Shown here in pieces: positions 1 to 37,208 of a DNA stretch of 37,208 nt. Made by a program: the position numbers and the translations under genes. The stretch is taken from positions 1-37,208 of the IMG/VR virus record IMGVR_UViG_3300028886_000020, one strand, 5' to 3'. The number at the start of each line of letters is the position of its first letter. Positions within the stretch are counted from its first letter, which is position 1. The notes beneath the pieces were generated by a model. That model searched no databases. It was not told the DNA's origin and was given only the letters and a program-made list of their open reading frames with translations. This stretch comes from a virus.

Positions 1-127
1 GAAAATATTGGAGATTTTGAGCAGCAGATAGGACTTATTGATGCATATAATAATCTGATGGCAGACAGAGTAAATGACAAGGAACAGTTTATAGATGCGA
101 TATTGGTACTGTATGGAACTTATTTAT
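1..127. repeat. Terminal redundancy: bases 1-127 are identical to 37082-37208, indicating a circular contig overlap
   Basis: Read directly: gaaaatattggagattttgagcagcag...ggaacttatttat occurs at both ends. The portal reading frame is continuous across the junction. Confidence 0.9.
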
Positions 128-750
128 CAGATGATGATGACGGTAAAGCAGCTAAGGCATTAAGAGAATTGAAATTATTAGAACTTCCGGCTGATGCAAA
201 AGCTGAATACTTAACACGTACACTAGACGAAACTGGTGTTGAAGTGCTAAGAAAAGCCATTAAAGAAGATATATATACATTCAGCCACGTTCCTAATCTT
301 ACAGACGAAAACTTTGTAGGTAATAGTTCAGGTGTGGCAATGGAATACAAACTGTTAGGTCTTGAAATGATAACCAAAGTCAAGCAGAGGTATTATACTA
401 AAGCACTTAGAAAAAGGATAAAGCTATTCTGTAATTACTTAAGCCTTAAACAGATACTTGTTGATGCAGACAGTATTGTTCCGGTATTTACAAGAGGATT
501 ACCAAAGAATCTTGTAGAGATAGCACAGACAGTAACTAACCTCAAAGGCACAGTAAGTCAGAAGACATTATTAGGCCTGCTTCCGTTTGTAGAGGACCCA
601 GACGAAGAACTAAAGAATGTCAGAGAAGATAATGCAGAATCAATAAAGATGCAGCAGGAATTATTTAATAATCCTAAGGCAAGTGATAATACACCGCCTG
701 ATGAAGAGGGTAATGCCAGAGATGAAGAACAGGATGATGTAGATGAGTAA
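1..750 (+). CDS. Portal protein, SPP1 gp6-like, C-terminal part (continues from 36413..37208 across the circular junction; about 472 aa in total)
   Basis: Frame 1 is open from base 1 (ENIGDFEQQIGLIDAYNNLMADRVNDKEQF...). It has an acidic C-terminal tail, sits directly after terL in the circle, and the frame matches the ORF at 36413. Confidence 0.85.
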   Translation, partial: ENIGDFEQQIGLIDAYNNLMADRVNDKEQFIDAILVLYGTYLSDDDDGKAAKALRELKLLELPADAKAEYLTRTLDETGVEVLRKAIKEDIYTFSHVPNLTDENFVGNSSGVAMEYKLLGLEMITKVKQRYYTKALRKRIKLFCNYLSLKQILVDADSIVPVFTRGLPKNLVEIAQTVTNLKGTVSQKTLLGLLPFVEDPDEELKNVREDNAESIKMQQELFNNPKASDNTPPDEEGNARDEEQDDVDE

Positions 751-2386
751 TATTGATTACTGGCAGAGAAGAAAAGCAATGAATATGTATCATTATATGC
801 AGTCTGCCGAAGAAACATCTAAGGAAATAAGTAAAGTATATCATAAGGCTTCATTAGTGCTTAGTAATGAAATGGATAAGATATTTGAACGTTTTGTTAC
901 TAAGCACAAATTATCTGAAGATGATGCAAGAAAACTTCTGACTTCCATTAAAGACAAGACATCACTTGAAGAAATCAAGGCTGAACTTAGAAAAGGTGCA
1001 ACAGGGAGTGACAAGAGAGAACTGTTAGCAGAACTTGAATCTCCTGCATATGCTTACAGACTTAACAGGTTAGAAGATAAGCAACAGCAGATAGATAATC
1101 TGATGAACACAGTATATAACCAGGAAAAAGCATTAAGTACAGACCATTATAAAGAATTAATGGGCGAATCATATAACAGGTCCATGTATGAGATACAGAG
1201 ACAAGCAGGTATTGGTTATAGTTTTGATAAACTTGATAGTAAGACCATAGACAATATGCTTAAATCCAAATGGAGTGGTGCAAATTATTCAAGCAGAATA
1301 TGGAACAACACACAGAAGCTTGCTGATAGTCTTAAGACAGAATTAATAATTGGATTGCTTACAGGAGAAAGAGAAGCAGATATATCTAAGAACCTTATGT
1401 TTCAATTTGCGAGTGGAGCTAATAATGCAAGACGTCTTGTAAGAACAGAGAGTTGTCATATAGCAAATGAAATGGATATGAAAGCATATAAGGAAAGTGG
1501 CATTGATACATATGTGTTTGTGGCAACATTAGACCTGAGGACATCAGCCATATGTGCTTCGCTTGATGGCAAGAGGTTTAAGGTTAAAGACCAGCAACCG
1601 GGAGTTAATGCTCCACCAATGCATCCCTGGTGTAGGTCAACAACCATATGTGATATATCAGATGAAGAACTGTCACAGATGAAGAGACGTTCTAAGAATC
1701 CTGTAACAGGAAAGAGTGAATTAGTACCTGCAAATATGACTTATGAGGAATGGCATAAGAAATATGCTGCTGCTGAGTCGCAATTTACAACAACATCACC
1801 TATGGAAAAATCAAATGAATCATGTTATACTATAAGAGCTAAGGAAGAATTTGAAAATATAACCAATTCTATAAAATCAGACATAACAAATTATGCAAAT
1901 AATCATTCAAAATGGAGTGGCAATATAAATGTGCATAAGGATTTGATTGATGGTGATGCAATAGGTATAAAAGAATGGTCATGTGATATTGCAGTGGTTG
2001 ATTTTGCTGATGACGGTGTACTTTGGCATGAAATGCTTCATTCATGTTCTGCAAGCCATTATTCACCAAATGTTTATTCTGAACATGAATTTATAGAAGA
2101 AGCAACTGTTGAGTTTCTAAAGCAACAAATATGCGCCGAAAGAAATATTCGCAATATTGGTGCGTATGAAGATAAAGTTTTGATTTTGAAAACTATCAAT
2201 GATTCATTTGGTTATGGTACAGATTTGGAATTTGCAAAAGAAATATTTAATATTCCACTTCCTGATAGATACCAGTGGTTAGTGGATAAAGTTGATGAAA
2301 GTCTAAGAAATGCAAATGCATCTTTTGAAGATTACAATAATGTTATGTTCTTTTTGAAAGCATTGGAAGGTGGAGAGAATGGATAA
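743..2386 (+). CDS. Minor head protein with Phage_Mu_F / SPP1 gp7-like domain, plus an approximately 200-aa C-terminal extension carrying HEMLH (HExxH)
   Basis: MuF hallmark RLVRTESCHIANE...LDLRTSAICASLDGKRF...PPMHPWCRST. ATGA overlap with the portal stop. HEMLH is encoded at 2027-2041, followed about 18 aa later by EE. Confidence 0.85.
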   Translation: MSNIDYWQRRKAMNMYHYMQSAEETSKEISKVYHKASLVLSNEMDKIFERFVTKHKLSEDDARKLLTSIKDKTSLEEIKAELRKGATGSDKRELLAELESPAYAYRLNRLEDKQQQIDNLMNTVYNQEKALSTDHYKELMGESYNRSMYEIQRQAGIGYSFDKLDSKTIDNMLKSKWSGANYSSRIWNNTQKLADSLKTELIIGLLTGEREADISKNLMFQFASGANNARRLVRTESCHIANEMDMKAYKESGIDTYVFVATLDLRTSAICASLDGKRFKVKDQQPGVNAPPMHPWCRSTTICDISDEELSQMKRRSKNPVTGKSELVPANMTYEEWHKKYAAAESQFTTTSPMEKSNESCYTIRAKEEFENITNSIKSDITNYANNHSKWSGNINVHKDLIDGDAIGIKEWSCDIAVVDFADDGVLWHEMLHSCSASHYSPNVYSEHEFIEEATVEFLKQQICAERNIRNIGAYEDKVLILKTINDSFGYGTDLEFAKEIFNIPLPDRYQWLVDKVDESLRNANASFEDYNNVMFFLKALEGGENG

Positions 2387-2639
2387 AGTAAAAAAATTGT
2401 TAAAAAGTATCGCAGAGTATAAGAAAAGATATGATATTACTGAAAATTCTTCCACTGCTGAAAAGTTAGTATATGAACTTTCAAAAAAGCATAATACCAA
2501 CAATGAGTATTTAGAATTACAGAAAAAGGTGAAGTTTTTTTTGGAATCAGATGCATCAGAAAAAGATAAGCAAATGGTTATGGGATATACTGAATCATTA
2601 AGTATGATATGTTCAGCCATAAAGAACAATTTGTTATAA
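2379..2639 (+). CDS. Hypothetical small helical protein (86 aa); candidate immunity partner of the MuF C-terminal domain
   Basis: ATG at 2379 overlaps the MuF stop (ATGGATAA). RBS GGAAGGTGG lies 7 nt upstream. The composition is charged and helical. A hairpin follows. Confidence 0.6.
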   Translation: MDKVKKLLKSIAEYKKRYDITENSSTAEKLVYELSKKHNTNNEYLELQKKVKFFLESDASEKDKQMVMGYTESLSMICSAIKNNLL

Positions 2640-2651
2640 TAAATGTTGAAG

Positions 2652-2677
2652 GCACAGTCAAACGGTTGTGCTTTTTT
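2652..2677 (+). terminator. Weak intrinsic terminator
   Basis: GCACAG / TTGTGC stem (with one G-U pair), 10-nt loop, then TTTTTT. Confidence 0.45.
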
Positions 2678-2713
2678 ACACCTTAACAATTTATCCAATA
2701 TATCATCAAGGAG

Positions 2714-2962
2714 ATGATAGCTATATTAAAACTAAAGCATTCCCATATAAAAGATGAATGGATATTATATAATCCTGATTCATTTGAAACGTGCCATACA
2801 CACATCAGACATAAGCGTGTGGCACTAAAAATCAAATACCTTGCAGAACATCACGAAATACCTGAATCAAGAGATAAAAGGTTCGTTGATAGTCTTATGA
2901 GGGTAACAAAAAATAAATGCTATTTAAGGCAATTAGAAGAGTATCGAAAGACACTTAACTAA
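2714..2962 (+). CDS. Hypothetical protein (82 aa), moron-like insert between the MuF and scaffold genes
   Basis: Open frame on the correct strand. AAGGAG abuts the ATG, which is poor spacing. I recognise no family. Confidence 0.4.
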   Translation: MIAILKLKHSHIKDEWILYNPDSFETCHTHIRHKRVALKIKYLAEHHEIPESRDKRFVDSLMRVTKNKCYLRQLEEYRKTLN

Positions 2963-3070
2963 TTGCTTTTTATATTGCTCCGAAATGAGGATAAACTAAA
3001 CTGTTAACATAATCGAAGTGAATGGTCTGGGGCTTATGCAATGGACTGGGCGCAGAAAGAAGAGGATAAC

Positions 3071-3727
3071 ATGAAGAAAAAGACATTAACATTATTACCA
3101 CTTAATTTACAGTTTTTTGCAGAAGATAGTGGTTCTGATGGGGCATCAGGTTCTTCTAAGGACGGAGACGGAACTGGGGCTGCCAATGATGATGGTGGAA
3201 ATGGTGACGAAAACGGAACCGGAGGAGAGGATGGCAAGAAAAAGACCTTTGATGACATCTTAGCAGATGCATCATATCAGGCAGAGTTTGACAGAAGAGT
3301 ACAGAAGGCTATTAATACAGCAGTATCTAAGCATAAACAGGAATGGCAGAACTCACTTGATGACAAACTTACTGAAGCTGAAAAACTTGCAAAGATGACA
3401 AAAGAACAGAAAGCAGAATATATGACACAGAAGAAAGAAAAGGAACTTAGTGAAAGAGAAGCAGAGCTTAACAGAAAAGAGCTTAAGGCAGAAGCTAAGG
3501 TTACACTTGCAGAGAAGAAACTTCCTGTAGGACTTTCAGAATTGCTTGATTATACATCTGCTGATAACTGCAACAAGTCTATTGATGCATTAGAGAAAGC
3601 ATTTAATGAAGCAGTAGAAGCAGCAGTTCAGGATAAAATCAAAGGCAGTACAACACTTAAGAAAGCAGGAAATAAAAATATTTCATTGGAAGAGCAGATT
3701 GCGAATGCAATGAAAGCACATTATTAA
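3071..3727 (+). CDS. Head scaffolding protein (DUF4355-like)
   Basis: The N-terminus MKKKTLTLLPLNLQFFAED carries the LNLQFFA signature common to Firmicutes phage scaffolds. It also has a G/D-rich linker, a coiled-coil K/E-rich body, a position directly upstream of the capsid gene, and RBS AGAAGAGGA. Confidence 0.8.
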   Translation: MKKKTLTLLPLNLQFFAEDSGSDGASGSSKDGDGTGAANDDGGNGDENGTGGEDGKKKTFDDILADASYQAEFDRRVQKAINTAVSKHKQEWQNSLDDKLTEAEKLAKMTKEQKAEYMTQKKEKELSEREAELNRKELKAEAKVTLAEKKLPVGLSELLDYTSADNCNKSIDALEKAFNEAVEAAVQDKIKGSTTLKKAGNKNISLEEQIANAMKAHY

Positions 3728-3747
3728 GAAAGATGAGGTAAAAGAAT

Positions 3748-4686
3748 ATGGCGATTAACACATTAGCAACAGCAACTATATTTCAGAACACATTAGACCA
3801 GGTTGCAGTACAGGATGCTACAACAGGTTGGATGGACGAAAATGCAGGACAGGTCATTTACAATGGAGGTTCAGAAGTAAAGATACCTAAGATGACCGTT
3901 CAGGGACTTGCAGATTATGACAGAGATGAAGGTTATGTACAGGGTGGTGTGACATTAACATACCAGACAAAAGAAATGACACAGGACAGAGGACGTAAGT
4001 TCCAGCTTGATGCAATGGATATCAATGAGAATAACTTTGTCACAACAGCAGCAACAGTAATGGGAGAGTTCCAGAGAGAAAGAGTTGTACCTGAAATTGA
4101 TGCCTACAGAATTTCAAGCCTTGTAACAGCAGCTATTGGAGCAAAGAAAGCAGGAATGGTTGAATATGGTTATATACCTGGCGCAGCTAATACTTCAGCT
4201 CTTAGAAAACTTAAGACAGGTATATCAGCCTTAAGAGATATGGGTTATAACGGACCTTTAGTCGTTCAGGCAACATCTGCATTTATCCTTGAATTAGAAC
4301 TTGAATTAGCAGGCAAAATCACTAACGTTACATTCTCAAAAGGTGGAATTGAGACACGGGTACCTAGTGTAGATGGAGTACCAATCATACCTACACCATC
4401 AAACAGAATGTACTCTGCAATTACATTGTATAATGGTAAAACAGATCAGGCAGCAGGTGGCTATACAAAGGGTTCTAAGGCACTTGATGTAAACTTCTTT
4501 GTATGCCCTAGAACTACACCGGTTGCAGTTACAAAACAGGATAAAATGAAGATATTTACACCTGACCAGAATCAGGATGCAGATGCATGGAAGATGAATT
4601 ACAGAAGATACCATGATATGTGGATTCTTGATAACAAGTTAGATTCTCTTTATGTATCAATTAAAGATGCAAAACCAACTGAATAG
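3748..4686 (+). CDS. Major capsid protein
   Basis: 312 aa, directly after the scaffold gene, with RBS GATGAGG. Size and synteny are typical for a capsid gene. Confidence 0.8.
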   Translation: MAINTLATATIFQNTLDQVAVQDATTGWMDENAGQVIYNGGSEVKIPKMTVQGLADYDRDEGYVQGGVTLTYQTKEMTQDRGRKFQLDAMDINENNFVTTAATVMGEFQRERVVPEIDAYRISSLVTAAIGAKKAGMVEYGYIPGAANTSALRKLKTGISALRDMGYNGPLVVQATSAFILELELELAGKITNVTFSKGGIETRVPSVDGVPIIPTPSNRMYSAITLYNGKTDQAAGGYTKGSKALDVNFFVCPRTTPVAVTKQDKMKIFTPDQNQDADAWKMNYRRYHDMWILDNKLDSLYVSIKDAKPTE

Positions 4687-4705
4687 GATTGGAGGATTAA
4701 GACAT

Positions 4706-4960
4706 ATGGCATACAGATTGAAAAAAGCAAATGTTGAAAGAATAGCGGATACAGAGGAATCAAAGAATTACCTTATGAGCTTAGGATACGAGATAATCGA
4801 ATCATCAAATCCTGAAAATACAGATGATAAAGCAGAAGATGATTCAGACATTCAGGAAATCTCAGACGAAGCAGTAGAGAACAATACAGATACTAAGGAC
4901 GGAGCTGTTGAAACTTCTCCAAAGCCTAAGAGAGGTAAAACAACCAATAAAACAGAATAG
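4706..4960 (+). CDS. Hypothetical acidic protein (84 aa) downstream of the capsid gene
   Basis: GGAGG at 4691-4695 precedes the ATG at 4706. The N-terminal approximately 35 aa look folded and the tail is D/E-rich. Confidence 0.6.
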   Translation: MAYRLKKANVERIADTEESKNYLMSLGYEIIESSNPENTDDKAEDDSDIQEISDEAVENNTDTKDGAVETSPKPKRGKTTNKTE

Positions 4961-4971
4961 AGGTGGTTTCA

Positions 4972-5289
4972 ATGAACAGCCTTGAAATGTTAAAGAAATT
5001 ATCCGGAGAGAGTGACGAAGAGTTGCTCTCTCTTTTGCTTGAAATGGCAGAAGACAAAATACTTGGATATACAAACAGAAGTTCATTACCAAACAGATTA
5101 GAAGTTACTAAGGTAAGATGGGCATTAATTGCATATAACCGTATGGGAATGGAAGGCGAAGCTTCACGAAGTGAAGGTGGTATATCACAGGCATTTGTGG
5201 AAATACCTGAAGATATTAAATCAATACTTAACTCAAACAGACTGGCTAAGGTAGGTGGTAAGACTTATGAAGCGACTAAGACAGAGTAG
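4972..5289 (+). CDS. Head-tail connector protein (gp6-like / SPP1 gp15-like)
   Basis: The pattern MNSLEMLKKLSGESDEELLSLLLEMAEDKILGYTNR is typical of the family. RBS AGAGGTGG. Position is consistent. Confidence 0.7.
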   Translation: MNSLEMLKKLSGESDEELLSLLLEMAEDKILGYTNRSSLPNRLEVTKVRWALIAYNRMGMEGEASRSEGGISQAFVEIPEDIKSILNSNRLAKVGGKTYEATKTE

Positions 5290-5584
5290 TCTTGAAGATT
5301 GTATGCTTTCTAATTATCTGGGTGTGGATAAGGACAATGAAGGTAATACGATTCCTAAGTATTCAAAGCAGGTTGCTATTAAAGCAGAGATATGGCCTGC
5401 ATCAAGCAAGTTACAGGCTGAAATGTATGGACTAAGGATAGTGAACATACAGAATATGCTTTATCAAGGCAAGGAAAGCATTAATATCAATGACAGGATA
5501 TATTACGACAATGATACTTACAAAGTAATCAGTGCAAATGGCAAGAACATCAGAATTCTTGAAATAGAGAAGGTGTTAGAGTGA
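5267..5584 (+). CDS. Head closure / head-tail adaptor protein (SPP1 gp16-like)
   Basis: About 105 aa, with synteny. RBS AAGGTAGGTGG lies before the ATG at 5267. The C-terminal motif is DRIYYDNDTYKVI. Confidence 0.6.
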   Translation: MKRLRQSSLEDCMLSNYLGVDKDNEGNTIPKYSKQVAIKAEIWPASSKLQAEMYGLRIVNIQNMLYQGKESININDRIYYDNDTYKVISANGKNIRILEIEKVLE

Positions 5585-6054
5585 GTGGATTAGAAGGTGC
5601 AGATGAATTAATTGAAAAATTAAACTTTATAAGCAATGAGATGAAAACGGAGATACTTGAAAAAGCAGTAGGACAAGGCACACAGATAGTAAGAAGAGAA
5701 GCAGTTCTACTGTGCCCTGTAGATACCGGAGAACTAAGACAAAGCATAAAGACTTCTGTTGAAGCGGCAGGAGATGAAGTGAATGGCATTACATATACAA
5801 ATAAGGAATATGCGGCTTATGTGGAGTTTGGTACAGGTCCTAAAGGCGAAGAAAGCCATTCGGGTATATCTCCGGATATAACACCTTCATATACACAACA
5901 AGGCTGGAGCTATAAGAATGATGATGGCGAGTGGATATATACAAATGGTCAGCCAGCACAGCCATTTATGTATCCTGCATTAAAGAATAATGAGGACAAA
6001 GTCACGAAAAGAGTTAAGGAAGTTATATCAGATGAATTAAGAAAGTTGGTATGA
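5581..6054 (+). CDS. HK97 gp10-family neck / tail component
   Basis: GTG start in a GTGA overlap. Family motifs VDTGELRQSI and YAAYVEFGTG are present. Confidence 0.8.
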   Translation: MSGLEGADELIEKLNFISNEMKTEILEKAVGQGTQIVRREAVLLCPVDTGELRQSIKTSVEAAGDEVNGITYTNKEYAAYVEFGTGPKGEESHSGISPDITPSYTQQGWSYKNDDGEWIYTNGQPAQPFMYPALKNNEDKVTKRVKEVISDELRKLV

Positions 6055-6055
6055 T

Positions 6056-6415
6056 ATGCAGAATGTAAAAGATAAAATATATGAAGCAATTAAAGATGTG
6101 ACAGAAAATGTTACAGACCAGTATCCTAAAAACTGGGCGACACTTCCGGCAATACAGTATTGTGAAGAAGATAACAAGGTCTTACAGTGGGCTGATAATA
6201 AAGAGCAGAGTTCATATGTCAGATACAGAGTAGATATATGGGATTATACATCTACATCACTTACTGCGATACAAATTGATGCAAAAGTGTCAGCACTTGG
6301 CTTGAAACGTATTCAGTGTACAGATTTAGATGACCAGTCAGGATATAAGCACAAAGTAATGAGATATGAGGGTGTTATTAATCCTTATAACGACAGAGTT
6401 ACGCATATTAATTAA
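6056..6415 (+). CDS. Putative tail completion / tail terminator protein
   Basis: 119 aa, lying between the gp10-like gene and the major tail gene. The call rests on synteny only. Confidence 0.5.
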   Translation: MQNVKDKIYEAIKDVTENVTDQYPKNWATLPAIQYCEEDNKVLQWADNKEQSSYVRYRVDIWDYTSTSLTAIQIDAKVSALGLKRIQCTDLDDQSGYKHKVMRYEGVINPYNDRVTHIN

Positions 6416-6433
6416 AGAAAGTGAGGAAGAGAT

Positions 6434-6844
6434 ATGTTAGCGAATGGAACTATATTAAAGTACAAAACAAAAGGTGCAGGTTCTTATATTGAAGCATCAG
6501 GGCTTTCAGAAATACCCGAAATGGGTTCAGAAGAAGAAAAAGTTGACAGAACACCACTTAGTGCAAAAAACAAAAAATATGAGTATGGTATCGGTGATTA
6601 TGGAGATTTAGAATATAAATTCATCTATGAGAATACAAGTGCCACAAGTCCATACAGAGTATTCAGACAGGCACAGGCTGATAAAGAAGTTATGGAATTT
6701 CAGGAAGTATATCCTGATGGTACAACTTTTGAATTTTCGGCAATGTGTAATGTCAAATTAGGTGGCGGTGGTGTTAATGGTGGAATTGATTTCACATTAA
6801 AACTTGCATTACAGTCAGATATTACAATAACAGACCCATCATAA
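6434..6844 (+). CDS. Major tail protein
   Basis: 136 aa, with a strong RBS (GTGAGGAAGAG), immediately upstream of the chaperone pair and tape measure. Confidence 0.65.
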   Translation: MLANGTILKYKTKGAGSYIEASGLSEIPEMGSEEEKVDRTPLSAKNKKYEYGIGDYGDLEYKFIYENTSATSPYRVFRQAQADKEVMEFQEVYPDGTTFEFSAMCNVKLGGGGVNGGIDFTLKLALQSDITITDPS

Positions 6845-6863
6845 CCATAGGAGGTATATATTT

Positions 6864-7379
6864 ATGGCAAAATTCATTAATAAAAGGAAAGACACGCATA
6901 AAGAGAATTATGACAAACTGGTGGAAGATTTAGAGTCAGAAGCTATTAAGGAATATAGTGAAGAGGAAGAGTCAGATGATACAGAAGATTATGAAGAACG
7001 TACAAAAATGAAAAAGATGCACTTTGCATATTGGACTGTCAGAGGTCGAACATATCGTCTGAAACTTAAAACCAAGAGTATTGAATTGTTAGAGAACAAA
7101 TATAAGACGAATTTAATTAACTTAATGGGAAGTGAATCATCTCTCCCACCGCTTAAGATAATGCTTGAAATAGCACATGAAGCTATGAAAGAGTGGCATC
7201 ATGGCATTAAGTATGAAAATGTGCTTGATTTGTTTGATGCATATATTGATGATGGTGGAAGTCAGCTTAAGTTTTTCACTAATGTATTCATAGGTATCTA
7301 TATTGCAAGTGGTTTTTTTACACCGGAAATGGCAACAGAGATGTTAGAAGCAATGGCAGAAGCAGAGAAGATGATGTAA
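6864..7379 (+). CDS. Tail assembly chaperone (gpG analogue)
   Basis: Lies between the major tail and tape measure genes. N-terminus is acidic. RBS GGAGG. Contains the slippery T7 run near its 3' end. Confidence 0.75.
   Translation: MAKFINKRKDTHKENYDKLVEDLESEAIKEYSEEEESDDTEDYEERTKMKKMHFAYWTVRGRTYRLKLKTKSIELLENKYKTNLINLMGSESSLPPLKIMLEIAHEAMKEWHHGIKYENVLDLFDAYIDDGGSQLKFFTNVFIGIYIASGFFTPEMATEMLEAMAEAEKMM
7313..7319 (+). promoter_or_regulatory. Candidate -1 programmed ribosomal frameshift heptamer T_TTT_TTT
   Basis: Zero-frame codons are GGT TTT TTT ACA (G F F T). The -1 frame is open from 7283 through 7801. Confidence 0.6.
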
Positions 7380-7414
7380 ATAAAGATATTCTGAAAAGAA
7401 AGACTGTTACAGAT

Positions 7415-7801
7415 ATGTTATGGGAAGTATATCCACGATTTTTGGATTGTGGATATACTTCTTCTTTATTTTGGGAAAGTTCTTTAGACGAAATTATTGA
7501 CTTAATTGAAAGCCATAATCGAATACAGGAAGTAAAGATAAAGGACGAAGAGAACAAAATAAAGACTAATATCATACTTAATCAGGTTCTTGCAAAACAG
7601 ATATCGGAATTCATTGTGTTGTCATTTCCTGGAGTAGATGCAAAACCTACACCACTTAGTACCTATTTTCCTGATTTGTTTAAGGAAGAAAAAGACGTGG
7701 AAAATGATGATGAAGTAAAAAAGCAGTTAGCAATCAATAAAGCTAAGATGGAAGAGTTTGCATTTTGGCATAACCAGAAGAGAAAGGAGGCGAAAAAATA
7801 G
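7415..7801 (+). CDS. gpT-like extension of the tail assembly chaperone, probably expressed as a G-T fusion by -1 frameshifting (fusion about 312 aa)
   Basis: This ORF is in the -1 frame relative to 6864..7379. There is no convincing RBS before the ATG at 7415. Its frame is open back to 7283, overlapping the slippery site. Confidence 0.65.
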   Translation: MLWEVYPRFLDCGYTSSLFWESSLDEIIDLIESHNRIQEVKIKDEENKIKTNIILNQVLAKQISEFIVLSFPGVDAKPTPLSTYFPDLFKEEKDVENDDEVKKQLAINKAKMEEFAFWHNQKRKEAKK

Positions 7802-10390
7802 ATGAATGGAACTGTGTTAGAAAAGTTACAGGTAATTATATCTGCATCAACTAAGCCTCTTAGAGACGAATTGAAAAAGGTTAACAGTTCAGTAAAGAAT
7901 ACTGCTTCATCTGTCAATAAGCAGACAAGTGCAATTAGTGGTGCGTTTAAAAAGATAGGCGGTACTATTGCAGCTGCAATGTCAGTTAAGACTATAATAT
8001 CATTTGGCAAGAGTTGTATTGAATTAGGTTCAGATTTAGCAGAGGTTCAAAATGTAGTTGATGTTACTTTTGGAAAATCTTCAGAAGAGATAAATAAGTT
8101 TGCAAAAAATGCAATAACCCAATTCGGCTTATCAGAAACAAGTGCTAAGAGATATTCTTCAACTATGGGAGCAATGCTTAAAAGTATGGGAATAAGTTCA
8201 GATGCTGTACTGGATATGTCTAAAAATCTGACAGGTCTGTCAGCTGATATGGCATCTTTTTACAATCTTTCATCAGATGAGGCATTTGCAAAGATAAGGT
8301 CGGGGATAAGTGGAGAAACAGAACCACTTAAACAGCTTGGTATAAATATGTCGGTAGCAAATCTTGAGGCATATGCATTAAGTCAGGGGATTAATAAATC
8401 ATACAATTCAATGACACAGGCAGAGCAGGCTACACTCAGATATAACTATCTTCTTAGTGTAACAAAAGATGCACAGGGAGATTTTGCGAGAACATCAGAC
8501 AGTTGGGCTAACCAGACAAGAATACTTGCTGAATCATTTAATTCGGTAAAAGCAAGCATAGGCCAGGGATTAATAAATGTATTCACTCCTGTTATACGTA
8601 TCATTAACAAATTTATATCGAGACTTGCAGTGGCTGCACAGACATTTCAATCCTTTACGGAAAAGATATTTGGAAAGTCCGGCTCATCTTCGGCAGGTGG
8701 ACTTCCTTCGGAGCTATCTGACGCAGCAGATGAGACAGCAGACATGTCAAGTTCAATGGCAGATACGGCAAAATCGGCGCAAAAAGCAAAAGGTGCATTA
8801 GCCGGTTTTGATAAATTAAATAACAGATCAAGCAGTTCTGACAGCAGTTCAGGTGGAACAATGGGAGGAAGTTCAGGCGGAGCATATGCTTCGGCACTTG
8901 AAAATAGTGTTGATACAGATTCATTCGCTGATAAAACCGGAAAATCACTTGATAAGCTACAGGCTAAGATTAAGAAATTTACTAATATCTTTAAATCTAC
9001 TTTTGGAAGTACATTCAGTAAGATAGCAACAGATGGAAAAAGAAATTTCAATGTATTAAAGAACAACATAACAAGAGTATGGAGTGACTTAAAGACATTA
9101 AAGTCACCTATAAAGAACTGGTTTACAAATGACTATGTACCTTATCTTCAGACTATGGGTAATTACATAGCAGTTGAATTAGACAGTTGTGCACAGATAT
9201 TTAATACAGTATTTGGCTCTGTATGGAGTGATTTTATATTTCCGGTATTCTCCAACTTCATAACTGTTGGGCTTCCAATGATTACACAATTTAAAACTGA
9301 AGCACTTAATACAATGACTATATTTTGTCAAAATATGACAGATATATTCATTATGTTATGGCAAGAGGGTGTATCACCAGCATTGCAGACCTTATCAACG
9401 ATATGGACGGATACTGTTAATACTTTAGCTGATACGTGGAATACCTATGGACAAGCTATATTTGATGGAATAAACGAGGCAATAAATAATACTGCTAAGT
9501 TATTTAAGGAAACATGGGAAAAATGGATAAAACCTGTATGGGATAAATTCATTGAAACCATTAACAAAGTATGGAAGGACCATATGCAGCCATTCCTTGC
9601 AAATATATTATCGTTTGTGGCAGAAGTTATTGACTGTGGACTTATGATATATAACAACTTCATAGCACCTATAGTATCGTGGGTAGTTGACATATTAGCA
9701 CCTATTATAACAGGTGTTGCTAATGCAATATTTGATAAGATAAGCGTGGTCGTTGGAGGAATTATTGACTTTATAAACGGAATAATAACTACATTACGTG
9801 GAATTATAGAATTTATTAAAGGTGTATTTACCGGTGACTGGTCCTTAGCCTGGGACGGAATTAAGAACATATTTAAAGGAATATGGGATAGTTTCGTTGA
9901 ACTTGCAAAAGCACCGCTTAATTTGCTTATTGGAACAATTAATACATTTATAGCAGGTGCAGAAGGTGCAATTAATGTGCTTATTCGTGGCTTAAATCAC
10001 ATATCAATAGATGTGCCTGACTGGGTTCCTAAGATAGGTGGCAAAAAGTATGGCGTATCACTAAATGATGTAAGCTTTAGTCGGATAGAATATCTTGCTA
10101 AAGGTGGTGTGGTCAACTCACCAACGTTATCAGTTATTGGTGAAGCAGGTAGGGAAGCTGTAGTACCACTTGAGAATAATACAGGCTGGATGGATAAGTT
10201 AGCAACATATCTTTCGGCTAAGATGGATAACACAGGCGTTATTAATGCTATAAATAATCTGACTAAAGTTGTAGGTGATGGAAACATATATCTTACAGCA
10301 GAAATGGACGGCGATATTGTGTATAAGAGTGTAGTAAAGCGTAACAAACAGCATATCAAACAGACAGGAAAGTCAGAGTTTGTATATTAA
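7802..10390 (+). CDS. Tail tape measure protein
   Basis: 862 aa, with a TP901-type core (SETSAKRYSSTMGAMLKSMG, LKQLGINMSVANLEAYAL), an S/G-rich linker and hydrophobic repeat segments. Synteny supports the call. Confidence 0.9.
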   Translation: MNGTVLEKLQVIISASTKPLRDELKKVNSSVKNTASSVNKQTSAISGAFKKIGGTIAAAMSVKTIISFGKSCIELGSDLAEVQNVVDVTFGKSSEEINKFAKNAITQFGLSETSAKRYSSTMGAMLKSMGISSDAVLDMSKNLTGLSADMASFYNLSSDEAFAKIRSGISGETEPLKQLGINMSVANLEAYALSQGINKSYNSMTQAEQATLRYNYLLSVTKDAQGDFARTSDSWANQTRILAESFNSVKASIGQGLINVFTPVIRIINKFISRLAVAAQTFQSFTEKIFGKSGSSSAGGLPSELSDAADETADMSSSMADTAKSAQKAKGALAGFDKLNNRSSSSDSSSGGTMGGSSGGAYASALENSVDTDSFADKTGKSLDKLQAKIKKFTNIFKSTFGSTFSKIATDGKRNFNVLKNNITRVWSDLKTLKSPIKNWFTNDYVPYLQTMGNYIAVELDSCAQIFNTVFGSVWSDFIFPVFSNFITVGLPMITQFKTEALNTMTIFCQNMTDIFIMLWQEGVSPALQTLSTIWTDTVNTLADTWNTYGQAIFDGINEAINNTAKLFKETWEKWIKPVWDKFIETINKVWKDHMQPFLANILSFVAEVIDCGLMIYNNFIAPIVSWVVDILAPIITGVANAIFDKISVVVGGIIDFINGIITTLRGIIEFIKGVFTGDWSLAWDGIKNIFKGIWDSFVELAKAPLNLLIGTINTFIAGAEGAINVLIRGLNHISIDVPDWVPKIGGKKYGVSLNDVSFSRIEYLAKGGVVNSPTLSVIGEAGREAVVPLENNTGWMDKLATYLSAKMDNTGVINAINNLTKVVGDGNIYLTAEMDGDIVYKSVVKRNKQHIKQTGKSEFVY

Positions 10391-10394
10391 GATT

Positions 10395-10428
10395 AAGGTG
10401 TCAGAAGTCATATATCTTTTGACACCTT
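10395..10428 (+). promoter_or_regulatory. 9-bp stem hairpin between the tape measure and baseplate genes (no U-tract)
   Basis: AAGGTGTCA (10395-10403) pairs with TGACACCTT (10420-10428), enclosing a 16-nt loop. Confidence 0.5.
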
Positions 10429-10449
10429 AAATATATGGAGGAATAGGTT

Positions 10450-10842
10450 ATGTCTAATAAATTCAAAGGATATTTATTAAAAGTGGGTTCCACTATATTT
10501 CCGAACGATTATATATCACTTGAATCGTGGGGAAGTAAACCCGACCAGAGAACTGATGAAGACAGTTATACAGACGGAAATGGAGAACTGGTTAGAAACA
10601 TCCTGCCACATACGAGAACGAGTATAACGTTTGAGACAATAGATGGATTGCATCTTGACGAGAAAATTGAAGTGCAGTCTTTTATCAATCGAAATAATAC
10701 TACATGTGAATATTGGAATGACGAGATTAATGATTACAAGCAGGGTAAGTTCTATGTAGCTGATCCGGAATTTCCAATTAAGAATGTGACGGATGATGAC
10801 ATTATTTATGGAAAGATAAAGTTCGAAATAATCGAATACTAG
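10450..10842 (+). CDS. Putative distal tail protein (short, 130 aa)
   Basis: Position directly after the tape measure gene. RBS GGAGGA. Shorter than classical Dit proteins. Confidence 0.45.
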   Translation: MSNKFKGYLLKVGSTIFPNDYISLESWGSKPDQRTDEDSYTDGNGELVRNILPHTRTSITFETIDGLHLDEKIEVQSFINRNNTTCEYWNDEINDYKQGKFYVADPEFPIKNVTDDDIIYGKIKFEIIEY

Positions 10843-10855
10843 GAAGTGAGGAAAT

Positions 10856-13800
10856 ATGATTAGTGTTGCAGATGAAATCAAGAAGTTATACAAAAAGGTC
10901 AATTCAAATGAAGTGACAAAAGATTATAAAATATCAATAAATGATGGAGCGGTAAACCTCAGTAATAAAGATTTGGTTTATGGTTCTTTTAAATTAGAGC
11001 ATAAGTTATGTTCTACTGACACGCTTACTTTTGGTGAATGTAATGCTGCAATGGTACAGTTTCAATGTGCAAGCAGTATTGGAGATGTAAAAGGCAAAGA
11101 ATTAGTATTGCAGCAGAGTATTTCTTCAGACTCAACATCAGGAACATTGGACTTAGGAGTATATGTAATAGACAGTTGTGAGATTACAGAAAACAAGAAA
11201 TACAGAACCATAACTGCATATGATAATATTTACAAATTTAATGCAAATGTTTCAGATTGGTATGAAAAGCTTACATTTCCTATTTCAATGATAAATATGT
11301 TTAAAAGTTTATGCACATATGTAGGTGTAAAACATAATGTGAGTAGTCTGATTAATGGCACATTAATGATAGATAAGACTATATCAGCAGATGATTTACA
11401 GGGAATAACAGTATTAAAATGTATAGCTGAATTAAATGGCGGCTTCTTTAGGGCGAATGGAAAAGGCATTATAGAATTTGTGCAGTTATCTGCTAATACA
11501 GCACAGGAAGAAATTGAAGTAAAGTTATATAGTAGTCTTAAGAAAGAAGATTATGCAACGCTTGTATATGACAAGCTGAACATCAGAATGGAAGATGGAG
11601 ATATAGGTGTAATTTCCGGAAGCGGTGATAACGCATACATTATTGAGGATAACTTTCTTATATATGGTAAAGGCAGTGCATTATTACAACCAGTATCAGA
11701 TAAGATTTTCAATGTTATTAAGAATATATCTTATGTGCCATTTACAAGTACACAGATAGGACTTCCATATATTCAGGTTGGAGATTATATCAAATATGAT
11801 ACGTTAACTGGTTCATTTAGTAGTTTCATATTAACACGAACCCTAACAGGAACGCAGATATTAAAAGATACTATAGAGACAAAAGGAACAGAGAAAACCT
11901 GTGAGACATTTGGTGTACAAAAAGAGATTATTAAGCTAAAAGGCAAGTCAAACGTACTCACAAGAAGTATCGAAGAGACTAAACAGATCATATCTGATTT
12001 AGATACAAAGCTGACAGATAACTACTCAACTACAACAGATATGAAATCTGCCATAGAGCAGTCGGCATCAGGCATAAAGCAGGAAGTAAGCAAAAATTAT
12101 CAGAGTATTGCACGTGCTAAAAGTGATTTGAAAGAAGCTAAATCATATGCAGATGAAGTTGGGAGTAATGTAGATACTAAAGCAAAAGGTTATGCAGATA
12201 CAGCTGAAACTAATGCAAAGAACGATACACTAGCAAAATTAAAAGCATATTCAACGACAGCACAGATGAATACAGCCATATCACAGTCTGCTGACAGTAT
12301 AAAGCTAGAAGTAAATAAAGAGACGGATATAAAGTTAGAAGAGGTTGTATCAAATATAGATATTGGTGCTACAAATCTTTTGGCTGGTTCAATAATCTAT
12401 CAGGAAAATACTAAGCTGGCTATAACCGCTACAAAGAATACATACTATGAAAATCACAAAGAAATATATGCAGACCTTAAAGAAAATGAAACTTACACAG
12501 TAAACTGTCAGTCAGATGCAGCCTGGGGAACTGAAACCATATCAGCGGAGCTGATGTGTACAAACGAAGAAATTGTTAACAAAGTACGTCTGTTTACTTT
12601 ATATACTAATTATCAGTATTCACAGACAAATATTGATAAATATTCGGCAGTTGGTTATGCAGGTAAATGGACTTGCAGAGTTGTTGGAAATCTGAAAGTA
12701 AATGATATAGCAAGAATACTTGTATATAACACTACTACTAAAACTAACAACTATATATTAACTAGGGTTACAAGCGTAGCCTCGGATAATAAATCAGTAA
12801 CGTCAGTAAGTTTAGGTACTTGTATGACAACGTATAATATTCCACTCTTGATTTCGGGATATTCTTACAATCAGGCTGGAATAGACAAATATTCAGCAGC
12901 AGATTATAGTGGTGCATGGATAGTTACAAGCGTGTCAGGAATAACCGGCAACAATATAGTTCGTATAAGGCTATATAACAGCACAACAAAGGAGTACAAT
13001 TATATATTTGCAAAAGTTACAAAGATAAATGCTGATGAGAAAAAGATAACCGCAACATCATTAGGTGCTTGTGTAGTAAGTTCGGTTGGTGGAATAGTCT
13101 GTAAGACAAATGACACAGTATCTTTAAAATGCAGAGCTTCAGGTGGTGCATCTGAACTTAGATATAAGTATGAAGGAAAAATAGTTAGCAATGGTGATGT
13201 GGTAACACTTCAGGATTGGTCTGACAACGATAGCTATTCATACACGCCTGTAACATTTTCAGGTGGTTTGGATATTACAGTAAGCATAAAAGATAAAGGT
13301 GACAATGTTGTTACATCAAATACAATAAGATTATTTGTAAATATAGCTGATGATGGTAGTGGTTATCAGTACCCATCAAATGTTACGGTTGTCGATACAA
13401 TTAAAGCCTGGCTGGTGGATAACGCTGATAGCAATAATTCAATAAAGATATATCCCACACCTTGCACATTCAAATGTATTAAGTCAGGAAGATATTATAT
13501 GAGTCTGGGTGTTAATAAGAATGGCAGCACTCATTTATTCTGGAACTTTAAATTAGAAAAAGGTAATAAGGCGACAGACTGGTCTCCATCACCATACGAC
13601 ATCAATAGTAAATTTAATGACTATAGCAGTAAAGAAGAGACAAAGTCAGCCATAGAAGCGGCATCAGATAACATCAATCTTTCAGTTACCAAAAAGATTA
13701 GCGAAACAAATTCGGGAAATCTTGATGAAAAAGAAGGTTATGAGCTGATAAGTAATGCCACGCAGAAAAGTTATTGTGTACTTGATTATATAAAAGGATA

Positions 13801-15823
13801 TACTACACAGTCAGCTACACCAACGTCTGATAAGTCTGTTGATATTCAGAATATGCCATCCACATTTGATATTGTATCTGAAAACAAAGATAAAAGTGAG
13901 ACCTCTAAGGCACATATAGAACTTGCAAGTGAATTGTGCGCAGGCGAAAGCATCATAAAAGCTGAAAAGGATATTACAGTTAGTGGAAAGACAGTCAAAA
14001 AAGGTGACTGGTATATTCAAAGATGTGTTAATAAGCTGAAATTCAATTATGAAGATAATATTTCATTACTAAAAAATGTTGGAACATATAATTGTTATGA
14101 AATAACACCTAAGACTGTAATATATCCTAAAGAAAATATGGTCCAATATAGCAATAAATATAAATATTTATATGATGGATCAGCAGACGTTGAACATTTC
14201 TATGTATCAAAACTAAATGGTCATATATATGTGTTTGATACCGCTACAGATGAGGCAGCGTTTAAATCGAAGTTAGCAGCTAAAGCACTTGAAGTAGAAT
14301 ATCAGAGCGCCACTACTTCATACGAGATACTAAGTGATGATTCACAGGCAGCTATGCATAATGTAGTCACATATGCAGATTATACAAAAATATATGTTAA
14401 TCTGACAACTAAACCATATATAAAAGGTATATTCAAGAGTGCATTATACGGAGAAACAGTTGAATCAAAAGCAGAAATCGATATGCAGAGTAAATGTATA
14501 GTGCTTAAAGTTGATAGTAATGGAAATGTTGTAAGTGTAGCTATCGGAGAAGATGCCAAAGATGGAAATGTTGTAAAGATTAGTGGAAATATGGTTGTTG
14601 GAGGTCAGATTAAGTCTAATAATTATAAAACAAATGTAGCAGGTATGTTATTAGATTTAATAGCAGGAAATATATATACTCCATCACTAAAGGTAACACA
14701 ACAAAATGGTGTTGAAATTTCAAGTGTTGATACGAAAACTACAACAGATTCTGATGGATATGTATGGAACAACAGTTCGCAAACAACTCAGAAACTAATA
14801 AAATTTAATAAACAAGGAGATAGAAATACAGGAGATCAACATATTTCTATACAAACACAACTTGGAAATGGAATACCTTTTCTTTATGCCGATGGAAAAC
14901 CTGTCGGAAATGACATAGGATTGGGATTTGCTAAAATGTATTATGGAACAGTACCAAGCACAACAACAAAGTATAATCAAGTAATGTATGTAAAAATGGG
15001 TTTTAACACTAATGATAATTTTGAAATACAAGCATTAGGTTATGGCGGTGCAAGTGTTCCGGAACTTGAATTTGGAGTGGTAAATGTAGGTACATTAAAG
15101 CAGGCATATGGAGGACCTATATGGGTAGATAATCCACTTAATTTCAGAAAACAGAAATATCCTCAATTGTATGGAAATGGTACTGTATTGCAAATAAGCC
15201 ATAGTGACGATTCTACATTAGGATTAATATGTGAAAAAGCGGCTATACGTCCAGCAGGTAATGCTACACAATCTTTAGGAACATCATCAAAGAGATTTTC
15301 AACAGTATATGCGGCATCTTCGGTTATATCTACCTCAGATAAGAATAAAAAGCATGATATTAAGATGTTGAATGATGAAACAGTTACAAAAATTATTAGA
15401 AATTGTATCCCAAAGTCATATAAATTTGATGATGGTACATCAAACAGAACTCATACAGGCTTGATAGCACAGGATATTGAAAAGTTGCTTGAAGAATTAG
15501 AGATAGATACAAGAGATTTTGCTGCATTCATAAAATCTCCAAAAGTTAATGAAGTAAAAGAAATTATAAAAGATAAAGAGGGCAAAGACGTTGAAATAAT
15601 AAAGCAAGTGGTCATTGAAAATGAATACGACTATGCATTAAGGTATGAAGAATTTATATCTCCACTCATAAGATTTGTGCAGCTACAAGATAAAGAAATA
15701 TCTGCAATGAAAGAAACATTAAAACAACAGCAGCAGAGCATTGACGAACTGACAGAACTTGTTAAGAAACTGCTTCCTGATAACATAGATAATTTATCAG
15801 AAAGTGAGGTGAGTGAGGAATGA
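10856..15823 (+). CDS. Tail-associated / tail fibre (receptor-binding) protein, 1655 aa, with a C-terminal S74-type intramolecular chaperone domain
   Basis: The N-terminal region resembles phage minor structural protein / Tal. There is a coiled-coil repeat region (STTTDMKSAIEQSASGIKQEVSK ... STTAQMNTAISQSADSIKLEVNKE), duplicated approximately 76-aa modules, and a C-terminus TSDKNKKHDIK...THTGLIAQDIEKLL typical of Peptidase_S74 chaperones. Confidence 0.85.
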   Translation: MISVADEIKKLYKKVNSNEVTKDYKISINDGAVNLSNKDLVYGSFKLEHKLCSTDTLTFGECNAAMVQFQCASSIGDVKGKELVLQQSISSDSTSGTLDLGVYVIDSCEITENKKYRTITAYDNIYKFNANVSDWYEKLTFPISMINMFKSLCTYVGVKHNVSSLINGTLMIDKTISADDLQGITVLKCIAELNGGFFRANGKGIIEFVQLSANTAQEEIEVKLYSSLKKEDYATLVYDKLNIRMEDGDIGVISGSGDNAYIIEDNFLIYGKGSALLQPVSDKIFNVIKNISYVPFTSTQIGLPYIQVGDYIKYDTLTGSFSSFILTRTLTGTQILKDTIETKGTEKTCETFGVQKEIIKLKGKSNVLTRSIEETKQIISDLDTKLTDNYSTTTDMKSAIEQSASGIKQEVSKNYQSIARAKSDLKEAKSYADEVGSNVDTKAKGYADTAETNAKNDTLAKLKAYSTTAQMNTAISQSADSIKLEVNKETDIKLEEVVSNIDIGATNLLAGSIIYQENTKLAITATKNTYYENHKEIYADLKENETYTVNCQSDAAWGTETISAELMCTNEEIVNKVRLFTLYTNYQYSQTNIDKYSAVGYAGKWTCRVVGNLKVNDIARILVYNTTTKTNNYILTRVTSVASDNKSVTSVSLGTCMTTYNIPLLISGYSYNQAGIDKYSAADYSGAWIVTSVSGITGNNIVRIRLYNSTTKEYNYIFAKVTKINADEKKITATSLGACVVSSVGGIVCKTNDTVSLKCRASGGASELRYKYEGKIVSNGDVVTLQDWSDNDSYSYTPVTFSGGLDITVSIKDKGDNVVTSNTIRLFVNIADDGSGYQYPSNVTVVDTIKAWLVDNADSNNSIKIYPTPCTFKCIKSGRYYMSLGVNKNGSTHLFWNFKLEKGNKATDWSPSPYDINSKFNDYSSKEETKSAIEAASDNINLSVTKKISETNSGNLDEKEGYELISNATQKSYCVLDYIKGYTTQSATPTSDKSVDIQNMPSTFDIVSENKDKSETSKAHIELASELCAGESIIKAEKDITVSGKTVKKGDWYIQRCVNKLKFNYEDNISLLKNVGTYNCYEITPKTVIYPKENMVQYSNKYKYLYDGSADVEHFYVSKLNGHIYVFDTATDEAAFKSKLAAKALEVEYQSATTSYEILSDDSQAAMHNVVTYADYTKIYVNLTTKPYIKGIFKSALYGETVESKAEIDMQSKCIVLKVDSNGNVVSVAIGEDAKDGNVVKISGNMVVGGQIKSNNYKTNVAGMLLDLIAGNIYTPSLKVTQQNGVEISSVDTKTTTDSDGYVWNNSSQTTQKLIKFNKQGDRNTGDQHISIQTQLGNGIPFLYADGKPVGNDIGLGFAKMYYGTVPSTTTKYNQVMYVKMGFNTNDNFEIQALGYGGASVPELEFGVVNVGTLKQAYGGPIWVDNPLNFRKQKYPQLYGNGTVLQISHSDDSTLGLICEKAAIRPAGNATQSLGTSSKRFSTVYAASSVISTSDKNKKHDIKMLNDETVTKIIRNCIPKSYKFDDGTSNRTHTGLIAQDIEKLLEELEIDTRDFAAFIKSPKVNEVKEIIKDKEGKDVEIIKQVVIENEYDYALRYEEFISPLIRFVQLQDKEISAMKETLKQQQQSIDELTELVKKLLPDNIDNLSESEVSEE

Positions 15824-16101
15824 CTATAGCTATTGTAATCAGTATTATTTCATTAATTATAACGACCTATTTTGCTTATAAAAATTCAAATAGGCAAGAT
15901 AATGAGACTACAGAAGAAAAAGTCAAAGAACAGGCAATAATCAACGTCAAACTTGATACTATTGCAACAGATGTCAGAGATATTAAATATGATATATCAG
16001 AGACTAAAAGGCAGGTACAGGAACACGACAAAGCAATTGCATTACTTAATAATTCAGTTAAATCATTGCATCACAGATTAGATGAAAGAAAGGAAGAGTG
16101 A
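15820..16101 (+). CDS. Lysis-cassette membrane protein (N-terminal TM plus coiled coil)
   Basis: ATGA overlap with the fibre gene. TM segment IAIVISIISLIITTYFAY is followed by a charged helical region. The gene precedes the holin. Confidence 0.6.
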   Translation: MTIAIVISIISLIITTYFAYKNSNRQDNETTEEKVKEQAIINVKLDTIATDVRDIKYDISETKRQVQEHDKAIALLNNSVKSLHHRLDERKEE

Positions 16102-16106
16102 AGATT

Positions 16107-16304
16107 ATGAGAGAAACAACAAAGAAATGGATTAAGGCAGCAGGTGTAAGAGCAGTAAAGACAGTAGCACAGACAGCCATTGCTACAATTGGTACATCAG
16201 CGGTAATAAGTGACGTTAACTGGGTGGTAGTTGTAAGTGCATCTGTATTAGCAGGTGTATTATCAATCTTAACCAGTGTAGCAGGCATTCCGGAAGTACA
16301 GTAG
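16107..16304 (+). CDS. Holin, r1t-type
   Basis: MRETTKKWIKAAGVRAVKTVAQTAIATIG...VLAGVLSILTSVAGIPEV closely follows the Lactococcus r1t holin pattern (ERAIKTFAQ...SILTS..GIP). RBS AGGAAGAG. Confidence 0.8.
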   Translation: MRETTKKWIKAAGVRAVKTVAQTAIATIGTSAVISDVNWVVVVSASVLAGVLSILTSVAGIPEVQ

Positions 16305-16377
16305 TAAAAATTGCAACAGAGTCATATATCTATTTATGTGGTTCTGTTGCAGCAAATAATGAATGGAGGAAGATAAT

Positions 16378-17307
16378 ATGGCATCATATAATTATATAAA
16401 GAATTTAACTCTTGTGAACAGAACTGTAAAATCAGCAAGAAATATTAAATATATAGTGATCCATTACACAGGTAATGATACAGATACGGCTAAGGCAAAT
16501 GCGAACTACTTTAAGAATTCCAATCGTAATGCATCAGCACATTATTTTGTTGATGAAGAAAATGTGTGTCAGGTTGTTGAGGATAAGGATGTTGCCTGGG
16601 CTGTTGGAAGAAATTATGGTAGCAATAACCTTTTTGGAACAGTAACTAATGATAATTCCATATCAATAGAAATGTGTTCTAAAAATGGTAAAATTGCAGA
16701 TAAGACATTTAATAATACTGTAGAATTAACAAAACAGTTGATGAAGAAGTATAACATATCTGCTTCAAATGTAGTAAGACACTTTGATGTATGTTCAAAG
16801 AAGTGTCCTGGCTGGTTAGGTTGGGGAACAGGATCTGGTGGTTCAGAGCATTGGCAGAACTTTAAGAAAGCTATATCTGCATCAGATAATGTGGTAATCA
16901 AATATAAAGGTCATTGCCAAACTCTAGGAGATACTGCGATAGTTAAAAATGGTGAAGTCTGTGGAACTACGGGTAGAGCATTAAGACTTGAAGCATTAAG
17001 TATAGTTGGATTGGACAATGCACCAGGCATTGGTGTAGCAGGACAGGCACACGTACAGGGTATAGGCTGGCAGGGACAAGTTATATTTAATGGTAGTAAT
17101 TACATAGGAACAAAGGGAAAAGCTCTCAGAATGGAAGCAATAAAATTATCGCTTTGCGGTAGCAATGCAAGTAAATATATCATCAAATATAGAGTTCATA
17201 TGCAGGGACTAGGTTGGGGAGCTTGGGTTACAAATGGCAACGTGGCAGGTACAACAGGTCAGAAAAGACGTATCGAAGCGGTTCAGATTGTGCTTGAAAA
17301 AAGATAA
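16378..17307 (+). CDS. Endolysin: N-acetylmuramoyl-L-alanine amidase (Amidase_2/PGRP) with three C-terminal ChW-like repeats
   Basis: Amidase motifs IVIHYTGN, SAHYFVD, SIEMCS and RHFDV..KKCPG. The C-terminal repeats are G.GW..WV.NG..AGTTG...R.EA..I. GGAGGA RBS lies before the ATG at 16378. Confidence 0.9.
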   Translation: MASYNYIKNLTLVNRTVKSARNIKYIVIHYTGNDTDTAKANANYFKNSNRNASAHYFVDEENVCQVVEDKDVAWAVGRNYGSNNLFGTVTNDNSISIEMCSKNGKIADKTFNNTVELTKQLMKKYNISASNVVRHFDVCSKKCPGWLGWGTGSGGSEHWQNFKKAISASDNVVIKYKGHCQTLGDTAIVKNGEVCGTTGRALRLEALSIVGLDNAPGIGVAGQAHVQGIGWQGQVIFNGSNYIGTKGKALRMEAIKLSLCGSNASKYIIKYRVHMQGLGWGAWVTNGNVAGTTGQKRRIEAVQIVLEKR

Positions 17308-17344
17308 TTTTTAAGAAAATCTCACTTGATTTAATTAATAATCG

Positions 17345-17390
17345 TTTCCAACATTAATGCGCCAGTTCTTCAGTACATTGATGTTGGAAA
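17345..17390. other. Candidate attP core: imperfect 15-bp inverted repeat around a 16-bp spacer, abutting the integrase stop codon
   Basis: TTTCCAACATTAATG (17345-17359) pairs with CATTGATGTTGGAAA (17376-17390) with one mismatch. There is no flanking U-tract on either strand. Confidence 0.4.
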
Positions 17391-18977
17391 TTATAGATAA
17401 TAATATATATCAAGTTCAAACAGATTATCAACATATCTGCCTATTCCTGGCTTGGATTCACAGTTATTACGATATATTATTTTTCTAATACATGATTTTA
17501 GCATTATGTTTTTTTGAGTGGCAGATATGCTTGAATCTGTCAGAGCATTCAGACAATCTTGAAAACGCATGATTTTTTCCTGATAATCAATTTCAGCAGG
17601 AACAGAGTTTCTTGCCTGTAACAGGGATTCCCTTACTTTAGCAATTTGTTCCTGAAGTTTTGCATTTCTTTTAAGATATTCAGCTTTAGTATAGATACCA
17701 TCTTCTAAATAATCTTTCTGTTTTTCGTCTTTTTCTTTTAATGCTTTTAGGTCTGCCTCAAGGTTTTCTATAATATTCATATGCATCTTCTTTGAATTAG
17801 CAGAATTATTTTTTAATTTTATTTCAAAATTTTTAATAGCTTTTGTCATTGATTCAATAACTTTAGCTTCAAAAGCTGAATACATAACAGATCTTGTATG
17901 GCAATTAGCCTGATTATTGCATATCATACTTTGACTTATAGTACCAGTCTGATTTTTGCCTTGTTTATATTTTTTGTGAGACATTGCTCTTCCACACGTT
18001 CCACAATACAATAAACCGGCATAAGGATTAGTTAATTCTTCACTTTTTCGAAGTCGGGGATTTTTTCCTTTTTTATCAAGGATTTTATTATATGTTTCTT
18101 CGTCTATAATTGCTTCATGTTTACCATCTACTATAATGCAGTCATTCTTGTTATTTGGTCTTGATTTGACTATTTCTCCATCTGAAAGTTTCTTGACTGT
18201 CTTCCTATGATTCCATCTTATCTTGCCAATTATAACCGGATTTTCGATAATGTCTTTAATGGCAGCAGGGGACCAGTATTCACTTTTTCTTGGTTTAAAA
18301 CCATATTCATCAAGGGATCTTGCAATCTTGGTAAATCCATATCCCTTATTCAGATATAAATCAACCATAATCCTAATTGCATCTGCTTCAATGGGATTTA
18401 TTTCTAAAGTATGACATGTTCGTTTGCCCTCTTCATATGTAAGTTTATTATAGCCATACGGAGTAACAGAACCAATGTAGTTTCCTCTCTTAACGGATGC
18501 TTCCCTGCCTCTTCTTTGAATTTTTTTATAATATTCAAGATAATCACTACCTTTGGTTAATTCCATTTCAAAGAATTTTCGGTCGTATTCATCATTCAGG
18601 TCATAGGTTTTCTGTGGTGTAATTGCAAGTGTATTGGTATATCGCAATGCGTTAACCATTCTGCCACAGTCCTGTAAATCACCTCTTGAAAATCTCTGAG
18701 GCTCAATTACAATTACACCTTTTAAAAAGCCTGTTTCCATCTGTTGCATAATATTTTGAATAACCGGTCTGTCATCAATGGTTTCACCTGATGCAACCTC
18801 TCTGTAAATCTGATTATCAGGAAGTTTCTGACCGAATTCATTTTCACAAAATTCCTGCAAAATGTCTTCATGCTTTTTAAGAACCTCTTCAACAGACATT
18901 GAAGGCTCATCAGATTGTGATTTTCGCAGATAAATAACTACTTCATCAATTGATATTTGAACATCTTTGTAAAACAT
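17391..18977 (-). CDS. int: Large serine recombinase (integrase)
   Basis: Resolvase-type N-terminus VVIYLRKSQSDE (catalytic Ser context), recombinase domain (PYGYNK), zinc ribbon CGTCGRAM...CNNQANCH and a C-terminal coiled coil. Confidence 0.9.
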   Translation of the reverse strand: MFYKDVQISIDEVVIYLRKSQSDEPSMSVEEVLKKHEDILQEFCENEFGQKLPDNQIYREVASGETIDDRPVIQNIMQQMETGFLKGVIVIEPQRFSRGDLQDCGRMVNALRYTNTLAITPQKTYDLNDEYDRKFFEMELTKGSDYLEYYKKIQRRGREASVKRGNYIGSVTPYGYNKLTYEEGKRTCHTLEINPIEADAIRIMVDLYLNKGYGFTKIARSLDEYGFKPRKSEYWSPAAIKDIIENPVIIGKIRWNHRKTVKKLSDGEIVKSRPNNKNDCIIVDGKHEAIIDEETYNKILDKKGKNPRLRKSEELTNPYAGLLYCGTCGRAMSHKKYKQGKNQTGTISQSMICNNQANCHTRSVMYSAFEAKVIESMTKAIKNFEIKLKNNSANSKKMHMNIIENLEADLKALKEKDEKQKDYLEDGIYTKAEYLKRNAKLQEQIAKVRESLLQARNSVPAEIDYQEKIMRFQDCLNALTDSSISATQKNIMLKSCIRKIIYRNNCESKPGIGRYVDNLFELDIYYYL

Positions 18978-19087
18978 TTTTGAAATCCCCTTTCATGTCA
19001 TATTGTTTGTTATTAGTATATGAAATTCTAATTGATATTATATATAGATCAGTATCGTTGGTGTCCTCTATTGGAGCAGGGGCATTT

Positions 19088-20071
19088 TTAATTACCAGAT
19101 AAAGAAATAGAAGTTATTAATTTGTTCAATACTTTTCTATCCCATAATAAAATGTTTGTTTTATTTGCCAAAGTAATAGCTGATTCTGTAAAAGTCTGAT
19201 TTGTTAAGACAACACCAACGTGACAATTATAATAGTTTTTACCTGAATATACTTCTTGAATAGCGTGATTTCCAACAGGTTTACTATAACATTTACATTG
19301 AATTGCATATTTTATTCCGTCTTTTTCAGCTAGAATATCTACTCCTTGGTCTCCTGAAGATTTTGTTTGTTTAACATTAATGAAATTATTCTTTGAGAGA
19401 ATAACAACGCAGAATTTTTCGAATTCTTCCCCGGTCATATCATCATAAGTAATTTGAGATTTTGATGTATAAGTATTATCTTGAGACTTTGCTTCAGATA
19501 ATTCAGTATCAATAATTTCTTTTCTAGGCTTAGAAAACTTATACATAAACTTTTCAAATTGTTCTAATGATATAAGAACTTCACTATGCTTAATTTCGTC
19601 AGTAGGACTTATTATACCAGCCTCTTCTAATTGTTCCATAATCCTTGAGGCACGATTAGGTCCAATTTTGAGCATTCGTTGAATCATACTTGTGTAAGCA
19701 ATCTTCTTTTCTATAACAAATCTTGCAGCATCTTCAAATAAATCATCATAATAATCATAGATATAAATTGTTTTAATCATAGTATTTTCCTTATTTATTA
19801 ATAAATCATTGTTAGCAATGTTATTTGTATCATTCAATAACTTATTGTTAACATTATCAATAACTTCAACTGTGTTAAGACTATTTTGCTTTTTAAGTTT
19901 ATACTTTCTTATAAAGGAACGAATAAATAAGAATGACAAATAGAATAACATACATATAAAAAAAATAATAATTATAACAGACAACGACATTACAACTAGT
20001 ACTATTGCTGAACCAACTAGCATAATTAAAGTAACTAATTTAAGTAATGGTATTCTATTTCGCCTTTTCAT
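19088..20071 (-). CDS. Membrane-anchored FtsK-gamma-like wHTH plus Mrr_cat (PD-(D/E)xK) restriction-endonuclease-like fusion protein
   Basis: Two N-terminal TM helices. YTSMIQRMLKIGPNRASRIMEQLEEAGIISP matches the FtsK gamma consensus (SxLQRxLxIGYNRAARxxExxExxGIV). The C-terminus GEEFEKF...GDQGVDILAEKDGIKYAIQCKCY...LTNQTFTESA matches the Mrr catalytic core (D...QxK). Confidence 0.75.
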   Translation of the reverse strand: MKRRNRIPLLKLVTLIMLVGSAIVLVVMSLSVIIIIFFICMLFYLSFLFIRSFIRKYKLKKQNSLNTVEVIDNVNNKLLNDTNNIANNDLLINKENTMIKTIYIYDYYDDLFEDAARFVIEKKIAYTSMIQRMLKIGPNRASRIMEQLEEAGIISPTDEIKHSEVLISLEQFEKFMYKFSKPRKEIIDTELSEAKSQDNTYTSKSQITYDDMTGEEFEKFCVVILSKNNFINVKQTKSSGDQGVDILAEKDGIKYAIQCKCYSKPVGNHAIQEVYSGKNYYNCHVGVVLTNQTFTESAITLANKTNILLWDRKVLNKLITSISLSGN

Positions 20072-20115
20072 TTAATATTCCCTCTCTTCATTAAAAAAAA
20101 TAGTAGTATACTATA

Positions 20116-20556
20116 TTAATAATTACATTGATTAAGTCGTAATTTTATTAGATTTTCTTCATATCCTAGTAGTCTTGATAGTTGGGATATTGAGTAATCA
20201 CTATATTCCACTAATATGCTATCGGGTATTAGTAATTCTACAGCAAAACGATTAGCTTCAATTTCATATTTATTTGTATTAAAATTTGTTTTAGTATCCA
20301 TATAAATATGGTTGCATTTATTATGCAAAATTAAATGCCCTAATTCGTGAGAGCAAACAAACATTTTTTCGTTATAAGTAAGGTTCTCGTCAATATATAT
20401 AATATAATTTCTTTTATAGTATTGATAGAAGCCTCTTACACCAGATAAAGGTGCAGTTACTAATATAACATTTTTCATCCCTTTAATAATTTCAAACGGA
20501 TTTCTGCTCTTATATTTTTTTACAGTAAGAGCAACAGAGTCTTTAATAGACTTCAT
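20116..20556 (-). CDS. ImmA/IrrE-family metallopeptidase (Peptidase_M78)
   Basis: HEXXH motif SHELGHLILH. 146 aa, immediately downstream of and co-oriented with the XRE repressor. Confidence 0.85.
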   Translation of the reverse strand: MKSIKDSVALTVKKYKSRNPFEIIKGMKNVILVTAPLSGVRGFYQYYKRNYIIYIDENLTYNEKMFVCSHELGHLILHNKCNHIYMDTKTNFNTNKYEIEANRFAVELLIPDSILVEYSDYSISQLSRLLGYEENLIKLRLNQCNY

Positions 20557-20562
20557 ATAGCA

Positions 20563-20991
20563 TCAATCCTTTTTATACTTATTTGGTGTATATTTCTTGT
20601 TATTTTTCTTTGCCATTTCCATTCCTATTTTCATAGCAGAAATAATTGAGCTGATACTTTCTTCACTTGCTGGTTCGCCATCAAACATTAAGCCCTCTTG
20701 ATTAAGAAGTGCTTCTGTATCTGATAAGATTTTAGTAATCTCTTTTTGGTCTTTAGAATTTAATTCTTGTTGTGGTTTCTCTTCTAATAAATCAGATTTT
20801 TCAATACCTAGGTAATCAGCAAGCATTTGAATTTTACCCATACGTGGTAATTTAGCACCTGTACACCAACTTGATACTGTAGCAGAACTTAATCCTAAAT
20901 CATTAATTAAATCGATTTGTTTTTTACCATTTAAAGTCATATAATAATTTAACTTTCTTACAAACACCTTTCGATATTCTTCATCTGACAT
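20563..20991 (-). CDS. XRE-family HTH repressor (CI-like)
   Basis: HTH segment KKQIDLINDLGLSSATVSSWCTGAKLPRMGKIQMLADYLG. RBS AAAGAGGTG lies before the ATG at 20991. The gene is divergent from the cro-like gene. Confidence 0.85.
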   Translation of the reverse strand: MSDEEYRKVFVRKLNYYMTLNGKKQIDLINDLGLSSATVSSWCTGAKLPRMGKIQMLADYLGIEKSDLLEEKPQQELNSKDQKEITKILSDTEALLNQEGLMFDGEPASEESISSIISAMKIGMEMAKKNNKKYTPNKYKKD

Positions 20992-21020
20992 ATAAATCAC
21001 CTCTTTCTAGGTTTTAACTA

Positions 21021-21049
21021 ATATTAACATACTTAAAGCGAGATGTAAA
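21021..21049 (-). promoter_or_regulatory. Putative repressor promoter (minus strand): TTTACA-17-TAATAT
   Basis: Read on the reverse complement. The -35 is at 21049-21044 and the -10 at 21026-21021. Confidence 0.45.
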
Positions 21050-21081
21050 GAAAAAAAGTAAAAAAAAACTTACTAAAAGTA

Positions 21082-21110
21082 TTGACAACTTAATTAAAGT
21101 AAGTTATACT
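21082..21110 (+). promoter_or_regulatory. Putative early lytic promoter: TTGACA-17-TATACT
   Basis: Consensus -35 at 21082-21087, 17-nt spacer, -10 at 21105-21110. The spacer contains the dyad ACTTA-N7-TAAGT, a possible operator. Confidence 0.65.
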
Positions 21111-21139
21111 TAATTCATCAAATGAGAAAGGAGCAAGAG

Positions 21140-21259
21140 ATGAAACTTGAGAAAAAAATAAACGAGTTGAAAAAAGTGATTGCCGCACTTATCCAACTCG
21201 CATTAGAAATAGGAACTCTCTTATCGGTAATCAAAATGATAATCGAGAGTATCCACTAA
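21140..21259 (+). CDS. Micro-ORF, 39 aa, amphipathic/hydrophobic peptide
   Basis: MKLEKKINELKKVIAALIQLALEIGTLLSVIKMIIESIH. RBS GAAAGGAG lies 6 nt upstream. It is the first ORF after the early promoter and is below the ORF-track cutoff. Confidence 0.5.
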   Translation: MKLEKKINELKKVIAALIQLALEIGTLLSVIKMIIESIH

Positions 21260-21322
21260 AGGAAAGGGGCGAAAGCCCCCGACCTATAATTAATTATATC
21301 ATAGTTTCATTTCAGTAGCAAT

Positions 21323-21415
21323 ATGAAAAAAATTATCAAGGAACTAATAGGACTTATAGGCTTAATTATAATGCTTATATGGATTGTTGCAGGGCTAATA
21401 ATTATGTTGCTATAA
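21323..21415 (+). CDS. Micro-ORF, 30 aa, single TM
   Basis: MKKIIKELIGLIGLIIMLIWIVAGLIIMLL. No clear RBS. Confidence 0.25.
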   Translation: MKKIIKELIGLIGLIIMLIWIVAGLIIMLL

Positions 21416-21466
21416 GTGTAAAGCTGACCTAACGGCTATACGGGGAATAAAAAAGGAGGTTAGAAA

Positions 21467-21697
21467 GTGGCAAAATTTGAAATATCATTGGCATCTGCAA
21501 GAATAAATGCTAACCTGACACAACAAGAGGTAGCAGATAAGATGCATATATCAAAACAAACTCTAGTAAACTGGGAAAAATATAGAACAGAACCATCAGT
21601 AACACAAGCTGATGAGCTGATAAAATTATACAATCTACCAAGAGATTGTATTTCTTTTAAATCAAAAAACGCACTTAAAGTAGGAAAATTAATTTAA
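21467..21697 (+). CDS. Cro-like XRE-family HTH regulator
   Basis: GTG start with RBS AAAGGAGG. HTH segment LTQQEVADKMHISKQTLVNWEKYRTEPS. Divergent from the repressor gene. Confidence 0.8.
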   Translation: MAKFEISLASARINANLTQQEVADKMHISKQTLVNWEKYRTEPSVTQADELIKLYNLPRDCISFKSKNALKVGKLI

Positions 21698-21712
21698 ACA
21701 GGAGGCGATAAG

Positions 21713-21835
21713 ATGATATTTATATTAGCCTATGCAATTGTAATTACTATTTATGCAGCAGTTACACGCATAAGCCTATTATCAATACTTTTGTATTATG
21801 CAGATAGGCATATAAGCCTGCCTGATGACAACTAA
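21713..21835 (+). CDS. Micro-ORF, 40 aa, hydrophobic
   Basis: MIFILAYAIVITIYAAVTRISLLSILLYYADRHISLPDDN. GGAGG lies 7 nt upstream of the ATG. Confidence 0.45.
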   Translation: MIFILAYAIVITIYAAVTRISLLSILLYYADRHISLPDDN

Positions 21836-21937
21836 ATACAAAAGTATACGATAAAGGCTTGCAAGAAGCTATTTCATATTCATAGGTAAGAATTAATCAT
21901 ACCAGTTACAACACCAGAAGAAAGGAGCTGAGAACAT

Positions 21938-22120
21938 ATGTCAGAAACGAAAAAAATAGACAATGAAATGGAACTTATAGAACAGTGTAAACCAATAATT
22001 GAAATGTTGAAGAAAAAGGGATGTGATTATACAGAAGTAATAATAAGCAGGAATAAAATTGAGATTAAAACAACAATGCTTGGGATACCAATATTGGAAA
22101 CGACTAACCCAAAGGATTAG
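21938..22120 (+). CDS. Hypothetical protein (60 aa)
   Basis: RBS GAAAGGAG lies upstream of the ATG. Confidence 0.55.
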   Translation: MSETKKIDNEMELIEQCKPIIEMLKKKGCDYTEVIISRNKIEIKTTMLGIPILETTNPKD

Positions 22121-22134
22121 CCGTCCCGTAATTA

Positions 22135-22335
22135 TTATACACGCTTATAAGAGTGTATTTTATCTAGACGTGACAATTCAGAACCTAAAGATGGTGAAGC
22201 AAGAAATGCTATATATTCAGATTCAGTTACTCCGTAGTACTGATATATAGCACCATTATGAAATTGAACTTCCATAATATTGTTTTCCCAACCAACATTT
22301 AAGATTCTGCTTGATGACACAGGGTGTCTTAACAT
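22135..22335 (-). CDS. KTSC domain protein (66 aa)
   Basis: SSRILNVGWENNIMEVQFHNGAIYQYYGVTESEYIAFLASPSLG fits the KTSC pattern. RBS GAGAGGAGG lies before the ATG at 22335. It is a lone minus-strand gene within the early region. Confidence 0.7.
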   Translation of the reverse strand: MLRHPVSSSRILNVGWENNIMEVQFHNGAIYQYYGVTESEYIAFLASPSLGSELSRLDKIHSYKRV

Positions 22336-22494
22336 ATTTTTCCTCCTCTCATATGTACTAGGTTGTTGCAGCAACCAGTAATAACATTATAGGAGTGAAA
22401 AAGCAATAATTCAAGTATTGTCTAGCAAGGTAGCCATTAATTGTAATTAGGACAATCGGCTACAACATATCTTCATAAAAAAGGAGGGTGCGCT

Positions 22495-22674
22495 ATGGAT
22501 GAATATACAACAACTACATACGAATATCCGGACCATACTATAGTCAGAGTACACAGACCAATTCTTACGGAAGAAGAAAGAGAAGCAAGAATGGAAAAAG
22601 TAAAAGAAGCAGCAGCTCATTTTTTATCGGAAGTAATAAAAGAAAAGAAAAAGAACAATGAAAATTGGCCTTAG
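22495..22674 (+). CDS. Hypothetical protein (59 aa)
   Basis: MDEYTTTTYEYPDHTIVRVHRPILTEEEREARMEKVKEAAAHFL... RBS AAGGAGGG. Just below the ORF-track cutoff. Confidence 0.6.
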   Translation: MDEYTTTTYEYPDHTIVRVHRPILTEEEREARMEKVKEAAAHFLSEVIKEKKKNNENWP

Positions 22675-22686
22675 TGAACAGTTAGG

Positions 22687-22711
22687 AAAAAAATAGCCAC
22701 TGTATAGTGGC
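22687..22711 (-). terminator. Intrinsic terminator oriented for the minus strand
   Basis: GCCACT-GTAT-AGTGGC stem-loop. On the minus strand it is followed by TATTTTTTT. Confidence 0.5.
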
Positions 22712-22715
22712 ATCA

Positions 22716-22840
22716 GGATATCGTCAAGAGGGACAAGGGCAAACGAAACCGAAACTACAATACTCAATATCCCCCTTAAATTAATACATTTATTTCCCCT
22801 CATTACATATGCCCTGTGGGTTCGACTCCCACGATATCCG
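22716..22840 (+). ncRNA. tRNA-like element: 7-bp acceptor-type closing stem plus canonical T-arm around an approximately 93-nt insert
   Basis: GGATATC (22716-22722) pairs with GATATCC (22833-22839). T-arm is GTGGG-TTCGACT-CCCAC (22816-22832). AGGGC (22736-40) pairs with GCCCT (22811-15) abutting the T-stem. No D-arm or anticodon arm is recognisable and there is no encoded CCA. Confidence 0.35.
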
Positions 22841-22868
22841 CTGATATTTGTTCTGAAAGGAGGGCAAG

Positions 22869-22896
22869 AAAAAAGGTTGGTGCGGCAACACCAACC
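22869..22896 (-). terminator. Intrinsic terminator oriented for the minus strand
   Basis: GGTTGGTG-CGGCAA-CACCAACC. It is flanked by A6 on both sides of the + strand, so the U-tract exists only on the minus strand. Confidence 0.5.
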
Positions 22897-22956
22897 AAAA
22901 AACAAATATCTAATAATTCAACATATTTATTATACCACAAGAAAGGAATAAAGCAA

Positions 22957-23145
22957 ATGAAAAATAGAGGACCAGAAACAATATTAATAATTTTAGCAAT
23001 AATCTTAATTATAATATATCACTATTTAGACAATATGCCTGCTATAAAGAGAATACCTAATTCTTCATCTGCACCAACTGTTACGGCAGAGGAAGAAATG
23101 CAGATTATATATGAAAGAGAATCAGTTCTTGGAATGGAGGATTAA
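22957..23145 (+). CDS. Small membrane protein (62 aa)
   Basis: MKNRGPETILIILAIILIIIYHYL... RBS GAAAGGA. The upstream part of the tracked ORF (22816-22956) runs over the tRNA-like element and is rejected. Confidence 0.55.
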   Translation: MKNRGPETILIILAIILIIIYHYLDNMPAIKRIPNSSSAPTVTAEEEMQIIYERESVLGMED

Positions 23146-23146
23146 A

Positions 23147-23314
23147 ATGCATAAGTGCGAAATATGTGGTTGCTATTTAGATGCAGGCGAACATTGTGAT
23201 TGTTATGTAACAATTAATGCCTGCAAGGAAATGTGGAAAGATAATACATATGTTGATAAAGACGGACAATTAACCATAAAGGAAAAGGAGATGAAAGAAG
23301 AATGCTGTGCGTAA
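23147..23314 (+). CDS. Cys-rich mini-protein (55 aa), zinc-ribbon-like
   Basis: MHKCEICGCYLDAGEHCDCY...EECCA. RBS GGAGGA. Confidence 0.6.
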   Translation: MHKCEICGCYLDAGEHCDCYVTINACKEMWKDNTYVDKDGQLTIKEKEMKEECCA

Positions 23315-23484
23315 ATGGAACTAAAGAGTGCGACGGTTGTGGAATGTGTGAAACAAGAAAAGAAGTTACCGTATGTGACGAATGTGGGGACCCTTTATAT
23401 GAGGGTGAGGAAGCATATGTTATTGGTGGTAATTATTATTGTGAAAATTGTATAAGTGATGCAAAACAGACAATCGGAGATTAG
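23302..23484 (+). CDS. Cys-rich mini-protein (60 aa), double CxxC zinc ribbon
   Basis: ECDGCGMCE...VCDECGD...YYCENCI. Overlaps the previous gene by 13 nt. Confidence 0.6.
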   Translation: MLCVNGTKECDGCGMCETRKEVTVCDECGDPLYEGEEAYVIGGNYYCENCISDAKQTIGD

Positions 23485-23497
23485 AAAGGATAAGCAA

Positions 23498-24475
23498 ATG
23501 GAAAAGTTAGAATTAGAAGTATCATACAAAAACGGAAAAATAGAAGATAACATTGATGTAATAAAAGAAAGCATAGCAGAAACAATGAAATTGTATATGG
23601 ATATAAAAGTTACAGAAGATAATATCCAGAAAGAAAAAGAAGAACTTGCTACTTTGAGAAAAATAAAGGCAGCAGTTGAAACAAAGAGGAAAAACGTAAA
23701 GAAAGAGTGGAATAAACCATATGAAGATTTTGAAGCAAGATGCAAAGAAATAACAGCAATTATTGATGAGCCAATAGAACTTATAGATAAGCAGCTTGCA
23801 GAATTTGAGGTTAAACGTAAAGAGCAGAAGAGAAAAATAATAAGACAGATATTTGATGAAAATGTCGGTGCTGCCAAAGATTACTTAGAGCTTGCTAAGA
23901 TATATAACACAAAATGGGAAAATCAGACATTCACAGAAAAGAAAATACTTGAAGAAATAAAGGCAGCAGTTGACAGTACAATACTTGCCATAGACACCAT
24001 AAAGGGAATGAACAGCGAAGCAGTTGATGAAGCCTTATTAATGTATAAGAGTGACCTGTCATTAACAAATGCAATTTCATATATTAATTCTTACGAAGTA
24101 CGTAAGGCAGAAATATTAAAGAGAGAAAAAGAGAAGAGAGAAAGGGAAGAAAAAGAAAGACTTGAGAAAGAGAAAGCAGAAGCAGAACGTAAAGAGCGTG
24201 AGGCAATGCGTAAAAGGATTGAAGAGGAGGAAAGATTAAAGGCTGATGAGCAGAGAAGAATAGATGAAGCATTTGAGGTAGCTGATAAAGAGCAGCAGTT
24301 ACCGGAAGATGAAAGCAGACCATTTAATGAAGTCGAAGAGGACATTAAACCATTTACACAGGAAGAATCACAGGAAGAGAAGAAATGGCATCAATTAGAT
24401 GTATTAGTATCTGCATCAGAGTATGAAAAAGTAGTCAGTTATATTACAGAATTAGGAATTGAGGTCAGATATTAA
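23498..24475 (+). CDS. DUF1351-like phage protein (recombination-module accessory) with an E/K/R-rich coiled coil
   Basis: LEVSYKNGKIEDNIDVIKESIAE...EELATLRKIKAAVETKRKNVKKEWNKPYEDFEARCKE follows the DUF1351 pattern. It lies directly upstream of the ERF gene. Confidence 0.65.
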   Translation: MEKLELEVSYKNGKIEDNIDVIKESIAETMKLYMDIKVTEDNIQKEKEELATLRKIKAAVETKRKNVKKEWNKPYEDFEARCKEITAIIDEPIELIDKQLAEFEVKRKEQKRKIIRQIFDENVGAAKDYLELAKIYNTKWENQTFTEKKILEEIKAAVDSTILAIDTIKGMNSEAVDEALLMYKSDLSLTNAISYINSYEVRKAEILKREKEKREREEKERLEKEKAEAERKEREAMRKRIEEEERLKADEQRRIDEAFEVADKEQQLPEDESRPFNEVEEDIKPFTQEESQEEKKWHQLDVLVSASEYEKVVSYITELGIEVRY

Positions 24476-25116
24476 TGGAAAAAGAACAGATATCATTATA
24501 TGAGAAATTAGCAGCAATGCGTGTTGATTTACAGAACGAGAAAATCAGTAAGTCAGGTATGAATAGTTACAGTAATTTTAAATATTATAATTTGGACGAT
24601 TTCTTACCTGCGTGTAACAATATAGCACAAAAGCACAAAGTATTTTTTAAATTCAATATCGATAAAGAACGTGCTGAACTGGTTGCCATAAATATTGAAA
24701 ATACAGACGAGAAAGAAGTATTTGCGATTCCAATATCAGAAGTTACTGTAAAAGGTGCAAATAGTATGCAAAATATTGGAGCAGTTACAACATATGCAAG
24801 AAGGTATTTATATATGATTGTATTTGAAATTGCTGAAAGCGACAGTTTTGACACCGAAGAATCAATGAAGAAAAATGAGGAAGAGGAAAGACTTAGGAAA
24901 GAATATGAAGAAAAACAGTTAGAAATGGAACGCTCACCAATAGCAGAGATAAAAGTGAATATGATAGAAAAAGAGTTGGCGAGAACTGGTGTAAGTGAAG
25001 AAGCAGTATGCAAACGATACAATGTGAAAGCAATAAATGAAATTACAGAGGGCAAGTTCCCTGTTGTAATGAAGAGTTTAAAAGCTACACCAACCAAACA
25101 GGGATTTGAGGAATAA
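24475..25116 (+). CDS. erf: ERF-family single-strand annealing protein
   Basis: NSYSNFKYYNLDDFLPACN and GAVTTYARRYLYMIVFEIAESD are ERF hallmarks. TAATG overlap with the upstream gene. Confidence 0.8.
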   Translation: MEKEQISLYEKLAAMRVDLQNEKISKSGMNSYSNFKYYNLDDFLPACNNIAQKHKVFFKFNIDKERAELVAINIENTDEKEVFAIPISEVTVKGANSMQNIGAVTTYARRYLYMIVFEIAESDSFDTEESMKKNEEEERLRKEYEEKQLEMERSPIAEIKVNMIEKELARTGVSEEAVCKRYNVKAINEITEGKFPVVMKSLKATPTKQGFEE

Positions 25117-25118
25117 GA

Positions 25119-25784
25119 ATGTATGAATTAGCGAAGATAGAAAAGTATAGAGTGAATAAAGAAAGCACAGAGTTAATAATATCAATTCCAAAAGATATAT
25201 CTTATATCATAACTGACAAGCATATCAAAAAATGTGAAATGAGATTTGATGATGGAAGACATATCAGTTCAGAGCAGAGAAAAAAAGCATATGCAACCAT
25301 TAAAGATATAGCTGCATGGAGTGGTTATCTGCCGGAAGAACAGAAAGAATGGCTTAAATATTTACATATAGCCAAAACAGGCTGTGAGTACTTTTCATTA
25401 TCTTCCTGTACGGTTGATACTGCAAGAGAGTTCATAAATACAATACTTGAATATGCGGTTGAAAATGGTGTACCTCTGACAGACTTAGCTTCGTCAAGAA
25501 CAGACGATATAGGCAGATATTTATATTTCTGCCTTAAGAATAAGAAATGTGCTGTATGTGGTAAATATGGTGAAATACATCATTGGGATGCTATCGGAAT
25601 GGGTAGCGACAGAAAAAAGGTTGATGACAGTAAGCACAGAAAAATATGTCTTTGCAGAACACATCATACGATAGCTCATCAGCGAGGAAATACTGCATTT
25701 GAAAAAATGTATAAAGTATATGGAATAACATACGAGGAAGGAAGTGAAAATGATGTTCAAAGTGCCGGGACCACCGCAGGGTAA
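25119..25784 (+). CDS. HNH-motif (beta-beta-alpha-Me) nuclease-like protein
   Basis: CAVCGKYGEIHHWDAIGMGSDRKK...ICLCRTHHTIAHQRG. Confidence 0.65.
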   Translation: MYELAKIEKYRVNKESTELIISIPKDISYIITDKHIKKCEMRFDDGRHISSEQRKKAYATIKDIAAWSGYLPEEQKEWLKYLHIAKTGCEYFSLSSCTVDTAREFINTILEYAVENGVPLTDLASSRTDDIGRYLYFCLKNKKCAVCGKYGEIHHWDAIGMGSDRKKVDDSKHRKICLCRTHHTIAHQRGNTAFEKMYKVYGITYEEGSENDVQSAGTTAG

Positions 25785-26187
25785 GGCAAGAGCAAGGACA
25801 TTTTATAATCCGAATATAAATAAAATGAGTTCAATAACACCGGAGAAAACAGTGTTGTATGAAAATCTTATTAAACAGTGTTATTTAGCTTCACATATGG
25901 CAGATAAGAGATATATGGATAACGAACCGTTAGAAATGGAAATAACAGCTATATATGATATTCCAATGTCGGTATCAAACAAACGAAGAGATAGAATGCT
26001 TAAATCATTTGAGTATCCTACCAAAAAGCCAGATATAGACAATATTGCAAAAGTAGTATGTGATGCACTTAATGGTGTAGCTTATAAAGATGATAAGCAG
26101 ATAGTATCACTTAAATTAGCAAAGAGATACGGATCACTTCCTATGGTGGTTATTGATATAAATGAGATTAAAGAACAGATAGATTAA
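25750..26187 (+). CDS. rusA: RusA-family Holliday junction resolvase
   Basis: PGPPQGKARAR...KKPDIDNIAKVVCDALNGVAYKDDKQIVSL are RusA signatures. RBS AGGAAGGA. GTG at 25744 is an alternative start. Confidence 0.85.
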   Translation: MMFKVPGPPQGKARARTFYNPNINKMSSITPEKTVLYENLIKQCYLASHMADKRYMDNEPLEMEITAIYDIPMSVSNKRRDRMLKSFEYPTKKPDIDNIAKVVCDALNGVAYKDDKQIVSLKLAKRYGSLPMVVIDINEIKEQID

Positions 26188-26261
26188 ATAGTTGTTCAGG
26201 TGTTTTACACCTTTACATAAATAATATATCGCAATGGCATTGAAATGGTTGAATTTAAACA

Positions 26262-26310
26262 GTAGCGGCTACATACTCCCCCTTAATTACCTATCCCTCG
26301 TAGTCGCTAC
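26262..26310 (+). promoter_or_regulatory. 11-bp stem hairpin with a 27-nt pyrimidine-rich loop in the 5' leader of the replication module
   Basis: GTAGCGGCTAC pairs with GTAGTCGCTAC (one G-U pair). The loop is ATACTCCCCCTTAATTACCTATCCCTC. RBS GGAAAGGAG starts 1 nt after the stem. Confidence 0.55.
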
Positions 26311-26327
26311 GGAAAGGAGTCATATCA

Positions 26328-26630
26328 GTGAGTATTGAAATTGAAAAGTTTATAGGTCATGGAAAAGCCAATGCAGTAACAAGAAGTTATCTGGTAATGG
26401 CAACAGGATTAAATGATAGAGAAGTAAGAGATGCAATAAGCAAAGCAAGAGGCAATGGTGCAGTTATACTGAATGACCAGGATGGAAAAGGTTATTACTA
26501 TCCGACATTAGATGAATATGATAATGCAGTTGGCTGTTTAAAACAGGAAGAGAAAAGAGCAAAATGTGTCTTTTGGACCTTAAAGTCACTAAGAAAGTGG
26601 GTGCAGGAAAATGAGCCACATAAGACTTGA
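26328..26630 (+). CDS. Hypothetical winged-helix-like protein (100 aa)
   Basis: GTG start with RBS GGAAAGGAG. VTRSYLVMATGLNDREVRDAISKARGNGAVIL resembles a wHTH. It precedes the replisome organiser gene. Confidence 0.6.
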   Translation: MSIEIEKFIGHGKANAVTRSYLVMATGLNDREVRDAISKARGNGAVILNDQDGKGYYYPTLDEYDNAVGCLKQEEKRAKCVFWTLKSLRKWVQENEPHKT

Positions 26631-27357
26631 CAGAAACATACTCGAATGGGAATGGTACTCAGATGAGCATACAAAAAGTTTATTTATACATTGTTTATTA
26701 AAAGCCAACTATAAGGACTGCAATTTTAAAGGACAAATAATAAAGAGAGGATCTTTTGTAACCTCATATGCAACACTAGAACGTGAGTTGTCACTCACAA
26801 TTAACGAAATCAGGACAGCTTTTAAGCATTTAAAAAGCACAGGCGAAATCACAAGCAAATCACAAGGTAAATATAGCGTAGTCACAGTAAAAAACTATGA
26901 TAAGTACCAAAGTGATAACAAGGTAAATGACAAGGAATTAACAAGCAAGTCACAAGCTATTAACAAGCTATTAACAACAAGAGAAAGAAATAAAGAATAT
27001 AAAGAAGTTAATAATAAAAGAGAGTATAAGAGAAAACTTGGTGAGTTTTCTCACGTCCATCTCTTGCAGAAAGATATAGATAAACTTGTTGAAGAGTTAG
27101 GAACAGATAAATTTGAAGCTGTGATTAAGAAGTTAGATGAATATATAGAGCAGACAGGCAAGTCTTATAAAAATCATTTGCTTGTAATACGCAAATGGGC
27201 AATCAAAGCAGTTGAGGAAGATGAAAACCGGCAGGCTGAAAGTAATAAAAAGAGATATGAAACCGGCAGAGGTACAAGCAGCAATAATCAGTTTAATAAT
27301 TTTACCCAGAGAAAATATGATTATGACGAATTGGAAAAGGAATTATTAGAGCAATAA
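26611..27357 (+). CDS. Replisome organiser / DnaD-domain replication protein
   Basis: IRLDRNILEWEWYSD...LFIHCLLKANYKD...RGSFVTSYATLERELSLTINEIRTAFKHL is the typical N-terminal region. A C-terminal DnaD-like segment (LLVIRKWA) is present. The gene contains internal iterons. Confidence 0.75.
   Translation: MSHIRLDRNILEWEWYSDEHTKSLFIHCLLKANYKDCNFKGQIIKRGSFVTSYATLERELSLTINEIRTAFKHLKSTGEITSKSQGKYSVVTVKNYDKYQSDNKVNDKELTSKSQAINKLLTTRERNKEYKEVNNKREYKRKLGEFSHVHLLQKDIDKLVEELGTDKFEAVIKKLDEYIEQTGKSYKNHLLVIRKWAIKAVEEDENRQAESNKKRYETGRGTSSNNQFNNFTQRKYDYDELEKELLEQ
26851..26981 (+). repeat. Iteron-like direct repeat cluster (candidate ori) inside the replisome organiser gene
   Basis: ACAAGCAARTCACAAG at 26851 and 26941, exactly 90 bp apart. 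ACAAGGTAAAT at 26862 and 26918. Tandem CTATTAACAA(G/C) at 26957 and 26968. Confidence 0.55.
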
Positions 27358-27377
27358 AGAGCAAAGGAGGCGGACAA

Positions 27378-27794
27378 ATGACAGATGGATATGAAGAATA
27401 TGATGACATAGTGGTTACAGAAGATGAAAGAGCAATGCAGGATGAAATTGATGCTGCAATCAGAATCGCGAGACAAGTTACTGCAAGGCAGAAAAGCCAA
27501 TACAGATACAACCATAGTGACAAAGGACAGAAAAGCAAGTCAAAATATCAGCAGACGGATAAATTTAGACAGTCACAGAGAAAATACAGGCATTCACCGA
27601 AAGGACAGGAAATGCTTAGAAAATATTCGAAATCACAGAATTTCACAGATGCACAGGAAAAATACAGACATTCTGAAAAAGGTATTGAAAACGAGCAGAG
27701 AAAGAGAAAAAGAAAGGTTGCATCAGGAAAGAATGCAGAATATTGCAGAAGATATTATTACCGGAAGAAAGCTGAAATGGCAATAGAACAGTAA
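27378..27794 (+). CDS. Basic protein with about five tandem 13-aa repeats (KYRHSxKG type)
   Basis: Strong RBS AAAGGAGG. Repeat units are SQYRYNHSDKGQK / SKSKYQQTDKFRQ / SQRKYRHSPKGQE / MLRKYSKSQNFTD / AQEKYRHSEKGIE. Confidence 0.65.
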   Translation: MTDGYEEYDDIVVTEDERAMQDEIDAAIRIARQVTARQKSQYRYNHSDKGQKSKSKYQQTDKFRQSQRKYRHSPKGQEMLRKYSKSQNFTDAQEKYRHSEKGIENEQRKRKRKVASGKNAEYCRRYYYRKKAEMAIEQ

Positions 27795-27813
27795 AAGAAA
27801 GCAGGCGAAAAAA

Positions 27814-28380
27814 ATGGAATCAATAATTCAACAGGCAATAGAGAAATTAACGAATGAGAAAAACAAATCAAAAAATAAGGCATTTGCTAATCCAATTACT
27901 GAAAGCCTTATTAGAAGAGTAGCAGAATCGGAGTCATTGGCACAGGATATTATGCAGAAGAGCAAGGGACTTGAAAAATGTCTTGATTATATAACAGACA
28001 AAGCTAAAAATGCAGCTAAAGGACAAAAAATGATAGCGGTAAAAGATGAAACCGTATATGAATGGGCAGAAGACTATTATCGCAAAGCGGAGGATAAAGT
28101 GGAAGTCAATGCGGATAAAAAGGCTGACATTAAGGAGCTGGAAGCAAAAGAGAACAAAAAGAATGATGATAATAATAAATCAGGAACAGATGAAAATAAA
28201 GATGATAAGGTAACGGAAAATAAAACGCAGGCAATGAGAAATATCGTTACAACGCATTCAGATTCATTAGATAATAATGGAGATATATCAAAATCAAATC
28301 ACACCAAACAGGACAAACACATCAAAGAGGATAAGCAGCTTGAAGGACAGATGGATATATTTTCGTTCTTAAGCGTGTGA
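27814..28380 (+). CDS. PcfK-like protein
   Basis: CLDYITDKAKNAAKGQKMIAVKDETVYEWAEDYY resembles the PcfK-like family pattern. It is adjacent to a PcfJ-like gene. Confidence 0.55.
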   Translation: MESIIQQAIEKLTNEKNKSKNKAFANPITESLIRRVAESESLAQDIMQKSKGLEKCLDYITDKAKNAAKGQKMIAVKDETVYEWAEDYYRKAEDKVEVNADKKADIKELEAKENKKNDDNNKSGTDENKDDKVTENKTQAMRNIVTTHSDSLDNNGDISKSNHTKQDKHIKEDKQLEGQMDIFSFLSV

Positions 28381-28390
28381 GGTGTCAGAT

Positions 28391-30457
28391 ATGGATAAAA
28401 AGAAATTAAGAAGCATAGAGAGACCTGAAAAGAAGGAATCATATTATGAATTAATCAAAGACATTAATCCTGTATATATAGCAGATGCTGAAAGAAGAGA
28501 TGAGATACTTATCATAAATTTCTTCAGAGTTACAAAAAAGATTGAAATTTGTCCTGAGTTTAGAACATTTATAATAAAAGATGATTATATCACACAGGAT
28601 CTGACTACGGAAAAAACTAAATGGAAAACAGGTACAATATCATATCTTTGTAATGGTTGGAGTGGTTATCCTAGATGCTGGTGGTCAACCACTAATGTAG
28701 TCATAGCAAGTGGAGAAAATGTTATAAAGAATTCAATAGCTGAATTTACCGGAAAAACAGTTAAGAATGATTTAGCACTGGATATTGTAGCAGAGTATCA
28801 GGAAAGTATATTAAAAAATCGTCTTAAGGCAAAACACAAAAAAGAAACTGATGTTATAGATGAACAGATGAGTAAATTTGGAAAATTACCAGACGATTAT
28901 CAGAAATTCATAGAAGATGAATTATTTGCAGATGATAACTACATATTTTATAGCAGGGCAAAGAGAAAAGCATATTGTTCAAAATGTAAAAATGAAATCG
29001 ATATTGATGAAGATGGTTATTTATCAGACAGTAATGGAATTCATAACAACGGACATAAGATTAAACATAATGAATTAGCTATATGTCCGTATTGCAAGAC
29101 GGAAGAATCTGCCAGGAGCATAAATATGAGCAGAAATCCGCTTACTAAGATAAGATGGAGTGTTATTGTACAGAAAAGTAATACAGATGTACTTGTAAGA
29201 TATTTCAGACATATCAAGGACTTTAAAGAAGATTATAAAAATGCAAGTTATGACACAAGGGAAGAGTTCAGAACAGTCCATACAGATGAAGGTTCTAAGG
29301 ACTACGAGTATGGAGAATATAAGAGAACTGGCAATAGAAGATGGATATATCAGAGAGACGGAGGATATGGAGGATATTGGTCTCCATCAGAACTTGTACT
29401 GCCAAGAAGCATTACAATATATAACAAAGATTTGGACAATACATTAGCAGGAACTTGTATGAAGTATAGCAGTATAGGTCAATATTTAATAAATATTAGT
29501 AATAGTAATACTTTTAAATTTGCATGGATTATTGACCAATATCTTAATTTCTACCGTAAGAATAAATGGATAGAGCAGATAGTTAAGTGCGGTTTCGTGA
29601 AGCTTGCACATGAACTTATGAATGAATATCGATTAAAAAATGTAATAACCGGAGGCAAAACAATTTGTCAGACATTGGATATTAAAAAAAGTGATTTTAA
29701 GATACTGAGGAAACAGAAGAATGTTTGTTACAGGGATATCGAAATAATGAGGTATTACAGACAGATACATAATAAAGATATTTCAGAAAAAGATTTTACT
29801 GAAATAAGAACTGTGTGCGGACAAACAGAGCAATATAAAAGCTATGTAAAATTTATGAGATTTTCTACATTGTATAAGTTAAAGAAATACTTCACAAAAA
29901 AGACCGAAGATATGATGATAAGTGATTATTTTGATTATATCAAATGGTTAGAAGAGTTAGGCTATGATATGAGAAATGAATTTAATTTATACCCAAAGGA
30001 CTTTATGAAAGCACATGATGAAAAATCAGGCGAATACATTGCAAGACAGAATAAACTACTAAAAGAAAAAGTTATAAAGTTTAATGCAATGTTAAGGAAG
30101 ATGAAAAAAGAGATAACAGATGATAGTCCTCTGAATATTAAAATGAATAGTTTATTTATTAGATTGCCACACAACTTAAATGAACTGAGTAAGGAAGGCG
30201 AACAACTTCATCATTGTGTAGGTACTTATAAAGATAAAGTAATCAAGGGAGAAACAACTATATTTTTTATAAGGCAGCAAGAAATACCTGATAAATCATA
30301 TTACACCCTTGAATGGAAAAATGATCACGTAGAGCAGTGCCGAGGTTATCGCAATAGTGATATGACACCAGAAGTACGGGAGTTTGTGAATTTATTTAGC
30401 AAGAAAATGATACAGTATATACATAAAGATGATATGAAGCATAAAAAGACAGGATAA
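28391..30457 (+). CDS. PcfJ-like domain protein with internal CxxC...CxxC zinc ribbon
   Basis: The C-terminal LSKEGEQLHHCVGTYKDKVIKGETTIFFIRQ...YYTLEW...QCRGYRN matches the PcfJ signature (EG..M.HCV..Y). RBS GAGGTG lies before the ATG at 28391. Confidence 0.65.
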   Translation: MDKKKLRSIERPEKKESYYELIKDINPVYIADAERRDEILIINFFRVTKKIEICPEFRTFIIKDDYITQDLTTEKTKWKTGTISYLCNGWSGYPRCWWSTTNVVIASGENVIKNSIAEFTGKTVKNDLALDIVAEYQESILKNRLKAKHKKETDVIDEQMSKFGKLPDDYQKFIEDELFADDNYIFYSRAKRKAYCSKCKNEIDIDEDGYLSDSNGIHNNGHKIKHNELAICPYCKTEESARSINMSRNPLTKIRWSVIVQKSNTDVLVRYFRHIKDFKEDYKNASYDTREEFRTVHTDEGSKDYEYGEYKRTGNRRWIYQRDGGYGGYWSPSELVLPRSITIYNKDLDNTLAGTCMKYSSIGQYLINISNSNTFKFAWIIDQYLNFYRKNKWIEQIVKCGFVKLAHELMNEYRLKNVITGGKTICQTLDIKKSDFKILRKQKNVCYRDIEIMRYYRQIHNKDISEKDFTEIRTVCGQTEQYKSYVKFMRFSTLYKLKKYFTKKTEDMMISDYFDYIKWLEELGYDMRNEFNLYPKDFMKAHDEKSGEYIARQNKLLKEKVIKFNAMLRKMKKEITDDSPLNIKMNSLFIRLPHNLNELSKEGEQLHHCVGTYKDKVIKGETTIFFIRQQEIPDKSYYTLEWKNDHVEQCRGYRNSDMTPEVREFVNLFSKKMIQYIHKDDMKHKKTG

Positions 30458-30506
30458 AAAAATATTCAGAAGGCAATAACTTTAAGATTGGAAGCGAGGA
30501 ATAGAG

Positions 30507-31100
30507 ATGAATTTAGAAAGACTGAAGGAACGTTTTAAAAATCATGTAGCAACATTAACAGATTATGGAAATATTAAAATATTAGATTTTAAAGAACCAG
30601 GCAGCTCAATCTATCGCATAAGGTTTCTTTTTGAGGAAGATTATTACAGATTACATATATCAGGTGATTTAGGCGAACTGACAGCTACAAATTACAAAAA
30701 TATGACATATGAAAAATTTTCTGATTTTGTGAATGATATTGGATATTTTGAACAGAAAATCAATTGTCACAGCAGAGCTATATATGTTTATAGTGAAGAT
30801 AAAGCTAAAGAAGAACTAAAAGAATATTTAGAAGAATATGGTGTGCTAGATGATGTGCTTTATGATGATAGATGTGACTTTGAAACAGACGAAGATAAGC
30901 TGGACGATTTTTTTGATGATGTACTAGAAGATTTCACGATAGAAAACGGTATAGGTTCAAAAGGCTATGATGCTGTATCAAAATATATAGATGATTTTTG
31001 GGAAATATCTAGTTACATAGGAAGAAAAGAAACTGGAATATTAGATTTGTATATGTTGGCTTTTAAATTAGCAACAGAACAGTTGAAAGGAGAGAAATAG
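30507..31100 (+). CDS. Hypothetical protein (197 aa)
   Basis: RBS GCGAGGA. Coherent coding composition with an acidic central region. Confidence 0.6.
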   Translation: MNLERLKERFKNHVATLTDYGNIKILDFKEPGSSIYRIRFLFEEDYYRLHISGDLGELTATNYKNMTYEKFSDFVNDIGYFEQKINCHSRAIYVYSEDKAKEELKEYLEEYGVLDDVLYDDRCDFETDEDKLDDFFDDVLEDFTIENGIGSKGYDAVSKYIDDFWEISSYIGRKETGILDLYMLAFKLATEQLKGEK

Positions 31101-31520
31101 ATGGATAGATTAACTATATTTACAGGTGAGTGTTACGAGAGTATAAATCCCGTTGATTTAGCATTAGATGAATATTCAGATATCAATTTTGAGAAAATTG
31201 TTGATAAATTAGCTAGATATGAGGACTTAGAGGAACAAGGCAGACTTATCAAGTTGCCTTGCAAGGTGGGAGATGTTGTGTATCGAATAAATATAGGAGC
31301 GATGAAGCCTGTAATCCCACTTCGGGTTGTTGAATACAGATTTAAAATTGTTGGAAATTGTATCAGAAAGAAAATTTGTTGTTCCGATGATTTTTTGTGT
31401 AAACAGCCAAGTATAATTTATTATGCAGAAGATATTGGTAATAAGGTATTCCTCACAAAAGCCGAAGCAGAAGAAAAGTTGAAAGAATTGAGAGGTGAAG
31501 AAAATGGCTCAATGGAATAA
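31101..31520 (+). CDS. Hypothetical protein (139 aa)
   Basis: TAGATG junction with the upstream gene. KLARYEDLEEQGRLIKLPCKVGDVVY is a common phage small-protein pattern. Confidence 0.6.
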   Translation: MDRLTIFTGECYESINPVDLALDEYSDINFEKIVDKLARYEDLEEQGRLIKLPCKVGDVVYRINIGAMKPVIPLRVVEYRFKIVGNCIRKKICCSDDFLCKQPSIIYYAEDIGNKVFLTKAEAEEKLKELRGEENGSME

Positions 31521-31875
31521 AAATACAGTACCAAAATGTAAGAATAAAAATTGTTCAGATGAAGTTTTAGTAACAGTAGAATACATAGGATATGACGGAA
31601 AACTTTATAAAAGGGTAATCAAAGCGGTGTACTTTCCATATCATCATTGTACTGTTGAAGATATGGGATGGAATATGTGTGATGGTGTTCTTGATGATTG
31701 GGAATATTCAGAAGAGGATGATTCATATTGGATTCCGCAAGGTTGGTATGAAGTGTGTGATTACTTTGGGGATTATTCATATTCAACTATCACAGATAAA
31801 GTTATTGCGTGGATGAAATTACCAAAGGCATTTGAACCGAAGTTAAAAGAGTTAAAGGAAATGGAGAGTGATTGA
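31504..31875 (+). CDS. Hypothetical protein (123 aa)
   Basis: RBS GAGGTGAAG lies before the ATG at 31504. Confidence 0.55.
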   Translation: MAQWNKNTVPKCKNKNCSDEVLVTVEYIGYDGKLYKRVIKAVYFPYHHCTVEDMGWNMCDGVLDDWEYSEEDDSYWIPQGWYEVCDYFGDYSYSTITDKVIAWMKLPKAFEPKLKELKEMESD

Positions 31876-31876
31876 T

Positions 31877-32236
31877 ATGACGATTGACGAAGCAATACAA
31901 CAAGCAAGATATGTAGCAGACGAACATAGTGATTGTTGGAGAAATTGCGAAAATATTGAAAAGTGTTGTAAAGAATGTGAATATGAACACGAACAGCTTG
32001 CAGAGTGGTTGGAAGAACTGAAATCATATAAGCGGAACACTGATATATGCCCTATATGCGACACATATTGCTCTTATCTTTCGGAAGAGTTTGAAAATGG
32101 CTATAACAAAGCAATTGATGATTTTGCGAAATTAGTTGAAATATGGTGTTGGAAACATGAACAATACAATCAAGATGATTTGAATAAATTAATGAATATT
32201 GCAGAACAGTTAAAGGCAGGTGGAAAGAATGAGTGA
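31877..32236 (+). CDS. Hypothetical Cys-rich protein (119 aa)
   Basis: RBS GGAGAGTG lies before the ATG at 31877. Confidence 0.55.
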   Translation: MTIDEAIQQARYVADEHSDCWRNCENIEKCCKECEYEHEQLAEWLEELKSYKRNTDICPICDTYCSYLSEEFENGYNKAIDDFAKLVEIWCWKHEQYNQDDLNKLMNIAEQLKAGGKNE

Positions 32237-32519
32237 ATTAAAATCATGTCCGTTCTGCGGAAGTACAAAGCTAAAATTAGAAAAGAAAGCAACTAGATAC
32301 AGAGGTCATAAAGCCTACGTGGCATCAATAAGATGTAATTCTTGTCATGCAAGAGGTGGAACAGTTACAAATTTGACAATTCCTTATGCTGTAAAGGAAG
32401 ATGTTGAGGCTGAAGCATATAGAAGATGGAACAGGAGGTGGAAGAGTGAAAGCGAAAGAATATTTGATGCAGATAGAGATATTAAGTGTAAAAATCGAAC
32501 AGAAGAAGCAGAGAGCTAA
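32229..32519 (+). CDS. Lar-family restriction alleviation-like protein
   Basis: LKSCPFCGSTKLKL...IRCNSCHARGG...EAEAYRRWNRR matches the Lar_restr_allev pattern (CPFCG ... C..C ... A..AWN.R). Confidence 0.65.
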   Translation: MSELKSCPFCGSTKLKLEKKATRYRGHKAYVASIRCNSCHARGGTVTNLTIPYAVKEDVEAEAYRRWNRRWKSESERIFDADRDIKCKNRTEEAES

Positions 32520-32868
32520 AGAATACAGAGACTTAGCCTTATGCAGCGGAGGTTTTGATTATTCAAAAGAGAGAGTACAGACATCAAATCTTGGAGGGCA
32601 GATAGAAGACAGAATTATTCGATATGTTTCTTTAGAAAGTGAAATAACTGAAAACATATTTATGCTTCAGAAGATGAAAGACAAGATTACCGGAGAGATA
32701 CATAATCTTAATAATTCAGATTATATTATTCTGTTGTACAAAAGATATGTCGAATGTAAGTCGTTAGGACAGATAGCAAAAGACATGCATTATTCGTACG
32801 ATAGAATAAAACATATGCATGGTAATGCATTAATGGATTTTGAAAAAATAAATCTTAGCACCAAATAG
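32446..32868 (+). CDS. Late-gene transcriptional activator, ArpU/RinA/DUF1492-like (sigma region 4-like)
   Basis: GTG start 7 nt after AGGAGG. About 140 aa. The C-terminal HTH-like segment is LLYKRYVECKSLGQIAKDMHYSYDRIKHMHGNAL. It occupies the position upstream of the packaging genes. Confidence 0.6.
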   Translation: MKAKEYLMQIEILSVKIEQKKQRAKEYRDLALCSGGFDYSKERVQTSNLGGQIEDRIIRYVSLESEITENIFMLQKMKDKITGEIHNLNNSDYIILLYKRYVECKSLGQIAKDMHYSYDRIKHMHGNALMDFEKINLSTK

Positions 32869-32925
32869 CACCTTAAAGTGTGATATTATTGTAGAGTGAA
32901 TTAATATAAAAATTAATTCTAAAAA

Positions 32926-32958
32926 TGACACCAGAACCCCCTAACTGGTGTCATTTTA
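32926..32958 (+). terminator. Intrinsic terminator after the late activator gene
   Basis: TGACACCAG-AACCCCCTAA-CTGGTGTCA followed by TTTT. Confidence 0.75.
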
Positions 32959-32959
32959 C

Positions 32960-32978
32960 TTTGTCGAATTTTGTCGAA
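32960..32978 (+). repeat. Tandem direct repeat TTTGTCGAA x2 with 10-bp phasing, just upstream of the cassette promoter
   Basis: The repeat occurs at 32960-32968 and 32970-32978. Confidence 0.6.
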
Positions 32979-32987
32979 ACATCATTG

Positions 32988-33016
32988 TTGAAATTTGACA
33001 TAAAAAGGAATATTAT
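32988..33016 (+). promoter_or_regulatory. Putative sigma-A promoter TTGAAA-17-TATTAT for the two-gene cassette
   Basis: The -35 is at 32988-32993 and the -10 at 33011-33016. Confidence 0.55.
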
Positions 33017-33044
33017 AAAAGAAAACGCTTAGGGGGCATTTATT

Positions 33045-34046
33045 ATGGCAATAATTGGAATGAATATTTATGCTTTAAGAGCATATGATGAAAAAGGAAA
33101 AAAAGCAACACTTAATAGAATTACGGACAATAAAAGTATTATAGATGTAATTAAAGAATTTCTTATGGAAAAAAGTGGCGAAATTACGGATGATAATATA
33201 AAAGAAGAACTTTATAAGGTAGTTGATTGGGAAGAAGTTGTTCAAAAAGATGAAAATGATAATGAATATCAAACTTATCTATATGGAAGAATTAAATCAG
33301 GAAAATATGGAGTTGAAACAGACATAGTTAACAAAAAAGGTGATTTAAAATATAAACAAACACCTGAAGAAGCAGGTTTAAAACCATTTGATTTTTTAGT
33401 AGGTTTGTCAAAAGATGATTGTGATGAAACAATTATTGTATTACAGACTGTGAGTGGCTATGGAATAAAAGGCTTGTTAGAGAGAGAACTTAATAAATAC
33501 GTTTCAAGTACATATAATTATTCTAAAATCTTATTTAGTGCTATATATCCTAAATATTATTTGAAAAAATATATTGAAAAAGGTATAATAAAAAATATTA
33601 GATTATTGAGAAATAGAATACCAAAAGATGAAGCCGATAAATATGGAGTTAATCAAGGTAAGAAAAATACAAAATTCGAAATTAAGATATCAAGTGGAGA
33701 TGGATTTAAAAGAGGCATAATTGATAAAATTCACGATTGTATTGAAGGAAAATTAAGTTATGACAGAGTAGTAGAAATGCCATATTGTGATATTGATGAT
33801 GTTAAGATTGATATTAAAGTTGGTGGAAAAGATAAGATTATAAGCCTAAAAAATATAGACAGAGTAGTTGTGTCGGAAGATATTACTGATAAGGTACAAT
33901 GCATAGGTGGAAATCCAACTAAAGACACAGTAATTAGAGTTTTGTTAGAGAATGAAATAGATTATTTAATAGAAATGGGAAATATAGTAAGGATAGATAA
34001 TATAAAAAGTAGCATATTAACAAGTATAAACAATAGAAATGAGTGA
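33045..34046 (+). CDS. Unknown soluble protein (333 aa), first gene of the AT-rich cassette
   Basis: RBS AGGGGG lies 8 nt upstream. The frame is long and coherent, and visibly more AT-rich than the flanks. I recognise no family or catalytic motif. Confidence 0.7.
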   Translation: MAIIGMNIYALRAYDEKGKKATLNRITDNKSIIDVIKEFLMEKSGEITDDNIKEELYKVVDWEEVVQKDENDNEYQTYLYGRIKSGKYGVETDIVNKKGDLKYKQTPEEAGLKPFDFLVGLSKDDCDETIIVLQTVSGYGIKGLLERELNKYVSSTYNYSKILFSAIYPKYYLKKYIEKGIIKNIRLLRNRIPKDEADKYGVNQGKKNTKFEIKISSGDGFKRGIIDKIHDCIEGKLSYDRVVEMPYCDIDDVKIDIKVGGKDKIISLKNIDRVVVSEDITDKVQCIGGNPTKDTVIRVLLENEIDYLIEMGNIVRIDNIKSSILTSINNRNE

Positions 34047-34642
34047 TAATATTGAAATTTATAAACATTCAATATGTGTTAGGTCTTATAATTATGATAT
34101 CGTTGGTGTTAGGGCTGATTAAAAAAAATAGTTTTTTCTATATATTGGGAATAATTAAACATTATTTTAGAATATTTAAGAATGAAGATGGTTATGTTAA
34201 ATCTGCTATATATATATCAATAGTCTTGCCATTCTTGTTAGCTTTATATACTGGAAAATATATAGAATTAACAGATAAAATTTATGAAAATATATTTTTA
34301 GTAATAACTATATTAACGGCTTTGTTTTTTTCAGCCTTAGGAATAATATTAACAATAAAAGAAACTATTATGAAAAAAAGTGCAAATGATAATGGAAAAG
34401 AATGTAGTGCATCAGTAAGAAAGAAACTTAGTGATTTGACTGATTCCATATTTTACGCAGACTCATTTGAAATTATAATAAGTATTTTTATACTTATTAT
34501 AACATTTATTAATAGTTGTTTGAAAAATAAATTAGTAATTATCGACTTTTTTATTTATTATTTAATTTTTGTATTGCTGATAAATATGTTGTTATTGTTA
34601 AAAAGATTTTATACGGCAATAAATGAACTTATGAAGTATTAA
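34043..34642 (+). CDS. Unknown multi-pass membrane protein (up to 199 aa; 4-5 predicted TM helices), second gene of the cassette
   Basis: GTGA overlap with the upstream stop. Hydrophobic segments include VLGLIIMISLVLGLI, AIYISIVLPFLLALY, IFLVITILTALFFSALGIILTI, FEIIISIFILIITFI and FFIYYLIFVLLINMLLLL. The start is uncertain (GTG 34043, GTG 34076 or ATG 34094). Confidence 0.65.
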   Translation: MIILKFINIQYVLGLIIMISLVLGLIKKNSFFYILGIIKHYFRIFKNEDGYVKSAIYISIVLPFLLALYTGKYIELTDKIYENIFLVITILTALFFSALGIILTIKETIMKKSANDNGKECSASVRKKLSDLTDSIFYADSFEIIISIFILIITFINSCLKNKLVIIDFFIYYLIFVLLINMLLLLKRFYTAINELMKY

Positions 34643-34651
34643 ATATTGCAA

Positions 34652-34678
34652 AAGGAAGCTTATAGGCTTCCTTTTTTA
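34652..34678 (+). terminator. Intrinsic terminator after the cassette
   Basis: AAGGAAGC-TTATAG-GCTTCCTT followed by TTTT. Confidence 0.8.
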
Positions 34679-34706
34679 GTATATACAAAAGGCAGGTGAC
34701 AGGCAG

Positions 34707-35138
34707 ATGACTGATAAGCAGAAAAAGTTTTGTGATGAATATTTGATTGACTTAAATGCAACCAAAGCATATAAAGCAGCATATCCAAATGTGAAATCCG
34801 AAAGTGCGGCAATGTCAGGTGCTTCAAGATTGTTAAGAAATGTTAAGGTCAAAGCATATATTGATGAACAACTTGAAAAAATTAGTTCAGAAAAGGTTGC
34901 TGATGCAAAAGAAGTCATGGAATATCTGACATCTGTTTTGCGTGGTGAATCACAGTCAGAAATTGTTGTCATTGAAGGAACTGGTGATGGTTGTTCTGAT
35001 GCAAGAAGAATGAGTAAAGCACCGGATGAAAAGGATAGGCTGAAAGCTGCTGAACTACTTGGTAAAAGATATGGACTATTTAGTGAAAAAGTTGAGCTGG
35101 AAGGAGATATCGGTGTTACAATCGTTGATGATGTATGA
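34707..35138 (+). CDS. terS: Terminase small subunit (Terminase_2 / P27 family)
   Basis: MTDKQKKFCDEYLIDLNATKAYKAAYPNVKSESAAMSGASRLLRNVKV is the canonical N-terminus of this family. Confidence 0.9.
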   Translation: MTDKQKKFCDEYLIDLNATKAYKAAYPNVKSESAAMSGASRLLRNVKVKAYIDEQLEKISSEKVADAKEVMEYLTSVLRGESQSEIVVIEGTGDGCSDARRMSKAPDEKDRLKAAELLGKRYGLFSEKVELEGDIGVTIVDDV

Positions 35139-36409
35139 TAAGAATATCAGAAATAATTAATGATAATTTCAAGGACTTTTGGCGAAATTCCAAAGAACAT
35201 AAATATTTAAAATATGTACTAAAAGGTGGAAGAAATTCCGCTAAGTCAACACATATAGGTTTTAGAATAATAATGGATATAATGAAGTATCCAATAACTG
35301 CATTGGTGGTAAGAAAAGTTGGAAATACACTTTCAGAGTCAGTATATGAGCAGTTAAAAGAATGTATAGACATATTAGGTGTTGGAAATTATTTTGAATA
35401 TAAGGTGTCACCTTTGCAGATTATATATAAACCCAGAGGTAATAAAATAATATTTAGAGGTGCAGATGATCCAAACAAGATAAAGTCATTAAAGGTTTCA
35501 AGATTTCCGGTAGCAGATTTATGGATAGAAGAATTGGCAGAATTTAAGACGGAAAATGAAGTAACAACTATAGAGCAGTCAGTATTAAGAGCAGAACTTC
35601 CGAAAGGCTTGTTCTACTCTTTTTATTATTCATATAATCCACCAAAAAGAAAGCAATCCTGGGTTAATAAAAAATATAATACCGCAGTTATACCAGCAAA
35701 TACTTATATACATCACAGTATCTACAAGGACAATCCGCATATTTCCAAGGAAAGTATCATAGAAGCCGAAGAAATGCAAAGAAAAGAACCATATAAATAT
35801 AAATGGATATTTTTAGGAGAACCTATTGGTTCAGGAGTTGTTCCATTTAGTAATCTGGTATTTAGAAAGATAACAGATGAGGAAGTAAGAGCATTTGATA
35901 ACATAAGGCAAGGAACTGACTGGGGATATGCAACCGACCCTTTGGCATTTGTAAGATTACAGTATGATAAGACACGCAAAAAGATTATATTTATTGATGA
36001 AATCTATGGTGTGAAGATGTTTAACAGCCAATTATCAGAGAAAATGCATTGTAAAGGATATCATACATTAATTACTACAGCAGATAGTGCAGAACCTAAG
36101 AGCATATCAGAAATGAATAGTCAATATGGTTGCAGGTTTAGAGGTGCTAAAAAAGGTCCGGGAAGTGTGGAGTTTGGAGAAAATTGGCTTGATGAACTCA
36201 ATGAAATAGTCATAGATCCAAGTAGAACACCGAATGTAGCAAGAGAATTTGAAAGCATTGATTATGAAACAGACAGAGATGGCAACCCAAGAGCAAAGTT
36301 AGAAGATAAAGATAATCATACAATAGATGCTACAAGATATGCGCTTGAAGATGATATGGAACACAGAGTTGCACGCATTAGTAGTAAATCTAAGAAAGGA
36401 TTTATTTAA
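35135..36409 (+). CDS. terL: Terminase large subunit (PBSX / Terminase_3 family)
   Basis: Walker A-like LKGGRNSAKST. ATGA overlap with terS. 424 aa. C-terminal nuclease region has DNHTIDATRYAL. Confidence 0.9.
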   Translation: MIRISEIINDNFKDFWRNSKEHKYLKYVLKGGRNSAKSTHIGFRIIMDIMKYPITALVVRKVGNTLSESVYEQLKECIDILGVGNYFEYKVSPLQIIYKPRGNKIIFRGADDPNKIKSLKVSRFPVADLWIEELAEFKTENEVTTIEQSVLRAELPKGLFYSFYYSYNPPKRKQSWVNKKYNTAVIPANTYIHHSIYKDNPHISKESIIEAEEMQRKEPYKYKWIFLGEPIGSGVVPFSNLVFRKITDEEVRAFDNIRQGTDWGYATDPLAFVRLQYDKTRKKIIFIDEIYGVKMFNSQLSEKMHCKGYHTLITTADSAEPKSISEMNSQYGCRFRGAKKGPGSVEFGENWLDELNEIVIDPSRTPNVAREFESIDYETDRDGNPRAKLEDKDNHTIDATRYALEDDMEHRVARISSKSKKGFI

Positions 36410-36412
36410 TAT

Positions 36413-37208
36413 ATGAGTTATAAATTTACATATCCAAGAGAAAAATATGATGAAACATCATTAGATAAAAACTTAATATTAAAACTGATATTAAAGCACC
36501 AGGCATTTATAGAACGACTTAATAAAAATAAGAGGTATTATGACGGAAAACATTCTATATGTGAAAGAGAACGTGATAAGAACGCCCCTAATTTTAAAAC
36601 AGTATGTAATCACGCAAAAGATATATCAGATACAGCAACAGGGTACTTTATGGGTAATGCAATAACTTATAAAAACACAGGTGATGCTGATATAGAACAA
36701 TTGCTTGTGGCGTTTGATAAAGCAAATGTAGATGATACAGATAGTGATTTAGCCTTAGATATGTCAATATATGGAGTAGCATATGAATATGTATATGCTA
36801 AAGAGGGAGATACAGTTTTACAGACAAAAACACTTGAGCCTGAACAGACATTTATAGTATATGATGACACCATAGAGCAGAACGAACTCTTTGGTGTCTA
36901 TTATTATCTGCGAAAAGATGATGTCAACGACATTGGGTATTGGTATGCAACTGTGTGCACAGAACATTATATATATGTTCTGAATATTGAAAACAATACA
37001 ACCATTAATCAGACTGTAACCGAAGAACCTATATTACATAACTTCAATATGATGCCAATTAACGAATACCAGAATAACAAGGAAAATATTGGAGATTTTG
37101 AGCAGCAGATAGGACTTATTGATGCATATAATAATCTGATGGCAGACAGAGTAAATGACAAGGAACAGTTTATAGATGCGATATTGGTACTGTATGGAAC
37201 TTATTTAT
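36413..37208 (+). CDS. Portal protein, N-terminal part (runs off the window end and continues at base 128 of the circle)
   Basis: The ATG at 36413 lies 3 nt after the terL stop. The frame is open to the end of the window and in phase with frame 1 at the window start. Confidence 0.85.
   Translation, partial: MSYKFTYPREKYDETSLDKNLILKLILKHQAFIERLNKNKRYYDGKHSICERERDKNAPNFKTVCNHAKDISDTATGYFMGNAITYKNTGDADIEQLLVAFDKANVDDTDSDLALDMSIYGVAYEYVYAKEGDTVLQTKTLEPEQTFIVYDDTIEQNELFGVYYYLRKDDVNDIGYWYATVCTEHYIYVLNIENNTTINQTVTEEPILHNFNMMPINEYQNNKENIGDFEQQIGLIDAYNNLMADRVNDKEQFIDAILVLYGTYL
37082..37208. repeat. Second copy of the 127-bp terminal overlap
   Basis: Identical to bases 1-127. Confidence 0.9.

Follow-up and report, generated by a model that had tools for sequence, protein, structure and literature searches.

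A two-gene cassette between the late activator and terS genes of a Clostridia-type temperate phage is probably a distant relative of Rex-like exclusion systems

What is the function of a small AT-rich gene pair placed at the junction between the late regulator and the packaging genes of a temperate phage? The question is raised by a two-gene cassette found at positions 33045-34642 (+ strand) of the IMG/VR record IMGVR_UViG_3300028886_000020, a stretch of 37,208 nt that was analyzed in its entirety and is referred to here as the window. The original prediction described the pair as a candidate for an undescribed defence or exclusion module, consisting of a soluble protein and an overlapping membrane protein, and likened its layout to that of RexA/RexB. 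The elements that define the cassette and its borders are the following:

32401-32868, + strand: late transcriptional activator, left border of the slot (phrog_36, E=1.1e-17; phrog_248 activator, E=7.5e-8)
32878-32919, + strand: post-activator segment (GTGTGATATTAT...TTAATTC), common to the phages with an empty site (alignment with the intergenic DNA of L125-L131)
33045-34046, + strand: gene 1, 333 aa, ATG start
34043-34642, + strand: gene 2, 199 aa, GTG start
34707-35138, + strand: terS, right border of the slot (PF03592 Terminase_2, E=1e-34; phrog_51, E=2.4e-45)

The true start of the activator is probably near 32446, since its homologues were called at 139-140 aa (L003, L013). The two open reading frames are present as predicted, with a 4-nt overlap (GTGA) in which the GTG start of gene 2 lies on the TGA stop of gene 1. 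The low GC content attributed to the pair was also borne out, with 22-27% between positions 33001 and 34500 and 30-35% in the flanks.

The proposal that the cassette interrupts a normally tight junction was confirmed by comparison with eight related phages (L125-L132), in which an activator homologue (67-74% identity) is located directly 5' of terS (56-57% identity). The gap between the two genes is 141-162 nt and contains no open reading frame in these phages, while it reaches 1,839 nt in the window, which identifies the cassette as an insertion. The alignment assigns the segment at 32878-32919 to the phage backbone, outside the cassette, with a possible role in the leader or promoter of the late operon. 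The cassette is also missing from 80 phages with a related terL, besides the eight close relatives. In other phages the same slot is occupied by an unrelated gene of 342 aa, so that the activator-terS junction can be considered an accessory hotspot. The N-terminus of this other cargo protein is ParB-like, as read from its sequence. The option that it might be a diverged version of gene 1 was rejected, given that it had no HMM match. Altogether, the empty sites, the deviant GC content and the bracketing terminators are those of a horizontally acquired phage moron, as originally proposed, the promoter being only a candidate. From the ChW endolysin and the Clostridium plasmid relatives of the pair, which are the sole basis for this assignment, we infer that the carrier is a Clostridia-type temperate phage. 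Its repressor and ImmA protease are encoded at 20116-21000 (- strand), and the cassette is outside the immunity region.

The following elements could be involved in the expression of the pair:

32922-32957, + strand: upstream hairpin resembling an intrinsic terminator, with a 13-bp stem, a 10-nt loop and a T-rich tail
32960-32978, + strand: tandem exact direct repeat TTTGTCGAA-T-TTTGTCGAA with a 10-bp period, just 5' of the -35 hexamer
32988-33016, + strand: sigma-70-like promoter candidate TTGAAA-17-TATTAT, with 10 of 12 consensus matches
33031-33036, + strand: ribosome-binding site AGGGGG, 8 nt 5' of the gene 1 ATG, read from the sequence
34650-34681, + strand: downstream intrinsic terminator, with an 11-bp GC-containing stem, a 4-nt loop and T6, around 28 nt 5' of the terS ATG

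Both hairpins escaped a simple terminator scanner and were detected by RNA folding against shuffled sequences. The upstream one (dG -17.4 kcal/mol, z = -4.73) was not equalled in stability by any of 200 shuffles and is kept in six cassette-bearing loci. The downstream one (folded stretch 34650-34675, dG -17.6 kcal/mol, z = -4.48) is also kept in cassette-bearing loci. With T-runs 3' of both, the view that strong terminators bracket the pair holds. At least one terminator-like hairpin abuts the terS ribosome-binding site in the empty sites too, and for this reason the downstream terminator may be ancestral to the junction instead of being part of the cassette cargo. No space for a promoter is left between this terminator and terS, and late transcripts therefore probably traverse the cassette.

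The sequence of the promoter proposed for the pair is present, but its significance over chance could not be upheld: matches of this grade are near chance density in DNA as AT-rich as this (36 observed vs 28 +/- 4.7 expected), and so the candidate is statistically unsupported. It is nevertheless plausible from where it lies, 3' of the terminator and 5' of the ribosome-binding site, and no counterpart aligns with it in the empty sites. The tandem repeat is a possible, putative regulator-binding site; it is kept in cassette-bearing loci, and TTGTCGAA was not found in the empty-site loci L125-L132. No further exact copies of TTTGTCGAA exist in the window and the motif is not enriched elsewhere, hence no regulon can be deduced from it.

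The product of gene 1 is a soluble protein of 38 kDa (pI 5.9) under purifying selection, with a dN/dS of 0.11-0.17 that supports its being coding. Its AlphaFold model (pLDDT 82.6, pTM 0.79) was compared with the PDB using Foldseek, and the top match, which spans the full length, was the crystal structure of lambda RexA (8twq_A/B; 351 columns, E 2.8e-4, prob 0.99). The global TM-score between both is low (0.31/0.35, rmsd 17.5 A), as expected if the orientation of the domains differs, since the RexA crystal is in a closed state (PMC11077077). Among lower-ranked matches were the inner-kinetochore complex 8ow1 (rank 3) and CENP-N (6c0w_K, rank 12), both representing the IML3/CHL4-type fold, which has been reported for RexA as well (PMC11077077). 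The model consists of a beta-rich N-terminal domain (residues 1-157), a mixed alpha/beta middle region (161-279) and a C-terminal helix (293-310), an order of secondary structure elements compatible with the split globular domain, inserted dimerisation domain and returning C-terminal helix of RexA. Judged from its model, then, the gene 1 protein has a RexA-type fold.

Sequence profiles point in the same direction. The superfamily that contains gene 1 has no name and comprises 1,278 clusters or more at 50% identity; an HMM (A2) was built from 140 relatives, gene 1 included. This profile recognized CarolAnn gp44, a validated Rex-like sensor, with 33.6 bits, whereas none of the 6,001 shuffled or reversed controls exceeded 5.5, and the match was reproduced with hhalign (prob 95.8%, E 6.8e-9). 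The alignment is significant only over the N-terminal globular domain, and the link between gene 1 and CarolAnn gp44 is transitive, because the HMM of the close family alone gives no match. Moderate support was obtained for a relationship with a profile of Toast gp42 and Butters gp30 (hhalign prob 63%, E 7e-5, 302 columns), the A2 HMM giving 1.7 bits with Butters gp30. The motifs G-x-Y-G, a PF strand and G-H/N-P are conserved in the family. Closer to gene 1 the searches returned little: there was no match in 50,697 sequenced phages (megablast, tblastn), no relatives were found with the close-family patterns in GTDB representative genomes and IMG/VR, PDB sequences yielded no meaningful match to the A1 or A2 profile, and the only PHROGs match for the cassette proteins was phrog_15676, of unknown function.

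Gene 2 encodes a polytopic membrane protein (pI 9.3), also coding and under purifying selection (dN/dS 0.27-0.29). The long version of the gene, initiated at GTG, is supported by homologues that conserve the N-terminal region with TM1. The four to five transmembrane helices foreseen for this protein agree with five hydrophobic segments (residues 7-25, 50-68, 84-102, 142-160 and 164-182), all matched by helices in the AlphaFold model, which has six helices in total (pLDDT 78.7). Residues 35-196 align to the 4-TM core of RexB-like proteins and the helix at 7-25 is an extra N-terminal one, for a predicted topology of five transmembrane segments with the N-terminus out, the C-terminus in and a cytoplasmic loop at 103-141. 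The matches of the gene 2 family HMM to Toast gp41 (23.0 bits) and Butters gp31 (20.7 bits) span the whole length, with a maximum of 9.0 in 4,001 shuffles, and CarolAnn gp43 was matched only weakly (10-13 bits). Comparison of the B component with RexB-like partners by hhalign gave a prob of 74% (E 2.8e-5), and an HMM made solely from distant B members recovered the gene 2 of the window with 39.5 bits. The matches to Toast gp41 and Butters gp31 take in the C-terminal motif M-x-L-K/P/A-R-L-h, and an L-K-R-L/F-h tail is conserved in B. The structural search suggested in the original prediction thus led to RexA in the case of gene 1, but the gene 2 model did not recover RexB in BFVD with Foldseek, where E-values were weak. 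The virus that supplied the top BFVD match of gene 2 is nevertheless also the source of the best BFVD match of gene 1, and the two matched proteins are partners.

The library searches that had been proposed for both proteins were less productive, and neither gene 1 nor gene 2 found a family in Pfam, PADLOC or NCBIfam. This result is uninformative with respect to Pfam and PADLOC, since neither of the two recognizes the validated proteins of CarolAnn, Toast and Butters either. The same applies to DUF4747, a domain for which a weak HHpred match of the A component is reported in the literature on Rex-like systems: gene 1 gave no match (Pfam, E up to 1), but neither did CarolAnn gp44, Toast gp42 and Butters gp30 (hmmscan, E up to 10), so that the HMMER test does not discriminate. 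When 140 superfamily members were compared with Pfam (E up to 1), RexA and DUF4747 were absent from the 25 families listed of the 62 matched. Lambda RexA and RexB, used as positive controls, were recognized by their family models with E-values of 1e-97 and 8.5e-92. No similarity of the cassette proteins to the lambda sequences was found even from profile to profile (hhalign prob 0.4% for the RexA family and 0.1% for RexB); for RexA neither the single sequence nor a family of 28 sequences gave a significant result. We therefore claim no sequence homology to lambda Rex. The resemblance to Kiwa that had been suggested found no support: no PADLOC match to KwaA/KwaB was obtained for the two proteins at E up to 10, nor for 10 superfamily members at E up to 0.1. 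As no PADLOC model was matched, the interpretations as Kiwa or as a generic toxin-antitoxin pair were discarded.

An absence of co-conservation of the two genes had been named beforehand as an outcome that would argue against a functional pair, and co-conservation holds in all contexts examined. The order A then B is kept, with the genes adjacent and usually overlapping. All close-family loci have the partner gene, and so do a Clostridium plasmid (24% identity) and 19 of 23 GTDB loci, which cover many phyla plus Methanothrix. One protein, P0044, is a natural fusion of A and B; it is a single case, but it constitutes evidence for a physical interaction between the two components. Carriers include phages, plasmids, conjugative elements and chromosomal islands, and a Pseudomonas Pf-like prophage holds the pair between integrase and repressor C. 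The copies in conjugative elements adjoin T4SS, relaxase or MobL genes. Among the neighbours found at the relatives' loci are RmrA, PD-Lambda-1, PD-Lambda-5_B, mad2, PDC-S15 and PDC-S68. At one locus (L002), the pair adjoins an AAA_15/21 and DUF4435 gene pair that is PARIS-like as read from its Pfam domains.

Three independent lines, two of them from A (its fold and its sequence profile) and one from B (its sequence profile), converge on the assignment of the pair to the Rex-like systems. The cassette, a moron in a temperate Clostridia-type phage, would thus most probably be a Rex-like module for phage exclusion or abortive infection (of the RexAB type, and of the CarolAnn gp44/gp43 type). Its role in defence is suggested by homology. 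The guess of a RexA/RexB-like soluble sensor with a membrane effector gains support from the RexA fold match and from the profiles that lead to Rex-like systems of actinophages, while the idea of a new or undescribed system has to be abandoned: the cassette is not a new kind of defence system but a distant relative of those of the RexA/RexB type. The literature already describes Rex-like systems, for which the name 'DUF4747/CarolAnn prophage system' is in use as well (PMC6426596, PMC6426606, PMC11077077, PMC12894663, PMC13373217), although only five characterised ones were counted in a 2026 paper (PMC12894663). By analogy with the relatives in lambda, Sbash, CarolAnn and P. putida, the pair would be transcribed in the lysogen from its own sigma-70-type promoter, with transcription stopping at the terminator 5' of terS. 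The proposed cytoplasmic sensor or activator, the RexA-like product of gene 1, probably a DNA-binding dimer, would sense a protein or protein-DNA intermediate of the infecting phage and activate the product of gene 2, which is proposed to be the membrane effector, or B component. The latter could then impair membrane potential or integrity, causing growth arrest and aborting the infection.

The same family membership would also be compatible with the reverse logic, in which gene 1 encodes a toxic or antiviral effector that gene 2 sequesters until infection releases it. Butters offers a precedent for this arrangement, its gp30 being reported as the effector and gp31 as a sequestering partner that is dispensable for defence (PMC12894663, PMC7542560), and the gene 2 family is nearer Butters gp31 and Toast gp41 than CarolAnn gp43, according to the scores indicated above. 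However, the gene 1 superfamily is nearer CarolAnn gp44, with its lambda-like logic, than Butters gp30 (33.6 vs 1.7 bits), and the membrane protein is the effector in four of the five described Rex-like systems (PMC12894663). A strictly kept polytopic partner and the P0044 fusion are no harder to reconcile with an effector than with a sequestering anchor, and we regard the reverse logic as rather unlikely. A role in the development of the phage itself, be it in lysis-lysogeny bias, lytic commitment, late transcription, packaging or lysis timing, appears more improbable still. Lambda RexA does affect the bistable switch independently of RexB, and exclusion as the 'true' function of lambda Rex is debated (PMC11077077); the location of the cassette between the late activator and terS, where late transcripts probably cross it, would also be in line with such a role. 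Yet packaging or late genes are absent from the surroundings of the pair where it is carried by plasmids, conjugative elements, chromosomal islands or a filamentous Pf-like prophage, the eight close relatives and the 80 phages with a related terL manage without it, and the slot behaves as an accessory hotspot that holds unrelated cargo elsewhere.

Blocking of DNA entry at the membrane, as in superinfection or entry exclusion of the Sie/Eex type, instead of abortive infection after injection, could be considered on account of the polytopic membrane protein, its carriage by prophages and the T4SS, relaxase or MobL neighbours in conjugative elements. Such systems need no cytoplasmic partner of 330 aa with a DNA-binding fold, and the Rex-like systems to which both components of the cassette are related by homology act after injection, as described for Sbash, where transcription of the infecting phage was reported (PMC6426596); entry exclusion is thus very unlikely. 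The least credible reading, to which we give hardly any weight, is that the Rex-like match is a coincidence and the pair an unrelated system, for example a Kiwa-like or toxin-antitoxin one. The lack of Pfam, PADLOC and NCBIfam matches, the low TM-score to RexA and the absence of sequence similarity to lambda RexA/RexB could be invoked in its favour, but the fold of A and the profiles of A and B all converge on Rex-like proteins, the shuffled controls score far below, and no Kiwa model was matched with PADLOC.

Returning to the Rex-like module, a broader reading that joins its relatives and its location is possible but doubtful. In this view the pair would stand for a Firmicutes branch, so far uncatalogued, of an ancient, pan-prokaryotic Rex superfamily, wired into the late-operon leader in such a way that exclusion is coupled to the lytic programme. 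This superfamily would extend over many bacterial phyla, at least one archaeon, phages, Pf inoviruses, plasmids and ICEs, with A and B components that co-evolve and can fuse, and would bridge the CarolAnn and Toast/Butters families, which are not directly linkable to each other. With terminators on either side that late transcription has to pass, the cassette could be expressed in the lysogen from its own promoter and again at the onset of the late phase, via read-through or antitermination.

Around 70 years after Benzer's observation with rII, how Rex senses infection and how its membrane partner acts are still being worked out. The cassette adds a representative from a Clostridia phage to the Rex-like systems, and the conserved motifs of A and B can guide the choice of residues and loops to mutate. 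Both proteins belong to extensive families that Pfam and PADLOC do not recognize, and their profiles are offered to those annotating defence systems. This suggests that Rex-type exclusion exists in prophages of gut bacteria and anaerobes but goes unreported by the tools now in use.

Compared with the known systems, the cassette shares its layout with CarolAnn gp44/gp43 and Sbash gp30/gp31, both prophage-borne and composed of a soluble A protein and an overlapping, small polytopic B protein. The A proteins of these actinophages have 370-372 aa, while gene 1 encodes 333 aa, their B proteins are devoid of the extra N-terminal helix of gene 2, and their genes are near the repressor or in a central variable region, in contrast to the late-operon leader of this Firmicutes/Clostridia phage. 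With respect to CarolAnn, a phage of Gordonia, gp44 is detected by the superfamily profile of A, and the similarity of B to gp43 is weak. Sbash infects Mycobacterium and its pair is likened to the cassette by description; genes 30/31 are transcribed from their own promoter (PMC6426596), as is likewise proposed here. Toast gp42/gp41 (Gordonia) and Butters gp30/gp31 (Mycobacterium) have the gene order and overlap of the cassette (PMC11077077, PMC7542560), and B matches the gene 2 family end to end while the similarity of A to gene 1 is weak; the Toast pair is directly 3' of the immunity repressor, whereas the cassette is outside the immunity region.

Lambda RexA/RexB (PF15969/PF15968; PDB 8TWQ) also have the A-B order, a small polytopic B and a temperate carrier, but they are smaller proteins, of 279 aa and of 144 aa with four TM segments, versus 333 aa and 199 aa with five in the cassette, and the lambda genes belong to the immunity region, where they share a transcript with cI, instead of lying between the late activator and terS. 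The RexABpp system of P. putida prophage P1 (PP_5643/PP_5644) was in turn assigned to the Rex type only by remote homology or fold, with an HHpred probability of 98% to RexA (PMC12894663). Its A protein of around 37.5 kDa is close to the 38 kDa of gene 1, according to the published description, and its B protein has four TM segments and no detectable similarity to RexB, the system being also prophage-borne (PMC12894663). Pseudomonas Pf-like prophages hold a member of the gene 1 superfamily, RexABpp itself being likened to the cassette by description. Defence, DNA binding and B-dependent toxicity have experimental support in the case of RexABpp (PMC12894663), whose A protein is reported to clamp DNA as a dimer, while the cassette is known from its sequence and models alone. 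A position in the late-operon leader is unusual for a Rex-like system, and it is this location outside the immunity region, together with the extra N-terminal transmembrane helix, that sets the present clade apart from those described so far.

The two-gene cassette predicted between the late activator and terS was confirmed in its ORFs, their overlap, its low GC content and the terminators that bracket it. Gene order in this part of the window is Lar-like gene, late activator, cassette, terS (PF03592) and terL, and the features concerned, together with the integrase, are the following:

17391-18977, minus strand: serine integrase
32220-32519: Lar-like restriction-alleviation ORF (PF14354, E 7e-10)
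32401-32868: late activator (phrog_36)
32922-32957: upstream hairpin, dG -17.4 kcal/mol, z -4.7, followed by a T-run
32988-33016: candidate promoter TTGAAA-17-TATTAT
8 nt 5' of the gene 1 ATG: ribosome-binding site AGGGGG
33045-34046, plus strand: gene 1 (A component), 333 aa, ATG start
34043-34642, plus strand: gene 2 (B component), 199 aa, GTG start, overlapping the gene 1 stop by 4 nt
34650-34675: downstream hairpin, dG -17.6 kcal/mol, z -4.5, followed by a T-run

RNA folding indicated that both flanking hairpins are far more stable than shuffled sequence. The GC content is 22-27% across 33001-34500, versus 30-35% in the flanks on either side, and both genes are under purifying selection (dN/dS 0.11-0.29 against homologues 62-90% identical). 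Gene 2 contains five hydrophobic segments, with corresponding helices in its AlphaFold model (pLDDT 78.7). The predicted promoter sequence is present, but such matches are close to chance frequency in this AT-rich DNA (36 promoter-grade matches versus 28 +/- 4.7 expected), so that its role is plausible from position only. Directly 5' of the candidate -35, at 32960-32978, there is a tandem exact repeat with a 10-bp period, TTTGTCGAA-T-TTTGTCGAA, whose unit has these two exact copies and none elsewhere in the window. The repeat is kept in 6/6 cassette-bearing loci, is missing from cassette-free junctions, and may be a regulator-binding site.

The genome is that of a temperate, siphovirus-type phage and also has recombination and replication genes; besides the integrase, its lysogeny genes include those for an HTH repressor and for an ImmA/IrrE protease. 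Placed in this lysogeny module, with the serine integrase on one side and the ImmA/repressor pair on the other, is a gene (19088-20071, minus strand) for a 326-aa protein with FtsK-gamma winged-helix and Mrr_cat restriction-endonuclease domains, which could be a second defence or moron gene expressed from the prophage. The ChW repeats of the endolysin, along with the Clostridium plasmid relatives of the cassette, point to a host among the Clostridia. The Lar-like ORF overlaps the mechanically listed activator start by 119 nt; given the 139-140 aa at which its homologues are called, the activator probably starts near 32446.

The cassette is an insertion into the activator-terS junction. In eight IMG/VR phages (L125-L132) with activators 67-74% and terS 56-57% identical to those of the window, this gap measures 141-162 nt and holds no ORF, versus 1,839 nt in the window. 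Directly 3' of the activator stop, a stretch of ~50 nt is common to the window and these empty sites, whose intergenic DNA has no counterpart of the candidate promoter or of the tandem repeat, and the cassette was found in none of 80 phages with terL 56-79% identical. A terminator-like hairpin abuts the terS ribosome-binding site in the empty sites too (34650-34706 in the window, 1545-1665 in the cassette-free L126), which suggests that the downstream terminator may be older than the insertion. As this arrangement leaves no space for a late promoter 3' of the hairpin, late transcription in this phage group must apparently read through terminators, and this need suggests that the 'late activator' could work by Q-like antitermination; the window protein has a weak match to the Q-like phrog_79 (E 0.07).

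The same slot holds different cargo in other phages, made up of a 342-343-aa gene plus ORFs of 93 and ~222 aa (L134:4266-6263, and likewise L136, L138-L146, L148, L150, L152, L154 and L166), located between packaging genes and an activator 38-39% identical to that of the window. The larger protein looks ParB-like at its N-terminus and is probably a ParB-methylase. The presence of this unrelated cargo identifies the junction as an accessory-gene hotspot. Activator, cassette and terS travel together as a block in six metagenomic loci, even with an unrelated terL (30% identity). In L003 and L015 the block is 89-100% identical to the window but joined to such a terL (comparison with window 32401-36409), which indicates a putative recombination boundary between terS and terL; the surrounding replication modules also differ, with PcfJ/PcfK/YopX in these loci against PolA/VapE/SNF2 in the window.

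Neither protein matched Pfam, PADLOC or NCBIfam, and in PHROGs the match was to one family of unknown function only. Close relatives are few, with 16 clusters of gene 1 and 10 of gene 2 in a set of 5.8 billion proteins. A profile search of 1.84 billion representative proteins placed gene 1 in a large, unnamed superfamily of proteins of roughly 310 aa; it gave 1,278 representatives with a cut-off of E <= 1e-3 and 759 with one of E <= 1e-10, and sampled members had no match in Pfam or PADLOC. The best PDB match to the gene 1 AlphaFold model (pLDDT 82.6, pTM 0.79) was the lambda RexA crystal structure 8TWQ, over the full length (E 2.8e-4, prob 0.99). Further matches, to the inner-kinetochore complex 8ow1 (rank 3) and CENP-N 6c0w_K (rank 12), correspond to the IML3/CHL4-type fold that RexA is said to share (PMC11077077). 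The global TM-score against RexA was low (0.31-0.35), as would be expected if the two domains differ in orientation, the RexA crystal being in a closed state (PMC11077077).

Reference genes from lambda, Butters, Toast and CarolAnn were compared with both families. The superfamily HMM (140 sequences) matched the globular-domain core of CarolAnn gp44 with 33.6 bits (<= 5.5 bits among 6,001 shuffled or reversed sequences), and hhalign aligned the A superfamily with gp44 (prob 95.8%, E 6.8e-9) and with a Toast gp42 plus Butters gp30 profile (63%, E 7e-5, 302 columns). The gene 2 family HMM aligned end to end with two proteins, Toast gp41 at 23.0 bits and Butters gp31 at 20.7 bits; CarolAnn gp43 reached 10-13 bits, and 4,001 shuffles gave <= 9.0 bits. 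An HMM built from distant B members only gave 21.4 bits for Toast gp41 and 39.5 bits for window gene 2 over residues 35-196, which thus represent the common 4-TM core; the N-terminal helix (7-25), which the Clostridium plasmid homologue and the fusion protein P0044 share, is an extension beyond it. No sequence link to lambda RexA or RexB was obtained from these families or from the actinophage proteins. Of the reference proteins scanned, only those of lambda were recognised by the RexA/RexB models of Pfam and PADLOC, so the library nulls are no argument against a Rex-type assignment. The cassette very probably belongs to the Rex-like family.

The pair is conserved as such. Every gene 1 homologue with sequence available on its 3' side is followed by a gene 2 homologue. 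Among close relatives this second protein has 38-79% identity, and the two genes either overlap by 4-29 nt or lie 5 nt apart. The layout recurs on a Clostridium plasmid (gene 1 identity 24%) and in 19/23 loci from GTDB genomes, which cover Chloroflexota, Acidobacteriota, Bacteroidota, Proteobacteria, Cyanobacteriota, Caldisericota, Campylobacterales and Methanothrix. In the metagenomic P0044 (513 aa), gene-1-like residues 1-318 are naturally fused to a gene-2-like 5-TM domain that scores 46.7 bits against the distant-member HMM. This fusion is Rosetta-stone evidence that A and B may act jointly in physical contact; the best BFVD matches of the two models also come from one virus. The pair is carried by phages, by conjugative elements or plasmids (MobL, relaxase/T4CP, ParAB/T4SS) and by chromosomal islands. 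Pf-like Pseudomonas aeruginosa prophages (L041:2524-3995 in Pseudomonas phage sp. OQ658363, and likewise PfAC16 OR863247) have a pair of this superfamily between integrase and repressor C. Its overlapping genes encode a 311-aa protein and a 179-aa TM protein, each annotated as hypothetical, and make it a candidate Rex-like system of an inovirus. The archaeal copy, from a Methanothrix sp. MAG (L033:1659-3220), 43% identical to central superfamily members and followed by a 207-aa 4-TM ORF, has a gene-1-like frame that appears interrupted in the ORF call, and could represent a pseudogene or an artefact of assembly or binning. One chromosomal pair (L002:8001-12032) lies 3' of a giant Rhs toxin and directly 5' of AAA_15/AAA_21 ATPase and DUF4435 genes, PARIS-like (AriA/AriB type) by domain reading, in a compact defence and conflict island. 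The raw list of neighbours across 20 loci includes RmrA, PD-Lambda-1, PD-Lambda-5_B, mad2, PDC-S15/S68 and recombinases.

Beyond the observed anatomy, homology, co-conservation and insertion of the cassette, characterised relatives (PMC6426596, PMC6426606, PMC12894663, PMC11077077) suggest a mechanism that we consider likely as a whole. The lysogen would transcribe the pair from the cassette's own promoter, the transcript stopping before terS; the gene 1 protein, probably a DNA-binding dimer, would sense a product of the infecting phage and switch on the gene 2 protein, which would disturb membrane potential or integrity, leading to growth arrest and abortion of the infection. For gene 2, the positive-inside rule predicts that the C-terminal tail and two K/R-rich loops, 26-52 and 103-141, are cytoplasmic, and its central loop is the counterpart of the region reported to be essential in Sbash gp31 (PMC6426596). 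Alternatively, the roles of the two proteins could be reversed, as in Butters, or the pair could have a developmental role, as RexA has on the lambda switch, or act in entry exclusion; abortive infection with gene 1 as sensor is the reading we favour.

The original prediction was right in its Rex-like functional idea, while its view of the pair as an undescribed system does not hold, as systems of this kind are known from lambda, Sbash, CarolAnn, Butters and P. putida (PMC12894663); in the Sbash paper a wider family was predicted, in which a small membrane protein is encoded 3' (PMC6426596), and 'DUF4747/CarolAnn' is handled as a recognised immune-operon class in a 2026 paper. How large and phyletically broad the superfamily is, the way it links the CarolAnn branch to that of Toast/Butters, and the fact that neither Pfam nor PADLOC covers it were not found in the searchable literature, which is an incomplete collection. 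The cassette is a new, distant member of the already known Rex-like systems, from which it differs in its Clostridia-type phage, in the five TM helices of its B protein and in its location in the late-operon leader rather than in the immunity region.
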